Source: Oligoflexales bacterium
GTDB taxonomy: Bacteria > Bdellovibrionota_B > Oligoflexia > Oligoflexales > JAPPIL01
DNA: 64,000 nucleotides
NCBI GenBank assembly: GCA_965215515.1
Contig: OZ244057.1
Span: 928,001-992,000 of the forward strand
Reading direction: 5' to 3'
In this document: positions 1 through 64,000 of the stretch, in pieces
How the letters are laid out: the number at the start of each line of letters is the position of its first letter
Position numbering within the stretch: position 1 is the first letter of the stretch
Made by a program: the position numbers and the translations under genes
The notes under the pieces: model-generated
What the model was told of the DNA's origin: nothing
Databases searched by the model: none
The model's input: only the letters and a program-made list of their open reading frames with translations

Positions 1-1
1 C

Positions 2-1255
2 AACCCCAGCGGCGGCGGGTTACGCAGTTTCTACGGTAAATGGAACGAAGATCGTTGGCTGCGTTCTTTCGTGGTGGAAGCCCTACGCCCCGCCTCTTCG
101 TTCGCCCCCACTAACCAACAACTCTATCATTCGGTCCTGTCACCGACAGAGAGCAATAAGAAGATGATTCGTCAGCAAGGACACCCCTTAGTCGTTGCCC
201 CGCGACAGCTGTTGGTAGACGAAGAACCCTATGCCCGCGACGGGCTGGAGTTTAAAACAGCGCAGAGTGATTTTCAGTTTTTGCAACAAATTCCACAACA
301 AGACCCCTACCGCCTGCACGATGCCAGCAAGGTGGATGGTGGTGCGGAGCTGCGCTACCAGTATTTGAACAAACTGAACAAGTCAGACGCTAAAACACTG
401 TCGTTCATGATGTCGGGCGATATCGGCCTGCGTTGGCGACCACGACATCGTAATCTACACCTCGTTTACGAGGGGCGCATGTTGGGCAATCCCCACGTGG
501 ACGAGCTCAGCCAACACATAGAGAAAGCTTGGACACGCAGTCTCTACGTGCTGATCGATAACCTGCCGTTCAATGTTTACGTCATGTATGGGCTATATCG
601 TCCGCTGTTCGGCGGCAACCCTATGCCCGATCACCGTGCTTTGCCGCAACGCCTGACTGCCGAAGCTTTGCAGGGTGGTAGTGCCTACACTTTGCAATAT
701 CAAGCCTTAAGCATCGGCACCGCCCCCAACGTGCCGTATGCCAACCTGCACGTTATCACAGGACGCAACTTACGCTTCACCCCCGACGAGGACGATACTA
801 CCCGCGGGGTAGCGGCTAATGTCGGTCTACGTTTCGTGACACTCGGCATCAATACCACCTATTCCTTCTGGTTCACCCGCGATAAGCACAACACCCAGCG
901 CTCGTTGCTGCACTCCGCCTCCCTCGGCATGCAGCTGTGGCGCATAACAGCAATCTTGGAAGCACTACAACTGCACCGCAAAAACCCCGCCAGCAAAGAT
1001 ACGGGCAGCGTAATCAGCTTCGATGCCCACACCCAGCTCTGGCGACAGTTCTACCTGACAACGCAATACTCGTGGGCAAATGTTGCTCCCGATCTCACCG
1101 CTGGCCAAGCGCAACAATATCGTGTCGGCCTACGTGCTTTCCTCCTCGCTGGTATCGATGTCAGTCTTAACTACGAATACGATCGTTACCGACCCAAAGG
1201 GGAAAGAACCGACCATACCCACTCCCTCTCCTCACAAATACATCTATACCTTTAA
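2..1255 (+). CDS. Probable outer-membrane beta-barrel protein, 5' end outside the window
   Basis: Frame is open from base 2 (NPSGGGLRSFYGK...). C-terminal half has alternating amphipathic strands and ends QIHLYL, a beta-signal-like end. NPxGGG often follows a CxxCH haem motif, which would lie upstream of the window (inference). Confidence 0.55.
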   Translation, partial: NPSGGGLRSFYGKWNEDRWLRSFVVEALRPASSFAPTNQQLYHSVLSPTESNKKMIRQQGHPLVVAPRQLLVDEEPYARDGLEFKTAQSDFQFLQQIPQQDPYRLHDASKVDGGAELRYQYLNKLNKSDAKTLSFMMSGDIGLRWRPRHRNLHLVYEGRMLGNPHVDELSQHIEKAWTRSLYVLIDNLPFNVYVMYGLYRPLFGGNPMPDHRALPQRLTAEALQGGSAYTLQYQALSIGTAPNVPYANLHVITGRNLRFTPDEDDTTRGVAANVGLRFVTLGINTTYSFWFTRDKHNTQRSLLHSASLGMQLWRITAILEALQLHRKNPASKDTGSVISFDAHTQLWRQFYLTTQYSWANVAPDLTAGQAQQYRVGLRAFLLAGIDVSLNYEYDRYRPKGERTDHTHSLSSQIHLYL

Positions 1256-1434
1256 GCTGAAAGGCGACACCAGCCACCTGCACACCGCAACTGCGCGGCA
1301 GTGCTACGCACACAACCACCCGCCGCCAGCGCACCCTCCCCGCAAACCTGTCCCGATGCTCTTCTGCTCGCGGTGGTAGCAAGGCGACGCGTAGGATGTC
1401 AAGTATAGTTTTGACTCGTACGAATAGCCGCCAA

Positions 1435-1794
1435 TCAGCCAGCAGCCACACCTGCGACGGCCTGTGCCTTGTTGGGGAAAATCTTAAGAATTCTCGTGAA
1501 ACCAGAAATTTCAAAGACATGCGCGACGTTGCTCTGCAATGCGAAGAAACCCAGCTTCTTGTCCTTGCTGGGAGCCTGCTTGGCAAACTGCAACACCGCC
1601 CGTAAACCCGCACTGCTGATAAAATCCAAGCCCGAACAATCGAACAGGATGCTCTTCTCCTCGCGCGACAACAGATCCTCCAGCTGTGATTGAAAATCGA
1701 CACTCTCGGCATAACTAACCCGCCCGCTGAGGTGCACAAACAGACAATCACCCCCACTGGAGACTTTCACGGAAAGCCCGCTCTCTTGGTTCAT
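1435..1794 (-). CDS. STAS-domain anti-sigma factor antagonist
   Basis: LFDCSGLDFISSAGLRAVL and VAHVFEISGF STAS motifs. Start is either ATG 1794 or GTG 1770. Confidence 0.9.
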   Translation of the reverse strand: MNQESGLSVKVSSGGDCLFVHLSGRVSYAESVDFQSQLEDLLSREEKSILFDCSGLDFISSAGLRAVLQFAKQAPSKDKKLGFFALQSNVAHVFEISGFTRILKIFPNKAQAVAGVAAG

Positions 1795-1891
1795 CAGGCC
1801 AATCCCCCCTATCGGTTCTCCACCACCCCCCACGCAGGGGACATCGCGGGCAACGTAGCACAAAAAAAGACAAGCAGAAACAAAAAAGTAT

Positions 1892-3454
1892 TCAGCTACT
1901 CCGCTTCTCTAATCCGTACTTCTCTACCTTCATGATCAGACCAGCGCGACTGATACCGAGCTCGCGGGCAAGACGGGACTTATTCCAACGCGTGCGTTCC
2001 AGCCCGTCTCCGATCATCTGTCGCTCCAGTTCTTCCAACGCGTCCTTGAGCTTGCCATGTACACGATAGCCGCTGAATTTATCAGGTAGTACCTCCTTGA
2101 TGCGCGGGGAGAGGAAGGTCGCCATGATTTCTTTATCCCGTCCCGACAATACGCATAGACGCTCAATTTCATTTTCCAGTTCCCGCACGTTACCAGGCCA
2201 ATCGTGGTTGAGTAGCTTTTCCATGCAATCCTTGTCCACAACCTTGACCTCCCCCTTAGGTTTGGTCTTGCGAGCATTATGCTGGAGAAAATGATCGATC
2301 AACAGCGGGATATCCTCCCGCCGTTCGCGCAAGGCAGGCACGGTGACGTTGATGACGTTGAGACGATAATAGAGATCCTCTCGAAATTCATCTTTGCGCA
2401 CCATCGCCGCTAAGTCCTTGTTGGTCGCGGCGAGAATTCTGACATTGCTGTGCTTCTGCTGTGTGCTGCCGACAGGCGTGTATGTGCCCTCCTGCAACAC
2501 CCGCAGCATCTTGACCTGCATGGCCGTAGAGGTGTCGCCGATTTCATCGAGAAACAGCGTGCCGCGATCCGCTTCCTCGAACAACCCTTTACGATCCTTG
2601 ACCGCACCTGTAAACGCACCCTTGATGTGGCCAAACAATTCCGATTCGAGCAGATTCTCGTTGAACGCACCGCAGTTGACCACGACAAAGCTGTTGTCTC
2701 GCCGTGCCGAATTGTAGTGAATAGCACGTGCAATCAGCTCTTTCCCCGTGCCGTTCTCCCCCTGAATCAAAATCGTCGCTTCGGACTCGCATACCCGTTC
2801 CAACACCTGATACAAATCCTGCATCGGAGACGATTTGCCGACCATGCGATCAAAATTGTACCGCTGCTCCAACTCCTTGTGCAAACGCTCCACCTTCTGC
2901 TTCTCCGTCGACAGATCCCGCTGCACCAACAGGATCTCGGCCACCACCAGATTGATCAGTTCCGTCAAATACTGTAGCTCCTTTTTGCTAAGAACGGTCA
3001 GGGAATCAACATATTTCTGATGCTCCGCGGCTGAATCGGGAAAATTCACCCGCAGGTAGGCCGCGATCGCTTCCCGCTGCTCCGCAGCACTGCTCTCATG
3101 CACGAAACCATCCGCAAACACACAGCCCATGTATTTTTTGCCGATCCGAATGGGTACTGACAAGGCCGAAAAACCCGCGTGACAGCGAGAAATCTTGGCG
3201 GTCTCGCTATTTGTCGTCGCTACCGTCGTCTGCTGTGCCGTGCCGCGGCAACCGTGAAAGCCCTTGTTGTCCTGAGTGATAGTCTTGCAGATCATATTGG
3301 TAGGGTTGAAAAATTTTCCCTCGGGCACACCCCTCAGCAAACCCTTGTGATCGGTGAAATTTATCTGAATACTCCACCAGCGGCTGACCAAATCGCGCAG
3401 ACGCTGAATGACGAGAATCTTGTCAAATTCCTCCCACCGCACACTCTTCGACAT
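1892..3454 (-). CDS. Sigma-54 enhancer-binding transcriptional activator with N-terminal PocR sensor domain
   Basis: Walker A GENGTGKE, GAFTGA loop, Walker B LFLDEIG, WPGNVRELEN and a Fis-type HTH. N-terminus has CHAGFSALSVPI (PocR). RBS GGAGAG precedes the ATG. Confidence 0.92.
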   Translation of the reverse strand: MSKSVRWEEFDKILVIQRLRDLVSRWWSIQINFTDHKGLLRGVPEGKFFNPTNMICKTITQDNKGFHGCRGTAQQTTVATTNSETAKISRCHAGFSALSVPIRIGKKYMGCVFADGFVHESSAAEQREAIAAYLRVNFPDSAAEHQKYVDSLTVLSKKELQYLTELINLVVAEILLVQRDLSTEKQKVERLHKELEQRYNFDRMVGKSSPMQDLYQVLERVCESEATILIQGENGTGKELIARAIHYNSARRDNSFVVVNCGAFNENLLESELFGHIKGAFTGAVKDRKGLFEEADRGTLFLDEIGDTSTAMQVKMLRVLQEGTYTPVGSTQQKHSNVRILAATNKDLAAMVRKDEFREDLYYRLNVINVTVPALRERREDIPLLIDHFLQHNARKTKPKGEVKVVDKDCMEKLLNHDWPGNVRELENEIERLCVLSGRDKEIMATFLSPRIKEVLPDKFSGYRVHGKLKDALEELERQMIGDGLERTRWNKSRLARELGISRAGLIMKVEKYGLEKRSS

Positions 3455-3522
3455 GGACTTCTCTCCACCCACAAGCGATAATCTAAGCACCCAGCTCTAC
3501 CTTCGGCAGAAGTCGCGATTTT

Positions 3523-4863
3523 ATGATGCTCCTTTTGTTGCCGATCCTGCTGTTCGGCACAGATACCTCGGCTACCCCCGCAGCGCCGCGCTGGCTGGCT
3601 TTTGGCGATCTGCGCGGTCACGTCGAGTCGTGCGGCTGCGATCCCCGCACCGACCTCGGCGGTCTGAACCGCCTGCACTATTTTTTGCAACTTGAAAAAA
3701 AAGTAAATAAACCCTTTCTTCTCTTCAATCTCGGCAACAACCTCAATACCCCTCCTCATCCTCTCAAAGATCGCACCATCGTACAATTCATCGCTCAGCT
3801 CCGCCCGACCGCCGCCCTGCTCAACAGACGCGAGCTCGCCCGTCTCGACCTTCTCGCCCAGCAGAAACCCCTCGCCCCCTGGCTGCTCAGCAACCACAGG
3901 GCGAACAAACACTGGTGGCACAAGGTTATCATCACCCCCACCGCGGTGCTACTCGGCTACACCTACCACCCCGCGTTGACACGGCAGGTGCGACGTTTCG
4001 ATCGGAAAATGGCAGACACCTGGCGAAAAATTATCCACCGACAACGCGGGAAACACAGCTACCTGCTGTTCGCAGGGACACCGCAAGACTTGCAGGTCAT
4101 CGTGCGGGCGGTGAACTTCAACACAGTTATCGCTTCCAATACCAGTGCTGACGATGCACCGATCACGCATCAAGAAAAACTACATCCGCAACGTCTCGTG
4201 CTCAACGCGGGCACACGCCAGATACACATGACACCCCTAGCGGGGCAAGGGGTGTTGCGGGGCGGAGAGATGTTGAGCAACGCGGTCACTGCAGATTTCA
4301 GCAAAATTTTTGGCAGAGCTAAGAAAAAATTTTTTGACCCCGACCGCAACCCGCCGCTGGCAAAAATGTTCCGTGCGACACGGGTTTCGTGGCTCGATCG
4401 TGCCTACGCCGATGAGAGTGCGGCATTCTGGCAGGCCTACCAGCGGGCGGTGCAAAAAGACTTTGCCGCGCAGGAGCAAAAGGGTCGCAAACTGCTAGCC
4501 AAAAGCAATTTTATCGGGGCGGCCGCGTGCAGGGGCTGTCATCAACAACAGTATCAGGTGTGGAAAAATTCCGCCCATGCACACGCACTGCAGACCTTGC
4601 AAAACAAAAACAAAGCACAAGACGGCGAGTGCGTAGCCTGCCACAGCGTGGGTTTCGGTGCGGGTGGGTACGTATCGCTGCGTCTCAGCCCCCATCTCGC
4701 GGGAGTGCAGTGCGAGAACTGTCACGGTGCGCGCCAGGCACATATCCTCGACCCGTCACACCCGACCAAAACGAAGACCAGCTTCACCTGCCGCAAATGC
4801 CATCACCCGCCCCACACAGCTGAGTTCAACCAAGACACCTATTGGCAGAAAATAAAGCACTAG
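3523..4863 (+). CDS. Multiheme cytochrome c (c554/c552-like) with 5'-nucleotidase-like N-terminal domain
   Basis: Signal peptide; GDLRGHVESCGC...GGLNR; four CxxCH motifs (CRGCH, CVACH, CENCH, CRKCH). Confidence 0.85.
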   Translation: MMLLLLPILLFGTDTSATPAAPRWLAFGDLRGHVESCGCDPRTDLGGLNRLHYFLQLEKKVNKPFLLFNLGNNLNTPPHPLKDRTIVQFIAQLRPTAALLNRRELARLDLLAQQKPLAPWLLSNHRANKHWWHKVIITPTAVLLGYTYHPALTRQVRRFDRKMADTWRKIIHRQRGKHSYLLFAGTPQDLQVIVRAVNFNTVIASNTSADDAPITHQEKLHPQRLVLNAGTRQIHMTPLAGQGVLRGGEMLSNAVTADFSKIFGRAKKKFFDPDRNPPLAKMFRATRVSWLDRAYADESAAFWQAYQRAVQKDFAAQEQKGRKLLAKSNFIGAAACRGCHQQQYQVWKNSAHAHALQTLQNKNKAQDGECVACHSVGFGAGGYVSLRLSPHLAGVQCENCHGARQAHILDPSHPTKTKTSFTCRKCHHPPHTAEFNQDTYWQKIKH

Positions 4864-4954
4864 ATTCGCAACCTCACCCCCGACACGTTTTTGAAAGCAG
4901 TCACGCATATCTTCTGAAGAACAGAGAACGACGCAGGCGTGGCCGAGCACTGCT

Positions 4955-5620
4955 TCAAGCGGGATTGAGCAGTCCGTTCACCTTTTCCTGCCAAGGGCGA
5001 AGGTAGTAGCCGCGCAGAAAGGTACGTAGGCCGCGGTTGCGGATATGCACGGAGGTGGCACGGCGTAAGAAGCGATAAAAAAAAGTTGCGGCGTGATCGT
5101 TAGCCTGGGCGTAGACAGCATCGGCAAGCGGATGAGGCTCGTCGCAAATTTTTTGCAGCAGCGGAGGCAGGTGGCAGCTGCCCGTCTGACGATAGAGCAG
5201 ATCGGCACAGATAAGAATCTTGTCAATTTCCCCCTGTAACTCAAGCTCAAGACGAGGTAAGGCGATGCCGCGGGCGGTTTTATTGAGGAGCAGATGAAAG
5301 TGGCTGATTTCTTCGATCAACACACAGAAGCTGTGGAGGTTAGCATTGCTCAAGCACTGCCACGGATCATGGATGGTTAAATTACGCACCACCTGTGCAT
5401 CGAAATATACCGCGATGAACACATCTTTGCCCCACCTGTCATCGAGCCACACCGCCCCCGCCGCCCGCCATTCGGGATAATGCTCCGCCCCCGCAAGCGC
5501 GGCACGCAGTTGCTCGCGAGTAACGAGATAGTCACCGACCGTGGCAAGGCGGCGAAAACCATAGTAAGACGCAATACGCCGCTCAACATGCGCAATGTTT
5601 TGTAGCAGCAAGGGGTTCAT
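4955..5620 (-). CDS. Hypothetical protein (EEISHFH motif)
   Basis: 221-aa ORF overlapping the stop of the upstream gene; zincin-like EExSHF...ELELQGEIDK segment. Confidence 0.7.
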   Translation of the reverse strand: MNPLLLQNIAHVERRIASYYGFRRLATVGDYLVTREQLRAALAGAEHYPEWRAAGAVWLDDRWGKDVFIAVYFDAQVVRNLTIHDPWQCLSNANLHSFCVLIEEISHFHLLLNKTARGIALPRLELELQGEIDKILICADLLYRQTGSCHLPPLLQKICDEPHPLADAVYAQANDHAATFFYRFLRRATSVHIRNRGLRTFLRGYYLRPWQEKVNGLLNPA

Positions 5621-6207
5621 TGTGGCGTGCGGGTGTCGGTTTTTACAGGATCGATACCGAGTTCGAGCAGTGTTTGCAGCAGACGTTGGGAGTTGCTGCG
5701 CGTCCAGCGATCGTACGTGGCCAGGATATCAACCGCACGACTCTGGGCGGGAATGACGGCAACCTCCGCGACCAATTCAACCAACGAGGCGAAATCATGC
5801 GCGAGCTTTTCAAAGACCTGACGCGCACCGCTGTGCATACATGCGGCGGTCTTGTGGTAAGCAGTCGAGCCGATCGCGATGTAGTAATCGACATCGATGA
5901 CCCGCCGATTGAACGACTCCTGAAAAAACCCCCCCACATAAAGACTCAGGTCACCGAGAACTCTGAAACGAGTCAACCGTTCGTGGACAGGAGCTTCCAG
6001 CGTTTCCTTCAAGAACAACGCCAGGGACGTATCGAGCTGCTGCAGGTGCGGAGAACGCTGATCAGGCTGAATGAAATCACACAGTAAGGTGACGAGGTAG
6101 ACTTCCACGTCGCTGTCGATAGTTACAGCACTCTTCGCCTGCGCGGCGGCAATCTTCTCCTGAAAAAACTGCTGTGGAGCAATGCCCAGATCGACCTTCT
6201 TGATCAT
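5617..6207 (-). CDS. Hypothetical protein
   Basis: RBS GAGGGGG before MIKKVDLG; LGDLSLYVGGFF and DVDYYIAIGSTAY look like conserved blocks. Start trimmed from the ORF track because the extension overlaps the opposite-strand gene. Confidence 0.75.
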   Translation of the reverse strand: MIKKVDLGIAPQQFFQEKIAAAQAKSAVTIDSDVEVYLVTLLCDFIQPDQRSPHLQQLDTSLALFLKETLEAPVHERLTRFRVLGDLSLYVGGFFQESFNRRVIDVDYYIAIGSTAYHKTAACMHSGARQVFEKLAHDFASLVELVAEVAVIPAQSRAVDILATYDRWTRSNSQRLLQTLLELGIDPVKTDTRTPQ

Positions 6208-6310
6208 CGCCACCCCCTCGGTCCGTGCTTCGGTGTATCCGACACGGATGTTTAGCAGTTTTGCCCTTTTTTCTGTATAGTGGTCGTGTTCACAGAGTGG
6301 AGATGGCCGT

Positions 6311-6661
6311 ATGCCCGCGCAGGGACACACGACCGCGCTGAGCTTAGAGGAGCTGGTGCACCTTGCCAACAAAGTCGGCATGGAACTCGTAGAAGCAAAA
6401 AAAACCTGTGATCGCCTTGAGTTGATGAAACCCATCGTCCGCGCCCGCATCATGCAACGCCTCGACAACGGAGAGGTTTCCGAAACCAAATTACGTCGCC
6501 TGATGGAAAGCGACACGGAATATGCTGCCTACATCGACAGATTGATCGATGCGCGGGCTTGGCTCGAGAAAGTGCGCATTCGCTACGAATCCTACAAAAA
6601 CCTCTTCGAGGCACGGCGCAGCATGCTCAGCTACCGTAAAGCCGAAATGCGCCTGCTGTAG
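6311..6661 (+). CDS. Hypothetical helical protein
   Basis: 116-aa ORF with GGAGA RBS, divergent from the preceding gene; coiled-coil-like composition. Confidence 0.7.
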   Translation: MPAQGHTTALSLEELVHLANKVGMELVEAKKTCDRLELMKPIVRARIMQRLDNGEVSETKLRRLMESDTEYAAYIDRLIDARAWLEKVRIRYESYKNLFEARRSMLSYRKAEMRLL

Positions 6662-6844
6662 CACCCGAACACACATCGTTTTGTTTTTACTTTAAATTTA
6701 TTTTGTGTTTTGCTTCTCATCTGTATGCAACCAGACGAAGTTTTGGGATGGCGAAGAAGTTCGTGCGGTGCAGTCCTCCTACGAGGCCTCCCCGCGGCGG
6801 CTTCTGTTGTATAATAGGAGTTAGGGAGATTTTGCGGGGAGGGC

Positions 6845-7777
6845 GTGATGCGTTTGCTTATGCTGTTGCTGTTGTCCTGCCAGACGACACCATCTCGGCA
6901 TGTCGTGACGGGCAACGAGTTTGCCAAAGATGGCCTGCTGAAAGAGGCGGTCGGTTCTTATCGGGAGGCGTTGCGGGAAAATCCCCACAACTGGACTGCG
7001 CACCGCAATCTCGGTCTGTTGCTGGTCAAGACAGGCAAGTACGATCGGGCAATCTCCCACCTACGCAAAAGTCTACCGCGCTTTCGGCGTGATTTCGACA
7101 CCAACTTTCATCTCGGTGAAGCATATCGGGCGAAGGAAAAATACGCGGAAGCAATTTTCCGCTATCGTTTTGCGCTCGGTATTCAGCCTGATGCACCTGA
7201 GGCGCTGAAATCGCTGGGCTGGACTTACTACCGTATCAATCTGCTCGGCGAAGCCAAGCAGATGATCAACAGGTTGCTTACCATCGACCGTGCCGACCAT
7301 CACGGCGCGATTATCTTGGCACGCATCTACCTCAAGCAACGAGATTTTCAAAAAAGCCTGACGGTCATCAGTAATTACCGAGAGGTAGCCGACCAGAACA
7401 CTCTGCCCTATTTTTACAGTATCGAGGGCGATGTTCATCTGGAAATGAACAAAATCAAATCCGCCGCAGGTCTTTACCTCACCGCATTGAAAAGCAACCC
7501 ACTGTTGCCTGGCGCTCTGCTGGGGATGGGCAAGATTTTTCTTCTGCGAGGGCAGAACAAAAAAGCCATCCGCTACCTCGAACGTGCCGCACGCCTGCGC
7601 CCGCGGCAGACACAGGTGCATCTGATGTTGGGCAAGGCGTTCGAGCCATCCGATGTGCGCCTCGCGCTGAAACATTACCAAATTTTCCGCCGCCTCGCCC
7701 GCAGCCAGCCCGAGTCTCCCGCACAGGTTGCCGCGGTCAACGACAAGATTGCCGCCTTACGCAAAGCTGCGCGCTAA
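6845..7777 (+). CDS. Tetratricopeptide-repeat lipoprotein
   Basis: Lipobox LLSC; repeated TPR helices (AHRNLGLLL, NFHLGEAY, ALKSLGWTY, ALLGMGKIF); GGAGGG RBS. Confidence 0.9.
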   Translation: MMRLLMLLLLSCQTTPSRHVVTGNEFAKDGLLKEAVGSYREALRENPHNWTAHRNLGLLLVKTGKYDRAISHLRKSLPRFRRDFDTNFHLGEAYRAKEKYAEAIFRYRFALGIQPDAPEALKSLGWTYYRINLLGEAKQMINRLLTIDRADHHGAIILARIYLKQRDFQKSLTVISNYREVADQNTLPYFYSIEGDVHLEMNKIKSAAGLYLTALKSNPLLPGALLGMGKIFLLRGQNKKAIRYLERAARLRPRQTQVHLMLGKAFEPSDVRLALKHYQIFRRLARSQPESPAQVAAVNDKIAALRKAAR

Positions 7778-7802
7778 ACTGCGTGGCCACGACTCTCTCT
7801 CT

Positions 7803-8402
7803 CTAAAGCATGCGGCTGTTCCAACGCTTGGAGATGGCATGCGGAAAGGCGAAGCAGTCCAGCACACGGCTGACGACGAAGTCGACGAGCTCCACCATCG
7901 TGCGCGGTCGGTGGTAGAAGGCGGGCGAGGCGGGCACGAGCTGAGCCCCCGCCGCGGCGAGACGCTGCATGTTATCGAGATGCAAGCTGTTGAGCGGAGT
8001 TTCGCGCGGCACCATGATCAGCTGTTTCTTTTGTTTCAGCACCACATCGCACACCCGTTCGAGCAGGGTGGTAGAGAAACCGTGACTGACACGGCTGAGC
8101 GTACCCATCGAGCAGGGGATAACGATGGCGACATCGGGAGCGTTCGAGCCACTCGCCACAGGGGCAAAAAAATCATCGTTGGCGAACAGCCTGAGACGAG
8201 GATGTTTGTCGGCGGCTAAAATTTTGCGCAAAGAAAATTCGTGCTCGTTTTTGCGCAGCTCATGCTCGACGACTTGCCGCCCACTGTCGGTGACGATGAG
8301 GTAGACCCGTGCGAGTTGTGCCGTCAGCACTTGCAAGAGACGCTCGGCGTAAATCGCCCCCGATGCTCCTGTGATGCCAACTAAAATGCGCGGCTTCGAC
8401 AT
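7803..8402 (-). CDS. ubiX: Flavin prenyltransferase UbiX
   Basis: GITGASG, APVASGS, PCSMGTL, PRETP, PASPAFYHRP motifs. Confidence 0.95.
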   Translation of the reverse strand: MSKPRILVGITGASGAIYAERLLQVLTAQLARVYLIVTDSGRQVVEHELRKNEHEFSLRKILAADKHPRLRLFANDDFFAPVASGSNAPDVAIVIPCSMGTLSRVSHGFSTTLLERVCDVVLKQKKQLIMVPRETPLNSLHLDNMQRLAAAGAQLVPASPAFYHRPRTMVELVDFVVSRVLDCFAFPHAISKRWNSRML

Positions 8403-8406
8403 GTGC

Positions 8407-9272
8407 TCATCCCCACCAAAAATCCACCGCGGTGAAAAACAGAAAACTCAGGCTAACCGCGGCGTTGGTGTGAAAAAAAATCCGTGCCATCTGTACTGAC
8501 AGACTGTCTGTGGCCAGTGCTCTGGCCAGCAGCACCTGTTCGATGCCGAGCAGCGCGGCGCAGCAGAGAACTCCCAGCCAGTACCAGAAACCCGCCGCCG
8601 TCAGCAACCCCGTCACCCCGAGACCCAGCACGACGAGCACGAAACAAGCGCGGCTCAACCACACCGCAACACTCATGCCGTAGCGGGCGGGGACACTATG
8701 CAATGCTTGTCGGCGATCACAGTGACGATCGCGCAAAGCATAAATGATGTCAAATCCCGCCACCCACATCATCACGCTGCCACCGAGGGTAAGTGCCGCA
8801 AACGAAACCTCGTTCCCGCAGGCGACCAACACCGCGGCAGGAGTAATACCCAGACACAAGCCCAAATACCAATGGCATAGACTGGTAAAACGTTTAGTGA
8901 GCGGGTAACAACCGAGGAGGAAGACGACTGGGAAACTAAAAAAAAAGTGGTGCGCCCGAGCACTGCACAACAGCAGACGAACGACAACGCACTCACCACC
9001 GACCAGCACAGTGCCTGCTGCCACGACAATCTGCCCGCGGGTATCATGCGCGCGGCAGTGCGGGGATTGGCGGCATCGAGACGATGGTCGAGGACACGAT
9101 TCATGCCCATCGCATAACTACGCGCGGTGACGAAACAAGCCAGAATAAGCAGCAGGGTCAACCCGCTCACCCCCTGTGGCGGAGTGAGCAGGAGCATAGC
9201 CGCGGCAAACGGCAAGGCAAACACACTGTGAGCGACTTTGATGTCGCGTAAAAAAAATATCAGACCACGCAT
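8407..9272 (-). pseudogene. ubiA: UbiA-family (MqnP-like) prenyltransferase split by a 1-nt frameshift
   Basis: 5' frame has IKVAHSVFALPF and MGMNRVLDHRLDAANPRTAAR; 3' frame has YPLTKRFT and WVAGFDIIYALRD. The frames switch at a 9-nt A/T run (8938-8946). May be a sequencing error. Confidence 0.85.
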
Positions 9273-9338
9273 CCCACCGTCCCTGCGGTGAGATAAGCAC
9301 AAGCACACACACTGGTCAAGCGTTCGTCACGACATCAC

Positions 9339-10304
9339 TCACTGCGTGCGACGCACATACTCCCGCATCATAGCGAGCACGGAATGCTCGATGCTCTCCT
9401 TCTCCTCCTTGGTAAGCTTTTTGTCTTCTCCTGCTTGGCGGGCAGAAGACTCCATCCCCATAGCAAGAAGACCACCTGCCGCGGCTACACCGATAACTAC
9501 TTTCGCTTTGACTACTCCTGGCACGCTCCCCTGCTCAGGAGGAGTCGCCGCTTCCGCGATACCCATACCGACCACAGCTAGCACTGCTCCGATAACCGCA
9601 CCTTTGGCAGCACTCTTGGTGTAATCAGCGACAGCTAGGAAGAGTTGCTCCATCTTGTGCCCTAAAGTTCCTTCCCGACGAAATTGCTCGATACGTTCTC
9701 GCAGGAGTGTTAGCTGCTCGAAAGCTAACCCCTGTGCGATCAAGGTGGTCGTGCCATCCCAGCGTCCCCTGTCGTCTAGCACAGCCTTCTGAGTCGTGCC
9801 GTTGCTTTCGATGGTCGCGAGATGCAACATGCCCTCGCTAACTCCGATGTCGAGCAGTCTGGTGTTGCAATCGACCAGTATCTCACGGTGCTCCGTACGC
9901 ACAGATCTGGGAATTTTCAGCAAAAATCTCCTTGCACCCTTTCCGCCACTCTTCGCACAGGTAAGGTAGCTTGCCTCCAAGTAGTGCGCCGCCTTGACAT
10001 CGATCATCACCATTTGTCTGTCTTCGCAGTCGAGTGATTTGGTTTCATACGCAAAGAAGCCATCAGCAATCGCTGTCTCTGGCCACCATCGGGGGTCTTT
10101 CAACACAGAACCGCAGCGTTTGGCGAAAGTTTTCCGTGCCTCCTTACGTTCCCGTTCCCTCTCCTTTACCAGTTTTTCACGGTCTTTACGTAACTCTCGC
10201 TCACTTTTTCCACCCCCATGCGCGTGGAGTGCTTTTTCTCCCCCAACATCGGGGCGCGTCAAGCATGACACGGCAAACAAAATAGCTACGAAAACGAATC
10301 GCAT
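9339..10304 (-). CDS. Hypothetical lipoprotein with C-terminal glycine-zipper-like hydrophobic segments
   Basis: Lipobox AVSC; GAVIGAVLAVVG and GVAAAGG segments; GGAG RBS. Confidence 0.7.
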   Translation of the reverse strand: MRFVFVAILFAVSCLTRPDVGGEKALHAHGGGKSERELRKDREKLVKERERERKEARKTFAKRCGSVLKDPRWWPETAIADGFFAYETKSLDCEDRQMVMIDVKAAHYLEASYLTCAKSGGKGARRFLLKIPRSVRTEHREILVDCNTRLLDIGVSEGMLHLATIESNGTTQKAVLDDRGRWDGTTTLIAQGLAFEQLTLLRERIEQFRREGTLGHKMEQLFLAVADYTKSAAKGAVIGAVLAVVGMGIAEAATPPEQGSVPGVVKAKVVIGVAAAGGLLAMGMESSARQAGEDKKLTKEEKESIEHSVLAMMREYVRRTQ

Positions 10305-10444
10305 CCCTGTTCTCCATCACTATTGCACACACACCACCTCGGCCTCACCGCCGTCATCGACACTAGTTTCGCTCAGCTTGAACGCGTAACAGACGTAAGA
10401 GGGCAAAGCTTGCCCCCTCGCGCTGCCGAGGTCTCGTTTTCCGC

Positions 10445-10471
10445 TAAATTGCCGAAGACTTCTGCCGATGC
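10445..10471 (+). promoter_or_regulatory. Putative sigma-28 (FliA)-type promoter
   Basis: TAAA-N15-GCCGATGC versus consensus TAAA-N15-GCCGATAA, upstream of the serine protease gene. Confidence 0.55.
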
Positions 10472-10496
10472 TCCACAGCGAGGATGGTGACGCGGG

Positions 10497-11582
10497 GTGG
10501 ATGGCGTGTGGAATTTGCTAGTGGCACTTGTCGTGGGCACAGCGCTGCTGAGCGGTGCATGTCGTGCACGGCGAGAGATCTCCCGACCTGGCTATATTGT
10601 GGGCCCGACCAACGACATCGAACGTCTACCTGAGATAGAAATAGAAGAGATCGATGTTCCTCCGAAGGTGTTGCGGAAAGCGATCAAGGCCTCGGTCCTC
10701 ACCGTCACAGTACAGGGTGACGGGAAACGTAAATACTGCTCTGGCTCGTTAATCGGGGGACGCAGCGCGGGGGATACACCTCGTATCATCACCAATCACC
10801 ACTGTTTCGCTGAGAAACGCAAAGGTTCAGACCGCTCGCTGCCCCACATAATCCCTGAGGCATGTGAAAATACTACGGTTTACTTCAGCTTCGAAGACGA
10901 TGATGAGGACAGTAAGCCATTGTCACGCAAATGCAGACGCGGCTCCTTGGTCACTAATTTCGACGCGGATTTTGCTCTCTTTAGCCTCGACAAGCCGCTG
11001 CCCGCAGAATACGAGCCTTTTGAAATCTGGGACGGAAAAGTGCCACCTAACCGCCCCGCCTTCATCATCCACCACCCCAGTGCGAAGGAAAGCCGACAAG
11101 GCGGAGAAAGTGAAGCGATGTTGCGAGAGGAGGGTGTGTACCTCCCTAAGAAGGCTATAACCGTCAAGAATTGTAGGGTGTTAGGACCCTTCGATAAGAA
11201 TTTTTGGTCGCTCAATCCCAATCTGAGCGTCGGCTTGAAGCACACCTGCGACCTAGTGCAAGGGTCGAGCGGCTCGGGGCTGATCGATGTCACCAGTGGC
11301 AAGCTACTGGGAGTGAATTGGGGTGGTATTACCCTGACCATCAATAAAAGCGAACACAAGCATAACGTCGCATCCGCCGCGCAGTTTTTGCGCCAATTTG
11401 TCGCTAGCCACGACGTTACTGCCCCCCCTATGCCACCGCAAGCACGGGACAGTATCGCCTGCGCTCACATCGCGGGACACACTGCCACAGACAAGCTGCT
11501 GCTGTTCCTGCTCTTCATTCCTCCTCTCGTGGCGGCACGGCAACGCAGCGACGGCAGTAAGCGCATGTGGGCGAAACGATGA
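10497..11582 (+). CDS. Trypsin-like (S1) serine protease, lipoprotein
   Basis: Lipobox LSGAC; ITNHHC (His), DFALF (Asp), GSSGS (Ser); hydrophobic C-terminal tail. Confidence 0.9.
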   Translation: MDGVWNLLVALVVGTALLSGACRARREISRPGYIVGPTNDIERLPEIEIEEIDVPPKVLRKAIKASVLTVTVQGDGKRKYCSGSLIGGRSAGDTPRIITNHHCFAEKRKGSDRSLPHIIPEACENTTVYFSFEDDDEDSKPLSRKCRRGSLVTNFDADFALFSLDKPLPAEYEPFEIWDGKVPPNRPAFIIHHPSAKESRQGGESEAMLREEGVYLPKKAITVKNCRVLGPFDKNFWSLNPNLSVGLKHTCDLVQGSSGSGLIDVTSGKLLGVNWGGITLTINKSEHKHNVASAAQFLRQFVASHDVTAPPMPPQARDSIACAHIAGHTATDKLLLFLLFIPPLVAARQRSDGSKRMWAKR

Positions 11583-11612
11583 CAGCCGCGTGCCTAAAAA
11601 ACAGACTCCCTA

Positions 11613-13364
11613 TCACTCACGCGGCAGATGACAAGAAAACGCCCGTCCCAGCTTGCGCCTCTCGCGCTGCAAAGCAGAGACGGCAGGTAGCAGTTCACGT
11701 TGGCGTGGCTCATCGGCACGACGCAGGTCTCTTTGGAGGAGCAGAATCTGCTCGGTCAATTTTTTCTTCTTATGCAGTCGTATCAGGGTAGCCAGTGCTT
11801 GCTGATGGTCGGTATCATACAGCGCGGGGCTGTTGCGCACTTGGGTGAGTGTCTCTCTGACTGCAGTGGTCAGCTCGTCTTCCGCCAGGGCGTTGTTTGT
11901 GCAGTTAGGCGTACCGCGCTGCAAATTAGCCAGCATTGCAGCCACTAGCGTTTGCCAAGGTACAGCGAGTTCCAGTTCTTGCTGCACGAATGTCTGCAGG
12001 ACATCGACTGCGAGCGTCTGCGGAACCGCGTAATACAGGTGGCCGATGAATTCCAACATCCACATCGACACAGGCCTGGTTGCGTGTCGTGGTACTGCGG
12101 GAGGCTTGCTGCGGATCCTACGCCAGCCTTTTTCGATAACATCACGCGCGATGCCACTATGTTCAGCGATCTGCGCGATCAATGTGCCACGCTGCATGTC
12201 GTCTTCGATGGCACGCAACAGGGGAAAAATTTCCTCCCGCAGTAGGTTAGGGTAATGACGTGCATCTCGATCACGCAGCTTACCGATGATACTGAACTCG
12301 ACCACATCCTCGGCCGTCGCGAGCAGCTGTTGCAACGCTTCCTTGCCTTTTTCCTGCAGCAAACTGTCGGGGTCGTGCCCGCTGGCCAGCTGCGCCGCCC
12401 TGAGGCTGAGGTGCGGGAAAGCGAACGCCAGCGGCAAGGCATGCCGTGCTGCCTCCAACCCCGCGCGATCACCATCGAAGAGCAGAATCGCGGTATCGAT
12501 ATGTCGTTGCAATAGACGCATCTGTGCCGCGGTCAGCGCCGTCCCCATACAGGCGACACAGTGCTCGATACCCTCCCGCCGCAAGGCCAACCAGTCGAAG
12601 TAGCCCTCGACCACGATGACCGTCCTGTGTGCAGCAATCGCTGGCGCGGCATGCCACAAACCGAACAGCACCCGTGCCTTGTGGAAAAGCTCGTTCTCGC
12701 GGCTGTTCAGATACTTGATACGGTTGTTGGGATCGAGCGTACGTCCTCCAAAACCGATCACCCGCCCACGCCCATCGTGGAGAGGAAACATGATGCGATG
12801 GCGAAAAAAATCACCCTTGGCGGTCAGGAGGGATGCAGCGACCGCGATTGTCCGTGCCACGCCTTGCTGGCGCAGATATGCTTGCAGGGCAGCGCCTGTG
12901 GACGGAGCGTAGCCGAGTTTGCCGTGCTCAATCTCGGCCTCACTCACACCGCGCTGCTGCAGATAGGCTAAGGCCTGCCGTCCCGCGGCAGTCTTGAGGT
13001 TACGGTGGAAGAAATCCCGTGCTTTGAGCAGCACCTCGTGCATAGCTTGGCGGGGAGCGGTTTTCTGCTTGTTATGCCGCAGGCTGGCGGTATCAACGCC
13101 GTACTTCGCACCGAGAAAATGCACCGCATCAAGAAAATTACTGCCGCTGGTCTGGCGGACAAAATCGATTGCATCACCGCTGGCCTTACAACCGAAGCAG
13201 AAGTAGCGGTCGTCGAACACGGTGAAACTCGGCGTTTTTTCCTCGTGGAAAGGGCACAGACCGAGGTAGCGTCCTCCCGTTTTTTTCAAAGCGACCGTCT
13301 GACCGATCAACGCGGTTAGCGGCGTTTTCTCGCGGATAGCATTTTTTATTTCAGCGAAGCCCAC
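11613..13364 (-). CDS. dnaG: DNA primase
   Basis: CPFHEEKTPSF zinc ribbon, GFGGR, KYLNS, VEGYFD, FDGDRAG TOPRIM motifs. Confidence 0.97.
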   Translation of the reverse strand: MGFAEIKNAIREKTPLTALIGQTVALKKTGGRYLGLCPFHEEKTPSFTVFDDRYFCFGCKASGDAIDFVRQTSGSNFLDAVHFLGAKYGVDTASLRHNKQKTAPRQAMHEVLLKARDFFHRNLKTAAGRQALAYLQQRGVSEAEIEHGKLGYAPSTGAALQAYLRQQGVARTIAVAASLLTAKGDFFRHRIMFPLHDGRGRVIGFGGRTLDPNNRIKYLNSRENELFHKARVLFGLWHAAPAIAAHRTVIVVEGYFDWLALRREGIEHCVACMGTALTAAQMRLLQRHIDTAILLFDGDRAGLEAARHALPLAFAFPHLSLRAAQLASGHDPDSLLQEKGKEALQQLLATAEDVVEFSIIGKLRDRDARHYPNLLREEIFPLLRAIEDDMQRGTLIAQIAEHSGIARDVIEKGWRRIRSKPPAVPRHATRPVSMWMLEFIGHLYYAVPQTLAVDVLQTFVQQELELAVPWQTLVAAMLANLQRGTPNCTNNALAEDELTTAVRETLTQVRNSPALYDTDHQQALATLIRLHKKKKLTEQILLLQRDLRRADEPRQRELLPAVSALQRERRKLGRAFSCHLPRE

Positions 13365-13435
13365 CCTGGTGTTATATCCCAGGGGGAGCGGTGTTTGCAA
13401 TTCATCTATACCCTTTGCCGTCAGGAGTAACGTCT

Positions 13436-13927
13436 ATGCCTTCGTTTGATTTTGTGGCCGAAGTTGATCTGCAGTCAGTCGATGACGCGGTCAATCAGGT
13501 GGCGCGAGAAATTGCGCAACGCTTTGATTTCCGCAACAGCTGCGCCGAGATCGACTTCAAGCGTCAGGAAAAAAAGATCTATCTAGTTGCAGACGACACC
13601 TACAAGTTGCGCGCCATGCACCAGTTGTTGGCGCAAAAACTGGCCAGAAGCAATGTCGATATCCGCTGCTTGACCTACAGCAAAGAGGAGATGGGTTCAC
13701 ACGGAGTGCTCAAGCAATACGCCACCCTCAAGGATGGCTTGAGCAAGGAGGAGGCCAAGCAGATTACCAAGTTGCTCAAAGAGACTCGCATGAAGATGCA
13801 AACGCAACTGCAGGACAACCAACTGCGGGTGAGCGGGAAAAAAATCGATGACCTGCAAACCGCCATCAAACTGGTCGAAGAGGCGAAACTCGCCTTCCCT
13901 GTGCGTGCCATCAATATGCGCAGTTAA
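13436..13927 (+). CDS. yajQ: YajQ family nucleotide/c-di-GMP-binding protein
   Basis: MPSFD, RFDFR and RVSGKKIDDLQ motifs; AGGAG RBS. Confidence 0.93.
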   Translation: MPSFDFVAEVDLQSVDDAVNQVAREIAQRFDFRNSCAEIDFKRQEKKIYLVADDTYKLRAMHQLLAQKLARSNVDIRCLTYSKEEMGSHGVLKQYATLKDGLSKEEAKQITKLLKETRMKMQTQLQDNQLRVSGKKIDDLQTAIKLVEEAKLAFPVRAINMRS

Positions 13928-13948
13928 CGGCGGACACGGAGGGAGAAG

Positions 13949-14671
13949 GTGCGAAAAATCATCATCGCTAACTGGAAAATGCACAAGTTGCGAGGCGACA
14001 TCGTCCCGTATTGCCACGCCTTGTCGCACGCCAACCTCGACAAGGTGGATGTTTACCTCGCCCCGCCGTTTCCGCTGCTCGTCGAAACCGTCGCCGCGGC
14101 GAAAACAAGCGGGATCGGCGTGCTGGCACAGAATGTGCACGCGGCGACAGCAGGGGCATTCACGGGCGAAATATCCGCCGCCATGCTCGTCGATGCGGGA
14201 GCACAGGGGGCGATTGTCGGGCATAGTGAACGCCGTACGCAACACGGCGAAAACGATGCCGCGGTGGCTCACAAGGTGCAAGCTTGCCTGCGAGCTAACC
14301 TCCTGCCCGTTCTGTGCCTGGGGGAATCGGGCACACAACGAGCGCGAGGAGAAACGCAAGCGGTCTTGCGGCGACAGCTAAACTGTGTGCTGTCACAGGT
14401 GCAGAATACGTCTTTGTGGGTCGCCTACGAGCCTGTTTGGGCGATCGGCAGCGGCACAAGCGCCAGTACCACACAAGTGCAGGAAGCACACCGCTTCCTC
14501 AAGGAGTGCGGCGCAGACAACGGTTGTCAGCTACGCATACTTTACGGCGGCAGCGTTAAACCGCAGAACGCAGGAGAACTGATGTCCTCACCCGCAGTAG
14601 ACGGGGTGCTCGTCGGCGGTGCGTCGCTGCACGCCGAGCAGCTGGTGACCATCATCAACTCAGCCGCGTAG
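13949..14671 (+). CDS. tpiA: Triosephosphate isomerase
   Basis: NWKMH, GAFTGE, GHSERR, AYEPVWAIG, LYGGSV, GGASL motifs. Confidence 0.98.
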   Translation: MRKIIIANWKMHKLRGDIVPYCHALSHANLDKVDVYLAPPFPLLVETVAAAKTSGIGVLAQNVHAATAGAFTGEISAAMLVDAGAQGAIVGHSERRTQHGENDAAVAHKVQACLRANLLPVLCLGESGTQRARGETQAVLRRQLNCVLSQVQNTSLWVAYEPVWAIGSGTSASTTQVQEAHRFLKECGADNGCQLRILYGGSVKPQNAGELMSSPAVDGVLVGGASLHAEQLVTIINSAA

Positions 14672-14735
14672 AGAGCACACCCAGCTAGGTCGGTACCGCA
14701 ATCACCACAGACAAACAAATCGCACCATATCCCCT

Positions 14736-15059
14736 TCAGTCCACCGCGGATGCTGCCGTGATTTTGCGCATAAGTCTGCCGATCGTCCTGTCGTAAACAG
14801 TGAAAAACATGCCGTCCTTGACGGCATGTTTTTCCATCTGCCTGAGCTTGTTAATTTTCTCATTGATGCCAGCAATATCTACCCCCGCAACTCCCTTCAG
14901 CTTCTCCAGCTCCTCGATTTCATCCTTCAACTCAGCCCTAAAGCTCTCGGCACTCAGGGAATGTTCCTTGCACGCACGCATCACCCCAGGAGCCACCCCG
15001 CAAAGAGTCACGATCGTGCTCACCGTCAACAGCAGATAAATCATCCTTATCATTACCAA
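14736..15059 (-). CDS. Small hypothetical protein with hydrophobic N-terminus
   Basis: 107-aa ORF with AAGGGG RBS and a consensus promoter directly upstream. Confidence 0.6.
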   Translation of the reverse strand: MVMIRMIYLLLTVSTIVTLCGVAPGVMRACKEHSLSAESFRAELKDEIEELEKLKGVAGVDIAGINEKINKLRQMEKHAVKDGMFFTVYDRTIGRLMRKITAASAVD

Positions 15060-15096
15060 TACCCCTTGATACTACAGAATGTAACCGAATTATCCC

Positions 15097-15125
15097 AGAA
15101 TACATTAATAACTTATGTATGTCAA
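15097..15125 (-). promoter_or_regulatory. Sigma-70 promoter
   Basis: TTGACA-N17-TATTCT with an AT-rich UP-like tract upstream. Confidence 0.7.
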
Positions 15126-15598
15126 TATTTTTATTAAAAAATAAAATTTTTCAACCACAATCGATAAAATTCGCCCTTCCCCGCGGCACAAACTTCCTTT
15201 CTCCGCTCCGCCCTGCTCTCCGTACCCCCAGATGCAGGGAAAACTGCCTGAGCACCGACCCTTATCACCCCTGATCACGTGACTACCCATGTCCCTACTC
15301 AGCACGTTCTCCCGCACCATCATGCTCGCAACGATCGGCGGCGAGTCACACAACCACGCTCCGCACAGTACGGCAAACACACCCCCCCACCGCGGAAGAC
15401 GAAACACCCCGCACAGAGAGATCGGTCTCAGCGCTAACTTCGTAGCAGGAGCGACTCGTGCCAGTCTCCGAACAAATATGCTCTGTGCCTTGCCACATGC
15501 CTCGTTAACCAGAACACCTAGCCATCATCAGGGGATAGAGAAAAAAATAGCGGCATCGTGAGGAGATGAAGAGAATGGGATGCAGGGTGCGCAGCTGC

Positions 15599-16750
15599 TC
15601 AGGCTGCTTCTCGATCGGTTGCGGTGTTACGCGGCAATACTGGCCTACTCCGCTGGGTAACTTCCCGCTCGCGCGCGTGCTCAGCAGCTTCCGTCTTTGT
15701 GTTGCCAACCTCATCGCTCTCGCCGCGGTGTGCAGCACTCAAGTAGCCTTGCTGCGGGTAAGTCACGATCTGCCCCACCTCGATGCGGTCGGGGTTGGCG
15801 ATGTGTCCGTTGTATCTCCAGATAATTACCCAGTGGCTGAAATCACCGTAAACCCGTGCGGCAATCCCTGACAACGAATCCCCCGCTTGCACCACAACCT
15901 CTGCCCGCGGTTGATTTTCGTACTGCTGTGCGAAGGCAGCCGACTGCTCTGTGTACTGGTAGTAGACCAGATTGCCAGGAAAAATCAGGTGAGGGTTGGA
16001 GAACCCTGACCACCTAGCGAGATCACGCCATTTTGATTTGTCGCCATAGATGCTCTGGGCGATGTCGCCGAGAGTATCACCCTTCTTGACCACGTAAGTG
16101 AGCTTCGCCCCCATCTCAGGCAAACTCGACCCTTCCACCGCCGCAGGAGATGCAGCTCCCGCTCCCGCCAGGTCGCCGTCTGTCCCCGCCACGACAGCGG
16201 GAAAATCGCCTGCGGTCTCCGTTATTTCATCGCCGCCGACCGCAACGTTGCTCGCCTCAGGCAACTGATTGTCGAGCGGGGCAATCGCCTCGTTTTCATC
16301 GATAACACTTCGAATCGCGTCTTGGCTCTGATCGGCAGTCAAATCAGGATCAGCTCCAGCTTCCGCCAACACATTACCCTCGTCATTATCAGCGATGTCG
16401 GCAACGTTATCACCCGTAGCATCAACCTCAGCCAAATTACCTTCGGTGGGGAGCACCCCCTCCAGGTTATCGTTACCCCCTACTACCGCCTGGTTCTCAC
16501 CGCCTGGATCGACACCGACGGTGAGATTGTTGCTGCCGAGGTCATCTTCACCCCCTGCAAGGGCAATCTGGTTATCGGCATACGCCTCCTGCCCCGCAGT
16601 GGCGTTACCCACCGCAGTCTCCTCCACCGCAACCTCGAGGTTCTCCTCGTCACCCTGCGAACTGGCACAAGATACTCCCAGCCCGCATACCAGCACCATA
16701 CTGGCAAGCAAGGCCCTCGCCGAAGAAGATGGAAGAGTTAACTGTTTCAC
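15599..16750 (-). CDS. LysM peptidoglycan-binding lipoprotein
   Basis: Lipobox GVSC, acidic low-complexity linker, two LysM domains (YVVKKGDTLGDIA; VVQAGDSLSGIA...NPDRIEVGQ). Confidence 0.9.
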   Translation of the reverse strand: MKQLTLPSSSARALLASMVLVCGLGVSCASSQGDEENLEVAVEETAVGNATAGQEAYADNQIALAGGEDDLGSNNLTVGVDPGGENQAVVGGNDNLEGVLPTEGNLAEVDATGDNVADIADNDEGNVLAEAGADPDLTADQSQDAIRSVIDENEAIAPLDNQLPEASNVAVGGDEITETAGDFPAVVAGTDGDLAGAGAASPAAVEGSSLPEMGAKLTYVVKKGDTLGDIAQSIYGDKSKWRDLARWSGFSNPHLIFPGNLVYYQYTEQSAAFAQQYENQPRAEVVVQAGDSLSGIAARVYGDFSHWVIIWRYNGHIANPDRIEVGQIVTYPQQGYLSAAHRGESDEVGNTKTEAAEHAREREVTQRSRPVLPRNTATDREAA

Positions 16751-16820
16751 GACAACTCCGATTTGCTTTTCTCACTGTCTGACCTACAATCGGGTAGTGA
16801 CTGACTGGACTTTAACCTAG

Positions 16821-17798
16821 ATGCAAAAAAAATTATCCCCACCACCTCCTCCCCACCGTGCCGTGCTTAAAAACGAGTTATTGCAAATGCTTATACCCGA
16901 TAAAGCGCGTGTCTGTATCGATGCTACCTTCGGTGCGGGCGATCACAGCCGAGCTGTCTTGGCACAGATGGGAGGCAGAGGAGTGCTGATCGGCATAGAT
17001 CGCGATGAACGCGCCATCGCCGCGGCACGGGTTAACTTCGCTGCCACACTGCACTCCCAACGTCTGCACCTGCAACAGGCCAGCTTCTCACATCTACCCT
17101 CCCTCATCACCTCCCTCGGCTTGCAAGGGAAGGTCGATTGCCTCTACGCCGATCTCGGCTGCTCCACCACGCAGATGCTCGACCCCCGCCGCGGCTTCTC
17201 CCTACAACACGATGGCGAACTGGACATGCGCCTGAGTCAAGAGACACAACAGCTGACCGCGGCCACACTGGTCAACACCTCCTCGCAGGAAGAGCTGGCG
17301 CACATCTTGCGCACCTACGGCGAAGAACCACATGCCACCCGCATCGCTCGCCACCTCGTACAGGTACGCACTCATGCACCTATCACCCGCACCAAGCAGC
17401 TGGCCGCACTGGTCGCCACCTGCACCAGCCATCGCCACCACCGCCTGCACCCTGCCACCCGTGTTTTTCAGGCACTGCGCATCGCCGTCAACGACGAGCT
17501 GGAGGAACTACAGCAACTGCTCGCCACGGAAACTTTTGCCCTACTACGCCCAGGGGGATGCCTGGCGATTATCTCCTTCCATTCGCTCGAAGACCGCCTC
17601 GTTAAGCACCGTTTCCGCAAACTAGCGGGGCTATCTGCCCCAGACCCCGCCACACGGCATCTGCCTGTCCCCACTCGTCTCGCTTCCCCTCTCGCCGCAA
17701 TCATTAAACCTTTTCCAGTGCAACCACACGCACAGGAAATCTATAATAACAAGAGGGCACGCAGTGCGAAATTACGCGGGATCACAAAACTCAGTTGA
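16821..17798 (+). CDS. rsmH: 16S rRNA m4C1402 methyltransferase
   Basis: HRAVL, DATFGAG, LDMR, HPATRVFQALRIAVNDEL, ISFHSLEDR, RARSAKLR motifs. Confidence 0.97.
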   Translation: MQKKLSPPPPPHRAVLKNELLQMLIPDKARVCIDATFGAGDHSRAVLAQMGGRGVLIGIDRDERAIAAARVNFAATLHSQRLHLQQASFSHLPSLITSLGLQGKVDCLYADLGCSTTQMLDPRRGFSLQHDGELDMRLSQETQQLTAATLVNTSSQEELAHILRTYGEEPHATRIARHLVQVRTHAPITRTKQLAALVATCTSHRHHRLHPATRVFQALRIAVNDELEELQQLLATETFALLRPGGCLAIISFHSLEDRLVKHRFRKLAGLSAPDPATRHLPVPTRLASPLAAIIKPFPVQPHAQEIYNNKRARSAKLRGITKLS

Positions 17799-17805
17799 AG
17801 GTATC

Positions 17806-18018
17806 TTGAAAGACTATCAGCTGTTAGCTCTGTTCGCCATCTTTTTCGCCTTGGCACTCGCACGCACACATGTGCGCAACCACGCGACACTGCTCGGCTA
17901 TGAGATCGGACGCTTGAAAAAACAGGAGGTCACTTTGCTGGAGCAGCGCAGCCACCTGAAGGTGCAGCTGGCGCGTCTTACGGCGCGCGAACAATTACTG
18001 GCACTGACACGACCTTGA
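17806..18018 (+). CDS. ftsL: Cell division protein FtsL-like
   Basis: Short TM plus coiled coil (LGYEIGRLKKQE) between rsmH and ftsI; TTG start inferred. Confidence 0.65.
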   Translation: MKDYQLLALFAIFFALALARTHVRNHATLLGYEIGRLKKQEVTLLEQRSHLKVQLARLTAREQLLALTRP

Positions 18019-19757
18019 AACCGCCCACCCGCCCTGCAGTGCACTACCGCCCTGGACGTTTCGTCCACCCGCGGGCACGCCTGCTGCACAAACTACTCTG
18101 CCTCGGCTTCGCCCTCATCGCCGTGAAAACCGTCGTGCTCACCGTCTACTCCGATCACCGCCGTATCCTCGACAACATGGCAGACCGCCAGTACAACGAG
18201 GAACTCGACCTAGCTCCGTGGCGAGGCACGATCTACGATCGCCGTGCCTTCCCGCTGGCCTTGAGTGTGCGTCGCCCCAGTCTTGCCGTCAACCCGCGCC
18301 TCTTCGCTCCCACCGCACCGCAACGACGTGCGTTAGTGACCCACCTCAGTCACACGCCCCGCAGTCTCGCCGCCCTCGCGGCACGACGTAGTTATTTCGC
18401 TTGGCTACAGCGCAAAGTACCGCCCGCAGTGGCGGCAAAAATTATCGCCCTCGACATCAAGGGCTTGTATCAGATCACCGAGCCGTACCGCTACTACCCC
18501 CTCGCGGAAAAATTCGCCCCTCTCATCGGCTACGTCGGAATCGACAACACTGGCCTGCTCGGTATCGAACAACAGTTCGAGCAACAACTGCACGGCAAAC
18601 GCACCGCGCTGCGTCTGATTAAGGATGCCCGCCACCAGCCTGTATTCCATTCACCCCAGCATGCAACTCCTACCACCAGCGGTGCTACCCTGCACCTGAC
18701 TCTAGACCGTGTCATCCAGGAAATAAGTGTGGAAGAATTGACTCTGGGCATCGAACGGGCTCGCGCTCGCAAAGGGTTTGTCATCGTCGCCGACCCGCAC
18801 AGCGGGCGCATCCTCGCCCTTGCCAACCACCCGTCCTTCAACCCCAACAAACCGCGCCACATCAATACACGCCACCTACACAACACCGCCGCGGCAACGC
18901 TGTACGAACCAGGCTCGATCGTCAAGCCGTTGGTCATCGCCGCAGCCCTGGAGCGGGGTTTGACCTCCCTATCGGACTTGCACTACTGCGAGCGCGGGCG
19001 ATTAGAGGTCGGCAACACCGCCATCCGCGATGACAAACCCTACGCCGCCCTGACCACTGAGGATGTGCTCACCTATTCCAGCAACATCTGCGTCTACAAA
19101 GTCGCACAGTTGCTGGGCGCGGAAAACCTCTACCAGCTGTACCGTGATTTCGGCATCGGCACCGCTATCAACAACATGTCGCTGCCTGGTCAAGCTCGCG
19201 GCCGCATCGATCACTTCAGCAGATGGTCTGCAATCAGGTTTGCTAACATCTCTTTCGGGCAGGGTTTTGCCACCAGCGGTATCGAGCTGGTAACCGCCTT
19301 CAATAGCATCGCGAACGGTGGCAAACTGATGCAACCGCAGTTGCTCACTCGTATCGAAGACGGCGAAGGCAAGACGATCAGCGCCAAAACCCCCCAGATG
19401 GTCGCCCGCGTCCTGCAACCAGAGATCGCCCGTCAATTGCGCCATGCCCTCGGTCGTGTCGTCGCCCACGGCACAGGGAAGCTTGCGGCTCTCCCGCACT
19501 ATCGTGTCGGTGGCAAAACCAGCACTGCCGAGGTATTCGACCGCCAGCTCAACCGCTACTCCGAGACACGTCGCATCGCGGGTTTTATCGGCTTCGCACC
19601 TCTCGTCGATCCGCACGTCACCATCTACGTGTCGTTATTCGAGCCCCACAACACCCCTCGTTACGGCGGCAAATGGGCGGCCCCTGTCTTCGCCCGCATT
19701 GCCAGCCGCATCTTGCGCTATCTGAATGTCAGGCCCGAGGTCGCACTGCTGGAGTGA
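18015..19757 (+). CDS. ftsI: Penicillin-binding protein 3 (class B transpeptidase)
   Basis: RGTIYDR, RYYP, YEPGSIVK (SxxK), SSN (SxN), SFGQG, GKTSTA; dcw context. Confidence 0.92.
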   Translation: MKPPTRPAVHYRPGRFVHPRARLLHKLLCLGFALIAVKTVVLTVYSDHRRILDNMADRQYNEELDLAPWRGTIYDRRAFPLALSVRRPSLAVNPRLFAPTAPQRRALVTHLSHTPRSLAALAARRSYFAWLQRKVPPAVAAKIIALDIKGLYQITEPYRYYPLAEKFAPLIGYVGIDNTGLLGIEQQFEQQLHGKRTALRLIKDARHQPVFHSPQHATPTTSGATLHLTLDRVIQEISVEELTLGIERARARKGFVIVADPHSGRILALANHPSFNPNKPRHINTRHLHNTAAATLYEPGSIVKPLVIAAALERGLTSLSDLHYCERGRLEVGNTAIRDDKPYAALTTEDVLTYSSNICVYKVAQLLGAENLYQLYRDFGIGTAINNMSLPGQARGRIDHFSRWSAIRFANISFGQGFATSGIELVTAFNSIANGGKLMQPQLLTRIEDGEGKTISAKTPQMVARVLQPEIARQLRHALGRVVAHGTGKLAALPHYRVGGKTSTAEVFDRQLNRYSETRRIAGFIGFAPLVDPHVTIYVSLFEPHNTPRYGGKWAAPVFARIASRILRYLNVRPEVALLE

Positions 19758-19823
19758 AAATTATGCCCACCCTTGCTCACCCCTATCGCTTTCGTTTACA
19801 ACGGGCGGGGAGCTATTGAGAAA

Positions 19824-21395
19824 ATGGCCGCGGTAAACTTCCCACCCCCCCCACCTCTGACGGTCGGCGAGATCGTCACTCACTTGCGAGATGCAGGTGA
19901 GTTGCGTGGGGACAACATGGCACGCTTCCCTGCCGCCACCGCGACCCGCGGCGGCCAGCTGTGTGTGGACACACGGCGATTGCAGACGGGGGACATATTT
20001 ATCGCACTCAGGGGACGAACTCACGACGGCAATGTCTTCCTGGAACGAGCTGTTGCGGGCGGTGCTTGCCTCCTCATCAGCGATCGGGCAGGTATTGCTG
20101 CTGAGGCAAGAAAGTTCCCCGTGCCGCTGCTGGTGGTCGGCAATGCGCGCCGTAGTTGGGCTTGGTTGTGTGCCGCGGCACACGCTCATCCCCAGCAACA
20201 TCTCAGTATTATTGGCATAACGGGCACAAATGGCAAAACCAGCACGGCGACTATGCTCGCGCAGCTGCTTACGCAGCGTAGGCACAAGACAGTGCTCAGC
20301 GGCAGCAACGGCATCTTCTGTGATCACCAACTACTGTGCTCCAATCCTTTGACCACGCCTGATCCAGACTTGCTCTTCAAAATTCTCGCTTGGTCTCAGG
20401 CACAGGGGGTACGCTATGTCGTGTTGGAAGTCTCTTCGCATGCCCTGGCTCTGCACAAGATCACCCCGCTGCGTTGTCAAGCAGTTATTTTCACGAGTTT
20501 TTCTGACGATCATGGTGACTTTCACCCCACGCGACAGGACTACTTCGCCAGCAAGTGGAGCTTGATCACGGCAAATTGTGCCTGTGCACAGCTGTTGATC
20601 ATCTCGCAACAGGTGATGGCACAGGCGCGGCGTTACGGACTGAGTGTCACCCATCCTCAGCTGTGGCTCTACGATTATGCGCAAGCTAAGCACCAGCCTA
20701 TGCACACGCCTAATCATCCGCGTATGCAGGTTAACATCCTTAAATCACACAACTTAACTGCTGAGCTGGCGGTGGTGATGAACGGGCAACAACGTCTCGG
20801 TCAGCTGAACTTTTTTGCCCCCCATCTCGCTTTGAACTTCGCCGCGGCGCTGCTGGCGGCAGAAAATTTACTGTCCGTCAGGATCGCGACGGCGGATTGG
20901 CGGAAGGTAAAGGTCGGTGCGGGACGCATGGAAATTATCCACAAAAGCCCTTTAGTGATCGTTGATTACGCTCACACTCCGGAGGCCTTGCGCGCCAGTC
21001 TTGCCGCGCTGTCCTTCGCTACCCCGCGCTGGGTGGTGTTCGGCTGTGGGGGGAAGCGCGACCGCAACAAGCGCGCCGCGATGGGCGAGGTAGCGGCACA
21101 GTTTGCCGACCACATCGTTCTGACAGCCGACAATCCACGCGACGAGGAGGTCACCGCGATCACGGCAGAGATCCTGCAGGGGATCGCGGCGCACCGCGGC
21201 AAGGTTACCGTGCAACCTGAGCGCCGTGCCGCTATTACCTATGCCATTCATGCCGCCCGTGCGTGCCCACGCGCAGCGGTGCTCATCGCAGGCAAGGGAG
21301 CGGAAAAATACCAGGAGGTGGCAGGCAGACTTTTACCCTTCGACGACCGTCAGGTGTGTCGCACCATCCTGTCGCGGGGTGCCAGGAGACAGTAG
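19824..21395 (+). CDS. murE: UDP-MurNAc-dipeptide--meso-DAP ligase
   Basis: GITGTNGKTS, LTTPD, EVSSH, DYAHTP, DNPR (DAP specificity), AGKG. Alternative start at 19773. Confidence 0.95.
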   Translation: MAAVNFPPPPPLTVGEIVTHLRDAGELRGDNMARFPAATATRGGQLCVDTRRLQTGDIFIALRGRTHDGNVFLERAVAGGACLLISDRAGIAAEARKFPVPLLVVGNARRSWAWLCAAAHAHPQQHLSIIGITGTNGKTSTATMLAQLLTQRRHKTVLSGSNGIFCDHQLLCSNPLTTPDPDLLFKILAWSQAQGVRYVVLEVSSHALALHKITPLRCQAVIFTSFSDDHGDFHPTRQDYFASKWSLITANCACAQLLIISQQVMAQARRYGLSVTHPQLWLYDYAQAKHQPMHTPNHPRMQVNILKSHNLTAELAVVMNGQQRLGQLNFFAPHLALNFAAALLAAENLLSVRIATADWRKVKVGAGRMEIIHKSPLVIVDYAHTPEALRASLAALSFATPRWVVFGCGGKRDRNKRAAMGEVAAQFADHIVLTADNPRDEEVTAITAEILQGIAAHRGKVTVQPERRAAITYAIHAARACPRAAVLIAGKGAEKYQEVAGRLLPFDDRQVCRTILSRGARRQ

Positions 21396-21584
21396 CTGTA
21401 GTGTCGGTATGTCGAAGCTAGCCAGATTCATGCAACAATGCTCGGTTACTCAGATAAGCATCTATAATGAAATAACTTTTACCCGTGTACCGCGTTCACT
21501 GAGCTACACAACTCACTGGCCTTTCCGCGCTCGAACCCCTAACATCGATCTCAACGTTAACTTTGATTGTGGAGGACATTTGCC

Positions 21585-22790
21585 ATGAGAAAAACGATTT
21601 GGGGAGTGCTAGCATCGGTCGCACTGCTCGCTTGCGCGGAGCGATACCCCGCACAAGTGCGAGGTATCGACGACATCGATACCATCAGAGTCAGGTGTGT
21701 GACAGGCACCTCGGAGGAAGTCACCCTGCCCGATCTACAGGCGGGGCGAGTCTGTACCGCACGCACGTTCATGAACTTCTGCCGCGCCCGTTTCCGTGCC
21801 GAAACGAGCGAGGAGCAGAAGGAGCACATCCGTCACACGGTGGCCGTCCTACGCCAACACGTCGGCGGCGACACCTGCAAGGAAAGCTTCGAGAGGCTGC
21901 GCAAGCTGACCTTCATCGCTTTGCAAGAGCGAGACATCGTCGATGTTTCTCCCTTCATGGGGTTGAGTAGCTTGCGGCATCTCGATCTATCGGGTAACGC
22001 GATCACCGACATCACACCGCTGCAAAGCTTGCCGCAGCTCGTGGTGTTGGCGGTCAACGCTAACCGTCTGACGAAACTGCCCGTCCTCGACATGCGGAAA
22101 CTGCGTCGTCTCTACCTGAGCCACAACTCTATCACCGACCTCCAAGGGTTGCGCGGCATGCCCAATCTGCGGCGGCTGACACTCGACAACACCACCCACG
22201 ACGTTGCCGATTACGAGGGGATCGCGAGCCTCGAAGGACTACAACATCTGAAACGACTCGACCACCTCGAAGTGGCGGGAGTACAGCTGCGCAGTGCCGC
22301 ACAGGTCGAGGAACTAACCCTGCTGCGCACCCTCAACCTGCGCCACAACAACTTGGCACAGATGCCATCGCTCGCAGTCGGCAAGTACCTGAAGGAAGTA
22401 GACTTCAGCCACAACCAGCTGACGGCGATCGATTTCATCACCACCAACCGCACCTTGCAGAAAATCAACTTCAGCCACAACCAAATCGAACAGCTGACCG
22501 CCCTGCACAACAAACCCCACCTGCAGCAAGCATTGTTCAGCACCAACCGCATCACCGACATCTCGCCGTTGCGTGCCCTGTACGATCTGGAAACGGTTGA
22601 CTTCCGCGGCAATGCGGTAAGCGATCTCACCCCCCTACAACGCCTGCATCAGTTATCGTTCACGGGGGTCGAATTCGCCGACAACCCCGTCGTTGCTGAC
22701 CACAGCACGGCCACCTGTCCCGTCGAAGCTGTGTCCAGTGCACTGCGGGACTACTGCCGTCGCCTCGTGCACAGCACACGAGACAACTGA
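21585..22790 (+). CDS. Leucine-rich repeat lipoprotein (internalin-like)
   Basis: Lipobox LLAC; repeated LxxLxLxxNxIxD units; GGAGG RBS. Confidence 0.9.
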   Translation: MRKTIWGVLASVALLACAERYPAQVRGIDDIDTIRVRCVTGTSEEVTLPDLQAGRVCTARTFMNFCRARFRAETSEEQKEHIRHTVAVLRQHVGGDTCKESFERLRKLTFIALQERDIVDVSPFMGLSSLRHLDLSGNAITDITPLQSLPQLVVLAVNANRLTKLPVLDMRKLRRLYLSHNSITDLQGLRGMPNLRRLTLDNTTHDVADYEGIASLEGLQHLKRLDHLEVAGVQLRSAAQVEELTLLRTLNLRHNNLAQMPSLAVGKYLKEVDFSHNQLTAIDFITTNRTLQKINFSHNQIEQLTALHNKPHLQQALFSTNRITDISPLRALYDLETVDFRGNAVSDLTPLQRLHQLSFTGVEFADNPVVADHSTATCPVEAVSSALRDYCRRLVHSTRDN

Positions 22791-22809
22791 TCAGGTCACG
22801 CCCTTCCCT

Positions 22810-22844
22810 CGGTATCCCCCTCTCATCCTGAACGGGGGATACCG
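22810..22844. terminator. Inverted repeat between convergent genes, possible bidirectional terminator
   Basis: CGGTATCCCCC-N13-GGGGGATACCG, an 11-bp perfect stem with no U tract. Confidence 0.45.
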
Positions 22845-22849
22845 CCGTA

Positions 22850-23572
22850 TTACCGCTGGAGGAGAGCAGCGACGGAAATAGGACAGATAGGCAAGATCAA
22901 CTCTTTGATCGCAGCCGAGAGAGTCCTTATCTCCAACTGCGCACCTTCGTGATCGCGCAGCTTGATGAAGTTAACCACCGCTTCCAGCGAAGCCGTCCAA
23001 ATCAAGGTGTTCATAAACGCAAGCGGCAACACCATCCGCGCCTGTTCACGGCAAACACCCAACCCGATCAGCTGCTGATACGCGGCGAAACTGCGTTCAA
23101 GACTATCCTCGTACACCCGCAATGCCTCCGTGTTGTCTCCCACCTGTGCGTGCTGCTGCGAAGCTTGCAAGTTCTTGCCGTGCTGTGGACGAAAACTCTT
23201 GACCTGATGAAACTTAGGCTCGTGTTGCACATAACGCCCTGAAATCTCGTTCCACACCGTAGCCGCTTCCCGAAACTCGCCGCTGGTATAAGCACACCCA
23301 ACCTGGTGCTTGTAGAGTTGGCGACAGACAACCTCGGAAACGTGGATACGAAAACTGAACTGCACATGCCGAAAAGGACTCATGTGCTTGTGCTCGGCGA
23401 GATAACGAATCAAACGCTGGTCAGTGCCGTCGAGACAATCCTTCTGCTTGCCGAAAGATACCCGCGCCGCATTGACCACCGCGAGGTCACCCTTGCCCAT
23501 GTAATCGATCAACTCGACGTAACCATCGTCGACAGGAAGACGACGCAGCAACGACGCAGCAACCTTTCCCAC
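22850..23572 (-). CDS. thyX: FAD-dependent thymidylate synthase
   Basis: VVNAARVSF, HMSPFRH, NEISGRY, REQARMVLP, AQLEIR motifs. Confidence 0.95.
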   Translation of the reverse strand: MGKVAASLLRRLPVDDGYVELIDYMGKGDLAVVNAARVSFGKQKDCLDGTDQRLIRYLAEHKHMSPFRHVQFSFRIHVSEVVCRQLYKHQVGCAYTSGEFREAATVWNEISGRYVQHEPKFHQVKSFRPQHGKNLQASQQHAQVGDNTEALRVYEDSLERSFAAYQQLIGLGVCREQARMVLPLAFMNTLIWTASLEAVVNFIKLRDHEGAQLEIRTLSAAIKELILPICPISVAALLQR

Positions 23573-23654
23573 AAGTCACCCCAACTTCCACGAAAAGCTG
23601 GATTGTTACACAGAAACCCAGAGGTTGCAACGCACGGAATTATCTCCCAGGGGG

Positions 23655-23682
23655 TTGACAGCGACGATTTTGGCATTAAGTT
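23655..23682 (+). promoter_or_regulatory. Possible sigma-70 promoter of dnaK
   Basis: TTGACA-N16-TAAGTT about 50 bp upstream of the start. Confidence 0.4.
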
Positions 23683-23730
23683 TCGCCCGTTGGACGAGTA
23701 ACAGCAGTAGCACCCACGGGGAGTAGAGAA

Positions 23731-25653
23731 ATGAGCAAAATTATCGGTATCGACCTCGGCACGACCAACTCGGTGGTCGCGGTCATGGAACAAGGTGAAG
23801 CAAAGATAATTCCCAACGCAGAAGGGGAACGCACCACGCCGAGCGTGGTCGCCTACGCGAAAAATAACGAAGTGCTGGTCGGATCAACCGCACGCCGCCA
23901 GGCGGTGACCAACCCCCACAACACCGTCTACTCCTCGAAGCGTTTCATCGGCAACAACTACAACGAGGCAGGCGCAGAAATTAAACGCGTGCCCTACGAA
24001 GTGACGCGCGGCAGCCAAGGCGAAGCGGTTTTCGTTCTACACGGCAAAAAATGCAGCCCCCAAGAAATCGCCGCCAAAGTGCTCGGCAAACTCAAAAACG
24101 CGGCGGAAGACTACCTCGGCAGTCCCGTGCGCGAGGCAGTGATTACCGTGCCAGCCTACTTCAACGACAGCCAGCGCCAAGCCACCAAAGACGCAGGACG
24201 CATCGCTGGACTAGAAGTAAAACGCATCGTCGCCGAACCGACCGCAGCCGCACTCGCCTACGGGCTCGACAAAAAGAAAAATGAAAAGATCGCCGTGTTC
24301 GACTTCGGTGGCGGCACATTCGATATCTCGATTCTCGAAGTCGGCGACAGCGTCGTCGAAGTGCTAGCGACCAAAGGCGACACCCACCTCGGCGGCGACA
24401 ATATCGACGAGCAGCTGATCGCGTATTTTTGTGAAACCTTCAAGCACGACACAGGTATCGATATCGCCAACGATCCCATGGCGATGCAGCGTCTCAAAGA
24501 AGCCGCCGAGAAAGCCAAGATCGAGTTGTCCACCACCCAAACAACGGAGGTCAACTTACCGTTCTTGACCGCCGACCAGTCTGGCCCCAAGCACATGCAT
24601 ATCAACCTCACCCGCGCTAAATTCGAGCAGTTGGTAGGGAATATAGTAACGAGAACGATCACCCCCTGCCGTGACGTACTGCAAGCCGCAGGGGTGACTG
24701 TCAGCGAAATCAGCGAGGTTGTGCTGGTCGGTGGCTCGACCCGCATTCCCCTGGTACAAAGCAAAGTCAAAGAATTTTTCCAGCGAGAACCAAATCGCTC
24801 CGTCAACCCCGACGAAGTCGTGGCGGTCGGTGCCGCCGTGCAAGCAGGTATTCTCGGCGGCGACATCAAAGACGTGCTGCTACTCGACGTTACCCCGATC
24901 TCCTACGGGATCGAGACACTCGGCGGTGTCTTTACCCGCCTGATCGAAGGCAACACAACAATCCCCACGAAAAAAGCACAGGTCTTCTCCACCGCCGCCG
25001 ATAACCAGCCGTCGGTCGAAATCGTCGTCCTGCAAGGAGAAAGACAGATGGCCGCGGATAACAAACAGATCGGCAGATTCAACCTCACCGAAATTCCTCC
25101 CGCCCCACGCGGCACGCCCCAAATCGAGGTTGCCTTCGATATCGATGCCAACGGTATCATCAACGTCTCCGCCAAAGATCTCGGGACAGGACGCGAACAG
25201 AAAATCGTTATCGAGTCTTCCACACGCCTCTCCGACGAAGAAATCGCCCGCATGAAGAAAGACGCAGAGGTCCACGCCGAAGCCGACCGCCAGAAAAAAG
25301 AACTGGTCGAATGCCGCAATGAACTCGACTCGCTCGTCTTTCAGGCAGAGAAGTTGCTGCGTGAAAACGGGGAGAAAATTGCCGCGGCGACAAAAAGTGA
25401 GCTGGAGAACGAAATCAACACAGCAAAAAGCAAGTTAACCTCCACAGCGGTAACCACGCTGAAGGAAGCAAAAACCGCCCTGGAGAAGAAAATACACCAG
25501 CTGTCCGATCAGATTTACAAGCAGGCGACCGACAACAATGCCGCCTCTCCCCAAACAGGAACGACCGCAGAGACTGCCAGCAGCGGCGACAAGCCGCCGC
25601 AAGGAGATGTGGTCGATGCCGAATTCGAGGAAGGATCGCCACCACAGCAGTAA
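23731..25653 (+). CDS. dnaK: Chaperone DnaK (Hsp70)
   Basis: [45 protein letters not shown]. Confidence 0.99.
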
Positions 25654-25699
25654 AACTAGCCACCCGCGCCCTCACCCATCGACTGAGGACACCGCAACT

Positions 25700-27358
25700 T
25701 TAAGTCTTACCCCGACTAGGATTTTTCTTTACGTGATTCCTCAGTTCCTTGAGTGGCAGCCAAACACGTTCAGATTTAACGCTGTGGCAAAAAAGCCACC
25801 ACAGGGTGATGTTTACTTTGCTACTGTCCTGCAACGTTGTCATCCCCTTGTGTTGTTTTTGCAGGTGTTGCAACCTCTTGTAAATGGCATCGCACCACGC
25901 ATAGCGAGCCAGAAAATCACGCCAATCGCTACTGGTTTCGAAACAGGCAAGCGGACGGGCAGCGACAATCGGATACAGCTGCCAGGCATTGCGGGTGTAG
26001 CTCGGCACCACCAACACCCCACAGGTGGTATCGAGCAGTGAAGTCAGCGGTGTCGGCAACTCAATCGCTTGCAGACGATCGATATCCCCCTGCTCCGTCT
26101 GCGTGAGGAAGATCGACTTGAGAAATGCGGTGAATTTGTTGGCGCGCTTTTTTTCTATTTCGGCACGGCGACGCGACAGTTCGCCGCGCAATAAAAATTC
26201 CACCAACACCGCCTGCGTCGGCGATAAGTGCAAACCATCCCGCCCCACCTTGTGGGAAAAAATTGCCGCAACCTGGCGTATCACCCGCCAATACTCCTGC
26301 TTGCTGGTCAGCGGGCCGAAGGCGTGCGTCGCCGCGACGGGAACTTCACCGACCGCAACCCTTACGCCGTTGCGGTGCGGTTGCAGAAAGATAGTAGCGA
26401 GGTCGCGTTGGTAGCCGAGACAGCTCTTGACGAAATGCTCACCCTCGCTGACCCGCTGCTCCCACAACATGGCGGCATAGAGATTGGGGAACGGCTGCGT
26501 GCGCAGACTGCTCGCCTGTAGGATATTGCGTAATACGGTGCGAGGCAAATCCCGATACTGACTGAGGGCACGCACATCGCGGGCGAGGTTCGCATAGCTG
26601 GCCTTGAAAATAAGCTTGCGCTCACGATCGAACAAGCGCACCACACCAGGGCAAGCAGGCATGTCTTGCAGAGTTTTGCTGCCGATCGCCCAACCGAGCT
26701 TCGTGCACGAATCGATGTCGCCCTGCAATCTGATCGCCTCGCTGATCGTCTCGATGTCACGTTCGCGCAGGACACGCAACAGCTGCGTGAACAGAGCCAC
26801 CGTCGTTTCGGCATCGCCCTCGGCACGATGTGCCGACGATACCTCCACCCCCAGATGTTTGGCACTGCCCTGTAGAGTCTTGTCGGGTGCGGCAGGGAAA
26901 AGTTTGGTAGTCAGCAAATGCGTGCAAAGATAGAAGTTTTTGATTTGCTTGCGGCAGACCTGAAGCGCAAAATGCTTGATGAACTTCATATCGCCGCCAC
27001 AATTGTGGCTGACCAGAACACGATCGCCGATGAAGGTGAGCACAGCTGGCATGACCTCCTCGATCGACGGTGCGTCCTTGACCATCTTATCGTTTAACCC
27101 CGTCATCTTGCGCACAAGCGGCGGGATGGGGATGCGCGGATTGACCAGCGTGTAGTAGCGGTCGCTGACCTTACCGTGCTGGTAGTTGAGGGCACAGAGC
27201 TCGGTGATGCCGTTTTTCAGTGCATTACCGCCCGTCGTTTCGATATCGAACACGGTGTAGCAGCCCGCACTGAGCGCCTTGTCTATCTGGGCACGACAAC
27301 GGGTAGAATAGCTCCCGTCTCTGCTGCGCCTGCCTCTGCTGCTGGGTGGAGTGACCAT
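25700..27358 (-). CDS. DEDDh 3'-5' exonuclease (PolC/epsilon-like) fused to a degenerate UvrC/Cho-like region
   Basis: FDIETTG, SHN..D, HRAEGDA exonuclease motifs, followed by PACPGVVRLFD. Confidence 0.85.
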   Translation of the reverse strand: MVTPPSSRGRRSRDGSYSTRCRAQIDKALSAGCYTVFDIETTGGNALKNGITELCALNYQHGKVSDRYYTLVNPRIPIPPLVRKMTGLNDKMVKDAPSIEEVMPAVLTFIGDRVLVSHNCGGDMKFIKHFALQVCRKQIKNFYLCTHLLTTKLFPAAPDKTLQGSAKHLGVEVSSAHRAEGDAETTVALFTQLLRVLRERDIETISEAIRLQGDIDSCTKLGWAIGSKTLQDMPACPGVVRLFDRERKLIFKASYANLARDVRALSQYRDLPRTVLRNILQASSLRTQPFPNLYAAMLWEQRVSEGEHFVKSCLGYQRDLATIFLQPHRNGVRVAVGEVPVAATHAFGPLTSKQEYWRVIRQVAAIFSHKVGRDGLHLSPTQAVLVEFLLRGELSRRRAEIEKKRANKFTAFLKSIFLTQTEQGDIDRLQAIELPTPLTSLLDTTCGVLVVPSYTRNAWQLYPIVAARPLACFETSSDWRDFLARYAWCDAIYKRLQHLQKQHKGMTTLQDSSKVNITLWWLFCHSVKSERVWLPLKELRNHVKKNPSRGKT

Positions 27359-27439
27359 GCCTGACTTCTTGAACTACGCACCTCCTTATGATAATGCCAC
27401 CGCTCGGCAGTTAATCCAACAAGATAATGAGGACAAGCG

Positions 27440-28582
27440 ATGCCAGATTTTCAGCTTAACGAGGAGCAACGAGCCTTGCAGCATGCCGCACGGGAATTCG
27501 CCCAGCGTGAGATGATGCCCTGTGCCGCGACTTACGATGAATCGATGGACTATCCCTGGCCGATCGTCGAGAAAGCCTTCGCCCAGGGACTGATGAACGT
27601 CTTCGTGCCCGAAACACACGGTGGTCTCGGCCTCTCGCATCTCGATGTCGCCTTGATCGTCGAACAGCTCGCCTACGGCTGTTCAGGGATGGCGACGGCA
27701 CTGACGGCCAACGAACTCGCCCTCTCGCCGCTGACTCTAGCGGGTAACGCCGCACAAATCAAAAAATTCACCGCCCTGCTGCTGGAGAAACCGCGCGTCG
27801 CGGCCTATTGCGTCACCGAGCCCGACGCAGGTAGCGATGTTGCCGCCATCACCACCACCGCCAGAAAAGACGGCGACAGCTATATCCTCAACGGCGAAAA
27901 AATGTGGATCACCAATGCTTCCGTCGCCAGTTGGTATTTTGTCCTCGCCACCCTCGACCGCCAGCGCGGCGCAAAGGGGATGGTTTGTTTTGTGCTCCCC
28001 CGCGATCTGGACGGTATCACGCCAGGCAAGAAAGAAATAAACATGGGACAACGCTGCTCCGATACCCGCGCCGTCACCTTCAAGGAGGTGAAAGTACCCG
28101 CCGCCTTCCGTCTCGGCGAAGAGGGCGAGGGTTTCAAGATCGCCATGCGTGCTTTCGACAAGTCCCGCCCGATGGTCGCCGCCCTCGCGACAGGAGTTGC
28201 ACAGTGCGCCTTCGACCACGCCCTGCGCTACGCACAAGAACGCCATGCCTTCGGCAAACCGATCTTCGCCCATCAAGCGGTGGCTTTCATGCTGGCAGAC
28301 ATGGCCACCGAGATCGAAGCCGCCCGTCTGCTGACCTGGCGAGCAGCACAGTTGCTCGACCAGAAAAAGCGCGCGACGAAGGAGGCCTCGATGGCGAAGT
28401 TGTTCGCCTCGGCAACCGCAGTCAAGACCACCGAACATGCGGTGCAAATCTACGGCGGTTACGGCTATAACCGCGAGTACCCTGTGGAAAAACTCTATCG
28501 CGATGCGAAAATTTTTCAAATTTACGAGGGCACTTCCCAAATGCAAAAATTGATCATCTCACGTCACCTAGTACCACAGTGA
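27440..28582 (+). CDS. Acyl-CoA dehydrogenase (MCAD-like)
   Basis: YCVTEPDAGSD, NGEKMWITN, QIYGGYGY, IYEGTSQ. Confidence 0.97.
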   Translation: MPDFQLNEEQRALQHAAREFAQREMMPCAATYDESMDYPWPIVEKAFAQGLMNVFVPETHGGLGLSHLDVALIVEQLAYGCSGMATALTANELALSPLTLAGNAAQIKKFTALLLEKPRVAAYCVTEPDAGSDVAAITTTARKDGDSYILNGEKMWITNASVASWYFVLATLDRQRGAKGMVCFVLPRDLDGITPGKKEINMGQRCSDTRAVTFKEVKVPAAFRLGEEGEGFKIAMRAFDKSRPMVAALATGVAQCAFDHALRYAQERHAFGKPIFAHQAVAFMLADMATEIEAARLLTWRAAQLLDQKKRATKEASMAKLFASATAVKTTEHAVQIYGGYGYNREYPVEKLYRDAKIFQIYEGTSQMQKLIISRHLVPQ

Positions 28583-28659
28583 CCGCAAGACAGGGTCATC
28601 CTTGCCGCGTGCGATAGATTAGGTGCTAATCCGTAATTAGAGCAAAAAACAAAAAACAT

Positions 28660-28686
28660 TCAAGCATTTCAAAAAACCACCGATAG
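28660..28686 (+). promoter_or_regulatory. Putative sigma-28-type promoter
   Basis: TCAA-N15-ACCGATAG just upstream of the ankyrin gene. Confidence 0.45.
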
Positions 28687-28711
28687 CCTCCATGAACTTT
28701 TGGGGAAGAGG

Positions 28712-31700
28712 ATGAAAAATGATGCTAAGCGATTGCTCTCCCTGTGGATGCTAGCACTCTGCCTCGCCTGCGGGGGAGATGATCTGGAGTCAGGCTCTAA
28801 GTTCATCAGCAAGACACAGCGAGATCGTGATGGGCATCCTAGCGGCAGCGATATCCACAGGTGTTATTATCGCGGCAACACAGTGGTCTGTGGCTTGCAT
28901 GGCAACGCCTATCTGATCAACAAAGTGCATGAAAAAGACCACCCCAACAGTTCTTCCGACGCACGCGACCCGCCTTACCTCGATATGACGGTCGAGGTGC
29001 AGGTCGGGTGGTGGGCGACTAAGCATGAAGATTGCGATAACCCTTGTATGACCGATGACAAAGTCACGGCGGGAGAATCTCCTGATCCTACCACATGCAC
29101 AAGCACTGACGAGGGGGCCGATCCCGCCAGCCCCGACGACGATACTGTAACTGAACATGACTGCACATGGCATTCCTGTCTGGGGGGAGTGAATGCCACC
29201 GAGGTGGTCAACGCGGCCATCGACAAGTGGCTCGCCCCACTGCGAACACCGTACAGCAGCACCGAGAACCCGATCATCAGTGGCGGTTATATCGACAACA
29301 CTGACCCCAAGGATGTGGCAGATCTGACAGTCAATTTTGCCTGCTCGCACTCTTCTCTTGCTTCAAAGATCCCCTGCCCGATCAGCTGCACGCGCTACCG
29401 AAATGCCTCCGGCGGCTACACCACTATCCCTAGCAGCGACGGTAGTTGCGACAAGGATAGCAGCGGAGCCTGCGCGCACAATCAGCCTGTCATCCAGCTC
29501 GGCGATGGCCGTTTACCCAAAGAGAATCACCGCGATACCTTGGGTGAGCACGACAAACTCAATTTGCTCCATGAGATCGGGCATGCCTTCGGCCTCGCCG
29601 ACACCCACGACGGAGGAGTAAGGATCGGCAAACAGCCGCGGGCGATCATGGCATGGGAGCGGATCGGGGAGCGGGGCAATAACGATTTGTTGCTCGGTAA
29701 AGACGACAAGGCAGGGGTGCAGTGGTTGTACGAGCACCATCGGCGCGGGCAACGCGAGCGTGACTGTCATTTCGACGAGTATGAGTACAACAGTAACACG
29801 GGACAGGAGGGTTGCGAGCCGCGCTATGTGTTGATCGTCACCCTGAAAAACCGCAACCACGGAGAGGCGGTGGTGATCATCGATACTGACCCTAACCTCG
29901 ACATCAACGAAGTCGAGGAGGAAACGGGCAACTCAGCCTTGCACTACGCCATCATCGAGCATGCTAATCCTATCAACACGGATGCGGATACGGCGGGCTA
30001 CCTGCTGGTCATTCAGGAATTGCTGGACTATGCAGGCATTAACCTTAACCTCAAGGATAAGACGACGGGCCGGACTCCTCTGCATCTGGCGGTACAGTTC
30101 AACCAGCAACGTATCGTCATTCTTCTTCTCGCCGCCGCGGGCATCTTGGTACAAACAGCAGATGACAAGCAGCAGACAGCCTTGCATTACGCCGCGAGCT
30201 TGGGTCACACGCATCTAATCAGTGCGATGCTGGCGAGTTTTGGCAGCCACGTAGAGGCACAGGACAGCGACGGCAAGACGGCGTTGCATCTGGCGGCAGC
30301 AAACGGACATGCCGACACCGTGAGTTTTTTCAGTGCCTACACGGGTGGCGGGATTGCTGCGCTAGCGGGGACGGAGGATAACGATGGCAACACGGCGTTA
30401 CATCTGGCGGCGGAAAATGGGCGCACGGATGTGGTGGCAGTGATTTTGCGCGCCGACCGCGGCAGGACGTTCTTAAACAGCACTAACGACCGTGATGAAA
30501 CCCCGCTGCATCTGGCGGCAAAGTTCGGTCGTGACGATGTGGTGGCGAGTTTGTTGCGACAGACAGATGTCGATATCAATCGGCAAGATGTCCAAGGCAA
30601 CACGCCTTTGCACCTCGCCGCACTGCATAACCGCCCTGCCGTCGTGCGTTTACTGCTCAACAAGAGCGGGATCGACACCACGATCAGCAACGGCAACGAC
30701 AAGACAGCACGTGACGAAGCGGTCAGTCACCGCCATACCGATGTTATCGACGTTTTCGATGGTGGCGATACCCTCTATGGCACGAGTTCTGCGGAACGGC
30801 TCATCCAGGCCTTGAAGGTAGGTAACATCGACCCAGACGAGTACTGCACCGCAGGCGATAGCGATTGCCGCCAGAAGTCGGCCTTAACGATTATGCGTAC
30901 CGATCAAAACCTCGATGTCAATTACACCGAGCCTAGCACAGGCAACACGGCACTGCACTACGCAGTACAGGGGGACGACCCTGTCGGCGCGGCCCGCGGC
31001 CCGTACGAGACGGTCGTCGATCTCCTCGTGCGCCGCACTTTGCTCAACCCCAACCTCAAGAACACCAACGGCGCGACCCCACTACATCTTGCCGTGCGGC
31101 ATGCAAAACTGGAAACGGTAAGGCTGTTGCTGGGCAATCGCCGCCTCGACGCTAATCTTACCAACAATGTCGGCGAAACTGCCCTACACATCGCTGTCGA
31201 TCTTGCCCATGAAAACATTCTCGCGGAGTTGCTGCGTTACCGTAGCGGCACAGTCGATGTCAATCTACAGGACGACACGGGACGTACACCGTTGCATATC
31301 GCTGCCGAGCAGCGCAATCCTGAGGTTGTTCAGATGTTGGTCGATGACCGCCGTGTCGATGTTAACCTCCGTACCCGCACCCACGACGAGACTGCCTTGC
31401 ACATTGCGGCTGAGTTCGACAACGACGAGGTTGTCGAGGTATTGCTGCGCGATGCTGACATCGATGTCAATCTACAGGATGCGACAGGTTCGACGGCCTT
31501 GCATAGCGCGGCTCATCACGGCAGTACGGCGGTGGTGACGCTGCTACTCGACGTGCCTAATATCGACCTGACTATTCTCGATAACCAGCAGCTCAGTGCT
31601 TATGGGCGCGCCGAAGCCAGCGGTTCGAATGATGTGGTGGAAATTTTTGACAACCTGGACAGGGGCGACGATGTTGTTTTCCGCGGCACGCTGATGGAGG

Positions 31701-33832
31701 AGTTGCGTGACAAGGGTAGCGGCGAAGATGTGGAAGATGTGGCTCTCGACATTCTCAATGACGACGAAGACGATCTCGACGTTAATGAAAGAGACCGTCG
31801 CAGTGGCAAGACTCCGCTGCATTATGCGGTCGAGTACGAGTATGCTCGTTTGCTTGCCGCTCTGTTGGCGCATCCTGACCTCCAGATTAATTTAAAAGAC
31901 GGGGAGGGCGAGACTGCTTTGCATCACGCGGTGCGTTTACAGCAGGCCAGCACGGTTACCGATTTGTTGCGGCATCGTGCTATCGAGGTCAATGCCACTG
32001 ATAGAGATGGCGATACTGCTCTGTTGCTCGCGGTGCGGGAGCAGGAACAGGCGATAGTTACCTTGCTAGCGCGGCATCGTGACATCGATGCGAACCGCAA
32101 AGACAGGGCGGGTGATACACCTCTGCTGCTGGCGGTGAAAAGCAAGAACGCTAATCTCGTGGGTATTTTGTTGCGTACTGCAGGCGTGGAGGTCAATTTG
32201 AAGGACGGTGATGGTGACGCTCCTCTGCACATCGCGATACGGGGCAGCGACACTCCTGTGGTGACACAGCTCGCCGCCGTCGCGGCCATCGAGGCCAACC
32301 ACAAAAACGCTGACGGCGACACGGCGCTGCACATTGCAGCTCGCAACAAAAAGAGCGGTCTGGTGCGCACCCTGCTGAGCATTGCGGGTATCGATGTCGA
32401 TGTGAAGGATCGCGGCAACAAGACTGCCCTTCATCTGGCGGTGGCTAAGCGCGATGCGGCTACGGTCACTCATCTGCTCGAGCATAGCAGTATTGACGTT
32501 AACGCGGTGGTAACGGGGGTTGAGGGTCGCACGGCGCTGCATCTCGCCATCGCGCAGCACATTGCGACCGACGAAGATTATAGTCGGGTCATCGATCTGT
32601 TGTTGGGGCATCTCGACATCGACGTTAACGTCAAGAACAGCCATCAGGAGAGTTTGCTGCTGCTGACGGTCAAGGAGGAGGAGACCGCGCTAATTACCAA
32701 ACTGTTGGCGCATGCGAACATCGAGGTTAACAGCAGCAACAGTCGGCAGAAAACTTCTTTGATGTTCGCGGCCGAGCGCGGCTCGCTTAACATTGTGCAT
32801 CAGTTGTTGGCGCATCGCGACATCGATGTCAATGTGCAGGACAACAAGCGTTTCACTGCTTTGCATTTTGCCGCGCATCACGGGCAGGTTGCTGTCGTGC
32901 GTGCGTTGCTGGCACATGCTGGTATCGACACTGCACTCAGAGACAGATGGAATTTAACTCCTCGCAAACGAGCGAAGGCTAGGGGACATACTGGGGTGGT
33001 GGCGGTGTTCGACGAGTATGAGGCAGGTAATGTCGGCAGTGCGGTAACTTTGTTGGCTGAGTTGGCGCGGGGCGATAGCGAGGAGAGTGTGCTGACTATT
33101 ATCGCGGCTAAGCGGGGCAACGTTGCCGTCAATGCTGTGGATGATAGCAATGCTTACACGGCACTGCACTATGCGGCGCGACGCGGTTATCTACGGGTAG
33201 TGAACGCTCTGTTGGATTACGACGCTATCGAGGTCAACGCAGCCAGTGCAGGGCTGGAGCGCCCCTTACATCTTGCCGCACGTGGGGGTCATGAGCGTGT
33301 TGTGCGTGCATTACTGGCGCACGGGAGGATTCAGATCAATGTCCGTGACAGTCGGGGGGTTACACCCTTGCATCGTGCGGTCGTCGGCGAGAATAATGCC
33401 CTGGTGCAGGCGTTGTTGGGGCATACGGGCATTCGTCCTACGCTCGCTACTAACAACGGCTACACGGCACTGCATTGGGCGGCGCAGCTCGGTTATGACG
33501 GTGTTGTGCGTCTCTTGCTCAACAAGCAGCCTCGGCTCATCAACATCAAGACGGTGCGGGGGCGCACGGCACTTTATTATGCCGCCTGGTTTGGGCACAC
33601 GTCCACTGTGCAGCAGCTGCTCAGGGAAACGGCTGTCAACGTGAATGCGCGCGACGAGGATGGCGATACTGCTTTGCATAAGGTCGCGGCGTACGATCGT
33701 CTTGCCGTCGCTCGTTTGTTGCTCGAGGCGGGAGCGAGCACGCAGATTAGCAATAAGAAGCGTGAGAGGGCGCGTGATATCGCGGAGGAGAGGGGATACG
33801 TGGAGATAGTGGCACTTATCGATAGTTATTGA
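28712..33832 (+). CDS. Large lipoprotein: metzincin-type metalloprotease domain plus about 34 ankyrin repeats
   Basis: Lipobox CLAC; HEIGHAFGLAD zinc motif with downstream AIM Met-turn; repeated G-x-T-[AP]-L-H-x-A units. Confidence 0.92.
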   Translation: MKNDAKRLLSLWMLALCLACGGDDLESGSKFISKTQRDRDGHPSGSDIHRCYYRGNTVVCGLHGNAYLINKVHEKDHPNSSSDARDPPYLDMTVEVQVGWWATKHEDCDNPCMTDDKVTAGESPDPTTCTSTDEGADPASPDDDTVTEHDCTWHSCLGGVNATEVVNAAIDKWLAPLRTPYSSTENPIISGGYIDNTDPKDVADLTVNFACSHSSLASKIPCPISCTRYRNASGGYTTIPSSDGSCDKDSSGACAHNQPVIQLGDGRLPKENHRDTLGEHDKLNLLHEIGHAFGLADTHDGGVRIGKQPRAIMAWERIGERGNNDLLLGKDDKAGVQWLYEHHRRGQRERDCHFDEYEYNSNTGQEGCEPRYVLIVTLKNRNHGEAVVIIDTDPNLDINEVEEETGNSALHYAIIEHANPINTDADTAGYLLVIQELLDYAGINLNLKDKTTGRTPLHLAVQFNQQRIVILLLAAAGILVQTADDKQQTALHYAASLGHTHLISAMLASFGSHVEAQDSDGKTALHLAAANGHADTVSFFSAYTGGGIAALAGTEDNDGNTALHLAAENGRTDVVAVILRADRGRTFLNSTNDRDETPLHLAAKFGRDDVVASLLRQTDVDINRQDVQGNTPLHLAALHNRPAVVRLLLNKSGIDTTISNGNDKTARDEAVSHRHTDVIDVFDGGDTLYGTSSAERLIQALKVGNIDPDEYCTAGDSDCRQKSALTIMRTDQNLDVNYTEPSTGNTALHYAVQGDDPVGAARGPYETVVDLLVRRTLLNPNLKNTNGATPLHLAVRHAKLETVRLLLGNRRLDANLTNNVGETALHIAVDLAHENILAELLRYRSGTVDVNLQDDTGRTPLHIAAEQRNPEVVQMLVDDRRVDVNLRTRTHDETALHIAAEFDNDEVVEVLLRDADIDVNLQDATGSTALHSAAHHGSTAVVTLLLDVPNIDLTILDNQQLSAYGRAEASGSNDVVEIFDNLDRGDDVVFRGTLMEELRDKGSGEDVEDVALDILNDDEDDLDVNERDRRSGKTPLHYAVEYEYARLLAALLAHPDLQINLKDGEGETALHHAVRLQQASTVTDLLRHRAIEVNATDRDGDTALLLAVREQEQAIVTLLARHRDIDANRKDRAGDTPLLLAVKSKNANLVGILLRTAGVEVNLKDGDGDAPLHIAIRGSDTPVVTQLAAVAAIEANHKNADGDTALHIAARNKKSGLVRTLLSIAGIDVDVKDRGNKTALHLAVAKRDAATVTHLLEHSSIDVNAVVTGVEGRTALHLAIAQHIATDEDYSRVIDLLLGHLDIDVNVKNSHQESLLLLTVKEEETALITKLLAHANIEVNSSNSRQKTSLMFAAERGSLNIVHQLLAHRDIDVNVQDNKRFTALHFAAHHGQVAVVRALLAHAGIDTALRDRWNLTPRKRAKARGHTGVVAVFDEYEAGNVGSAVTLLAELARGDSEESVLTIIAAKRGNVAVNAVDDSNAYTALHYAARRGYLRVVNALLDYDAIEVNAASAGLERPLHLAARGGHERVVRALLAHGRIQINVRDSRGVTPLHRAVVGENNALVQALLGHTGIRPTLATNNGYTALHWAAQLGYDGVVRLLLNKQPRLINIKTVRGRTALYYAAWFGHTSTVQQLLRETAVNVNARDEDGDTALHKVAAYDRLAVARLLLEAGASTQISNKKRERARDIAEERGYVEIVALIDSY

Positions 33833-33849
33833 CGACGCGGGGAGGAAGC

Positions 33850-34554
33850 ATGCCGTTACGAATCTTGGCCATCGCCGTCATGTTTTGCGGTACTGTCACT
33901 TGTGGTGATGATTTGCTCGATCTCAACGAGGCACAGATGCGCATCATTGCCAAGCAGTTGCGTGACGGTGCCAGCAGCGGTGCGATGCGGTGTGGGGAAG
34001 CGGCGCGTCGGACTGTGCATGCTGATCTGCATCTATCGCCTGCGCAGCGTGAGGGGTTGGGGGAGTTCAGGTGTCTCCCGTTGCCCACTCGCTTTACTTG
34101 TCGGGCGGAGCTATGTGTGTGTAGTACTGACGGCGAACAGGACGATGACGGCGACTATGATGTCGACTGCACGCACACGGAGGACGGCAAGACCACTAGG
34201 GAAGCGTTTAAGTTTAGCGCTGAGGAGGTTGCTGTTTTTGACTCTGAGACTGCGCCACCTGATACTACACCGCCTGCTGGCACCCCGTCGGGCACTGCTT
34301 CGTCCACTGCCAATCCTGTTGTCTGTGCGGCGGAGGGTGAGGAGACTCTACGTTATGGTGAGTCTGTGTTGCAGTTGGCGACCGATCATCCTGTGTTGGT
34401 CAGCGATGAGGATCTTGCTGGTTTGGTTTGCAGCAGCAGCGAGCGGGGTGGGGAGCGTGTTCTTCGTTGTGAGGGCAGTGTTTGCGAGTGCACGGCGACG
34501 TTCAGGGTCGATGTCGTCCCTGTGTCTGCCCGTTGTGTCGAGCTCTCCCTCTAG
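33850..34554 (+). CDS. Cys-rich secreted hypothetical protein
   Basis: GGAGG RBS, signal/lipoprotein-like N-terminus, two Cys-rich halves separated by a Pro/Thr linker. Confidence 0.65.
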   Translation: MPLRILAIAVMFCGTVTCGDDLLDLNEAQMRIIAKQLRDGASSGAMRCGEAARRTVHADLHLSPAQREGLGEFRCLPLPTRFTCRAELCVCSTDGEQDDDGDYDVDCTHTEDGKTTREAFKFSAEEVAVFDSETAPPDTTPPAGTPSGTASSTANPVVCAAEGEETLRYGESVLQLATDHPVLVSDEDLAGLVCSSSERGGERVLRCEGSVCECTATFRVDVVPVSARCVELSL

Positions 34555-34565
34555 GTGGGGGGGTG

Positions 34566-35210
34566 TCATTCGTTGTAACGTTCTGCGAAGGCGGCGACTC
34601 GCAGGACGTTGTGTAGTTTGACATCGGGGCGGCGGTAGTAGTGGGGAAATCCCTCGTAGCTGATGAAGCGCACTCCGACATCGTCGCCGTGGCTGCCGAC
34701 GACTAGGCCATGGAAGTTGTTGTGGCGAAAGTGGCGGTCGATGAGAATGACCACATGTCCGTGCCATTTATTTCCGTCGTAGGTGCCGTAGACGAGCATG
34801 TCGCCTATTTTGGCTCGGTCGATAGTGATGTTGTAGTAGCCGTTGTTTTTTTTCACTTTGCGCATGATGCTGGTCGGTTGGTATTTCTTGTAGTAGGCAC
34901 CCAGGTCTTGAAAAATTTTCATGGTGAAGTTGGAGCAGTCCACTCCTCGCAACCAGTTACGTCCCCCCCAGCGGTAGGGTGTTCCTTGTCTGATCATGGC
35001 GAGATAGAGCAGGGTATTGTGGTGGATGTTGTTCGATCTGTAGCGGTCGAAGAGGTTGTCATCCATTGTAACGATCAGTTGGGTGTGCTCTTCGTGTTCC
35101 AGTGTGTTTGTTGCGGCTAAAAAATCGTCTATCCCTCTTTCGCCGTGTCCTCGAGCACTGACACCTGTTGTCAGCAGTGCGCACCCGAGCGCGGCTGCGT
35201 ATCGCCACAT
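34566..35210 (-). CDS. NlpC/P60 family cysteine peptidase
   Basis: Signal peptide; GTPYRWGG, GVDCSNF, GDMLVY, GHVVI. Confidence 0.9.
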   Translation of the reverse strand: MWRYAAALGCALLTTGVSARGHGERGIDDFLAATNTLEHEEHTQLIVTMDDNLFDRYRSNNIHHNTLLYLAMIRQGTPYRWGGRNWLRGVDCSNFTMKIFQDLGAYYKKYQPTSIMRKVKKNNGYYNITIDRAKIGDMLVYGTYDGNKWHGHVVILIDRHFRHNNFHGLVVGSHGDDVGVRFISYEGFPHYYRRPDVKLHNVLRVAAFAERYNE

Positions 35211-35401
35211 GGTAAGGGTTCTTCCCCGTAAAGCGGTTACCTAACGCCTATACTAACCGCGTGGGACTGACGGGTCAACTAGCATGGATGATTGTGGCGC
35301 AAGTCAAGACACAGCCCTGGCACAATTGCCCGCCCTCTTCCGCGGCAAGGTAGCGCTCGACCACATTTTTAGGAAATTATATCAAATACTTGCAGAAAAT
35401 G

Positions 35402-35430
35402 TTGACTATAAGCACGAAAAGCGACATAAT
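35402..35430 (+). promoter_or_regulatory. Sigma-70 promoter, near-leaderless
   Basis: TTGACT-N17-CATAAT ending 9 nt before ATG 35440; no SD visible. Confidence 0.55.
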
Positions 35431-35439
35431 TTACCTGTC

Positions 35440-36609
35440 ATGATCAATAGAACAGTCAAGCCTTCTAAATTCCAGAGTTTTTTCTTGTTCGGGGCACGTG
35501 GAACGGGTAAATCTACCTTGCTACGGCGGTTACTGTCAGTACGTGAGCATTTCTGGGTTGGCTTGCTGGAAGCAGAGACAGAGGCACGTTATCTCAACGC
35601 ACCGCAGTTGTTATTGCAAGATTGGCAGAAAGCCAGTGCCAAACAACGGCAGAACAACTGGGTAGTTATCGACGAAGTGCAGAAGGCACCGCGTCTCCTT
35701 GATGTGGTACATCTTGCCATAGAGAGGCATGGCATCAATTTCGCCATGACTGGCTCCAGTGCGCGCAAATTGCGGCGTGGTGCGGCTAATTTACTGGCGG
35801 GGCGGGCCGTCACCTTTGCCCTATATCCCTTTAGTGCGCGAGAGCTTGGTTTGCAGTTTGATCTCGATGATGCCCTTAATTTTGGGATGTTACCACGTGC
35901 TGTGGCTTTGCGCGACGAAAGTACCGAACGCAAGCGTTTTCTACATAGCTACGTCAATACCTATTTGCGTGAGGAGGTGCAAGCCGAAGGCTTCCTGCGT
36001 AAGTTTGCTCCCTTTCGTAGTTTTTTACAAATTGCTGCCAGTGCTAGTGCCACAGTCCTGAACATATCTTTGCTGGCGCGCCAAACTGGTGTCGATAAGA
36101 GTACCGTGCAAAGATATTTCAGTATTCTGGAAGACACCTTGATCGGTTTTTACTTGCCTGCTTTTAGTCGTAGCACTCGCATGGCTTATACCAAGCATCC
36201 CAAGTTTTATTTTTTTGATACAGGTGTTGCACGAGCCGCGTCATTGTCTCTCGATACCTATCTACGCCCAGCTACCTATGAATTCGGACGCTTTTTTGAA
36301 CATTTTGTCGTGTTGGAAATTATCAAAGAAAACTCTGCACACGAAAAGGGCTACGAGTTTTTTTGCTTCCGCACCGATAGGGGGGCAGAGATCGATATCA
36401 TTGCCAATAAAGGCAGGCAGACACTGGCGATCGAAATCAAATCCACTCCCACACCAGACATCACTGCCATCCGTAAACTCGCCCGCTTAAGCAAGAGCAT
36501 TGCCAACTGCCAGCCATGTATTTTTTGTCGCACCACAACACCTTCCCTAGTTGAAGGTGTGCACGTTATGCCTTGGCAGCAGGGGATTGCGGAATTTTTC
36601 AGCTGCTGA
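35440..36609 (+). CDS. AAA_14 ATPase with DUF4143 domain
   Basis: GARGTGKS, IDEVQK, TGSSARKL, LLAGRA, KFYFFDTG, EID..., IEIK. Confidence 0.92.
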   Translation: MINRTVKPSKFQSFFLFGARGTGKSTLLRRLLSVREHFWVGLLEAETEARYLNAPQLLLQDWQKASAKQRQNNWVVIDEVQKAPRLLDVVHLAIERHGINFAMTGSSARKLRRGAANLLAGRAVTFALYPFSARELGLQFDLDDALNFGMLPRAVALRDESTERKRFLHSYVNTYLREEVQAEGFLRKFAPFRSFLQIAASASATVLNISLLARQTGVDKSTVQRYFSILEDTLIGFYLPAFSRSTRMAYTKHPKFYFFDTGVARAASLSLDTYLRPATYEFGRFFEHFVVLEIIKENSAHEKGYEFFCFRTDRGAEIDIIANKGRQTLAIEIKSTPTPDITAIRKLARLSKSIANCQPCIFCRTTTPSLVEGVHVMPWQQGIAEFFSC

Positions 36610-36641
36610 ACTGCCGATAGAGAGAAAGCAGGGGGTATAGT

Positions 36642-36794
36642 TCACTCTTCTTTTTTCAGTTCACCCCAGGTGGTAGTTTGTTTGTCTTTTGCCACGACAG
36701 GCATAGCTTTGGGATGGGCGGCGATGAGTGCGGCGATGCGTGCCAGACCGAGCTGGCGGGCGAGGTCTAGTGCGCTGTGCCCGTCTATACCGCA
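36642..36794 (-). pseudogene. 3' fragment of an ankyrin-repeat gene carrying the C-terminal TTTWGELK motif
   Basis: Manual translation CGIDGHSALDLARQLGLARIAALIAAHPKAMPVVAKDKQTTTWGELKKEE*; in-frame stop immediately upstream, no start. Confidence 0.7.
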
Positions 36795-36815
36795 TCACCC
36801 TGCGTATAGCCACAC

Positions 36816-36947
36816 TCACTGTTCCCCCCGCCGTGCCTGTGCCAAGAAAGCATGATAACGCGGCAGCGCCAAGGCTCCCAAAATGCCGATAATCGCCACC
36901 GCGACCATCAACTCCACCAAACTTAAACCCGCCTTCGTCCGCACCAC
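36816..36947 (-). pseudogene. Truncated type IV pilin (N-terminal helix only)
   Basis: Manual translation (V)VRTKAG|LSLVELMVAVAIIGILGALALPRYHAFLAQARRGEQ*: class III signal with E5, stops after 43 aa. Confidence 0.8.
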
Positions 36948-37116
36948 TTCCCTTTTTTTGGCTAAAAACAAAACTCCCCCAGGCGAACTCCATCGGCGTT
37001 TTTTTTCGCTTTAGTTATGTTGCAAAAACCCTAAAATTACAATTGTCTGTCTGCAATATTGAGGGAGAGAGGGGGGAAGAAGAAATGGGGCAGCTACACA
37101 TTGATCGTGCGCCAAA

Positions 37117-38811
37117 TCAGCCAGATATTGTCTTTCTTGCAATATATTTATTGTGAATGTGTTCTATATGGTATGGGGCGTTCTTTGCGATCGGTTCGTT
37201 AAGATCTACCGTTACGTCGTAGAATTCTGCCGATGCCTGGTGTCCCGCATCACGATATATCGCCGCTAACGTCTTCCTGGTTTTTTCGTCAGTGCTGTCG
37301 AGAAAGAATGCCAAGCGCAGTTTTTTAAAAGCTTCTGTTTCGTTGCTCGCCAGTAACTTTTGTGCCTCTCTTCGTAATTTCGTTGCTTCTTTACTAAAGT
37401 CAAAGAGACTCTCTCCATCATAGAGCTTCTCGCTACTGCTAAGCAGTGCAGTCCTTTGAGTAGAGTCAAGCTCGTGAAAGCCTGCGTCACGCAACCTTGC
37501 GGCAACCCGCAGCATTTTGTAGTGATTGAGCACCCCCGCGCCATCGACCTGGCTGGTACTGTGGATGCTCGTGCGGGTAGCAGTTTTTTGCAGCATGATA
37601 ACCGCTTCATCCCGACTCAGATCTGGAAGGATACTCATGGTGTCGGCAAGCGCACCAGTGACCATCGGGGTTGCTCCACTCGTACCACCGAAGCGAGTAA
37701 GCGTACCTCCTATCTCAGACACTTGGAAAGTATCAGCAGGTGCAAGCACGATTACTTTTTCCGATACTTGCGAAAATTCGCTAGGAAAACCCCCAGGATC
37801 AGCACTGCCTACCGTGATAATTTCGTCTCCGAGATTAGCAATTATCTTATCATCACCAGAGAGTGGAAAGTCATTGCCGACACCCTTAATGAAAATAGTT
37901 TTACGAAGACCGACCTCTTCCTTTGCTTTAGCAATATCTTCCAACCCCACTCCAAGTCCCCCCAGCGATACGTTGACGAGATCGGGTTCTACTGCGAGGC
38001 TATTTTCCGAAAATGTTGTTTCCTCCCGTAATGAAAAAATATCAGATCCTCGGTTATCAGCTCGCACATGAGTTACTTTTCCCCTGGAAGACACTCCCAC
38101 AGGAGCTTCCCCCAATATAATACCAAGTACCTTCGCAGCATGATTGTCATTGCCATTATTTCGAAAATAGTTATCCATTATGTCCGACCAGTTACTATCG
38201 ACAGACAGATCGTCGTGCATTCTTGAACGCATTGTTTCACTCATCACACTAGGAGGCGTAAAGCCTCCGTCTATGATGGCTATATTAGAATCAACCAAGT
38301 CAAGTTTCTTTCCTATCTTCTCCATCAGCATTCTTGCCTCAGGTGTTCCAGTTGCTTCTTGTGCCCAAAAAACGTTAAGCCGCGAAGAAAACTTCGGTAA
38401 TCCCAAGTTATGCGGAGGACGCAGTCCTAGTCTGGCGATACTTCGCTCATAAGTGTATCTATCTTCATACTCAATTATGCCGTAGTCCTTGCTGTACAGG
38501 TTCAGTATTTTTTCACGGTCAAGACTTTGTACTACACCTTCACCTTTTCCTACAGTTTTTCCAGCCTTCCCTAGTGCCTCTTTTTCTCGTGCCGCTTTTT
38601 CTAGTGCTTCTTCCAGTGCCTTGTTTTTGGCGGCTTTACGTTTACCGATAACCACCGCCGTCACCGCTACCACAACCGTTGCGACAATCAGCGCGACGGA
38701 CTTCCAGCGGGCGCGCTGATCTTCCTCCGCTTCACTGTCCGCAGCAAAACCTGGAGTAACCGATAACGACACCGTGAGAATAACTGCAATTAGCCTCTTA
38801 CAAAGCACCAT
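37117..38811 (-). CDS. S8 subtilase-family serine peptidase with signal+TM leader
   Basis: IIDGGF (Asp), NHAAKVLGII (His), GND (oxyanion Asn), GGTSGATP (Ser); AAGGAGG RBS; AT-richer than flanks. Confidence 0.88.
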   Translation of the reverse strand: MVLCKRLIAVILTVSLSVTPGFAADSEAEEDQRARWKSVALIVATVVVAVTAVVIGKRKAAKNKALEEALEKAAREKEALGKAGKTVGKGEGVVQSLDREKILNLYSKDYGIIEYEDRYTYERSIARLGLRPPHNLGLPKFSSRLNVFWAQEATGTPEARMLMEKIGKKLDLVDSNIAIIDGGFTPPSVMSETMRSRMHDDLSVDSNWSDIMDNYFRNNGNDNHAAKVLGIILGEAPVGVSSRGKVTHVRADNRGSDIFSLREETTFSENSLAVEPDLVNVSLGGLGVGLEDIAKAKEEVGLRKTIFIKGVGNDFPLSGDDKIIANLGDEIITVGSADPGGFPSEFSQVSEKVIVLAPADTFQVSEIGGTLTRFGGTSGATPMVTGALADTMSILPDLSRDEAVIMLQKTATRTSIHSTSQVDGAGVLNHYKMLRVAARLRDAGFHELDSTQRTALLSSSEKLYDGESLFDFSKEATKLRREAQKLLASNETEAFKKLRLAFFLDSTDEKTRKTLAAIYRDAGHQASAEFYDVTVDLNEPIAKNAPYHIEHIHNKYIARKTISG

Positions 38812-38856
38812 AGAAAGCCTCCTTACTCGTCTTACCAAGGGCGACTACCAAGGGTG

Positions 38857-38886
38857 ATTGTAACATACAATTATTATTAATTTCAA
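38857..38886 (-). promoter_or_regulatory. Sigma-70 promoter of the subtilase gene
   Basis: TTGAAA-N18-TACAAT with an extended TG; homologous to the promoter at 41348-41376. Confidence 0.55.
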
Positions 38887-39074
38887 CCTGTTTACGTTAT
38901 TTTATATAGTACTCGTAATAATTTTACCCCTAACCATGAGTAGGGGCACAACAGCGGTGTCGTAGCAAAGACTTAACAATTGCCATCACATCTATGCACA
39001 GCAGCGAAAAGCCGTCTGGTGGGGAGTATGCCAGCTAGCATAGCCGCTGATCCCGTTTCAACACAACCACCCGT

Positions 39075-39233
39075 CTACCCCCTCTTATCCTTCAGACCAC
39101 GCTTGAGCAGTTGCAGTTCTTTCTTGGATAGTCCAGTGATGCGGATGATTTTCGCTTCAGGCTCATCTTCCTCGAGCATCTTCATCGCGATGTCGCGTCG
39201 CTCCTCGCCCTTCCCCTCGGCTTTGCCCTCGCC
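39075..39233 (-). pseudogene. C-terminal remnant of an Rpn/YhgA-like (PD-(D/E)XK putative transposase) gene
   Basis: EGKAEGKGEERRDIAMKML...KIIRITGLSKKEL is the typical Rpn C-terminal tail. Confidence 0.7.
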
Positions 39234-39494
39234 GTGCGTCCGCACTTGCCACTCCCCCTCACATCGTCGCTGAGCCACAGGCGGACATCGCCTCTGGCAA
39301 CGAGTGCCTTGTTATACTTGCCCCAATTCCTGACCTGGTACGCGGTACCGTTTCTCACCGCCGAACTCCACGTGATGGGTTTTTGATTTTTTCATCGTAT
39401 CATGAATGCTGCGGCCGTGCCTTATTCTCGTCTGATTTCTTTTGCCAAACTGACTCGTAGTGCCTGAATATACACCGACTTAGGCAACAATGCC
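39234..39494 (-). mobile_element. Left-end remnant of an IS5-family (IS903 group) element
   Basis: Terminal IR GGCATTGTTGCCTAAGTC (39494-39477) resembles IS903 GGCTTTGTTGAATAAATC. Frameshifted transposase start from 39395: MKKSK...KRY / QVRNWGKYNKALVARGDVRLWL. Confidence 0.8.
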
Positions 39495-39517
39495 ACGGGA
39501 CTCAGGAACAACGTTGT

Positions 39518-41314
39518 TTAGGGGTGAAGCTGCTTTGCTGCGTCTACGTAACTGCGAATATATAGGTGCAGTCCTTCTACCATATTAGTAGCTAGCTGCG
39601 GGTCGAAAAGTGGGTGAAAGATCGCTTCGAGTTGTGCCGTTGTGATGCTGTCTAAACGAGCAATAAAATCAGCATCGGTGTAAAATGCTTTACTATTTTC
39701 ACGCAACTCCTCAAAGTGCCGACCATACAGGCCTTGGTCGACACGGGGATAATCAAAAGCTTGTTCTGAGTCAATACTTATAAGTCTTCCGGCAATAGGA
39801 TTAATCTTATTATCGTAGTAACCAGATCGGTCGCGGTCCCCTGTCAATAAAAAGAAAGTCCTGTTTCTGGTCGTAATGTGGTGGGTTTCAGAGGAGATGT
39901 CTTTGCCAATCAGTTCGAGATAACTCTTGTATTGTTTGTGGAAGTCGTCACCCATACCGTTGATGAACAACTGCACTGCTCCTTTGTAATTACCTATCTT
40001 TAGTGGCACCGTGATAGGGAAAACATGCAGGCCCAGCAACTGGTCTAATCTGTATGCTGCAATTTCCCGTTGTGGCCAAGCAACAAGACGTTCTTCTGGT
40101 GAGTGAGTACTTTTATATACTCCCTTCAAACCACTGCTGAATTCAAGCAACAGAGGTTTAGTAAATCCTCCAGGCAAGGTATCTTTGCTAATTATTTTAT
40201 CGTTCATCAGCACATCTTCTATTATTTTTTTCATCGCCGTAGCTTCAGAGGTGAACCCACGCTCAGCTAATTTCCAGATAACTTCCTGTAGATTACCGAG
40301 TTTTACCAAAGCAGTTAACTCGCTGTTGATCGTTGTGCTGTTAATGATTGTAGATATTTTCTCAGCCAGCTCAGGAGCATATTTCACTTCAGGCAGACCG
40401 TCAGTTAAATTCTTGGTGACATCGTATATGTTGTGCCAATATTCAAGAGAGTGCTTATGCTCATCCTCAAGTTTATGTATAGCTGAGTACTTTGGATATT
40501 TTTTGTCAAAATCAGTGTTGATTTTACGAATATGATCTTCGCGAATTTGCCACTCACTATGATGATACAGTCCCTTTATCTTATCAATTTGTGCGTCTCG
40601 CTGTGTGATTGCCGTTGCTATTTCTTCAGATGAGTGGGAGTCAGGATATTGCTGGTGGATTGCTGCTAATTTTTTGGCTTTTTCAATTTCTAAAGCCGCT
40701 ACCCTTCCCTCGTAGATACCACGTAAATCTGCGACACTCATTTTTTTGCCATCTTGCGCTTCTAGTTGTAAAGCCTTACCGTGTTCAATAGTTGAGGTAT
40801 GTTTTCTGACCAGCGCCGCGGTGTACTCTTTGGCTTCGCGTATTTTTTCAGCCTTACGTGCCGCTTCCTCCAGCGCAAGTGCTTCTTTTTTACGTGCCGC
40901 TTCCTCCAGCGCAAGTGCTTCCTTTTCTTCAGCTATGCGTATTTTTTCAGCCTTACGTGCCGCTTCCTCCAGCGCAAGTGCTTCTTTTTTACGTGCCGCT
41001 TCCTCCAGCGCAAGTGCTTCCTTTTCTTCAGCTATGCGTATTTTTTCAGCCCTACGTGCCGCTTTTTCTAGTGCTTCTTTTTCTCGTGCCGCTTTTTCTA
41101 GTGCTTCTTTCAGTAACTTACTCTTAGCGGCTTTACGTTTACCGATAACCACCGCCGTCACCGCTACCACAACCGTTGCGACAATCAGTGCAACGGACTT
41201 CAAGGGGGCGCGTGGATCTTCCTCTGCTTCACTGTCCGCAGCAAAACCTGGAGTAACCGATAACGACACCGTAAGGACAAATACAATTAGCTTGGTCATG
41301 ATCTGCCTTCCCAT
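39518..41314 (-). CDS. Protein with signal+TM leader, coiled-coil repeats and C-terminal PI3/PI4-kinase-like atypical kinase domain
   Basis: GVYK, REIAAYRLDQLLGL, GAVQLF, DRDR...N and ISIDSEQAF kinase-like motifs. Confidence 0.75.
   Translation of the reverse strand: MGRQIMTKLIVFVLTVSLSVTPGFAADSEAEEDPRAPLKSVALIVATVVVAVTAVVIGKRKAAKSKLLKEALEKAAREKEALEKAARRAEKIRIAEEKEALALEEAARKKEALALEEAARKAEKIRIAEEKEALALEEAARKKEALALEEAARKAEKIREAKEYTAALVRKHTSTIEHGKALQLEAQDGKKMSVADLRGIYEGRVAALEIEKAKKLAAIHQQYPDSHSSEEIATAITQRDAQIDKIKGLYHHSEWQIREDHIRKINTDFDKKYPKYSAIHKLEDEHKHSLEYWHNIYDVTKNLTDGLPEVKYAPELAEKISTIINSTTINSELTALVKLGNLQEVIWKLAERGFTSEATAMKKIIEDVLMNDKIISKDTLPGGFTKPLLLEFSSGLKGVYKSTHSPEERLVAWPQREIAAYRLDQLLGLHVFPITVPLKIGNYKGAVQLFINGMGDDFHKQYKSYLELIGKDISSETHHITTRNRTFFLLTGDRDRSGYYDNKINPIAGRLISIDSEQAFDYPRVDQGLYGRHFEELRENSKAFYTDADFIARLDSITTAQLEAIFHPLFDPQLATNMVEGLHLYIRSYVDAAKQLHP
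40838..41062. repeat. Tandem 99-bp coding repeat (2 identical copies plus a partial one, with 36-bp subrepeats)
   Basis: Units start at 40838, 40937 and 41036; each encodes IAEEKEALALEEAARKKEALALEEAARKAEKIR. Confidence 0.92.
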
Positions 41315-41347
41315 TTTAATTTCAGGGAAAATAACAACCTAGGAGAG

Positions 41348-41376
41348 ATTGTACTTCATAGAACGATTAATAGCAA
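41348..41376 (-). promoter_or_regulatory. Sigma-70 promoter of the kinase-like gene
   Basis: TTGCTA-N17-TACAAT in AT-rich DNA. Confidence 0.5.
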
Positions 41377-41492
41377 CCTATTTATATTGTTTTATATGGT
41401 ATTTTAATAATTAATTACGAATATAAACATAGTGCCCGTTTAAAGCCGCACCCCCAAACAACTGTCAGTCATGAAATATTGTGTGCGGGCCG

Positions 41493-42221
41493 CTAGCCCT
41501 TGCTCGTCACGGGTTGGAGATGCAGTGTGCTCGCCCCGATCCGAATCCGATCGCGGCTTGTAACCCTGCGCAAGCCGCTGATTTTTTTGTCGTTGACGAA
41601 AGTGCCGGTGCGAGAATTGTGGTCTTTAATAAAGACTTCGCCGCGGCTGTTAATTCTGATCAAGAGATGACGGCTGGAGATGGCAGGGTCACGGTTAAAG
41701 TTGCCGATGACGCTGTCGCGGCCGAGCCAGGTTTCTTCACGATCGAGACTCAGCACCTCGCTGCTGAGGTCGGGGTAAGTGGCTTTGATCTTCAGGACAT
41801 AGGTACGGCGGTTTTCTCCCAACATGGTCTCCAGCATGGTGCGTTGCCCTGAGCTGCGCCGTACCCGATACTTGTCAAACAGCGGTATCGACGAAGCTTT
41901 ATGGGCTGCAACGAGTTGGAAACAGAACTTCGTCTTGCCAAGACGAATGATGTCCTGCGCGGCGAGAGGTGCTTTGACGACCTTGTCGTCGTTGAGATAC
42001 GTGCCGTTGGTGGAGTTCATGTCGAAGATAAAATACGTCCCGTCGATGTCTTGGATCTGACAATGGCTGGCTGAAACCTCCGAGTCATCGACGATAATAT
42101 CTGCCTTCTCGCGCCCGATGATGGTCGAGGGATGTTTAAGCTTGACGGTAAACGACGGAGTGCCTCGCCGCGGGAAAAACTCAATGACACCACGCATAGG
42201 ATCCGATTTAGGTTGACTCAT
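41493..42221 (-). CDS. Double FHA-domain protein
   Basis: IGR...VSASH...DMNSTNGT and LGR...ISSRH...DHNSRTGT. Confidence 0.92.
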   Translation of the reverse strand: MSQPKSDPMRGVIEFFPRRGTPSFTVKLKHPSTIIGREKADIIVDDSEVSASHCQIQDIDGTYFIFDMNSTNGTYLNDDKVVKAPLAAQDIIRLGKTKFCFQLVAAHKASSIPLFDKYRVRRSSGQRTMLETMLGENRRTYVLKIKATYPDLSSEVLSLDREETWLGRDSVIGNFNRDPAISSRHLLIRINSRGEVFIKDHNSRTGTFVNDKKISGLRRVTSRDRIRIGASTLHLQPVTSKG

Positions 42222-42273
42222 TTTAGCTCATGACAATATTATCGCATACGTCCATGTTACCCATACCGAGGCG

Positions 42274-42552
42274 ATGATGCAAAGGGAGGACACCGTAGAC
42301 GCGACAAAGGTGGAGTTTTCGCAGCTGGTGCTGAGTCTCTGCTCCCTCGCCCTGCGTAGTCTGGGTGAGGTATCCGACAGCAACGAAGGTAGGGTCGATC
42401 TGCCCACCGCGTGCTATAACATCGCTATCCTCACCATGCTGAGGGACAAGACACGCGGCAACCTCAGCGACGAAGAACAGCAACAACTCGACGAGCTGCT
42501 CTCCGACCTGCAGCTGAAATACGCGGCAGCCGCTGATTCCGATGGGGCATAG
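42274..42552 (+). CDS. DUF1844 family protein
   Basis: FSQLVLSL...LG...VDLPTA..NIAILTMLRDKTRGNLSDEE..LL..LL.DLQLKY. Confidence 0.85.
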   Translation: MMQREDTVDATKVEFSQLVLSLCSLALRSLGEVSDSNEGRVDLPTACYNIAILTMLRDKTRGNLSDEEQQQLDELLSDLQLKYAAAADSDGA

Positions 42553-42621
42553 CTGAGCGGTAAGGGATGGGGATAAGGATCGCGATTTGTTTTTTGTCGC
42601 ACACATGTAGTGTTCGTCCGA

Positions 42622-42693
42622 TGGGGCATAGCCAAGCGGTAAGGCACCGGGTTTTGATCCCGACATGCGCAGGTTCGAATCCTGCTGCCCCAG
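42622..42693 (+). tRNA. tRNA-Gln (UUG)
   Basis: Acceptor stem TGGGGCA/TGCCCCA, D-arm GCCAAGCGGTAAGGC, anticodon loop TTTTGAT, T-arm GGTTCGAATCC; CCA not encoded. Confidence 0.95.
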
Positions 42694-42742
42694 TTAGCGT
42701 AGGAATTCAAGACAGCGAGATACCCGCGCACACACAGGGGCG

Positions 42743-44005
42743 GTGGTGAGTAAGGCTGACATCGTCGTCGGAGCGCAGTGGGGCGATGAAGGCAAGGGCA
42801 AGTGGGTGCACCGCCGCGCCTGTGATTACGACTTGGTCGTGCGTTTTCAGGGAGGCAACAACGCAGGACACACCGTCTATCATCGGGGGCAAAAGGTTGT
42901 GTTGCACCACCTGCCCGCGGCGATACTCTACCCGCAAGTCGCCTGTGCCTTGACCGCAGACATGGTTATCGACCCCATCGCCCTCGCCCAAGAACTCCAC
43001 ACCCTGGCAAGGCACGTGCACATCACACCCGCACGTCTGTGGGTTTCGCAGGCAGCACACGTCGTAACCCCGTGGCATATTCGGCAGGATCAAGAGCGCG
43101 AACGCACCCAGACTAGACCGATCGGCACTACAGGTCGCGGCATCGGCCCCACCTACAGCACGCGTGCCTTACGCTGCGGTCTGCGTATGGCAGACTATAT
43201 CGATACGACGCAACGCAAGACATGGGTCACCCAAATGCAGCCCGAACCGCACTTCGCCGCCAGCCAACACGACGACCACATGGCCTGGGAGCGTTTCGCA
43301 CAAGCGGCGGACTTCCTACGTCCCTACGTCTGCGCCGCAGAAGCACAGGTGCGACAAAAAATCCGTGCTCACGCCGCGGTGCTGTGCGAAGGCGCACAAG
43401 GGGTGTTACTCGACCTCAGCTGCGGCACGTATCCCTACGTCACCGCCAGCTCGACACTGGCGGCGGCAGCCTTGTGCAGTATCGGTTTGCCCCCCCACGC
43501 CTGCGGAAAAATTTACGGTATCGCCAAAGCTTACCTGACCCGCGTCGGCAACGGCCCCTTCCCCTCCGAGCTGCACGGCGACACCGCGGCACAGCTGCGC
43601 ACACGCGGTGCGGAGTTTGGTGCGACAACCCAGCGAGCACGGCGTGTCGGCTGGCTCGATTGCCTGGCCTTGCGCTATGCACAGGAACTGAACGGTTTCG
43701 ACGGCCTCGTGCTGAACAAGCTCGATGTTCTCTCGGGTCTACCCGCCGTCAAGCTGTGTGTCGCTTACGAACACCCTGAGTTGGGGCAACTGCTTGAATT
43801 TCCTTGTGACTATCGTATACTAGAGAAATGCCGGCCCGTTTGGGAAGAATACGAAGGGTGGGCGACAAACATCCCAACACGGGGGCACATTACTGCCCTA
43901 CCACCCGCGGCAGCGGTTTTCGTGCGCCGCATCGAAGAGGTCGCCCGATGCACGCTTATCGGGGTGGGGACGGGTGTCGCGGCGGAGGATTTTCTGGTAC
44001 GGTGA
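42743..44005 (+). CDS. purA: Adenylosuccinate synthetase
   Basis: GAQWGDEGKGK, QGGNNAGHT, IGTTGRGIGPTY, EGAQG, TRVGNGPFP, KLDVL. Confidence 0.98.
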   Translation: MVSKADIVVGAQWGDEGKGKWVHRRACDYDLVVRFQGGNNAGHTVYHRGQKVVLHHLPAAILYPQVACALTADMVIDPIALAQELHTLARHVHITPARLWVSQAAHVVTPWHIRQDQERERTQTRPIGTTGRGIGPTYSTRALRCGLRMADYIDTTQRKTWVTQMQPEPHFAASQHDDHMAWERFAQAADFLRPYVCAAEAQVRQKIRAHAAVLCEGAQGVLLDLSCGTYPYVTASSTLAAAALCSIGLPPHACGKIYGIAKAYLTRVGNGPFPSELHGDTAAQLRTRGAEFGATTQRARRVGWLDCLALRYAQELNGFDGLVLNKLDVLSGLPAVKLCVAYEHPELGQLLEFPCDYRILEKCRPVWEEYEGWATNIPTRGHITALPPAAAVFVRRIEEVARCTLIGVGTGVAAEDFLVR

Positions 44006-44041
44006 TCTTTTTGTAAAAACAAACCTCTACGGAGACACGCT

Positions 44042-46621
44042 TTGGCCGCCCCTAAAAGTCTCGTCATCGTCGAGTCGCCCGCGAAAGCGCGCACCATCAA
44101 CAGATATCTCGGTCGGCAATACATCGTTAAATCCAGCGTCGGGCACGTGCGTGACCTACCTGCCAGCGGTAGAGGAGGCAAAAAAAAGACCGCCGCGCAG
44201 AAAAAAACCACGTCCAAAAGATCCTCCCACGACACGCTGCTCAACCGCTTGGCGGTCGATCCCGACAACAACTGGCGAGCCTATTACGAAATCCTGCCAG
44301 GCAAGGAGAAAGTACTGAAGGAATTGCAAGCACTGGCCAAAACCGCCGATGCCATCTACCTCGCCACCGACCTCGACCGCGAAGGAGAAGCGATCGCCTG
44401 GCACCTGTGCGAAGCGATCGGCGGCGCAGAAGAACGTTATCGGCGTGTAACCTTCAGCGAAATCACCCGCAAAGCGGTGCAAGAGGCTTTCGCCCGCCCG
44501 CAAACAATCAACATGGATCGCGTCAACGCCCAACAGGCACGGCGTTTCCTCGATCGGGTCGTCGGCTACATGGTATCGCCCCTATTGTGGAAAAAAATCG
44601 CCCGCGGTCTGTCGGCGGGGCGCGTGCAGTCGGTCGCCGTCAAGTTAATCGCTCAACGCGAGAAGGCGATTAATGCCTTCCAAATCGAAGAATTCTGGGA
44701 AGTTTTTTGCCATCTTAACGACCGCAGCCCGCTCAAAGCGCAGGTCGTCAAGGAACACGACAGGCCGTTCCGTCCCACGACCAAAGACAGCTGTGCACAG
44801 AAAGGCGCACGCCTGCGACAGTGCCGCTTCATCGTCAAAGCCTGTGAGAAGAAAGCCGCCCAGTCGCGACCACCCGCGCCCTTGATTACTTCCACCCTAC
44901 AGCAAGCGGCAAGCACCAGACTCGGTTTTGGCGTGCGCAAGACGATGATGTTTGCTCAACGCCTCTACGAAGCAGGACACATCACCTACATGCGTACCGA
45001 CTCGACCAACGTCAGCAAAGACGCTATCGCTGCCTGCCGCACCTACCTCAAACGCACCTGCGCCGCGCCGTATTTGCCTCCCCAACCCAACGTCTACGCC
45101 AGTGGCAAGGGTGCACAGGAGGCACACGAGGCCATCCGCCCCACGGAGGTAGGGCTCGCACCCTCAGACTTTGTCTTCAAGGAGGCAGAAGCGGTGCGTC
45201 TGTACGATTTGATCTGGCGTTATTTCGTTGCCAGCCAGATGACCCGCGCCGAATTCGACACGACGACAGTCACCATCGCGGCAGGGGAATTTGAGCTAAA
45301 AGTACGCGGCCGTATCCTGAAATTCGACGGCTACCAGAAGATATTGCCCCCTGTCAGCAAAGAAAACGATGTGGTCTTGCCAGTGTTACACGCGGGCGAA
45401 GAGCTGAAGCTACTCGATATCGAAGCAAACCAACGTTTCACCCGTCCACCACCGCGCTACTCGGAAGCGGCACTGGTCAAAGAACTGGAAAAGAGCGGGA
45501 TCGGACGACCGTCGACCTACGCGAGCATTATCTCCACCATTCAGGAGCGCGGTTACGTAAGGATAGAGAAGAAACGCTTTTACCTGCTGAAGATGGGTGA
45601 CATCGTCACCAGTCGCTTGGAAGAAAATTTCCAGCGACTGATGGATTTCGGTTTTACCGCCAGTATGGAAGAGGAGCTGGACGCTATCGCGGGAGGACGA
45701 GCACAATGGTTGCAGGTGCTGGACGATTTTTACGGCGATTTTAGTGCCACCCTGCAGGCAGCGGAAAAAAACATGCGCCCCAACACCCCCACCGAGGTCA
45801 AACTCAAGTGTAAGTGCGGACGCAACATGATGATCAGAAATGCCTCGACAGGGGTGTTTTTGAGTTGTTCGGGCTACCAGCTGCCGCCGCAAGAACGCTG
45901 CAAAGAAACCATCAATCTCGTCGCAGGCGAAGAGACGGCCAGCGATGATGGAGTGAAAGAACTGCAAGCACGGCATCGCTGCCCCGATTGTGCGACGGCG
46001 ATGACTGCCTACCTGATCGATGCCCAACGACGTTTGCACATCTGCGCCAACAATCCCGACTGCCCCGCATACGAGATCGAGCACGGCAGTTTCAAAATCA
46101 AAGGCTACGACGGCCCCATCATCGCTTGCGACAAATGCGGTCAGGACATGCAGTTGAAAACAGGACGCTTCGGTAAGTATTTTTCTTGCACCACCTACCC
46201 CGCGTGCAAGAATACCCGCAAGCTATTGCGCAACGGCGAAGCCGCCCCCCCCCGTGCCGACCCCGTGCCCATGCCAGAGTTGCCGTGCGAGAAGTCGGAC
46301 GGCCATTTTGTCCTGCGTGACGGAGCATCGGGACTTTTCCTCGCCTCGAGCGACTACCCACGCTCACGAGAGACACGCACCCCACTGGTCGAAGACCTGC
46401 AGCGACACGCCAGCGAAATCGATCCGAAATTCAAATTTTTGCTGGAAGCACCGACAACGGACAGCGAAGGCAACAAGGTGGCAATCAAATTCAGCCGCAA
46501 AACACGCAGCTACTATCTCGTCGGGATGGTGATACAAGAACGCAGCAAAGGTCAACGCACTCACAAACCGAGTGCATGGTCTGCCAGCTGGATCGACGGC
46601 AAGTGGCAGGAGCGAAAATGA
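44042..46621 (+). CDS. topA: DNA topoisomerase I (type IA)
   Basis: LVIVESPAKA, DLDREGEAIAWH, SAGRVQS, ITYMRTDS, GIGRPSTY, C-terminal zinc ribbons. Confidence 0.98.
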   Translation: MAAPKSLVIVESPAKARTINRYLGRQYIVKSSVGHVRDLPASGRGGKKKTAAQKKTTSKRSSHDTLLNRLAVDPDNNWRAYYEILPGKEKVLKELQALAKTADAIYLATDLDREGEAIAWHLCEAIGGAEERYRRVTFSEITRKAVQEAFARPQTINMDRVNAQQARRFLDRVVGYMVSPLLWKKIARGLSAGRVQSVAVKLIAQREKAINAFQIEEFWEVFCHLNDRSPLKAQVVKEHDRPFRPTTKDSCAQKGARLRQCRFIVKACEKKAAQSRPPAPLITSTLQQAASTRLGFGVRKTMMFAQRLYEAGHITYMRTDSTNVSKDAIAACRTYLKRTCAAPYLPPQPNVYASGKGAQEAHEAIRPTEVGLAPSDFVFKEAEAVRLYDLIWRYFVASQMTRAEFDTTTVTIAAGEFELKVRGRILKFDGYQKILPPVSKENDVVLPVLHAGEELKLLDIEANQRFTRPPPRYSEAALVKELEKSGIGRPSTYASIISTIQERGYVRIEKKRFYLLKMGDIVTSRLEENFQRLMDFGFTASMEEELDAIAGGRAQWLQVLDDFYGDFSATLQAAEKNMRPNTPTEVKLKCKCGRNMMIRNASTGVFLSCSGYQLPPQERCKETINLVAGEETASDDGVKELQARHRCPDCATAMTAYLIDAQRRLHICANNPDCPAYEIEHGSFKIKGYDGPIIACDKCGQDMQLKTGRFGKYFSCTTYPACKNTRKLLRNGEAAPPRADPVPMPELPCEKSDGHFVLRDGASGLFLASSDYPRSRETRTPLVEDLQRHASEIDPKFKFLLEAPTTDSEGNKVAIKFSRKTRSYYLVGMVIQERSKGQRTHKPSAWSASWIDGKWQERK

Positions 46622-46660
46622 GCCGTGCGGCCCATTTCCTCGTGCCGAGCCCCGCGGCGG

Positions 46661-47098
46661 TTACGAAGCGTGAATGGCTTCCAACATGGCGTTGAGTTCG
46701 CGTTTCTGCGTGGTGCGCAACGCGGTTTTCTTGTGAATCAGGTAGGTGATCGATTTCTTCGCATTGGACGTTATGTTGGCATACTCGCGGTTGTCGAGTT
46801 CGCCAAAACGCTTGATCATCTTGTCGTAGACCACATCGCGATCGATCTTCGCCCCCGTCGACCACGTGCCTTTCTTGATCGCGTTAACTGTCAACGCCAC
46901 GAGACGACTGAACCGCGCCCCCTCCGTGCCGCTGTTGCGGCGACCACCGCGCCGTCCCCTTCCTTTAAGATGAACGAGCAATTCGTCATACGAATACGAG
47001 AGACTCGATTCGACCTCCTTCCTCCCCAGTGGTGTGTTCTGCACCGATGACCAGACGATGTTAAGAACATCACCCGATCGTAGTTCAACAGCTGCCAT
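46661..47098 (-). CDS. Basic hypothetical protein
   Basis: 145-aa ORF with strong GGAGG RBS; Lys/Arg-rich. Confidence 0.65.
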   Translation of the reverse strand: MAAVELRSGDVLNIVWSSVQNTPLGRKEVESSLSYSYDELLVHLKGRGRRGGRRNSGTEGARFSRLVALTVNAIKKGTWSTGAKIDRDVVYDKMIKRFGELDNREYANITSNAKKSITYLIHKKTALRTTQKRELNAMLEAIHAS

Positions 47099-47277
47099 GA
47101 CTTCCTCCCCCTAACAGGATATTAAAGAAAACTAAACAACCAGACGGAACTGCCTATCGACAACAGACACTCCCGCAACCAACACAGACGTGCTTTCACA
47201 AGCACCCAAACGCCCCTGCACCTGACAATTTTCTGTGGGCGTGTGTAATAGTTACATAGACAACTGTCAATAGCGGA

Positions 47278-49200
47278 CTAGGGATTTTTTATTTTTTGTG
47301 CGTTATCTTCCAAACGGAGCAGCAGCTCTTGTTCACTGATAAGCGGAATATTAAGCCTACGCGCCGCTTTCACCTTGCTGGAGGTCGATGCAGGATCGGC
47401 CGTGACGACCGCGCTGGTCTGCGACGAGACCGATGTGGCAAGGGTAGCTCCATATCTCTCCAGCAACTCTCGATAGAAGACACGAGACTGTGACAATGCC
47501 CCACTGATGACATACTTCCCCCCGCGCGAGCTGCTGCTCTGTGCGGCGGGGGAGGGTGCGACCTCTATTCCGACCGCGAACAGTTCGTCGAGCAGGGTGC
47601 GTTGTGCCTGCAACCCCTGAGCTATCTGTTGGGCTGATTTGGCTGCGAAACCATCGACAGCACTGATTTCTGCGGCACTGAGGGCGAACAGTGCCTCGAT
47701 CGTCGGCGCAATCCGCAACAGGGCACGCCAGGTCGCCCGCCCCCCGCCGCGAATTCCCAGACCGCTGAGCAGCCGTTCGGGAGGCAGCCGTTTGCTGGCG
47801 GTGATGGCCGCGTGCAGTTTGCTGGCCATCCGCTCCCCTGTCAACGGCACTCGCAACAGGTCATCCCGTGTCAGGCGATAGAGGTCGGGAATTACCTCGA
47901 CCAGCCCCATCGCCATCATCGCCGCGAGACGCTTCTCGCTCAGGTCTCTGATCTCGGCACACTTTACCCAGTTGAGTACCCTGCGCAGCTGCTGAGCGGG
48001 GCAGGTGCGGTTTCCACACCATAAGCGTACCCCATCGTCGCTGAGTCGTGCGGCACAGGAGGGGCAGGTAGTAGGGATCACCAACTCACCTTCACCCTCG
48101 CCCATGACGGAGATAAATTTGGGGATGACTTCACCAGAACGCACGATCTTTATCTCACTACCCCGCTTGAGCTGGTAGAGTTTGACACAAGCGACGTTGT
48201 GCAAGGTGACACGACGAATGGAGGCGTTGTGCAAAAAGACTGGCCCTATCTCCGCCACCGGAGTAACGATGCCGAAGCGCGACGTGTCCCAGACGATGTG
48301 GTTAATTTTTGCCACCGCCGTCTCCCCCTGCCACTTGAACGCCATACGGCCGCGCGGATGGTGGGCGGTGCTGCCCAGGGCGCGGGCGTAGGCGAGGGAG
48401 TTGTAGGAAAACACCGCCCCATCGAGGGGTAATTCGTCTGCGGCACTCTTCTCGCACACCTGTTCGAGATAAGCCGCAACCGCCAACGCGGAAGCTAGCA
48501 GTTGTGGTTCTGGCAGGTCAAAACCGAGTTTCTGCAAAATATCTAGTTTAGCCATTTCCGTAGCTGGCAAGACACCCTCATCGTAGTAGAGCAGGTCGCA
48601 GGCCATGAAGCTGAAGTAGCGCATAAGTTGATGGTGCTCCTTGCGTCCCAGCAGTCCCGCCACCACGTTGCGCGGACTGAGTGGCCGAGGTAGTGCCAAA
48701 GCTTCCATGGCCGCGGCTAGGGCATAGAAACTGGCGGTCTCACAGTATAGCTCGCCGCGTATCTCTAGATGGCGGGTGTCGTCGATGGTGGGGGGAATTG
48801 CCTCTACGTATATGCTTTTGGCGGTAACGTTTTCGCCGCGCTGTCCGTCGCCGCGGGTTTTGGCGACCAGCAACTTGCCCTGCTGGTAGACGAGGCTGAG
48901 GCTGTTGCCGTCTATTTTCAGTGCGCCGACAACTTCCCGTGTCCCCACCCAGCTGTATAGTTCGCTGCGGCTGTAGGTTTTTTGCAACGACAGCATCGGT
49001 ACCACGTGCACGGCTTTCGCTGCCGCCGCGACGACGACCCCCGCCTGCTGCAAGAGCGGATGATCGGGAGCGAGTTGTCGCAATTCTTCTTCACGCGCAT
49101 CGTACTCAAAATCGCTGAGCTGCGGCTCGCCTCGTGCATAGGCAAGACGATGCGCCTCGATCTCAGCTGCCAGCTGTGCGATCTCGTTTTTCACCGACAC
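47278..49200 (-). CDS. ligA: NAD-dependent DNA ligase
   Basis: PMLSL, KIDG, RGDG, EIRGE, AFK, TLHN, SGEVIPK, CPSC zinc finger, BRCT-like tail. Confidence 0.96.
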   Translation of the reverse strand: MSVKNEIAQLAAEIEAHRLAYARGEPQLSDFEYDAREEELRQLAPDHPLLQQAGVVVAAAAKAVHVVPMLSLQKTYSRSELYSWVGTREVVGALKIDGNSLSLVYQQGKLLVAKTRGDGQRGENVTAKSIYVEAIPPTIDDTRHLEIRGELYCETASFYALAAAMEALALPRPLSPRNVVAGLLGRKEHHQLMRYFSFMACDLLYYDEGVLPATEMAKLDILQKLGFDLPEPQLLASALAVAAYLEQVCEKSAADELPLDGAVFSYNSLAYARALGSTAHHPRGRMAFKWQGETAVAKINHIVWDTSRFGIVTPVAEIGPVFLHNASIRRVTLHNVACVKLYQLKRGSEIKIVRSGEVIPKFISVMGEGEGELVIPTTCPSCAARLSDDGVRLWCGNRTCPAQQLRRVLNWVKCAEIRDLSEKRLAAMMAMGLVEVIPDLYRLTRDDLLRVPLTGERMASKLHAAITASKRLPPERLLSGLGIRGGGRATWRALLRIAPTIEALFALSAAEISAVDGFAAKSAQQIAQGLQAQRTLLDELFAVGIEVAPSPAAQSSSSRGGKYVISGALSQSRVFYRELLERYGATLATSVSSQTSAVVTADPASTSSKVKAARRLNIPLISEQELLLRLEDNAQKIKNP

Positions 49201-49298
49201 TCTCCCTCGCTCTTCAGTGTAGCACAGCCACGGTTAGCGACAACATCCCTTGTGCAACGTAACTCCTTGCGCTAGGATTATCCCCTTTCACCGCGAGC

Positions 49299-50459
49299 GT
49301 GGCGACCGCAGTGCGCACGTCAGATGGTTATCTTGCTATACCTTTGGCTACGGGCGTGGGAGAGAAGGACTGCCAGCTGCTGCAATTGCTAAACGCTGAG
49401 TTCGCTCCCGCCGACATGTCGGTCTCCGTGCACGCAGGCAGTGCTACGCTGCGGTTGCGAGCCATCGACATCGGTAGACTGCGGCAGGCGGTCGCCGAAT
49501 TGTCCGCGCAAGCGGAGAGCGGGGTACTCGCCGCGCTGCTCGCTGCGGTCGAGAACATCAAGAGCTATGGCATGCGGGCAGGCAAACGTTATTTCGTCAA
49601 CTACGCCGACGAACGCAAAGTCGTGCACCGCGGTGCCAAAGAACTGCGGCGCGGCAAGCATTACTACGCCAACGATCATGCTTACGCGGGAAACAACCGC
49701 CGTCCGCCGCATCACCTTATCGACAAAATCATCACCGCCGACGCGGCAGAAGTACTCCCCGACTTGCCCGACAACTGTGTCGATTTGGTCTTTACTTCTC
49801 CCCCCTACAACTTTGGTTTGGACTACAGCAAAAGCGACGACGACATGCGCTGGGAAGAGTATTTTCAAAAACTCTTCGCTATCTTTGATGAATGTATCAG
49901 AGTGTTGAAATTCGGCGGGCGGATCGTGGTCAATGTACAACCGCTGTTTTCCGACTATATTCCCAGCCACCACATTATCAGTTCTTTTTTTATGCGGCGG
50001 CGTTTAATTTGGAAGGGCGAATTACTGTGGGAAAAGAACAACTACAACTGCAAGTACACCGCGTGGGGAAGTTGGAAAAGCCCCGCCAGTCCCTACCTGA
50101 AGTACACGTGGGAGTTTGTGGAGATATTCGCCAAAGGCTCTTTGCGGAGCGACGGCAGCAAAGACGATGCGGATATCAGTGCTGAGGAGTTCAAGCGCTG
50201 GGTCAATGCCAAGTGGAGCATCGCCCCTGAGCGTAACATGCAGGACTACGGTCATCCCGCGATGTTTCCCGAAGAGCTCGCGACGCGAGTGCTCAAGCTT
50301 TTTAGTTTTGCCCACAGTTTTGTTCTCGATCCTTTCGTCGGTGTCGGCACTACGGCGGTGGCGGCACGAAAACTACAGCGCCACTATCTCGGCATCGACA
50401 TCTCGCCGCAATACTGTCGCACAGCCACCGCCCGACTTCAGGGGCGACTGACTAAATAG
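49299..50459 (+). CDS. Site-specific DNA methyltransferase (N4/N6, beta class)
   Basis: TSPPY precedes HPAMFP and DPFVGVGTT; about 140-aa N-terminal extension. Confidence 0.92.
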   Translation: MATAVRTSDGYLAIPLATGVGEKDCQLLQLLNAEFAPADMSVSVHAGSATLRLRAIDIGRLRQAVAELSAQAESGVLAALLAAVENIKSYGMRAGKRYFVNYADERKVVHRGAKELRRGKHYYANDHAYAGNNRRPPHHLIDKIITADAAEVLPDLPDNCVDLVFTSPPYNFGLDYSKSDDDMRWEEYFQKLFAIFDECIRVLKFGGRIVVNVQPLFSDYIPSHHIISSFFMRRRLIWKGELLWEKNNYNCKYTAWGSWKSPASPYLKYTWEFVEIFAKGSLRSDGSKDDADISAEEFKRWVNAKWSIAPERNMQDYGHPAMFPEELATRVLKLFSFAHSFVLDPFVGVGTTAVAARKLQRHYLGIDISPQYCRTATARLQGRLTK

Positions 50460-52162
50460 CGCAAACTTTGCAGCAGCAGGGTGCGATCGTGCACCAGCAC
50501 TTCTCGGTAGGGATTTTGTAGTAGTTGGAAAACTTCTTCTTGCTGCGTGCTGATTTCTGCCAGTTTTTCCAACACGATCTCCTGTTCGGCAAGTTTTAGT
50601 GAACTCAGCAGGACGACAGCCCCACTGCCAAGAATAACGACGGCGGGGATGCCCGTGCGCAGGGTGCGGCTGAGCAGGCGCGTGCGTCCCAGCTTAACGA
50701 ACAGCCCGTTCCAAGCTTCCACTATTTTGCTCGCTGTCTCGCCTAAGATCCCCACAGGGCGGCTATCGAATATTTTTTGCAACAATCCCCGTCGTGCTCG
50801 CCAGATTTTACGCCCTCCGCTCCCCTCCCTGATCCCACGTCCTCCCTCGTTAACGAGGTGGGTGTCGAAGTCGAACCCGTCCCAGCGTGAGGGGGGGATT
50901 ACGGCGGTGCGGGAAAATCTCCCCACGGCGTGTTTCAAGGTCGCGGGGGCGGAAGTAGCGGTCGCGACGATTGCCGCGGCCAGTAGGCTGGTACGCTGTC
51001 CTGCTGCTTCCTCTCGCAAAGTGTGTTCCTCATCGTGCAGTCGTTTACGATTGCTCTCGATCAGAGCGAGAGGGAAGTAGCGTCCGCCGAGCAAGTCCTC
51101 ACACACCGAGCTGGCGACAGAACAGAGACGAAACCTCGCCACCCGCTCGTCGTCACGTTGCACGTACTCAGCTTGTAAACGCAGCTCTTCTTCGCCACGC
51201 AGCCCCGCGGTGACCTCGCCCTGCCCCAGCAGCAGATCGCGCCGCGCCAGAGCTACATACTCGGCCAGCAGGCGTTCGTCACGCGTGCCGAGGGGCAAGA
51301 ATTTAAGCCCTATCCGCCGTCCCCAAGTGCGGAGATAGGCCGCACCCAGACCTGCGCGCAGGCTGTGGTTGTGCCGACTGGGGAGGGCGATGATGATGCC
51401 GCGCTGCTGATGGGCGTATTCCTCGCCGTATTCGGCTCTGCTCATGCCAAAACCGAGTGCCCAATCTCTGTGGCGGCTCTTGGTGTAGGTGAAGGGGCCG
51501 CCGAGATAGTTCATGCGGTAACGATAGTTGCCCCACCGCCAGGTAAACAATGCCCCCGCACCGTAGCCAGCCTCTGCTTCCAGTGCGGTCTGTAGCCAGT
51601 GACGACCATTGTTCGCATAGCAGTATTCCACTGCAATGTCGCCTCCGAAGGCGGCGACCAAGCCCAGCCCCAATCGTCCCGCGACGCTGTAGCAAGTGGT
51701 GGTCGGCTTAACGAAACGGTACAGCAGGGTGCGTACCCGATCGCCGTGTGCGCTGGTATAAGCGGTGATGAAACGTGCTTGTGCGTGGCGCGCAACTTGT
51801 TCTCGTGCCGTGTCACGCCGATAGGCTTGGCAACGCTGTAGCTGTGCTGCGGCCGCGAGAGGTGTGTTGAAGTTGAGGGGTGCGAGGATTTCCGCCGCCA
51901 CCCGCGTGCCAGCCAGTCCTCCCACCTGCCGCTCGACCAGTGCCCGCACACAATCGAGCACGAGAACGTACACGTGCTCCTCGCGCATCTGTGTCTCTGC
52001 CTCGCCCTGCCACAAACTCGCCGCTGCCAGCTGCAACTCCCGCACATCGTCGGTGCCGAACAGCACCCGCAGGTCATCGCTGACCTGCACCTGGTGTTCA
52101 TCAGCCTCAGCCGCACCCGCTCCCGTCACCAGCAACAGCAATAACACCGACCGCAACCTCAT
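50438..52162 (-). CDS. Secreted hypothetical protein
   Basis: 574-aa ORF, signal peptide, Gly/aromatic beta-rich middle, C-terminal hydrophobic segment. Confidence 0.65.
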   Translation of the reverse strand: MRLRSVLLLLLVTGAGAAEADEHQVQVSDDLRVLFGTDDVRELQLAAASLWQGEAETQMREEHVYVLVLDCVRALVERQVGGLAGTRVAAEILAPLNFNTPLAAAAQLQRCQAYRRDTAREQVARHAQARFITAYTSAHGDRVRTLLYRFVKPTTTCYSVAGRLGLGLVAAFGGDIAVEYCYANNGRHWLQTALEAEAGYGAGALFTWRWGNYRYRMNYLGGPFTYTKSRHRDWALGFGMSRAEYGEEYAHQQRGIIIALPSRHNHSLRAGLGAAYLRTWGRRIGLKFLPLGTRDERLLAEYVALARRDLLLGQGEVTAGLRGEEELRLQAEYVQRDDERVARFRLCSVASSVCEDLLGGRYFPLALIESNRKRLHDEEHTLREEAAGQRTSLLAAAIVATATSAPATLKHAVGRFSRTAVIPPSRWDGFDFDTHLVNEGGRGIREGSGGRKIWRARRGLLQKIFDSRPVGILGETASKIVEAWNGLFVKLGRTRLLSRTLRTGIPAVVILGSGAVVLLSSLKLAEQEIVLEKLAEISTQQEEVFQLLQNPYREVLVHDRTLLLQSLRYLVSRP

Positions 52163-52338
52163 ACAAAACCACCCCCGCTTCCGTCGGATAACTATCGATT
52201 ACAGCTAGGCAGGGGACACTACCACTCGCTTCCTTCACCTGTCAAACGGGAGTTACAAGGAACAGAGGGAGAAGACATCTCCTGTGTAACTATTCATAAT
52301 AAAAATGTTTTTTTATTATTTTTGTGAAAATACCACAA

Positions 52339-52354
52339 TGTTTCACGTGAAACA
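52339..52354. promoter_or_regulatory. parS site (perfect)
   Basis: TGTTTCACGTGAAACA, the canonical parS palindrome. Confidence 0.9.
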
Positions 52355-52415
52355 TCGCGACATTAGGGAGAAACTGGAGAAGGGACGATGCGGTACGTCT
52401 TCGTCATGAGCTAGA

Positions 52416-52431
52416 TGTTGCACGTGGAACA
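52416..52431. promoter_or_regulatory. parS site (variant)
   Basis: TGTTGCACGTGGAACA. Confidence 0.75.
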
Positions 52432-52436
52432 TCTCC

Positions 52437-52445
52437 TGTGGATAA
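52437..52445 (-). promoter_or_regulatory. DnaA box
   Basis: TGTGGATAA, i.e. TTATCCACA on the minus strand. Confidence 0.75.
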
Positions 52446-52660
52446 CAGGGGAGTTTTCGCGAACAAAAGTTCTATTTCGTCGTGTAAAGCGGGCAAAAAG
52501 ATATTTTTACGGGCTGAATTGAACTTTTTTCAGAAAAAACGATTTATTTTGCTAACAAACGTATATTTTTAGCAAAAAACTACTCATTTTAGTCGAAAAC
52601 GAGCAAAAATGCTCAGATCTGATCCTAAAAATTAAATTCTGCCGCGCTATCTACGTATTT

Positions 52661-52676
52661 TGTGACACGTGAAACA
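52661..52676. promoter_or_regulatory. parS-like site (degenerate)
   Basis: TGTGACACGTGAAACA, 14/16 match. Confidence 0.6.
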
Positions 52677-52682
52677 CACACC

Positions 52683-52701
52683 TGTGGATAACTGTGGATA
52701 A
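52683..52701 (-). promoter_or_regulatory. Two tandem perfect DnaA boxes
   Basis: TGTGGATAA-C-TGTGGATAA. Confidence 0.8.
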
Positions 52702-52725
52702 CTTACCATGCGGCTGGAGCGAAGA

Positions 52726-52741
52726 TGTTTCACGTGAAACA
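52726..52741. promoter_or_regulatory. parS site (perfect)
   Basis: TGTTTCACGTGAAACA. Confidence 0.9.
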
Positions 52742-52823
52742 TTTTCACGACATGACAAATTTAGATAATTTTACAAGTAATAACAGATACTTATATGTAT
52801 CAGGGGCGAGGCATGCGGCTGAA

Positions 52824-54215
52824 TCAGCGCGGGGCGAGCATCTGTTCTGGTTGCACCCAGGCATCGAACTGTGCCGCGGTGGCATATCCTAGTTGTTGCG
52901 CCGCTTGCTTGAGTGTCAAACCTTGTTCGTAAGCGGTTTTGGCTACCAGTGCCGCCTTGTCGTAGCCGATATGGGGATTGAGGGCAGTGACCAGCATCAG
53001 GGAGTTGTGCAGATGGTGTCGCAGGGTTGCGCGGTCAGGCTCGATCCCCGCGAGGCAGTTGGAGTTGAAACTATCCATGCTGTCCGTCAGCAGCTGGATC
53101 GACTCCAGCACGTTGTGCAGTATGACGGGCTTGAAGACATTGAGTTGCAACTGCCCCTGACTGCCCGCAATGGCCACCGCGGTGTCGTTACCCATTACCT
53201 GTGCACAGACCATCGTCAAGGCTTCACACTGCGTCGGATTGACTTTGCCTGGCATGATCGAGCTGCCTGGCTCGTTGGCTGGCAGGCGCAGTTCGCCGAT
53301 ACCACCCCGCGGCCCGCTGCCGAGCAGACGAATGTCGGAGGCCAGCTTCATGCAGGCGACGGCGACGAGTTTCAGTGCCGCACTGACATTGACCAGAGCA
53401 TCGTGGGCGGCGAGCAGATGAAACTTGTCCGCCGCACTGACGAAAGGGTACTTACTCAAGCGAGCGATGTGGGCGGCAACCTTCACGTCATAGCCACGCG
53501 GTGCGTTAAGCCCCGTGCCCACCGCGGTACCGCCGAGCGGGATGGCATAGAGCCGCCCCCCCGCATACTCGACCACCTGTACGGCTTCATCGAGCTGCGC
53601 CTGCCACGCACCGAACTCCTGTCCGAGTGTCAGAGGTGTCGCATCCATGCCATGCGTGCGTCCGAGCTTAACGATGTCCTCGTAAGCGGCACTTTTTTGC
53701 GCCAACGTCGCCCGCAACCTCCGCAGCGACGGTAGTAGTTTTTCCTGCAAGTCATGTACGGTAGCGACATGCATGACGGTGGGGAAACTGTCGTTAGAAG
53801 ACTGCGACTTGTTAACATCGTCGTTGGGGTGAATCGGATTTTTGCTGCCTAACACACCACCGCTGATTTCTATCGCACGGTTGGCAATAACCTCGTTGAC
53901 ATTCATGTTGGTCTGCGTGCCACTACCTGTCTGCCAGACGACGAGAGGAAAATGCTCGTGCAACTCACCTGCCATGATCTCATCGCAGGCCTTGACGATC
54001 AAATCACGCTTGCGGTGCGGCAACACACCGAGCTCACAATTAGCGAGGGCGGCGGCTTTTTTGACTAGAGCAAACGCGCGGATAACCGCAGGGGTAAATT
54101 TTTGTGAGCCGATACGAAAATTGCGCAAAGAACGCTGTGTCTGCGCACCCCAATAGCGATCGCGGGGCACCCCCACCGAACCCATCGCATCCTGTTCAAG
54201 ACGAAAGCTGCCCAT
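52824..54215 (-). CDS. fumC: Fumarate hydratase class II
   Basis: [42 protein letters not shown]. Confidence 0.98.
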
Positions 54216-54537
54216 CCTGTGCGGTTTCTCCGTTCAGCTTGACTTGCTTGATAAACGGTAACTTTTTCAAATCAGGTGGTTCTTCGTCAAACTCTTCGAT
54301 GCAGATGACGTTGTGATAGGGGATGTGCAGGCGGTTAGTCTTGGCGAAGCGCCGCCGTGCACTGTCCTCATCGGGCAGAATGATATGGCGACGATGGTCG
54401 TTAAACACCAGACCCTCGATCGCAATCATGCCGAAATACTCGCTCGCCCGCACGGTGGAGGCAACGACCGTGACGGGGTGCTCGGCATTTTTCTCCAAGA
54501 ACTTCACTCGGTAGCGACGACGATTCTCGACCATCAC
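54196..54537 (-). CDS. DUF1820-like protein
   Basis: YRVKF...[11 protein letters not shown]...P.E...F....[14 protein letters not shown] pattern, recognised from memory. Confidence 0.65.
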
Positions 54538-54579
54538 TCTCCCGCAACGTTAAGCACACATACCGCACCCCACCGACGA

Positions 54580-55107
54580 TCAGAGATTGCGCCGAATTGT
54601 CGTGATCAGATCGCTCACATCCTCGGAAGACAGTTTGCCGCCCTTAGACCACGCGACATTGCCGCTCTTGTCAAAAACTAAAATATGGTAGGAATTATCC
54701 GTCAACCCCCACGCCTTGACCAGCGCCTTGATCTGATCCTTGACATAGGTGGTGTGCGAAAACTCCTCCTGCTTCGCCTTGAGACGCTTGGTGATAAGAA
54801 AATTGGGAATCCAAGTCGCCGCCATGTTGATAATTCCCACCGAATTGTAATGGTCGAGCGGGAAAGACTCCTTCTTGAGTGCCTGCTCAACATGCTCGTT
54901 TAGCTTCTGCTCATCAGGATCGACATAGAACACCGTGTGCACTTTGCCCGTAAGCTCGCTGCTCCTCCACGCCGTACCATCGACACGCCCGCCGTTCCCG
55001 CCTTCCAGTACGATCGCAGGAGCCTGCCGCCCCACCACCAAACCTCGTGCCGAGCCAGCAGCCGCCATCACCGCCACCAACACCAGCACAAAATCTTTAA
55101 AAAACAT
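54580..55107 (-). CDS. YtfJ family protein (thioredoxin-like fold)
   Basis: Signal peptide; WRSSELTGKVHTVFYVDPD; IINM; AWGL. Confidence 0.75.
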   Translation of the reverse strand: MFFKDFVLVLVAVMAAAGSARGLVVGRQAPAIVLEGGNGGRVDGTAWRSSELTGKVHTVFYVDPDEQKLNEHVEQALKKESFPLDHYNSVGIINMAATWIPNFLITKRLKAKQEEFSHTTYVKDQIKALVKAWGLTDNSYHILVFDKSGNVAWSKGGKLSSEDVSDLITTIRRNL

Positions 55108-55286
55108 TGAAATTACCCTCACCAGAAAATAATAATGACCTCCTGCTACAATGGGTGGCGGCTTTTGTAAACAGCTGATTGCACAGATGACGGGAAAGAG
55201 CTAGATTTTTTGCGTTTGATGCCGCAATGACCTATAACTTGCGCGCACGACGGCTAAGTTGTCACCCGCAGTCGTTCGATTAGCAG

Positions 55287-56513
55287 ATGGCGACACTACT
55301 CGGAATTGACCCTAGGAGCACGCGCTTGAAGGCAAAAACATCCGCCAGAGACAAGGGGAAGGACAGGACGGCGGTGACCAAGCTGGCCACAACATCACCC
55401 CCCACCGCCGCTCGTCCTAACCCCAAAAACGTAGCCCGCAACAAAGTGGAAAGTTTTTACCGCACGCTCGAATCGGCACGTGGAAAACGACTGCTCATCT
55501 GTATCAAAGGTTACCCCGACCCCGACGTTATCGGCAGCAGCCTCTGCCTGCGATGGATCGGCTCATTCTTCGACATCGAAGCGACCATCGTGCATTTTGA
55601 GGAAATCTCACACCACGAAAACCGTGCCCTCGTCAAGAAACTCGACATCGAACTGGTGGAATGGAGCCAAGGCTTCGATGTCTCACCCTACGACCACTAC
55701 GCCATCAACGACTCCCAAAGTACCGATATGCCCATCGAGCTGCCACCATCCTGCTCACTGCTGGTCTTCGTCGACCACCACAAGAATATCGGCAGTGCCA
55801 ACGGCGGTTTCGTCGACATACGTGAAGCAGCTGGCTCAACCTCCGCCATCTACACCGAATACGTGATGGAAGGGAGAATCAGCTTTCAGGGCAACAGTGC
55901 CGAAGAAACCAAGGTCGCGACCGCCCTGATGCACGGCATTCGCTCGGACACCGACGATTTCGTCAACGCCACCGCCCTCGATTTTCGCGCCAGCGAATAC
56001 CTCGCCAGCCACGTCGATAAAGACCTGCTGGCTATCATCTCCCGCCAGTCCATTCCCGCCAAAACCATGGACTTGACGCAAGTTGCACTGCAACGCAAGG
56101 ATATCCGCGGCACCTACCTGTTCTCTGGAGTCGGGTTCGTGCGCGACGAAGACCGTGACGGTATCGGGCAGTGCGCTGACTACCTCCTGCACCGCGAAGG
56201 AATCGAAACCGTCGTCGTTTTCGGCGTTATGCGCGGCTACGTCGACGGCTCGCTACGCACCAAATCACATACCCTCGATCCCGACAAATGGATCAAAGAT
56301 GTCTTCGGACAAGACGGACGCGGCTCGTGGTACGGCGGCGGACGTAAAGACAAAGGAGGATTTCAAATTCCACTCGGCATCTTCAGCAAGTGCCACGACA
56401 AAGAACTGCTGTGGATTTTAATCAAAAAGACAATCGACGACCTCTTCTACCAGAAAATCGGAGTCGAAGGTAAAGGTACGCTAGACAGTGATCTGTCACA
56501 AAGTAAAGTCTGA
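55287..56513 (+). CDS. DHH family phosphoesterase
   Basis: PDPDVIGS, VDHH, GIRSDT, GSLRT, GGG motifs. Confidence 0.9.
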   Translation: MATLLGIDPRSTRLKAKTSARDKGKDRTAVTKLATTSPPTAARPNPKNVARNKVESFYRTLESARGKRLLICIKGYPDPDVIGSSLCLRWIGSFFDIEATIVHFEEISHHENRALVKKLDIELVEWSQGFDVSPYDHYAINDSQSTDMPIELPPSCSLLVFVDHHKNIGSANGGFVDIREAAGSTSAIYTEYVMEGRISFQGNSAEETKVATALMHGIRSDTDDFVNATALDFRASEYLASHVDKDLLAIISRQSIPAKTMDLTQVALQRKDIRGTYLFSGVGFVRDEDRDGIGQCADYLLHREGIETVVVFGVMRGYVDGSLRTKSHTLDPDKWIKDVFGQDGRGSWYGGGRKDKGGFQIPLGIFSKCHDKELLWILIKKTIDDLFYQKIGVEGKGTLDSDLSQSKV

Positions 56514-56524
56514 ACGGGAGTACC

Positions 56525-57091
56525 ATGGAAGCATCAAAATTCAACGAAAACATTGAAACAGTCAAGCAGCTGATCGGCAACCTGGTCGATGACCCTGACC
56601 GTGAAGGTCTACTAGACACCCCCCGACGCGTCGCAAAATTCTGGGAACACATGACCGCAGGTTATCGCGAAGACCCCCAGCGGGTAGTTAGCAGTGCTAT
56701 CTACCACGTCGAACACGAAGACATGGTGGTCGTGCGCGATATCGAAATCTACAGCTTGTGCGAGCACCACATGCTGCCCTTCTTCGGGAAATGCCACGTC
56801 GGCTACATCCCCGACGGCAAGATTATCGGCCTGTCCAAAATTCCCCGCCTCATCGACATCTTCAGCCGCCGTCTACAAGTGCAGGAACGCATGGGAGACG
56901 AAATCGGCCAATCCCTAACCCACGCTGTCCAGCCTAAAGGCGTAGGCGTGATCATCGAAGCACACCACCTGTGCATGAAAATGCGCGGCGTGCAAAAACA
57001 AAACTCCTTCACCGTCACCAGCTCAATGCGAGGCTGCTTTCGCAGCGATCTCGGCGTGCGCAACGAATTTATTTCCTTCGTCAAGACTTGA
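56525..57091 (+). CDS. folE: GTP cyclohydrolase I
   Basis: REGLLDTPRRVAK, SLCEHHMLPF, GLSKIPR, RLQVQER, CMKMRG. Confidence 0.98.
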   Translation: MEASKFNENIETVKQLIGNLVDDPDREGLLDTPRRVAKFWEHMTAGYREDPQRVVSSAIYHVEHEDMVVVRDIEIYSLCEHHMLPFFGKCHVGYIPDGKIIGLSKIPRLIDIFSRRLQVQERMGDEIGQSLTHAVQPKGVGVIIEAHHLCMKMRGVQKQNSFTVTSSMRGCFRSDLGVRNEFISFVKT

Positions 57092-57183
57092 CCGCCTGCC
57101 CCGAACCTGTTACGCCAGCGGCGGAGAGAATAATCGGCAGGCGTGTCCTGTCCCGCGCCACGGCAACCGCACCGAGACAGACA

Positions 57184-58593
57184 ATGCTCGACGCTACCGC
57201 CAGACAACAACTTGACCGCACCGTGCATTTCATCTCGCTCGGCTGTGCCCGCAACCTCGTCGATTCTGAAGTCATGATGGGACAACTGCTCGCCCACGGC
57301 TGGCAATTCACCCCCTCTGCCACCCACGCCGATGCCGTGGTTGTCAATACCTGCGGCTTCATCGACAGCGCAGTCAAAGAAAGCATCGACCGCATCATCG
57401 AAGTGGGCACGAACAAACCTGCCCATCAAAAACTGATCGTCGCTGGCTGCCTGACACAAAGATACAAACACCGACTCAAAGAAGGATTGCCCGAAGTCGA
57501 CCTCTTCATCGGCACAGACCAATTCCACCGCATCGCCGAATTTCTCAACGCCCCCCCGCTGCGAGATAAAGTACACGCCGCCCGCAATAACTACATCTAC
57601 TCCGCCGATGCCCCGCGCATCAATACACTGGCACGCGGAAGTGCCTACGTCAAAGTTTCCGAAGGCTGCCAACATCGCTGCAGCTTCTGTATCATCCCCG
57701 CCATTCGCGGCCCGCTGCGCTCCCGCCCCATCTCCGACATCGTGTGCGAGACCGAACAGCTCGTCGCCCAAGGTGTGATCGAAATCATCCTCATCGCCCA
57801 AGACCTCGCCGCTTTCGGCAGAGAACACGGCGACCACGACCTGCTGGCACTGCTACAAGCACTCGCAGCCGTGCCAGGCTTACGCTGGATTCGCCCGCTC
57901 TACATCTATCCCGAACATATCTCGGACGCATTCCTAGACTTTTTCGCCCACGAAGACAAAATCGTCAAATACCTCGACATCCCCGTGCAACACGCTAACG
58001 ACCGTATCCTACGCCTGATGCGGCGTGCTGTCGACCGCCGCGGGTTGGAGAAAATCCTCCAGCGGGTGCGGCGACACGTTCCCCGAGTCGCACTGCGCAC
58101 CTCCGTAATGGTCGGTTTCCCCAGCGAACAAGAGAACGATTTTCACGAGCTGCTCGATTTCATCGCAACACAAGAATTCGACCACCTCGGCTGCTTCACC
58201 TACGCACGTGAACAAAATACCGCTGCCGCACGCCTACCAGGACAAATCGCAGCACCCATCAAACAACAACGCCAACGGCAAATAATGACCCTGCAACGAA
58301 AAATCTCCCGACAAAAACTGCAACACCAAATCGGCACAATACAAGACGTGCTGCTGGAAAGAAAAGCTAGCGAACACTATATCGGACGCACCGCCGCACA
58401 AGCACCCGAAGTCGACGGAGTCGTCTACGTCACAGGCGAAACAAAAATACCGCCCTGCGGTAACCTCATCCGCGCGCAAATTAACGCCGCATCAACCTAC
58501 GACCTAATCGCCACCGCAGAGGGGAGCGAGACACGAGGCGCTGCCCCATATCCCGCCAACTTTTTGAAAGAAATGGGATCAAAAACTAAATAA
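57184..58593 (+). CDS. rimO: Ribosomal protein S12 methylthiotransferase
   Basis: SLGCARNLVDSE, NTCGFI, CQHRCSFC radical SAM motif, APEVDG TRAM domain. Confidence 0.96.
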   Translation: MLDATARQQLDRTVHFISLGCARNLVDSEVMMGQLLAHGWQFTPSATHADAVVVNTCGFIDSAVKESIDRIIEVGTNKPAHQKLIVAGCLTQRYKHRLKEGLPEVDLFIGTDQFHRIAEFLNAPPLRDKVHAARNNYIYSADAPRINTLARGSAYVKVSEGCQHRCSFCIIPAIRGPLRSRPISDIVCETEQLVAQGVIEIILIAQDLAAFGREHGDHDLLALLQALAAVPGLRWIRPLYIYPEHISDAFLDFFAHEDKIVKYLDIPVQHANDRILRLMRRAVDRRGLEKILQRVRRHVPRVALRTSVMVGFPSEQENDFHELLDFIATQEFDHLGCFTYAREQNTAAARLPGQIAAPIKQQRQRQIMTLQRKISRQKLQHQIGTIQDVLLERKASEHYIGRTAAQAPEVDGVVYVTGETKIPPCGNLIRAQINAASTYDLIATAEGSETRGAAPYPANFLKEMGSKTK

Positions 58594-58639
58594 TGTCAGA
58601 AGTATAGATGGCAACAGAAACAGCTGAGGGAGATGCAGA

Positions 58640-59557
58640 ATGAAAATTTTGAGCCTGCTACTCGCATTAACCCTGTCGGCACAATCCCAGGGACAAACAC
58701 AACAACTCGCACGGCAACATCTGCCTCCCTGGAGCAAAAAACTGATAAGTGTCGCCATCGCCAGTGGCCTACTGCTATCATCACCAGTGATGGCACAGGA
58801 ACTACCGCTGAACGCTCAGTTCACCACAACCACCCGCGCCGAACACCTGTCCGTGCTCAACCTCATGTTTATCTCCAACGGAAGACAACGCTCGGGCTAC
58901 TTCGCTTATGTCGGACAAGACCCACAGAATCGCGCCCTCCTCCTCGGCTTGCGACTCAGTGTCACCATCATTCCCTTCGTCGAGGCTGAACTGGTTATCA
59001 ACGCTGACGGAGCAGAGACACTGATCTTCAACCACGAAGGTCTCGCCCTGCGCACCGCAGCAGTGGAGGAAAAACAAGCGTTCCTGCGCCCCGATGTCGA
59101 GCTGGCGAGACTCTACGATATGACCCTGCTCGCCCTAGACGGACTCACGACACAAGACTACCATGCCGTGCAAGTGGGGGCTTTTCCGCCCACAACAACA
59201 CCGCTAGACATCGTCGTCTATCGCACCGACCTACTGCTAGATCCTGGTAAAGACGTGGACTGGGTGGCAGTATACAGCAACGCACCGCTCGCACAAGAAA
59301 AGTGCGTGGCTACCAGCTTCACGCCAGAGCTGTGGTCGGCAAACGGCAACTGTACTACGGGTAGATTTGCTGTGTCGACAACCGCACCGATCTTCACCGC
59401 CGACGACGGCGAACTGGTCGCTTTTGCCTTCTCCGCTACAGAGATGATAGTCATCCCTCCAGAAGTACAAACATACGTGCAAGAAGCACTCGCCATCAAC
59501 TCTACCCAGAAACTCTCCACCACCTGGGGAGCGATCAAGAAAAGAGGAGCACACTGA
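58640..59557 (+). CDS. Secreted hypothetical protein, degenerate trypsin-like fold, C-terminal KLSTTWGAIK
   Basis: Two successive signal-like segments; paralogous to the next gene (GQD, LLxxxGLT, VQxxxFP, C...C, IF). Confidence 0.75.
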   Translation: MKILSLLLALTLSAQSQGQTQQLARQHLPPWSKKLISVAIASGLLLSSPVMAQELPLNAQFTTTTRAEHLSVLNLMFISNGRQRSGYFAYVGQDPQNRALLLGLRLSVTIIPFVEAELVINADGAETLIFNHEGLALRTAAVEEKQAFLRPDVELARLYDMTLLALDGLTTQDYHAVQVGAFPPTTTPLDIVVYRTDLLLDPGKDVDWVAVYSNAPLAQEKCVATSFTPELWSANGNCTTGRFAVSTTAPIFTADDGELVAFAFSATEMIVIPPEVQTYVQEALAINSTQKLSTTWGAIKKRGAH

Positions 59558-60561
59558 TGCGCTGGCTGTTGATATTGACAATTCTAGGGAGCGGAACACA
59601 AACGACACAGGCACGCAACTTGGAGATGTGGCGTAGCAGCTGGCGACAAGTAACCGCTGGTGCAGCACTCATGCTCGCCCTGCCACTGTCCAGCACGGCC
59701 GTGTGGGCACAGAATAGGGGAGGAGAAAATGCCCCTGACAGACAACAAAGCCCCCTGCCAAGAGAAACACGTTGGCACAAAGTTTTTGCAAGATCACCCG
59801 CCGAGTTTCGCTCCGTGATGAACTTGCAAATGGTCACCCCCCACAGCCGTCGCCTAGTCGGACACCTGATCTACCTGGGACAGGATCGTAACGATGAGGC
59901 CATGTTCATCACCATGCACAGCTCCCCCACACTCTACGCACCAGCGAACGGAGAGACCGAGCAAAATACTCTCTACTACATACTACAGGACTGGGACGGG
60001 ACGGTATGGGAAGATGTTAGCCTCGAACTCATCCACCTCTTCCCCACTACCGCACTCGATTTCTACGGTCTCTCGCTGCTCAAAATCACAGGACTCACAC
60101 AGCACGAACTTACCCCCGTGCAACTGGCAGGATTTCCCTACCAAACATCACCACTGAACCAACTCGGTTACTTCGCTGACGACGCTGCATCCTCGCCCGA
60201 ACTGGCCGCAGCCAACGCCGAGCACGACGACAACGCCATCGCTCACGCGGAACTGTCTCTCTACTGGCAACGCTGTCAAGCAGGCACGTTCGATCACGAA
60301 ACACAACTGGGAACAAACACCTGCGCCTCCTTCCCTACCTCCACGACACAAGGAGAAGCCATTTTCAATGCGCTGACACTGAAAGCCGTCGGCTTCTACC
60401 TGATCAAAGCTGCCCCAGATCCTACCCATGTCGTTGTTCACAAACGTATGGTGCTGGGCTTCGCACCCGCAGTACGTGCTCAAGTAGAGGCACTGGTGAG
60501 CGTCAGCCCCCGCCACAAACTGCCGCTTACCTGGGGAACACTAAAAGATACACAACAGTAA
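59557..60561 (+). CDS. Secreted hypothetical protein, degenerate trypsin-like fold, C-terminal KLPLTWGTLK
   Basis: TGATG coupling to the upstream paralog; GAGGAG RBS; same architecture. Confidence 0.75.
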   Translation: MRWLLILTILGSGTQTTQARNLEMWRSSWRQVTAGAALMLALPLSSTAVWAQNRGGENAPDRQQSPLPRETRWHKVFARSPAEFRSVMNLQMVTPHSRRLVGHLIYLGQDRNDEAMFITMHSSPTLYAPANGETEQNTLYYILQDWDGTVWEDVSLELIHLFPTTALDFYGLSLLKITGLTQHELTPVQLAGFPYQTSPLNQLGYFADDAASSPELAAANAEHDDNAIAHAELSLYWQRCQAGTFDHETQLGTNTCASFPTSTTQGEAIFNALTLKAVGFYLIKAAPDPTHVVVHKRMVLGFAPAVRAQVEALVSVSPRHKLPLTWGTLKDTQQ

Positions 60562-60563
60562 AA

Positions 60564-61604
60564 ATGACTCCCACCGCACAACTCGCCGCCACCGTGCGGC
60601 AAGCACGCTTGCTTTTCCTCGGCTGCGTGCCGTTGGTGCGCTCACGGCGGTTCGCCGCATTCCAACGCTGGCTGAAAAAAAAACAACACGCCGACATGTC
60701 CTACTTGGAAAAAAACCGCGACCTACGCGCCGACCCACGCCTACTCGGTGCAGGCTTGCGTGCCGCAATCATCATCGCCCTGCCCTACGGTCGCGGCGAT
60801 CGCCTACACACAACAACTCCACGCGTAGCTCAGTATGCACGACAATCCGATTACCACCGCATCATCAGAAAACGAGCGCAACAGATCATAGCCACACTGC
60901 AACTAGAACCGTATCGAATAGTAGTAGACACCGCACCGATCTTGGAACGCGAACTGGCTGAACGAGGAGGATACGGCTTCATCGGCAAAAACACCTGCTT
61001 CATCAGCCCCACCCACGGTAGCTACCTGCTACTCGGCGCAATTCTAGTACCCACACACGCCTGGGCACGAGCAGTCACACCCCCCGACCCCACCACACGC
61101 ACCACACATGGCGGCTGCGGTAGCTGTCAACGTTGTCAAGTCCACTGCCCCACAGGAGCGCTGGACGAAGCCTACCGACTCGATGCGCGCAAATGCCTGT
61201 CGTGGCTAACAATCGAAAACAAGGGCGAAATTCCGTCACAATACTGGCAGTTTCTGTCCAACTACTACTACGGCTGCGACCTCTGCCAAATCGTCTGCCC
61301 CTACAACCGCGGCAAACACAACAGCACCGAAACACAACTCCAACTACCGCCCCTAGAAAAAGTCGCCTGCATGACACAACGCGAGTACGAACACTACTTC
61401 GGCGGCACCACCCTGACGAGGGCAAAACGCGCTGGCCTGATGCGCAATGCCCTGATCGCCATGTACGTGCGCCAACACCCACGCCTCAAACACTGCCTCG
61501 CATCGCTGGCACAACGCCCAGACCTGCCCCAACACGATGCCTGGCAAAAAACCTGGCGCAAAATCAACGCCCTGTTGTCCGAGTCAGAATCAAATAAGGT
61601 ATAA
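60564..61604 (+). CDS. queG: Epoxyqueuosine reductase
   Basis: DYH, VDTAPILER, IGKN, CGSCQRCQVHCPT, GCDLCQIVCPYN. Confidence 0.95.
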   Translation: MTPTAQLAATVRQARLLFLGCVPLVRSRRFAAFQRWLKKKQHADMSYLEKNRDLRADPRLLGAGLRAAIIIALPYGRGDRLHTTTPRVAQYARQSDYHRIIRKRAQQIIATLQLEPYRIVVDTAPILERELAERGGYGFIGKNTCFISPTHGSYLLLGAILVPTHAWARAVTPPDPTTRTTHGGCGSCQRCQVHCPTGALDEAYRLDARKCLSWLTIENKGEIPSQYWQFLSNYYYGCDLCQIVCPYNRGKHNSTETQLQLPPLEKVACMTQREYEHYFGGTTLTRAKRAGLMRNALIAMYVRQHPRLKHCLASLAQRPDLPQHDAWQKTWRKINALLSESESNKV

Positions 61605-61652
61605 CGATGGTGATACTTTTTAGGGGAGCAGATCAGCGAGGTATTTGCAGAG

Positions 61653-62798
61653 TCAAAACAATCGCCCGCGCCACAGCTCGAGTAGAAAAGTTTGCCAATG
61701 CACAAGGTGAAATACGCCGTGTTTGCGGTTCATGCGATCTTGACTAACCAGGTAGAATTTTTGGAATACGCCCTCCTCGGACAATGCCCGCAAACCCTTG
61801 AGATCCCTTGTGGAGGTGTTGGTGGCAGCTTTGACTTCGATCGCAAGTTCCTTCCCAACAAGAAAGTCAACCTCATGCCCATAGCGAGAACGCCAGAAAT
61901 GCAGCTCTGTCATGTGCTTGCGTGTGTAAGACAGATAGGCACGCAATTCCATCAAGATAAACAGCTCGAAACTTTTCCCATAGAGAGTTGTCATGCGTTC
62001 GGTGTGTTCTATGCCAGCCAGCACACGTGCCACACCTGGATCGAAAAGATAAAATTTTGCGGTCGCGGTGGCCTTCCTGCTGCGTGATGCTCGCCAGGGC
62101 GGCAGTGTTATCCCCAATAAGGTATCCTCCAAAACCTGCACATACTCTCTGACGGTAGATGCCGCGACCTGACAGTCACGGCTGAGCCCGTTGTAGTTAA
62201 TCAACTCGCAGTTTGCTAGCGCCATCGTGCGCAAGAAGCGGGTGAAGGGCGGCAGCTGCCGCACAATGCCCTCCTCACGAATTTCTTCTTTCAGGTAAAC
62301 GGAAATGTAGGCGTTGAGTTCTTCATCTGGATCTTTCCCTGCATAGACGGCTGGCAAACCACCGTAGTGAAGATAACGATCTAAATCGAAGACATCTATC
62401 TCGGCAGACGTGAGAGGAAGAAGCTGTGCTAACCACGCACGACCCGCCAACAGGTTAGTCCCGCCACGCCGTAACTTACGCATGCTGCTGCCAGTGAGCA
62501 AAAAACGCACCCCACCCCTCTCGATCAAACGATGCACACTGTTAAGCAACTGAGGTAGGCGCTGAATCTCATCGATGGCTACAATCCCCTGCTTCGCACG
62601 TACCACCGTCGCCTCTAGACGCTCAGGCTCGGCAGCAAATTCAAGCAAAACCCTCTCATCGAGCAAATCGATAAGAATCGCCTGATCACGCAGCTGTTGC
62701 GCAATGAGGGTAGACTTGCCTACCGCCCGCGGGCCGAAGAGAAAGAACGATTTCTTCGCCAACAACCGCGGCAGGCTGAGGTAACGTGCAATCATCAT
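61653..62798 (-). CDS. AAA_14 ATPase with DUF4143 domain
   Basis: GPRAVGKS, IDEIQR, TGSS, LLAGRA, KFYLFDPG, EVDF, IEVK. Confidence 0.92.
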   Translation of the reverse strand: MMIARYLSLPRLLAKKSFFLFGPRAVGKSTLIAQQLRDQAILIDLLDERVLLEFAAEPERLEATVVRAKQGIVAIDEIQRLPQLLNSVHRLIERGGVRFLLTGSSMRKLRRGGTNLLAGRAWLAQLLPLTSAEIDVFDLDRYLHYGGLPAVYAGKDPDEELNAYISVYLKEEIREEGIVRQLPPFTRFLRTMALANCELINYNGLSRDCQVAASTVREYVQVLEDTLLGITLPPWRASRSRKATATAKFYLFDPGVARVLAGIEHTERMTTLYGKSFELFILMELRAYLSYTRKHMTELHFWRSRYGHEVDFLVGKELAIEVKAATNTSTRDLKGLRALSEEGVFQKFYLVSQDRMNRKHGVFHLVHWQTFLLELWRGRLF

Positions 62799-62910
62799 AC
62801 TATGCCTATTCTTACCCAATTTTGCCGCGAAATAAACACCCCTATCGTTAATTTTACCGAAAAAATAGCGATAGAGTTGTGCGTTTGCAGGGTGAGGGGT
62901 AGATTCCCCT

Positions 62911-63999
62911 CTAAACCTCCTCGCCTTCGACCTTGTCGACACGGGTGAAACCCGCCACTTTCTCGCCGTCATCGATATTCATAATCCGTACACCTTGCGT
63001 GACACGGCCGATAACTCCCACCTCGCTGACGTTGAAACGAGTAATCTTGCCCGCCGAAGTGATGATCACCAAATCATCGCTGTCCTCCACCAACGTCACG
63101 CCGACAACAGGGCCGTTACGTTTCGTGACCTTGATGGTATAAACACCCTTGCCACCCCGTGACTGCTGACGATACTCGTCCAACGTCGTGCGTTTGCCAT
63201 AACCGTTCTCGCACACAGAGAAAACCGTTCCCCTGCCACTGATGACCTCCATGCCAATGGCATAGTCACCATCTTCGCCAAAACGCATGCCCGTCACACC
63301 GCGCGAAGCACGCATCATCGGGCGCACACCACACTGATCGAAACGAATCGCCTTCCCCAGCCGCGAAGCAACCAGTACCTGATCGCCTTCCTCAACCAAC
63401 GCACACTTGATCAACGTATCGCCCTTGTCGAGCTTCAACCCGATAATCCCCGTCGCCCGCACGTTGGCATAGGCCGTCAATAACGTCTTTTTGACCATGC
63501 CCTTCGTGGTGCAAGACAACACATAAGTATCCTCCGTAAACTCACGCACGGGCAACACCGAGACGATCTTCTCGCCCCTCTTCAGCCCGATCATATTAGC
63601 GAAGTGCTTGCCTTTGGCGCGCAAATTTCCCTCAGGCATCGAAAACACCCGCAGGTTGTAAACCCGCCCCTCATTGCTGAAACATAACAGATGACAGTGG
63701 TTAGTAGTCTGGAACAAATCCTTGACGACATCCTCCTCCCTCGTCAGAATGCCGCTCTTGCCCTTGCCCCCCCGCCGCTGCGCCCGCACCTGCGCCAACG
63801 GAGTGCGTTTCGCATAGCCACCGAAGGTGATCGTCAACACCACCTCCTCGTCAGCCACCAAACTCTCCATGGTCAACTCGTCGGCCTTCTCCCCGATAAC
63901 CTCCGTGCGCCGCTCGTCACCATACTTCTCCCGAATCTCCGCCAACTCATCCTTGATAACCTGCACCACCCGCTGGGGATCATCGAGAATACCCTGATA
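62911..63999 (-). CDS. gyrA: DNA gyrase subunit A, 3' part (5' end outside the window)
   Basis: YGDERRT, GyrA-box QRRGGKG, beta-pinwheel repeats; frame is open to the window end. Confidence 0.96.
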   Translation of the reverse strand, partial: YQGILDDPQRVVQVIKDELAEIREKYGDERRTEVIGEKADELTMESLVADEEVVLTITFGGYAKRTPLAQVRAQRRGGKGKSGILTREEDVVKDLFQTTNHCHLLCFSNEGRVYNLRVFSMPEGNLRAKGKHFANMIGLKRGEKIVSVLPVREFTEDTYVLSCTTKGMVKKTLLTAYANVRATGIIGLKLDKGDTLIKCALVEEGDQVLVASRLGKAIRFDQCGVRPMMRASRGVTGMRFGEDGDYAIGMEVISGRGTVFSVCENGYGKRTTLDEYRQQSRGGKGVYTIKVTKRNGPVVGVTLVEDSDDLVIITSAGKITRFNVSEVGVIGRVTQGVRIMNIDDGEKVAGFTRVDKVEGEEV

Positions 64000-64000
64000 A

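Follow-up and report, generated by a model that had tools for sequence, protein, structure and literature searches.

Why should two neighbouring genes that encode unrelated enzymes, a subtilase and a kinase, begin with nearly the same sequence, and in which compartment would that shared beginning place the enzymes? Both genes lie on the minus strand of the window, by which we mean the whole 64,000-nucleotide stretch of an Oligoflexales genome that was analysed (Table 1). The initial annotation described about 200 bp as nearly identical at 38580-38775 and 41075-41272, and read them as a targeting cassette recombined onto varied cargo. Both ranges lie inside a gap-free direct repeat of 231 nt whose copies are 90% identical (224 nt at 91.07% identity by blastn, E 2e-86), and a codon-by-codon comparison shows the shared block beginning at codon 3-4 of the kinase gene and ending near codon 80.

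Table 1. Features of the subtilase-kinase locus (positions in the window)
Feature	Position	Strand	Basis
Abutted ends of a ~4.3-kb multi-copy gene pair, interior missing, just downstream of the S8 gene	36631-37075	-	
S8 subtilase gene, 564 aa, putatively grafted leader	37117-38811	-	PF00082; P0019
Basic cluster and coil start, S8 copy	38563-38643	-	
Shared block (D1), S8 copy	38564-38794	-	repeat search, blastn, codon comparison, leader table
Predicted transmembrane helix, S8 copy	38644-38700	-	
Acidic stub, S8 copy	38701-38742	-	
Predicted signal peptide, S8 copy	38743-38811	-	
Sigma-70-like site, S8 gene: TTGAAA-18-TACAAT, TG before the second hexamer	38857-38886	-	
67-aa remnant like the C-terminal end of Rpn/YhgA-type recombination-promoting nucleases, between the two genes	39075-39278	-	
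Kinase gene, 593 aa	39518-41299	-	ORF; P0001; full-length AF2 model
Kinase-like catalytic domain, residues 300-593	39521-40402	-	AF2 domain model, fold comparison
Long charged helix (stalk), residues 62-182	40754-41116	-	single helix in model; repeat families D2, D3
Basic cluster and coil start, kinase copy	41060-41140	-	
Shared block (D1), kinase copy	41061-41291	-	repeat search, blastn, codon comparison, leader table
Predicted transmembrane helix, kinase copy	41141-41197	-	
Acidic stub, kinase copy	41198-41239	-	
Predicted signal peptide, kinase copy	41240-41299	-	
Sigma-70-like site, kinase gene: TTGCTA-17-TACAAT, AT-rich stretch upstream	41348-41376	-	

Encoded in the block are, in order, a signal peptide with the predicted cleavage site GFA|A, an acidic stub of 13-14 residues, a 19-residue helix of very high hydrophobicity, the basic cluster KRKAAK and the first part of a long helix. 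The initial annotation had recognized the series of signal peptide, acidic spacer, second hydrophobic helix and KRKAAK. Our leader table gives G-F-A at positions -3 to -1 of the signal-peptidase site, a loop of 13 residues with a net charge of -2 or -3, and a second helix with a mean Kyte-Doolittle value of 2.68, followed within 12 residues by 5-6 K/R; together with the basic N-terminal end, these charges bear out the earlier argument from the positive-inside rule. A chlamydial Inc-like bilobed domain was considered for this arrangement and rejected, as the first segment occupies the very N-terminal end and carries a signal-peptidase site, and FHIPEP was not found. The amino-acid differences between the copies fall in the opening codons of the signal peptide, in the acidic stub and in the coil; changes in the hydrophobic core are silent, and the 19 transmembrane codons show zero nucleotide differences. 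Beyond the block, the coil runs on into its own tandem repeats in the kinase gene (99-nt units, 40827-41024) and ends abruptly in the S8 gene.

The likeness extends upstream, where homologous promoters had been proposed: the two 130-nt upstream stretches give a local alignment score of 31.5, against a 99th percentile of 13.5-14 for the 5' regions of 2338 ORFs of the genome. The S8 gene has the better promoter-like match (10/12), and the 5' UTRs between promoter and start codon are dissimilar. The likely S8 start is the ATG at 38811, with AAGGAGG 6 nt upstream, and the likely kinase start is the ATG at 41299; these yield the 564- and 593-residue database forms. A weak upstream likeness to two S8 paralogues (scores 20.0 and 17.5, ranks 3 and 5 of 2338) was seen for the kinase copy only.

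Past the leader the two proteins are unrelated, as first described. The S8 protein matches PF00082 (Peptidase_S8) at E 2.1e-16; the match spans residues 186-435 of the 573-aa ORF, and its 60.5 bits exceed the curated cut-off of 21.8. The His and Ser of the protein align with those of subtilisin BPN' (E 2e-8). Residues D181, H224, N313 (the oxyanion Asn) and S378 are invariant across five members of the family; the catalytic Asp is presumed from an IID motif. The LPxLY..YG motif is still present at about residues 101-110.

The kinase consists of a signal peptide, acidic stub, transmembrane helix, a predicted helix of ~120 residues, a helical region and the kinase domain. In the full-length AF2 model (pLDDT 79.3, with residues 1-64 below 50) a helix at 62-182 and helices at 189-295 precede the domain at 300-593, which modelled alone reaches pLDDT 80.9 and pTM 0.83. 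Fold comparison of the domain model (VIA Z scores) matched PI4KII-alpha (Z 14.4, 216 residues aligned, rmsd 4.5), FAM20C (Z 14.3, 225 residues, rmsd 3.7) and CtkA (Z 12.7, 204 residues, rmsd 5.5), and the Foldseek search suggested in the initial annotation returned FAM20C (E 4e-6). Invariant positions in a 12-sequence alignment (G390, G393, K396, E412, D490, N497, D510) correspond to a Gly-rich loop with Lys, a Glu, a D..N catalytic loop (spacing D-x6-N) and a metal-binding Asp, all kept in the family. The protein itself has no Pfam match with an E of 0.01 or less, so there is no direct match to PF00454, and among NCBIfam models it matches TIGR03843 alone and weakly (E 0.0056). A profile from 12 family members gathered 4754 representatives with an E of 1e-3 or less, and the protein's own profile found nothing among PDB sequences. 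PF00454 was matched at E up to 1e-3 by 18 of 34 relatives chosen by hand from 145 listed hits, 13 of them above the 27.1-bit cut-off, while PF06702 (FAM20 / Golgi casein kinase) gave sub-cut-off matches only, in three of the 34. The models and these relatives agree with the original assignment to PI3/4-kinase-like enzymes; the product appears to be a PI3/PI4-kinase/FAM20-fold kinase, linked to PF00454 through intermediate sequences.

Blastn found no copy of the leader in the 2.18-Mb genome besides these two, and in a database of 5.8 billion proteins it was found only in P0001 and P0019. The stub, helix and stalk are present in 18 other kinase-family members. Among 17 kinase homologues, eight carry a two-segment leader, two a shortened leader and two a plain signal peptide, and five start after the stalk. 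In the top part of the profile search, 138 representatives start with M; 10 of these also have a two-segment leader, and 100 begin with one signal-peptide-like segment. The 20 leaders we tabulated have a basic N-terminal end and mostly an A-x-A|Q site; the loop measures 12-24 residues and is net negative in 13 of them, and the helix that comes next spans 15-22 residues before 2-6 K/R. Other kinases of the family have a different, conserved signal peptide. On the S8 side, all 17 distinct genes with readable N-termini encode a single hydrophobic segment with the LPxLY..YG motif after it, the N-termini of the relatives being plain signal peptides or lipoboxes, and the anchor is missing from all 24 S8 matches in three related genomes, which start at query residue 96 or later. 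The pattern [IV]SL[SA]x?TP near the N-terminus is limited to five long ORFs of the genome with three kinds of cargo: the S8 gene, the kinase, the S8 paralogues p2 and p3, and a 1179-aa unknown protein. Across 40 related genomes, five of the seven places matched by the leader are kinase-family genes and the rest encode small proteins.

On sequence comparison the module is chimeric: its signal peptide is of the S8-paralogue type, and the remainder, from the stub and helix through the basic cluster to the first coil turns, belongs natively to the kinase family. Its exchange appears recent, in that the local leader copies are 84% identical as protein and the kinase leader is only 46% identical to that of the sister genome, whose core proteins are 72-81% identical. 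We therefore consider it fairly probable that the shared module arose by recombination between these neighbours, in a chromosomal patch rich in repeats and low in GC. Such recombination would be non-allelic gene conversion with one illegitimate junction; homogenising the two 5' ends would have taken two or more exchanges, or a single complex one, as the chimeric module requires. The 9% divergence is unevenly spread and leaves one 60-nt stretch without any difference, so any number and order of exchanges is tentative; the direction of transfer suggested here draws on three genomes of the genus and metagenome proteins. One outcome would be an S8-type signal peptide now on the kinase, the other a membrane anchor gained by a normally exported subtilase.

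The surroundings of the genes are of the kind this explanation invokes. GC content falls to 43-51% at 35001-42000, compared with about 55-60% to either side, and short repeats as well as multi-copy repeat ends border the two genes. Each end of the ~4.3-kb gene pair has at least 12 genomic copies by blastn (~88-92% identity), lying ~4 kb apart elsewhere. The Rpn-like remnant matches TIGR01784 weakly (E 0.0056, profile positions 232-271 of 273) and shares 83.5% nucleotide identity over 158 nt with a genomic place matched by an Rpn-like protein, about 14 full-length Rpn-like genes being present in the genome. The genome has five S8 and two kinase copies, and sister genomes have 9-13 S8 matches. 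Ankyrin and LRR proteins are abundant in it, and the bacterium is probably host-associated.

The consequence for topology can be predicted from hydrophobicity, the -3/-1 rule and charge. The module carries the features of a procoat-like hairpin or type I anchor (signal peptide, acidic loop, second helix, basic C-flank) and might enter the inner membrane as a helical hairpin, as M13 procoat does, with signal peptidase I cutting after GFA. The mature form would be a type I protein that exposes a stub of ~14 acidic residues, crosses the membrane once and has KRKAAK on the inner side, so that both enzyme domains, which are presumably made and active, would end up cytoplasmic and pinned to the inner membrane face, the kinase domain carried on its ~120-residue predicted helix. 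Against this, a cytoplasmic site would be a change of compartment for both the S8 and the kinase families, and the closest folds include the secretory-pathway or secreted kinases FAM20C and CtkA.

Recombination could also have left the S8 fusion as a functionless, mis-targeted by-product heading for decay, with only the kinase using the module. Remnants such as the Rpn fragment and the repeat-unit remnant make up the patch, an S8 fragment lies elsewhere in the genome (290592-290882) and the fusion is the sole occurrence among all S8 genes read. The 564-codon frame is nevertheless intact with its catalytic D, H, N and S conserved, the gene has a strong Shine-Dalgarno sequence and the closer promoter match of the two, and the divergence accumulated since the graft has been silent in the hydrophobic core and absent from the helix; we regard decay as unlikely.

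Alternatively, the module could hold the enzymes so that their catalytic domains face away from the cytoplasm, in the periplasm or on the cell surface, the charge rule being misleading. All S8 relatives and most kinase-superfamily members look exported, and FAM20C and CtkA, both of which act outside the producing cytoplasm, are among the best fold matches. The N-terminal K/R, acidic loop and basic residues after the helix fit instead an N-in, loop-out, C-in arrangement, and the extremely charged stalk, very basic in homologues, also argues against export. Five of the 17 homologues are leaderless as called and would thus be cytoplasmic proteins, if the gene calls are real, and the periplasm has no ATP for a kinase. 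An outside location therefore seems doubtful to us.

The original proposal, that recombination has repeatedly joined the leader, as a dedicated targeting cassette, to varied cargo and that both enzymes are delivered to another cell, we hold to be improbable. It draws on the same module on two unrelated enzymes, the expansion of the S8 and kinase families in the genus, a genome rich in ankyrin and LRR proteins, and 268-aa and 277-aa proteins with a similar layout of lipobox, acidic loop and helix; an older layer, in which the signal-peptide part and perhaps the promoter are common to five genes with three cargo types, fits it weakly. The finding of the leader, as a sequence, only twice, in the genome and in the protein database, speaks against a spreading effector cassette by the criterion that the initial annotation itself had set, as does its absence from the 24 S8 matches in relatives, and transfer should halt in the cell's own membrane where a Sec signal peptide is followed by a very hydrophobic helix plus KRKAAK. 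Searches of the genome (a single 2.18-Mb contig, 93.9% complete) with PF00771, PF03135 and PF05943 (FHIPEP, VirB4 and TssC, one marker each for types III, IV and VI) gave no match while controls matched, only three secretins were found, and inspection of four kinase loci and the present locus revealed no conserved small neighbour gene downstream or otherwise. Of the earlier reading, then, the shared 5' module on two unrelated enzymes stands and the spreading cassette is not supported.

That the repeat is an assembly chimera or collapsed repeat, as ~230-nt repeats can mislead short-read assemblers and contigs left 41106-41242 uncovered, is a negligible prospect, since unitigs 37510-38608 and 38746-39321 from three short-read runs (X1-X3, which may include the source sample) bridge both S8 junctions with 0 differences, reaching 44-48 nt into the block at a depth even with the flanks, and since the genome is one contig in which the two copies are distinguishable by ~20 differing sites.

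Several known systems resemble parts of this locus. Polymorphic toxins (CDI, Rhs, MafB) also have a constant N-terminal part recombined onto different C-terminal enzymes, but here a family of many variable tips is absent, an immunity gene was not noticed on inspection, the surroundings showed no type V, VI or VII delivery (the TssC search gave no match), and the constant part is a membrane anchor predicted to hold the enzyme inside. The kinase shares its fold with PI4KII-alpha, FAM20C/Fam20 kinases and Helicobacter pylori CtkA at 12-17% sequence identity, and differs from them in the D-x6-N spacing of its catalytic loop and in its N-terminal anchor, 120-residue helix and four-helix region, which those proteins lack. 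Like subtilisins, the S8 protein has the S8 fold and Asp-His-Ser, and solved intracellular subtilisins are among its sequence matches (7xr8, E 6.5e-8; 2x8j, E 3e-6), so a cytoplasmic subtilase has precedent; its own family, however, is clade-specific and shares a conserved helical region of ~140 residues at the C-terminus, and the other members have export signals. M13 procoat, which inserts as a YidC-dependent hairpin, has the same order of elements (cleavable signal peptide, short acidic periplasmic loop, second hydrophobic helix, basic C-flank), a likeness for which we claim no sequence relationship; procoat is small with a tail of a few residues, whereas ~500 residues follow the predicted hairpin here. 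A parallel in gene organisation is the upstream-homology-box (UHB)/Erp (OspE/OspF/Elp) system of Borrelia burgdorferi, in which unrelated mature proteins likewise share a near-identical promoter and leader through recombination among paralogous loci (PMC7002432). In that system the shared leader is a lipoprotein signal peptide only, present in many copies on cp32 prophage plasmids and serving surface lipoproteins, whereas the present module occurs twice, on the chromosome (five times if the older signal-peptide level is counted), and adds a stop-transfer helix and the beginning of a stalk, and so would change the compartment. If this is true, the graft of an anchor alters where a subtilase resides, and not merely which cargo a leader carries.

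Two neighbouring genes on the minus strand, separated by 0.7 kb, encode a subtilase of the S8 family (gene A) and a protein with a PI3/PI4-kinase/FAM20-like fold (gene B), and the same block of sequence stands at the 5' end of both. Gene A matches PF00082 (E 2.1e-16) and subtilisin BPN' (E 2e-8), with D181, H224, N313 and S378 invariant in five family members, while gene B matched no Pfam family. The block was recovered by a repeat finder as a direct repeat of 231 nt with 90% identity, and by blastn as 224 nt with 91.07% identity. The 130 nt preceding the two start codons are also similar (score 31.5, against a 99th percentile of ~14 over 2338 ORF 5' regions); a sigma-70-like site lies upstream of each gene, and the 5'UTRs are dissimilar. 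The shared leader and related upstream regions recognized in the initial annotation are therefore borne out, and the locus represents a clean natural case of a promoter-plus-leader graft between unrelated genes.

Features of the locus and its surroundings (window positions)
Feature	Position	Strand	Remark
Leucine-rich-repeat (LRR) protein, 407 aa	21567-22790	plus	
Ankyrin protein, 1710 aa	28700-33832	plus	nearly all ankyrin repeats
AAA_14/DUF4143 ATPase gene	35284-36609	plus	
Two ends of ~4.3-kb multi-copy gene pair, abutted	36631-36788 and 36823-37075		just downstream of gene A
Gene A, subtilase, 564 aa	37117-38811	minus	start is the ATG after AAGGAGG
Repeated block, gene A copy	38564-38794		
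Remnant like C-terminal end of Rpn/YhgA-type nuclease, 67 aa	39075-39278	minus	between gene A and gene B
Gene B, kinase, 593 aa	39518-41299	minus	
99-nt (33-codon) tandem repeats	40827-41074		96% identical; within kinase stalk helix
Repeated block, gene B copy	41061-41291		
FHA gene	41493-42221		just upstream
Partial 5' copy of tRNA-Gln, 35 nt	42538-42572		80 nt upstream; 86% identical to 42617-42651
tRNA-Gln	42622-42693		
AAA_14/DUF4143 ATPase gene	61653-62972	minus	

The leader of gene B begins with MTK, followed by 17-18 hydrophobic or small residues up to G-F-A, a stub of 13-14 residues (net charge -3), a transmembrane helix of 19 residues (mean Kyte-Doolittle 2.68) and KRKAAKSK, which leads into the opening turns of a long, charged helix. 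Gene A carries the identical set of elements; the helix codons of the two copies show no nucleotide difference, and amino-acid differences are confined to the first signal-peptide codons, the stub and the coil. AF2 yielded no confident structure for residues 1-64 of the leader, and the full-length model of gene B has a single helix at 62-182 and a helical region at 189-295, after which comes the kinase. The repeat is not an assembly artefact. Unitigs from three runs (three samples from one study, possibly including the source) cover the S8 body, leader and upstream region with zero differences and even depth, and the pieces 37510-38608 and 38746-39321 span both edges of the gene A block. A fourth run, from another study, gave short perfect pieces of both genes without the junctions, and 41106-41242, in the gene B copy, is nearly without read contigs, a hole of a kind that carries no weight.

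The leader sequence is a local feature present in two copies, as counts at three scales indicate. The own genome (2.18 Mb, one contig) holds two, with the next tblastn match at E 0.01; residues 1-85 searched against a 5.8-billion-protein collection returned this genome's two proteins only; and of 41 genomes, counting the own and 40 relatives, four showed weak matches. The seven matching places outside the own genome include four N-termini of the kinase family and one truncated kinase-family gene, the other two being a 268-aa protein (lipobox, acidic loop, helix) and a 121-aa protein. The idea of a leader spreading over varied cargo thus loses support on the very ground that the initial annotation had named against itself, an occurrence limited to two. 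Reading it as the targeting cassette of a modular effector system is very improbable, given this copy number and given that the own genome has three secretins and no match to the VirB4, TssC or FHIPEP family; the evidence does not support delivery of the two anchored proteins to a host. The window also encodes an ankyrin and an LRR protein, eukaryote-like repeats typical of host-associated bacteria, and published accounts include reports of Oligoflexales with cnidarians and sponges, so that a host-associated life style is plausible.

Where the parts of the block came from can be approached through the two protein families. Among 17 homologues of the kinase domain, eight share the order of signal peptide, acidic loop, helix, K/H-rich flank, very charged helix and kinase, in two the leader is shortened to one hydrophobic segment, five begin after the stalk as called, and the remaining two, which are longer, start with a plain signal peptide. 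Ten further two-segment leaders were found among 138 M-starting top matches of a profile search over 1.84 billion representatives, and these two-segment leaders show the anchor to be native to one branch of the family. In gene B the block's coil runs on into the gene's own 99-nt tandem repeats, and in gene A it stops short; because the repeats lie inside the stalk helix, the length of the kinase stalk may vary. A sister genome carries four kinase-family genes in tandem (L012:3051-9736 and L008), of which at least two (P0015, P0016) have leaders in which the acidic stub is missing along with part of the helix, so that one hydrophobic segment and then KKK remain. Two unrelated proteins, of 277 aa in the own genome (G000:C1:273102-273935, minus, L041; weak NERD nuclease-related match) and of 268 aa (L009:1471-2274), follow the leader plan in a lipoprotein version: lipobox, acidic loop, second hydrophobic helix, basic flank.

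On the subtilase side, the own genome has four more full S8 paralogues and one fragment, and none of the 24 S8 matches in three related genomes extends into query residues 1-95. When the first 140-150 residues of the S8 ORFs in 20 loci were read (19 distinct genes, two left out for an internal stop and a masked stretch), all 17 readable genes started with one hydrophobic segment or a lipobox, with LPxLY..YG soon after. Gene A retains this motif at about residues 101-110, which indicates that a leader of ~85 residues probably took the place of its ordinary export signal. The other kinases have a signal-peptide type of their own (MRY..K..ALLL.LTMSS.S.AQ). That of the block resembles those of the S8 paralogues p2 and p3 and a 1179-aa protein, the best non-self matches in a Smith-Waterman comparison of 2339 ORF N-termini, and five long ORFs alone carry [IV]SL[SA]x?TP close to their N-terminus, namely gene A, gene B, p2, p3 and the 1179-aa protein. 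In similarity to the gene B upstream region p2 ranks third and p3 fifth of 2338, a weak signal. The 1179-aa protein (G000:C1:2141715-2145335, minus, L039) matches no Pfam family, has an S8-type signal peptide and may also have a promoter layout in common with the kinase gene and the S8 paralogues. Since the anchor is kinase-native and the signal peptide S8-type, the block is a chimera in which an S8-type signal peptide was joined to a kinase-type stub, helix and coil. Such a chimera needs at least two exchanges, each possibly relying on homology at a single side. Identity to the sister genome is 72-81% for core proteins, 64-65% for the kinase domain and 46% for the kinase leader, whereas the leaders of gene A and gene B share 84% (protein) and 91% (DNA). 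Because the local leaders are far closer to each other than to the sister leader, the exchange is younger than the split from the sister species, or else the copies have been homogenised by repeated conversion.

The locus is a recombination-prone patch. GC content is 43-51% at 35001-42000 against ~55-60% on either side, gene order around the locus shows no conservation in sister genomes, and 39270-39500 is filled with short multi-copy repeats. Besides the nuclease remnant between the two genes, the own 2.18-Mb genome has ~14 full-length Rpn-type genes, and such genes also adjoin kinase copies in a sister genome. The ~4.3-kb unit whose ends abut near gene A occurs in ~12 genome copies (full copy in L042, G000:C1:1947200-1951900) and codes for two proteins, one of 906 aa bearing a pilin-type methylation motif (PF07963) at its N-terminus and one of 457 aa with ankyrin repeats. 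Contig depth rises to 6-12 times that of the flanks at 39315-39475 and 36900-37060, in agreement with the short multi-copy repeats seen by blastn. One of the two AAA_14/DUF4143 ATPase genes borders the low-GC patch, and the partial tRNA-Gln copy may be an old insertion or duplication scar. A tRNA-bordered island, with the low-GC patch on the 5' side and unconserved gene order, was considered and set aside, as its borders could not be set. The FHA gene was likewise rejected as a phospho-reader partner, there being no FHA gene near four kinase loci of relatives and its orthologues in two sister genomes being ~1 Mb away from the kinases. Nor do S8 and kinase genes form a conserved pair, which was seen at none of 4 loci from the genus and its near relatives; the sole other neighbouring pair seen was in a distant MAG titled Pseudobdellovibrionaceae (L014), where the end of an S8-like gene (1-747) and a kinase-superfamily gene (819-1754; 311 aa, signal peptide) are separated by a 70-nt gap.

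The model of the kinase domain (pLDDT 80.9, pTM 0.83) matched PI4KII-alpha (Z 14.4), FAM20C (Z 14.3), CtkA (Z 12.7), actin-fragmin kinase (Z 11.2), CotH and HipA (both Z 9.6) and MavQ (Z 9.1), and the Gly-rich loop with its Lys (G390, G393, K396), E412, D490, N497 and D510 are invariant, distant members included. By sequence, the profile of the kinase alignment gave chance-level matches only in the PDB (best E 0.76). A viral fold library returned low-TM matches to phage proteins, PI3K/PI4K-like among the names, with no gain over the PDB, and the ESM Atlas yielded, apart from unnamed bacterial clusters, a single cluster in which 38% of members carry PF00454, consistent with the relatives that match this family. 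The profile collected 4754 representatives at E up to 1e-3; among 34 relatives hand-picked from the 145 listed, PF00454 was matched by 18, in 13 above the cut-off. A hydrophobic start segment was present in 100 of the 138 best M-starting relatives by a crude rule, and most therefore look exported. This brings out a large bacterial branch of the PI3/PI4-kinase/FAM20 fold, mostly signal-peptide-bearing and partially covered by Pfam, and within it a sub-branch that combines a putative type I anchor with a predicted helix of 120 residues.

The sequence rules agree in placing the basic N-end inside, the acidic loop outside, and the basic flank and charged stalk inside. The procoat of M13, which enters the membrane as a hairpin and is cleaved by signal peptidase, has this arrangement of elements. 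From the charge rules and this likeness, both proteins would be expected to be type I, exposing a tiny acidic ectodomain and keeping the enzyme in the cytoplasm, the step that carries most uncertainty. A cytoplasmic kinase makes sense since ATP is inside, and for the subtilase this placement would mean a change of compartment, for which the intracellular subtilisins among the matches provide a precedent. It is conceivable, though we consider it unlikely, that this host-associated Oligoflexales lineage uses a transplantable anchor module to move enzymes from one compartment to another, with regular, Rpn-driven swapping of leaders. The module would have turned secreted ancestors into stalked, type I-anchored PI3/4K-fold kinases and would now be drawing a subtilase that used to be secreted to the membrane's cytoplasmic side; the many Rpn-type nucleases would drive the exchange, and leader swapping would regularly rewire expanded families of host-interaction genes. 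If the topology is true, the locus offers a test case for making type I proteins with large cytoplasmic domains, for compartment switching of subtilases and for the part that Rpn nucleases play in gene mosaicism where genomes are reduced and host-associated; should the S8 fusion be inert, it is no more than a recombination scar. Among known systems, the graft comes closest in kind to the upstream-homology-box family of Borrelia, in which unrelated lipoproteins have promoter and leader in common (PMC7002432). Unlike in those genes, the graft described here also brings a stop-transfer anchor, and because this helix is included it should alter the working place of the enzyme and not merely its export.

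Follow-up and report, generated by a model that had tools for sequence, protein, structure and literature searches.

Natural bacterial proteins are generally assumed to bear one export signal, and predictors report just the first, so a class of proteins with double leaders is invisible in annotation. The closest described leader is the ESPR (PF13018; N1-H1-N2-H2-C, 'NtraC') of type V proteins, which two studies portray as an extended leader made of two charged and two hydrophobic regions, often with a basic amphipathic stretch in between and with a C-terminal part that looks like a complete signal, all as in the leader described here (PMC8151025; PMC2805444). In chromalveolate algae, plastid proteins that have several membranes to pass one after another bear a tripartite presequence in which signal, transit element and a second signal ending A-X-A stand in the same order as here (PMC7056318). 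For VgrG3 of Vibrio cholerae, a preprint describes a foreign protein that reaches the periplasm of a target cell by way of that cell's cytoplasm, the route that we propose below (bioRxiv 10.1101/2021.05.11.443660). Here we analyze two adjacent genes, A and B, in a 64,000-nucleotide stretch (the window) of an Oligoflexales genome, whose products each begin with two signal-like segments in tandem. Among the papers listed in a search of openly accessible main texts, none dealt with natural tandem bacterial signal peptides, the A/B family or the TWG tail of its members.

Results

Genes A and B

ORF A (58640..59557, forward strand, as are all features below) encodes 305 amino acids comprising a double leader, a trypsin-fold domain and a TWG tail, as delimited from the ORF call, a family alignment and a fold model. 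ORF B (59557..60561; ORF call and family alignment) encodes 334 amino acids of the same architecture and is a paralogue of A, with 27% identity over 259 columns (E 2e-15); its ATG overlaps the stop codon of ORF A (TGATG). Each ATG is preceded at a distance of 7 nt by a ribosome-binding element, the Shine-Dalgarno-like GAGGGAG for ORF A (58626..58632), with GGAGG at the equivalent place in orthologous loci, and AGGAG for ORF B (59545..59549). The chromosomal setting is bacterial, a Shine-Dalgarno-led operon with rimO, queG and gyrase as neighbors, and the 2.3-kb stretch carrying both genes is letter-identical in contigs of three of four runs, which are possibly the source data. Pfam and NCBIfam profile searches assigned no named family to A or B, Trypsin_2 (Pfam) was a weak match in 2 of 26 family members (best E 0.0013), and a genome-collection scan with ORF A as query returned one weak, unrelated-looking locus.

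Two signal-like segments flank a basic spacer

In protein A, signal 1 (residues 1-18; 58640..58693) is Leu-rich with a short n-region and a predicted cut after residue 16 or 18; its cleavage region is shortened or eroded relative to orthologues, whose signal 1 has a clear x-x-Ala site. The basic spacer, placed by scorer and alignment (residues 19-34; 58694..58741), has a net charge of +3 and zero acidic residues, and the Trp-Ser-Lys-Lys at its end doubles as the n-region of signal 2, whose h- and c-regions (residues 35-52; 58742..58795) carry Pro at -4 and an Ala52|Gln53 site. Protein B has a signal 1 with a Thr-Gln-Ala|Arg site (residues 1-19; 59557..59613; Ala-Gln-Ala|Arg in orthologues), a basic spacer of net charge +2 located by scorer and start scan (residues 20-31; 59614..59649) and a signal 2 with a Val-Trp-Ala|Gln site (residues 32-51; 59650..59709).

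On a hand-weighted n/h/c-region scorer of our own rather than SignalP, with weights taken from general knowledge and set after the sequences were known, the second segments outscore the first signals in both A (15.7 versus 12.6) and B (16.0 versus 9.8). By the same scorer, 7 of 358 second-signal windows reached at least 12, a score that none of 300 control windows taken from further inside signal-bearing proteins attained, and the tandem signals that an earlier sequence-only reading had noticed in both proteins are thus borne out beyond chance. Judged by this scorer and a shuffle test, each segment appears to fit the Sec/SPI pattern of a basic n-region, an uncharged h-region and small residues at -3 and -1. 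A Tat signal was ruled out, the motif S/T-R-R-x-F being missing from the first 90 residues of all 26 family members, with a plain RR in 4 of 26.

The layout is conserved across the family

Signal 1, basic spacer and signal 2 are kept in 26 of 26 aligned family members (21-64% identical), and the double layout is found in 27 of 32 ORFs of four genomes, the other five being without an intact N-terminus. The earlier reading would have been undone by homologues without the layout or by a second segment that did not score as a signal; neither was found, and the peptidase site of segment 2 is conserved. A strict [AVS]-x-Ala stands behind signal 1 in 15 of 26 members against 9.0 in shuffles (p 0.01) and behind signal 2 in 15 of 26 against 7.5 (p 0.0015), both p values overstating the significance because family members are kin, and under a loose site pattern the signal-1 excess was not significant (26 of 26 versus 23.6, p 0.07). 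The polar c-region and the Ala at -1 of signal 1 are maintained throughout. Both cleavage sites appear to be under selection as peptidase sites.

Signal 2 is less hydrophobic than signal 1 and ordinary signals in 10-12-residue windows (median dG -0.31 versus -1.82 and -1.64, respectively), with Ala at 25% and Leu at 20% compared with 10% and 32%, a gap that is gone against signals of other families in 15-residue (p 0.36) and 19-residue windows (p 0.91). The stop-transfer anchors of this lineage, Val/Ile-rich and followed by basic residues, are unlike segment 2. In all 28 double-leader proteins the spacer carries a net charge of +1 to +9, with acidic residues at 4% and a hydrophobic moment of 0.63 versus 0.45, and in 23 of 28 the first 18 residues past signal 1 have a net charge of at least +2, while the stretch behind signal 2 is neutral or acidic. 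Spacers range from 11 to 51 residues, up to about 190 in one copy of a LivJ-type protein, and 9 of 28 second signals are of lipoprotein type.

The mature domain is probably not a protease

The mature domain of A (58796..59497; model pLDDT 83.6) is predicted to have a chymotrypsin/trypsin-like fold with one conserved Cys pair, nearest to the Spl/V8 glutamyl endopeptidases (structure comparison of the model: Z 18.5, rmsd 2.6, 184 aligned), and to show the two-barrel chymotrypsin fold of clan PA. Its onset coincides with the signal-2 cut, the folded part of the model beginning at residue 52-60, right behind signal 2. Spl/V8-like proteases and the degenerate trypsin folds of Umb1 umbrella particle chains resemble the modeled domain at Z 17-18.5 but share only 7-18% identity with it, and the Ser of G-x-S-G-S-P aligns with Ile in the A/B family profile. 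The underlying profile alignment to SplB is weak (E 0.06); it places Ile at the catalytic Ser of G-x-S-G-x-P, a position that varies among Ile, Leu, Val, Thr and Gln in the family. No conserved His stands in the catalytic-His region of the family alignment, and a 90% conserved Arg105 presumably occupies its place, to judge by the Spl motif. With its catalytic Ser replaced, the domain is probably not a protease, and an active enzyme was set aside.

A portable leader on envelope-type cargo

Besides A and B, about a dozen unrelated proteins of this bacterium start with tandem signals and a positively charged spacer, and by our scorer a second signal is present in 15 of 358 signal-bearing proteins of the genome compared with 1 of 198 in two other families. 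The cargo includes the trypsin fold, Peripla_BP_6, Peptidase_S66 and lipoproteins without a known family; two further cargo proteins (G000 503515 and 1014438) are presumed outer-membrane barrels from a terminal Phe and alternating strands, and a single-sequence fold of one of them was unusable (pLDDT 36.6). Signal 1, basic amphipathic spacer and signal 2 are thus shown to form a portable leader that is restricted to this bacterial family and found on cargo of envelope type. Among the cell's own proteins, BamA, Skp, FKBP, LivJ (in its ABC operon), AapJ and GspD bear one signal each. Signal-bearing ankyrin-repeat proteins are abundant in this bacterium.

Two cargo proteins suggest how the leader was acquired. 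The LivJ-type binding protein has signal 1 and spacer in front in all four genomes of this family, whereas none of 13 other-family loci has two signals; two of the 13 hold the nearest lipoprotein forms, with a single signal matching signal 2. In this protein the leader would seem to have been put ahead of an ancestral lipoprotein signal, which is now signal 2. In each of 12 other-family loci the LD-carboxypeptidase lacks a leader, whereas this family keeps a leaderless copy next to a double-leader copy, and genome G002 has a third copy with signal 1 and basic spacer but without signal 2. Here the leader was apparently added to a duplicate of the leaderless enzyme. Signal 1 and basic spacer without signal 2 also precede copies of the ATP-dependent Hsp70 and Clp; in all four genomes the extra Hsp70 copies carry signal 1 with an x-x-Ala site and the spacer, whereas the ordinary DnaK has neither.

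The TWG tail is a separate module

Proteins A and B end in a TWG tail defined by the family alignment (59498..59554 and 60499..60558, respectively), in which Trp296 and Lys300 of A are invariant. The double leader had been proposed to pair with this C-terminal tag, and it does so inside the A/B family. Elsewhere the pairing fails: of the 11 double-leader proteins in the genome three carry the tail, of 13 tail ORFs three have the double leader, and of 44 tail proteins with a signal in metagenome loci of other organisms none has a second signal. These counts rejected leader and tail as one coupled system, and the tail is a module separate from the leader. Of 65 ORFs in 80 metagenome loci, 64 have the TTWG motif at the terminus, where it accompanies LamG and other binding domains, and 44 of 47 complete ORFs have a signal, which is never double. 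This tail, so far undescribed, probably belongs to Poribacteria-type exported proteins; the motif there is the same as in A and B but stands behind one signal. A homologue search with the tail alone found two proteins, and ESM Atlas gave no usable match with tail or leader as query.

Discussion

We tentatively prefer a reading in which the cargo is exported by the producer's Sec, transferred into another bacterium and re-exported by that cell's Sec, which retains, still on the strength of sequence, the two-step targeting first suggested for A and B. The producer's Sec would read signal 1 and LepB would cut it; signal 2, Ala-rich and weakly hydrophobic, would pass without anchoring; and the basic spacer, N-terminal after the cut, would act as a transit element for leaving the cell and entering the cytoplasm of a second diderm bacterium. 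Candidate exit machines are type II secretion and type IV or Tad pili, the machines found, as judged from secretins and ATPases belonging to these three types. A search for an injection machine, confined to the FlhA/SctV family, gave no match. The recipient's Sec would then read signal 2, after which the recipient's signal peptidase I or Lgt/LspA would mature the cargo in its periplasm or membranes; the second signals of lipoprotein type point to a bacterial reader. Hsp70 and Clp ATPases, with signal 1 and spacer only, would remain in the recipient cytoplasm, where ATP is. The recipient envelope would be the final place of A and B, as trypsin-fold binding proteins without catalytic activity, and the TWG tail, typical of another lineage's exported proteins, could dock them there. 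The tripartite presequences of algal thylakoid-lumen proteins (PMC7056318) and the re-export of VgrG3 from the recipient cytoplasm (bioRxiv 10.1101/2021.05.11.443660, citing primary work) serve as precedents. Rather unlikely as a whole is the more specific proposal that the proteins enter another bacterium, possibly of the TTWG-tail lineage (presumably Poribacteria), under a modular address code in which signal 1 and spacer specify the recipient cytoplasm, the addition of signal 2 its periplasm or membranes via the recipient's Sec, Lgt and Bam, and the TWG tail docking by the recipient's sorting label.

Several points speak against two Sec passages. Cargo folded in the first periplasm would have to unfold for the second passage, and the producer's own envelope is the more obvious place for a lipoprotein that binds amino acids. 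Basic residues just past a signal are known to hinder Sec export in E. coli. Under the positive-inside rule (PMC9360617), the spacer would stay cytoplasmic. The basic residues behind signal 1 favor one extended leader read once by the producer's Sec. In this main rival, a serious possibility if a lesser one, signal 1 targets or tethers, the spacer remains cytoplasmic, and signal 2 inserts and is cut by the cell's own LepB or LspA; one LepB-family gene and two Lgt-family genes are present. Export would be slowed or routed by the extension, as in ESPR, and the Hsp70 and Clp copies, with signal 1 and spacer alone, would be tethered at the cytoplasmic side of the inner membrane. Charges that are basic before signal 2 and neutral or acidic after it suit this topology, signal 2 is the apparent ancestral signal in the binding protein, no hypothetical machine is required, and the C-terminal part of an ESPR-type leader suffices for export while its N-part is often basic and amphipathic (PMC8151025; PMC2805444). 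However, an uncut tether would have no need of the conserved polar c-region and -1 Ala of signal 1, the ESPR cannot serve as a signal alone (PMC8151025), and the spacer varies from 11 to 51 and up to about 190 residues. Housekeeping envelope proteins manage without the extension, which also leaves unexplained why a cytoplasmic peptidoglycan-recycling enzyme occurs in triplicate with none, one or two signals.

If instead the canonical-looking signal 1 were the sole true signal, spacer and segment 2 would be a periplasmic pro-region, serving either as a membrane anchor or as an element read by the producer's own secretion machine and later removed by another protease, and a basic amphipathic helix with a hydrophobic stretch can bind membranes. 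This is improbable, given that segment 2 ends either in a signal-peptidase-I site preceded by Pro at -4 to -6 or in a lipobox Cys, which has its homologue in an ordinary lipoprotein signal, that it differs from the true stop-transfer anchors of the lineage, and that as a stop-transfer it would strand disulfide-bonded and binding-protein domains in the cytoplasm. The spacer, basic, amphipathic and poor in acidic residues, also resembles organellar transit peptides, which, with the wealth of signal-bearing ankyrin-repeat proteins, could point to serial targeting with a second reader other than a bacterium, either a eukaryotic host organelle (with bipartite import of mitochondrial or plastid type) or an additional membrane that belongs to the producer itself. 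We regard this as very improbable: lipobox-type second signals require Lgt, the LD-carboxypeptidase acts on peptidoglycan fragments, an ATP/ADP translocase is missing from all four genomes of this family but was found strongly in two other genomes of the order, and an extra membrane should also affect BamA and other envelope proteins. That translation starts just before segment 2, with segment 1 untranslated or fortuitous, is hardly credible even though the in-frame ATG24 of ORF B would give a neat single signal and some start codon lies within 15 residues ahead of segment 2 in 18 of 28 double-leader genes. ORF A has no ATG, GTG or TTG in codons 5-49, so such a start is impossible there; TTG22 and ATG24 in the ORF B spacer follow merely a 3-base Shine-Dalgarno match, whereas a ribosome-binding site leads the ATG ahead of signal 1 in both genes. 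Of the 28 genes, 24 have a Shine-Dalgarno match of at least 4 bases ahead of the first start and one has such a match ahead of a start near segment 2, and segment 1 is conserved as protein in all 26 family members, which together largely refute the annotation artefact.

On any of these readings, a whole bacterial family attaches an undescribed type of leader to unrelated proteins. If two Sec passages do occur, the leader would let a host-dependent or predatory bacterium supply proteins to both envelope and cytoplasm of another bacterium; it would bear on the way in which enzymes from Bdellovibrio relatives cross the inner membrane of the prey, and would offer a transit peptide. Were the address code true, bacteria would have an equivalent of organelle protein import that operates between species. 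The three forms of the LD-carboxypeptidase, which differ in having no signal, one or two, are a ready internal experiment.

Among described leaders, the likeness to ESPR lies in signal 2, which resembles the canonical-signal-like C-terminal part. The first part here, by contrast, appears to be a full signal with a peptidase site, the spacer runs from 11 to about 190 residues, and the conserved 25-residue motif is missing; the PF13018 profile had no match in A or B (E 0.1), in the 26 family members (E 1) or in other double-leader proteins, and the double-leader cargo, unlike the type V passengers of ESPR, includes no match to autotransporter or TpsA families. The algal presequence is eukaryotic, nucleus-encoded and read by ER and plastid translocons, whereas the leader here is bacterial, has a shorter spacer and may carry a lipobox in its second signal, so the likeness would be an analogy of design and not homology. 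VgrG3, finally, has no Sec signal and is injected from its donor by a type VI system, whereas here two canonical N-terminal signals would serve.

The paralogous genes and their translation starts

ORF A (305 aa, window 58640-59557, + strand) and ORF B (334 aa, window 59557-60561, + strand) lie between rimO and queG in G000, a 2.18-Mb genome of one contig in which the window spans G000:C1:928001-992000, and the order rimO-A-B is conserved in G002, another genome of the same family. They are paralogues (27% identity, E 2e-15) for which neither Pfam nor NCBIfam returned a named family. The sequence-only reading had assigned to each a double leader, that is, a first signal (signal 1), a spacer and a second signal (signal 2), and the gene starts bear out translation from before signal 1, not from segment 2. 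A Shine-Dalgarno-like sequence stands 7 nt 5' of each ATG, and the ATG of ORF B overlaps the stop of ORF A. The spacer of ORF A contains no possible start codon, and that of ORF B offers TTG22 and ATG24, each with only a 3-base Shine-Dalgarno match. Of 28 double-leader genes, 24 have a good Shine-Dalgarno sequence ahead of the first start, and one has such a sequence ahead of a start close to segment 2. The A-B stretch shows no differences in contigs from three of four sequencing runs, which may themselves be the source data.

A conserved trypsin-fold family

A word-indexed homologue search with ORF A gave 5 proteins (ORF A included) and an unfiltered one 29. Alignment A1 (26 rows, 21-64% identity to ORF A) combines 20 of the 22 homologues retrieved from the 29 with ORFs A and B and four close homologues, leaving out two truncated homologues and seven short ones (129-238 aa). 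Every row (26/26) contains two hydrophobic segments and passes our scorer for both signals, as had been claimed for the two paralogues, with a spacer net charge of +1 to +8. Searched against 95 genomes of the order, the A1 profile matched four, which belong to a single family and hold 3 to 17 matches each; the double leader was recognized by eye in 27 of the 32 matching ORFs, and the other five have no intact N-terminus, so that homologues keep the layout. At loci L348, L350 and L355 of G002 several copies are stop-broken or have lost the N-terminus, which suggests rapid turnover.

The predicted structure of ORF A (pLDDT 83.6) adopts a chymotrypsin fold, with Spl/V8 proteases as its closest relatives (Foldseek E 3e-8). 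Superposition aligns 184 residues at Z 18.5 and rmsd 2.6, and the aligned part begins at residues 52-60, just past the site between Ala52 and Gln53. In a weak alignment to SplB the family profile has Ile where the catalytic Ser would be, so the members probably act as binding proteins instead of proteases. All of A1 shares a conserved Cys pair, as expected of an exported protein.

Signal character of the second segment

Signals were scored with our own n/h/c-region heuristic, its weights set by hand after the sequences had been seen; counts refer to signal-bearing proteins without later membrane segments, and a second signal means a score of at least 9 within 90 residues. G000 gave 15/358 at this threshold and 7/358 at 12 or above, compared with 5/300 and 0/300 for a control window farther downstream. 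The first 400 kb of two other-family genomes gave 1/82 (a channel-like membrane protein) and 0/116. For 400 kb of G002 the count was 17/96, but 14 of the 20 regions had been chosen freely or because they surround known matches, and no second-signal protein lay in the other six, which were contiguous and unselected. Four of the 15 G000 candidates were dropped by eye (two signal plus stop-transfer, one wrong start, one non-signal); the set used for statistics (n=28) comprises 11 proteins from G000 and 17 from G002. At least five further G000 double leaders escape the scorer (686068, 793655, 1955501, 2077945, 2079577).

For peptidase sites, h-regions in 26 rows were located by hydrophobicity alone and compared with shuffles. 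A strict [AVS]-x-Ala follows segment 1 in 15/26 (9.0 in shuffles, p 0.01) and segment 2 in 15/26 (7.5, p 0.0015), and a loose pattern follows them in 26 (23.6, p 0.07) and 25 (17.6, p 0.001), respectively. A Tat motif occurs in 0/26 family members, and the second signal is of lipoprotein type in 9/28 double-leader proteins.

Signal 1 is Leu/Val-rich and signal 2 Ala/Thr/Ser-rich. On the dG scale of Hessa et al., signal 2 is the weaker in 10-/12-residue windows, with a median of -0.31 against -1.82 for signal 1 and -1.64 (G000) and -1.38 (other families) for single signals; in 15- and 19-residue windows it is no different from other-family signals. The spacer (11-51 residues, n=28) is basic in 28/28, with 4% acid residues and a helical moment of 0.63 versus 0.45 and 0.40 in ordinary mature N-termini, and the chain past signal 2 is neutral or acidic.

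The leader on other proteins

A LivJ-type binding protein carries signal 1, spacer and a lipobox signal in all four genomes of the family; in one G000 copy, repeats have enlarged the spacer to about 190 residues. Two signals occur in 0/13 other-family LivJ-type loci; two of these, among the three closest, encode plain lipoproteins. Since their single signal corresponds to signal 2, signal 1 and spacer were placed in front of a working signal. At L035 (G000:C1:2077945-2081346) two LivJ-type lipoprotein genes stand in tandem, with variable 8- and 16-residue repeats in their spacers and no adjoining transporter genes of LivJ type.

The LD-carboxypeptidase is leaderless in 12/12 other-family loci. 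G000 has one leaderless and one double-leader copy; G001 (of the same family) and G002 each have a double-leader copy, and G002 holds two more copies, one leaderless and one bearing only signal 1 and basic spacer. In all four genomes, extra Hsp70 copies start with signal 1, which closes with x-x-Ala and is followed by a basic spacer but no second signal, whereas the ordinary DnaK has no leader. Signal 1 plus basic spacer also seems to be present on an ankyrin-Clp protein of G000 and on a Clp-family ATPase of G001. The double leader is real, conserved, lineage-specific and portable.

A separate class, in which a signal, charged linker, strong Val/Ile helix and basic residues form a true stop-transfer design, is unlike signal 2. 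Signal, acidic linker, strong hydrophobic helix and basic cluster are seen in an Hsp70 copy of G001 and G002 and in two proteins at window 37117-38811 and 39518-41299 (- strand), one a subtilase. A signal-bearing ORF of 574 aa without a Pfam family (window 50438-52162, - strand) has a hydrophobic segment close to its C-terminus. Loci L017, L020, L022 and L143 hold a second double-leader set, mostly of lipobox type, whose small beta-rich domains resemble one another and belong to no known family.

The TWG tail

Thirteen G000 ORFs end in the TWG motif: three of the trypsin-fold family, nine HExxH-ankyrin proteins, each with one lipoprotein-type signal, and a fragment. The expected pairing of leader and tail holds in the trypsin-fold family and breaks down elsewhere: the tail is on only 3/11 double-leader proteins of G000 and 8/17 of G002. 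In a metagenome pattern scan (80 loci) the motif occurred, among the matches listed, in 65 ORFs and was terminal in 64; 47 of these tail ORFs were complete and 44 had a signal, none with a second. Most of the 23 scanned for domains have LamG or other sugar-binding folds, and one is homologous (36%) to the HExxH-ankyrin proteins of G000. G015 and G017, with 400 kb covered in each, showed no TWG tail. The Trp and Lys of the tail are invariant in the trypsin-fold family, a pattern indicating selection there. The tail, which we take to be typical of Poribacteria, is a module independent of the double leader and was probably imported.

In two G000 HExxH-ankyrin members a type IX-type C-terminal domain (TIGR04183) takes the place of the TWG tail; HExxH lipoproteins with terminal TIGR04183 over cut-off lie at G000:C1:1486522-1488225 and 1564826-1566505 and at L327, in a lineage not known to have a type IX system. 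Within the window, a 50-codon fragment with a terminal TWG tail (36642-36794, - strand) is the remnant of a HExxH-ankyrin gene, and one stretch of a 1706-aa lipoprotein-like ORF (28712-33832, + strand) resembles the HExxH family. G000 also encodes giant type IV pilin-like proteins of 580-1200 aa, at least 11 in number, with near-identical N-termini (G000:C1 99406, 240190, 413498, 1038329, 1488309, 1566471, 1602853, 1861250, 1871414, 1915798, 1947569). Most of their genes adjoin a HExxH-ankyrin lipoprotein gene, and the set looks like a variable adhesin repertoire.

Serial targeting or one extended leader

Two cuttable signals cannot be used together, each in the normal orientation, during a single pass through one membrane, because signal 2 would face the wrong way once signal 1 leads the chain out. 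Two-step targeting into another cell, as originally proposed, is our best reading, held tentatively: signal 1 would lead the chain out, and signal 2 would pass and later be read by a second Sec system. Serial reading is favoured by the conservation of site 1, by a weak h-region in signal 2 and by the free spacer length, by peptidase and chaperone copies that carry none, one or two signals, and by the single signals of the cell's own envelope proteins (BamA, Skp, an FKBP, GspD, AapJ, and LivJ inside its ABC operon, all identified by motif).

The main rival account, which we consider somewhat less likely, is that signal 1 plays no real part by itself and the three segments form one unusual extended leader. 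It draws on a net charge of +2 or more directly behind site 1 in 23/28 proteins, on the positive-inside rule (PMC9360617), on the ESPR precedent, and on no delivery machine or recipient having been identified. The Sec system of G000 may tolerate some positive charge behind a signal, because mature N-termini of single-signal proteins at +3 or more are commoner there (44/223 versus 8/110 in controls) and include ordinary periplasmic proteins. The machines found are three secretins and ATPases, of the type II, type IV pilus and Tad kinds, together with one LepB-family gene and two Lgt-family genes; the FlhA/SctV family gave no match, and no ATP/ADP translocase was found in the family's genomes.

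L162 (G000:C1:1431315-1432160) is a second, divergent Lgt-family gene, and L029 (G000:C1:691302-691988) encodes a signal-bearing protein weakly like the product of the gene upstream of a type II secretin (GspC-like). Several full-length ATP/ADP translocases occur in another family of the order (L067, L068; genomes G024, G013).

Comparison with known systems

The literature searched gives no account of bacterial signals that naturally stand in tandem, nor of the trypsin-fold family. ESPR leaders share the two-part look, but their extension, a 25-residue motif conserved among type V proteins, is unable to serve as a signal (PMC8151025, PMC2805444); double-leader proteins fail the Pfam and cargo tests for ESPR. 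Re-export from the recipient's cytoplasm is reported for VgrG3 (bioRxiv 10.1101/2021.05.11.443660; a reference entry in PMC10240207). The part order of the double leader is that of algal thylakoid-lumen proteins, for which it is standard (PMC7056318).

Follow-up and report, generated by a model that had tools for sequence, protein, structure and literature searches.

A short C-terminal TWG tail on exported proteins of an Oligoflexales bacterium and of Poribacteria: a candidate sorting signal with a possible link to type IX secretion

Tail-bearing genes and their remnant in the window

The window, a stretch of 64,000 nucleotides, comes from a genome of 2.18 Mb in one contig (G000, the source genome). 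Two overlapping genes on its plus strand, and one gene remnant on its minus strand, end in a similar stretch of about 20 residues, termed here the TWG tail. The features concerned are listed below.

28700..33832, plus strand: distant family-B relative of 1710 aa with an HExxH domain and many ankyrins, no tail (sequence comparison)
36642..36794, minus strand: pseudogene remnant without a start codon, covering the final ankyrin helix and the TWG tail of a family-B gene (83-92% DNA identity to the 3' ends of intact family-B genes)
36816..37010, minus strand: what is left of the 5' end of a type IV pilin gene, the usual upstream neighbour of family-B genes (DNA 89-92% identical to the heads of intact pilin genes)
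58640..59557, plus strand: family-A gene 1, 305 aa, with two predicted signal peptides, a triad-less trypsin-fold body and the TWG tail (ORF, structure model, Foldseek)
58640..58693, plus strand: predicted first signal peptide of gene 1, residues 1 to about 18 (sequence, home-made heuristic)
58694..58795, plus strand: predicted second signal peptide of gene 1, residues 19-52, with a basic stretch, a hydrophobic core and a P-V-M-A/Q end, the slash marking the predicted cut (home-made heuristic; the homologous segment is the sole leader in some Poribacteria copies)
59492..59557, plus strand: TWG tail of gene 1, residues 285-305, and stop (profile scan, alignment)
59557..60561, plus strand: family-A gene 2, 334 aa, paralogue of gene 1 with the same layout (ORF, alignment)
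59614..59709, plus strand: predicted second signal peptide of gene 2, residues 20-51 (home-made heuristic)
60499..60561, plus strand: TWG tail of gene 2, residues 315-334, and stop (profile scan)

The three C-termini that a sequence-only reading of this DNA had quoted were all found in place when the sequence was read directly. That reading had placed them on unrelated proteins. The motif does occur on unrelated folds, but the genes at 58640 and 59557, the second of which starts at the stop of the first (59557), are paralogues (29% identity, E 2.8e-10), and therefore the window displays two body families, not three. Likewise, the ankyrin copy at 36642 carries the motif on a different fold, as claimed, but is a pseudogene remnant and not a protein. 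Judged from its matches to intact genes, it is a collapsed cassette, in which an internal deletion has joined the 5' end of a pilin gene to the 3' end of a family-B gene. Two related AAA-ATPase genes, which from their look we take to be DUF4143-like, lie at 35284-36609 (+) and 61653-62972 (-) of the window, one of them adjoining the collapsed cassette. Searches of three window pieces against Pfam and NCBIfam gave nothing above cut-off, a protein atlas gave no usable match, and no RNA run containing the window was found.

Family A consists of three genes in the source genome, namely the two described above and one outside the window. The structure model of gene 1 (mean pLDDT 80.8) exhibited a two-barrel chymotrypsin fold, with at least 500 PDB matches at E<=0.001, the top ones being trypsin-fold proteins (Foldseek, E ~1e-7). 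No conserved His or nucleophile motif of a His-Asp-Ser triad was found in 19 family-A sequences, with columns assigned by sequence pattern. In the model, the tail was predicted as a loose linker followed by a short helix of about 7 residues (W296-R302), with a pLDDT of about 55 as compared with >90 for most of the core, which argues against the tail being an integral structural element of the body. K291, W296, and K300 of the tail account for three of only nine invariant columns among the 19 proteins, and paralogues with only 18-25% identity keep the tail K, W, and K, which points to selection.

Family-A proteins start with a signal peptide, which is followed by a basic stretch and then by another signal-like segment with an A-x-A-type site at its end. 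This tandem leader was detected by a home-made heuristic in 21 of 27 family-A proteins, and by eye in most of the others, as compared with 2 of 195 signal-bearing proteins of Poribacteria loci. Since the basic residues precede the second segment, it resembles a signal peptide, unlike a stop-transfer anchor, in which they follow. Elsewhere in the window, two genes at 37117-38838 and 39518-41314 (-) have N-terminal leaders that are nearly identical (a signal, then an acidic spacer, a hydrophobic helix and a basic run), while their bodies differ; one body is subtilase-like.

Family B is a lipoprotein with a zinc site, ankyrins and the tail, and its gene sits behind a type IV pilin gene. The HExxH motif with a third ligand (HExGHxxGLxD) was present in all 13 tail- or CTD-bearing full-length copies of the source genome, by which motif family B is a putative zinc metalloprotease. 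Among the 14 close full-length genes, 11 end in the tail, two in a dockerin and CTD, and one has lost the tail. The tail-less relative at 28700 serves as an internal control, indicating that the tail is a detachable module.

Position, copies and distribution of the tail

The consensus of the tail is [APS]-V-[ED]-[PA]-x-x-K-L-x-T-T-W-[GA]-x-[LI]-K followed by 1-6 residues. In a six-frame profile scan of the whole source genome, 17 tails scored above 32 bits (32.9-53.4 bits) and the next-best, non-tail match scored 15.0 bits; the motif is thus not limited to the three loci of the window. All 17 tails end 2-6 residues ahead of a stop. The profile had been seeded with nine of these same 17 tails, and a second profile built from 68 tail rows (A1) recovered the same 17 copies. 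In addition, among 1774 crudely called genes, 14 had the independent pattern K-x4-W-[GADS]-x-[LIVMF]-K no more than 8 residues from the stop, as compared with 0.08 terminal matches expected by chance and two internal matches observed. The source-genome tails ride on two unrelated exported families, A and B.

The sequence-only reading had mentioned a very similar tail, of the AVxPxxKLxTTWGxIK type, in Poribacteria, and this proved correct: profile A1 found the tail in all 176 genomes of the Poribacteria phylum, with at least 113 copies in one of them. A pattern scan of 185,579 species genomes gave at least 140 stretches. Among the matches listed, 123 were titled Poribacteria and 10 'uncultured bacterium'; of the remaining stretches, two hold family-A genes and five look like chance. 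The pattern lay within 8 residues of the stop in 135 of the 139 distinct matches among those listed. Profile A1 also matched 571 of 1.84 billion protein representatives, and 142 of the best 150 have the tail within 8 residues of the end, in line with the strict C-terminal position seen in the source genome. The bodies in Poribacteria include LamG, CBM4/9, CBM9, 3-keto-disaccharide hydrolase, HmuY, WD40, Kelch, and phosphatase domains, which together with the ankyrin and trypsin bodies bear out the suggestion that the tail moves independently of the body. As judged by eye and by the home-made heuristic, carriers in families A and B and in Poribacteria bear N-terminal export signals.

In contrast to its presence throughout Poribacteria, the tail was found in only 4 of 131 genomes of the source bacterium's own phylum, all four being those of its family (G000-G003, 4/4), and the profile search found none in the other 127. 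Viral contigs gave 22 stretches with 19 in-frame matches, four of them terminal. Three of the four lie on full-length signal-bearing proteins (L467, L469, and L481), which are phage genes or host DNA, and the matches other than these three are chance-like.

The LPXTG, PEP-CTERM, and GlyGly-CTERM tags are short mobile C-terminal motifs found on many folds, and they need a transmembrane helix and a basic cluster. The TWG tail, in contrast, has no transmembrane helix or any helix long enough to be one, and merely 1-6 residues follow W-G-x-[LI]-K. None of the 68 tails matched any NCBIfam model, so that no known sorting family could be assigned, and a literature search, mainly of openly available papers, found no description of the tail. 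These results support the reading of the tail as an unnamed C-terminal export or sorting signal.

The tails of the source family are not identical to those of Poribacteria. Their median scores were 36.7 bits (family A) and 31.0 bits (family B), as compared with 51.3 bits for a Poribacteria set picked by a strict pattern (5th percentile 38.6 bits) and 43.1 bits for Poribacteria family-B tails. Position -4 is Leu in 93% of the Poribacteria tails, whereas it is K or Q in 87% of the family-B tails of the source family. By these comparisons, the tails of the source family have drifted from the Poribacteria consensus and score below the level of the putative host.

Gene exchange with Poribacteria

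The 16S rRNA of the source genome is 76% identical to a Poribacteria 16S. In a RecA comparison that stands in for a named marker tree, two of the best 120 matches have names down to order or genus, one being Oligoflexus sp. and the other an Oligoflexales bacterium (73% identical). The source genome is therefore not that of a Poribacterium, and the tail carrier is likely an Oligoflexales bacterium, a small-genome relative of predatory bacteria. Three sequencing runs that contain the window, all from one study that may include the source itself, also contain contigs of 532-606 bases about 94% alike to Poribacteria 16S. A further run, X5 (share 0.17), was compared with the 16S gene alone and is left out of this count. 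The bacterium would live in a sponge. Motif probes had given the impression that most biosynthesis was missing; they were contradicted by family searches, which found accA and fabF in 4/4 and purM in 2/4 family genomes, and were therefore dropped. The metabolic dependence of the family is slight.

Both body families are found in all four genomes of the source family, as compared with 11 of 176 Poribacteria genomes for family A, where they fall in 3-4 separate places of an unrooted tree, and 40 of 176 for family B. A single Poribacteria contig of 5.54 Mb has up to 15 family-B matches among ordinary genes. On a complete Poribacteria chromosome, an array of about 14 family-B genes (L333-L334; G301:C1:66700-92700) lies between a TPR gene and unrelated genes, its members ending in the tail, in a dockerin only, or truncated. 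In three Poribacteria genomes (G292, G205, and G224; L362, L363, L364, L370, L371, and L373), families B and A are fused in one chain of 622-706 aa that runs from protease and ankyrins to trypsin fold and tail. The VirB4-like protein of a conjugative element in the source genome had no match in the 176 Poribacteria genomes, in a search run without a positive control.

The tail was present on 110 of the best 120 family-B homologues. Family-B trees were built from a set of 110 rows and from a subset of 44 picked from that set, the latter tree being rooted. In both, the earliest branches are tail-less rows of the own phylum and of the family, and the two phyla are intermingled in the crown. In the rooted tree, the starred branches force at least 10 label changes, and a single Poribacteria clade was rejected (p-AU 3.7e-7). 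The root suggests that the family-B body came from the Oligoflexales side; directions within the crown are not settled by the tree. One cross-phylum family-B pair has 86.8% DNA identity over 962 bases, starting just past the signal peptide. These results indicate, at the level of sequence, that genes have been exchanged repeatedly between the source family and Poribacteria, giving direct support to the earlier suggestion that the tail is shared with, or mimics that of, a co-resident or prey lineage.

An assembly or binning artefact that mixed contigs of Poribacteria and Oligoflexales would give the same appearance, and some Poribacteria carriers are indeed fragmented bins, and CTD matches in other Oligoflexales (see below) look like contamination or weak matches. 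The source genome, however, is one contig, the family-B copies of the 5.54-Mb contig sit among ordinary genes, and the copies differ by lineage in their signals, those of Poribacteria having an ordinary signal peptide (SPI) where the source family has a lipobox. We therefore consider an artefact extremely improbable.

The tails might also be passengers, functionless in the source family, on genes that came from abundant neighbours in a shared habitat. Whole genes are often exchanged, the source genome contains tail remnants and one tail-less copy, and the scores of its tails are below host level, all as expected for passengers. Against this, the source family is where both bodies either root or show their greatest diversity, so that they were not simply imported; K, W, and K persist while the bodies drop to about 20% identity; and 19 of 32 family-B rows from the source family have the tail, with 3 of 32 having a CTD. 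These findings make the passenger explanation very unlikely.

Relation to type IX secretion and possible readers of the tail

Two family-B genes of the source genome carry, at the tail junction, a module in which a dockerin-like pair is followed by a helical linker and then by a type A CTD of type IX secretion (T9SS). The module matches TIGR04183 above cut-off as well as PF13860 and PF00404. The same family-B CTD form was found in a second genus of the family. Compared over about 200 aa with its five closest counterparts in one Poribacteria genome, the CTD module of the family showed 55-59% identity. In G001 and G002, tails were found but no CTD. A tail-like linker with W replaced by L was seen by eye in 3 of 23 CTD-upstream regions, of which a strict pattern flagged two.

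CTD matches in five other own-phylum genomes had raised the idea that other Oligoflexales borrow the CTDs of prey. They were inspected and set aside: the G021 matches lie on contigs of 31-38% GC with Bacteroidota-type proteins, those in three genomes are weak matches in unrelated proteins, and the fifth genome, G005, is ambiguous. Wider borrowing of CTDs among Oligoflexales is therefore unsupported. Two lipoproteins have the Poribacteria-type dockerin-like motif of the CTD module, with neither CTD nor tail (G000:C1:639164-640156, L483, where it directly follows the lipobox, and L267:6615-8330 in G001).

The type A CTD of T9SS (TIGR04183, PF18962/PF13860; available text of PMC12618676 and PMC5562754) shares with the tail a Sec signal combined with an extreme C-terminal tag, unrelated cargo and the lack of a membrane helix. 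Moreover, the tail replaces the CTD in family B, can form a pre-CTD linker, and opens with a triplet, [APS]-V-[ED], that resembles a PorU site: cleavage of T9SS cargo is described with a small residue at +1 and Ile at +2 (PMC11969387, in part), and V occupies the second position in 96% of Poribacteria tails and 80% of those of the source family, a likeness in sequence. In contrast, the CTD has 70-100 residues, a seven-strand sandwich and motifs B, D, and E, whereas the tail has about 20 residues, forms coil and a short helix, and contains none of the motifs; the fold matching TIGR04183 is found in the two CTD-ending family-B genes, not in the tail. The short CTDs of Prevotella intermedia, as far as the available part of PMC11969387 goes, have shrunk to 40-55 residues and are still cleaved. 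However, they keep three strands and motifs B, D, and E, through which PorV binds even these shortest known CTDs, and the tail, half as long, has none of these. Without the strands and motifs that PorV binds, the tail falls outside the type A family, although it may work in the same way.

The machinery itself was found in Poribacteria. PorV was detected in 61/61 genomes, and matches to peptidase C25 (PorU-like), PorV, and SprA were all present in 2/2 genomes. An earlier study of TIGR04183 in Poribacteria (PMC3909097, 2014) reported the CTD and did not find structural Por genes; the short tail is not mentioned in its available text. Two of the Poribacteria genomes, G031 (L263 and L264) and G032 (L272 and L273), each encode two C25 proteins of PorU type, both about 2000 aa long, as well as several PorV-like barrels. 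One PorU-like/PorV-like pair of Poribacteria could serve the short tail. A predicted complex of the tail with one of at least four Poribacteria PorV-like paralogues scored 0.01 and is not counted as evidence.

In contrast, no PorU-, PorV-, or SprA-like genes were found in the family genomes G000-G002 (0/3; 91-94% complete), which were searched for these T9SS families, and no PorP/SprF in G000-G003 (0/4), the search in G003 being for PorP/SprF only. A profile made from Poribacteria PorV gave no match in the source genome (best E 3.1). Type II secretion and type IV pilus systems are present there.

We favour, with a probability of about one half, the reading in which the tail serves as a minimal sorting tag linked to T9SS and is removed by a cut at its start. 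A likely parasite or predator of Poribacteria would have borrowed this tag, and the machinery of the host would read it; the reliance on Poribacteria is proposed because the search for T9SS families found no such machinery in the family itself. Three steps are envisaged. First, since the first three residues of the tail match the sortase site (a small residue, then I/V), a cut there would remove the tail, leaving the protein either released or tied to surface LPS. Second, the family would live on or in Poribacteria, where family-B lipoproteins, encoded behind variable pilins, would offer the tail or CTD to the surface shuttle and the sortase of the host, the latter being located at the surface (PMC5562754, in part). 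Family B would thus act from outside at attachment, docking and bringing a protease to the host coat. Third, signal 1 of family-A proteins would be removed in the Sec system of the parasite itself; the proteins would then leave by the parasite's type II system and use signal 2 and the tail to cross the host inner and outer membranes. Having no triad, they would be binders or decoys, not enzymes. Because the family-B lipoprotein has no second signal, the second and third steps need two different locations.

Several findings weigh against parts of this proposal. As a T9SS tag, the tail would have to work without the beta-strands and motifs described above. As to reading by the host, G001 and G002 carry tails without any CTD, the tails have drifted, and the metabolic dependence is weak.

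With respect to the third step, Poribacteria family-A copies in G220 and G222 have no signal 1 but still contain the segment that corresponds to signal 2, whereas the copy in G258 retains both. The G220 and G222 copies have ATC where a relative has ATG, making the start codon doubtful, and may therefore be dead. Furthermore, 25 of 28 heuristic matches to the tandem leader in the source genome, some of them false, are on tail-less proteins, so that signal 2 may be a leader used throughout the lineage. Among the proteins of the source genome with such leaders are orphans in which the first signal peptide and basic stretch precede a second segment ending in a lipobox-like Cys (G000:C1:792926-796824, 1014360, 1249100, and 2070837), and an LD-carboxypeptidase (S66; G000:C1:1955468-1956571, L443), a member of a usually cytoplasmic family. 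One tail-less tandem-leader protein (917626) had no match in the 176 Poribacteria genomes, a search that likewise had no positive control.

The tail could instead be a sorting signal read by the source family itself, through an unrecognised protein outside T9SS gained from Poribacteria, with no part for host machinery. The conservation of tails on all deep family-A branches, with a family-specific flavour, would be explained in this way, as would the closest cross-phylum pair, in which the bodies are 82% identical and yet each tail is of its own lineage's type. Such a reader would leave unexplained why a full Poribacteria CTD occurs on family B in two genera in which no PorV, PorU, or SprA was found. 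In addition, ORFs from 15 regions around Poribacteria T9SS genes matched the source genome, among the matches listed, only through the CTD or through genes that look ordinary from their sequence starts, judged without annotation. A reader of the family's own is therefore unlikely.

Alternatively, the tail could anchor itself in both lineages without any enzyme, as a short amphipathic helix with W and L/I on one face and flanking Lys, on the membrane or LPS. Such an anchor needs no machinery, fitting the absence of one in the source family, and the predicted helix after a loose linker is consistent with it. However, that helix is just about 7 residues long, the strongly conserved positions -10 (V, 96%) and -5 (K, 100%) fall outside it, and a signal known to be cleavable is found both in place of the tail and directly behind it, which together make a self-acting anchor quite unlikely.

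A stronger form of the T9SS-linked reading is also conceivable, and we regard it as tentative and, on balance, doubtful. The family would be a dedicated parasite inside Poribacteria cells whose proteins bear three-part addresses: its own signal peptide for exit, a second signal for the host Sec system, and the TWG tail or CTD for the host outer membrane, where the host sortase would sew them onto the surface. Repeated infection would have scattered its genes through Poribacteria chromosomes, and the tail would represent an undescribed class of T9SS signal on dozens to more than 100 proteins per Poribacteria genome.

Parasites of eukaryotes use effectors with host targeting signals and bipartite leaders, nested signals that the parasite reads before the host does. 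In contrast to those systems, both partners here would be bacteria, and our literature search found no bacterium-bacterium case of such nested signals.

Overall, what is new here is the tail beyond Poribacteria, limited within the own phylum to the source family, its swap with a T9SS CTD, the cross-phylum exchange of family-B genes, and the predicted tandem leader of family A. T9SS core genes are placed in Poribacteria, where the 2014 study, in its available text, found none (PMC3909097), and the swap of tail and CTD within one gene family provides a natural comparison for future tests. Should the tail be a T9SS signal, then at about 20 residues it would be the shortest known, and would name the export route for the large secretome of Poribacteria, a dominant sponge symbiont. 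If the borrowing is real, a bacterium that uses the secretion addresses of another phylum would be new in kind; it would single out a particular partner or enemy of Poribacteria and would account for the recent gene flow between the two phyla.
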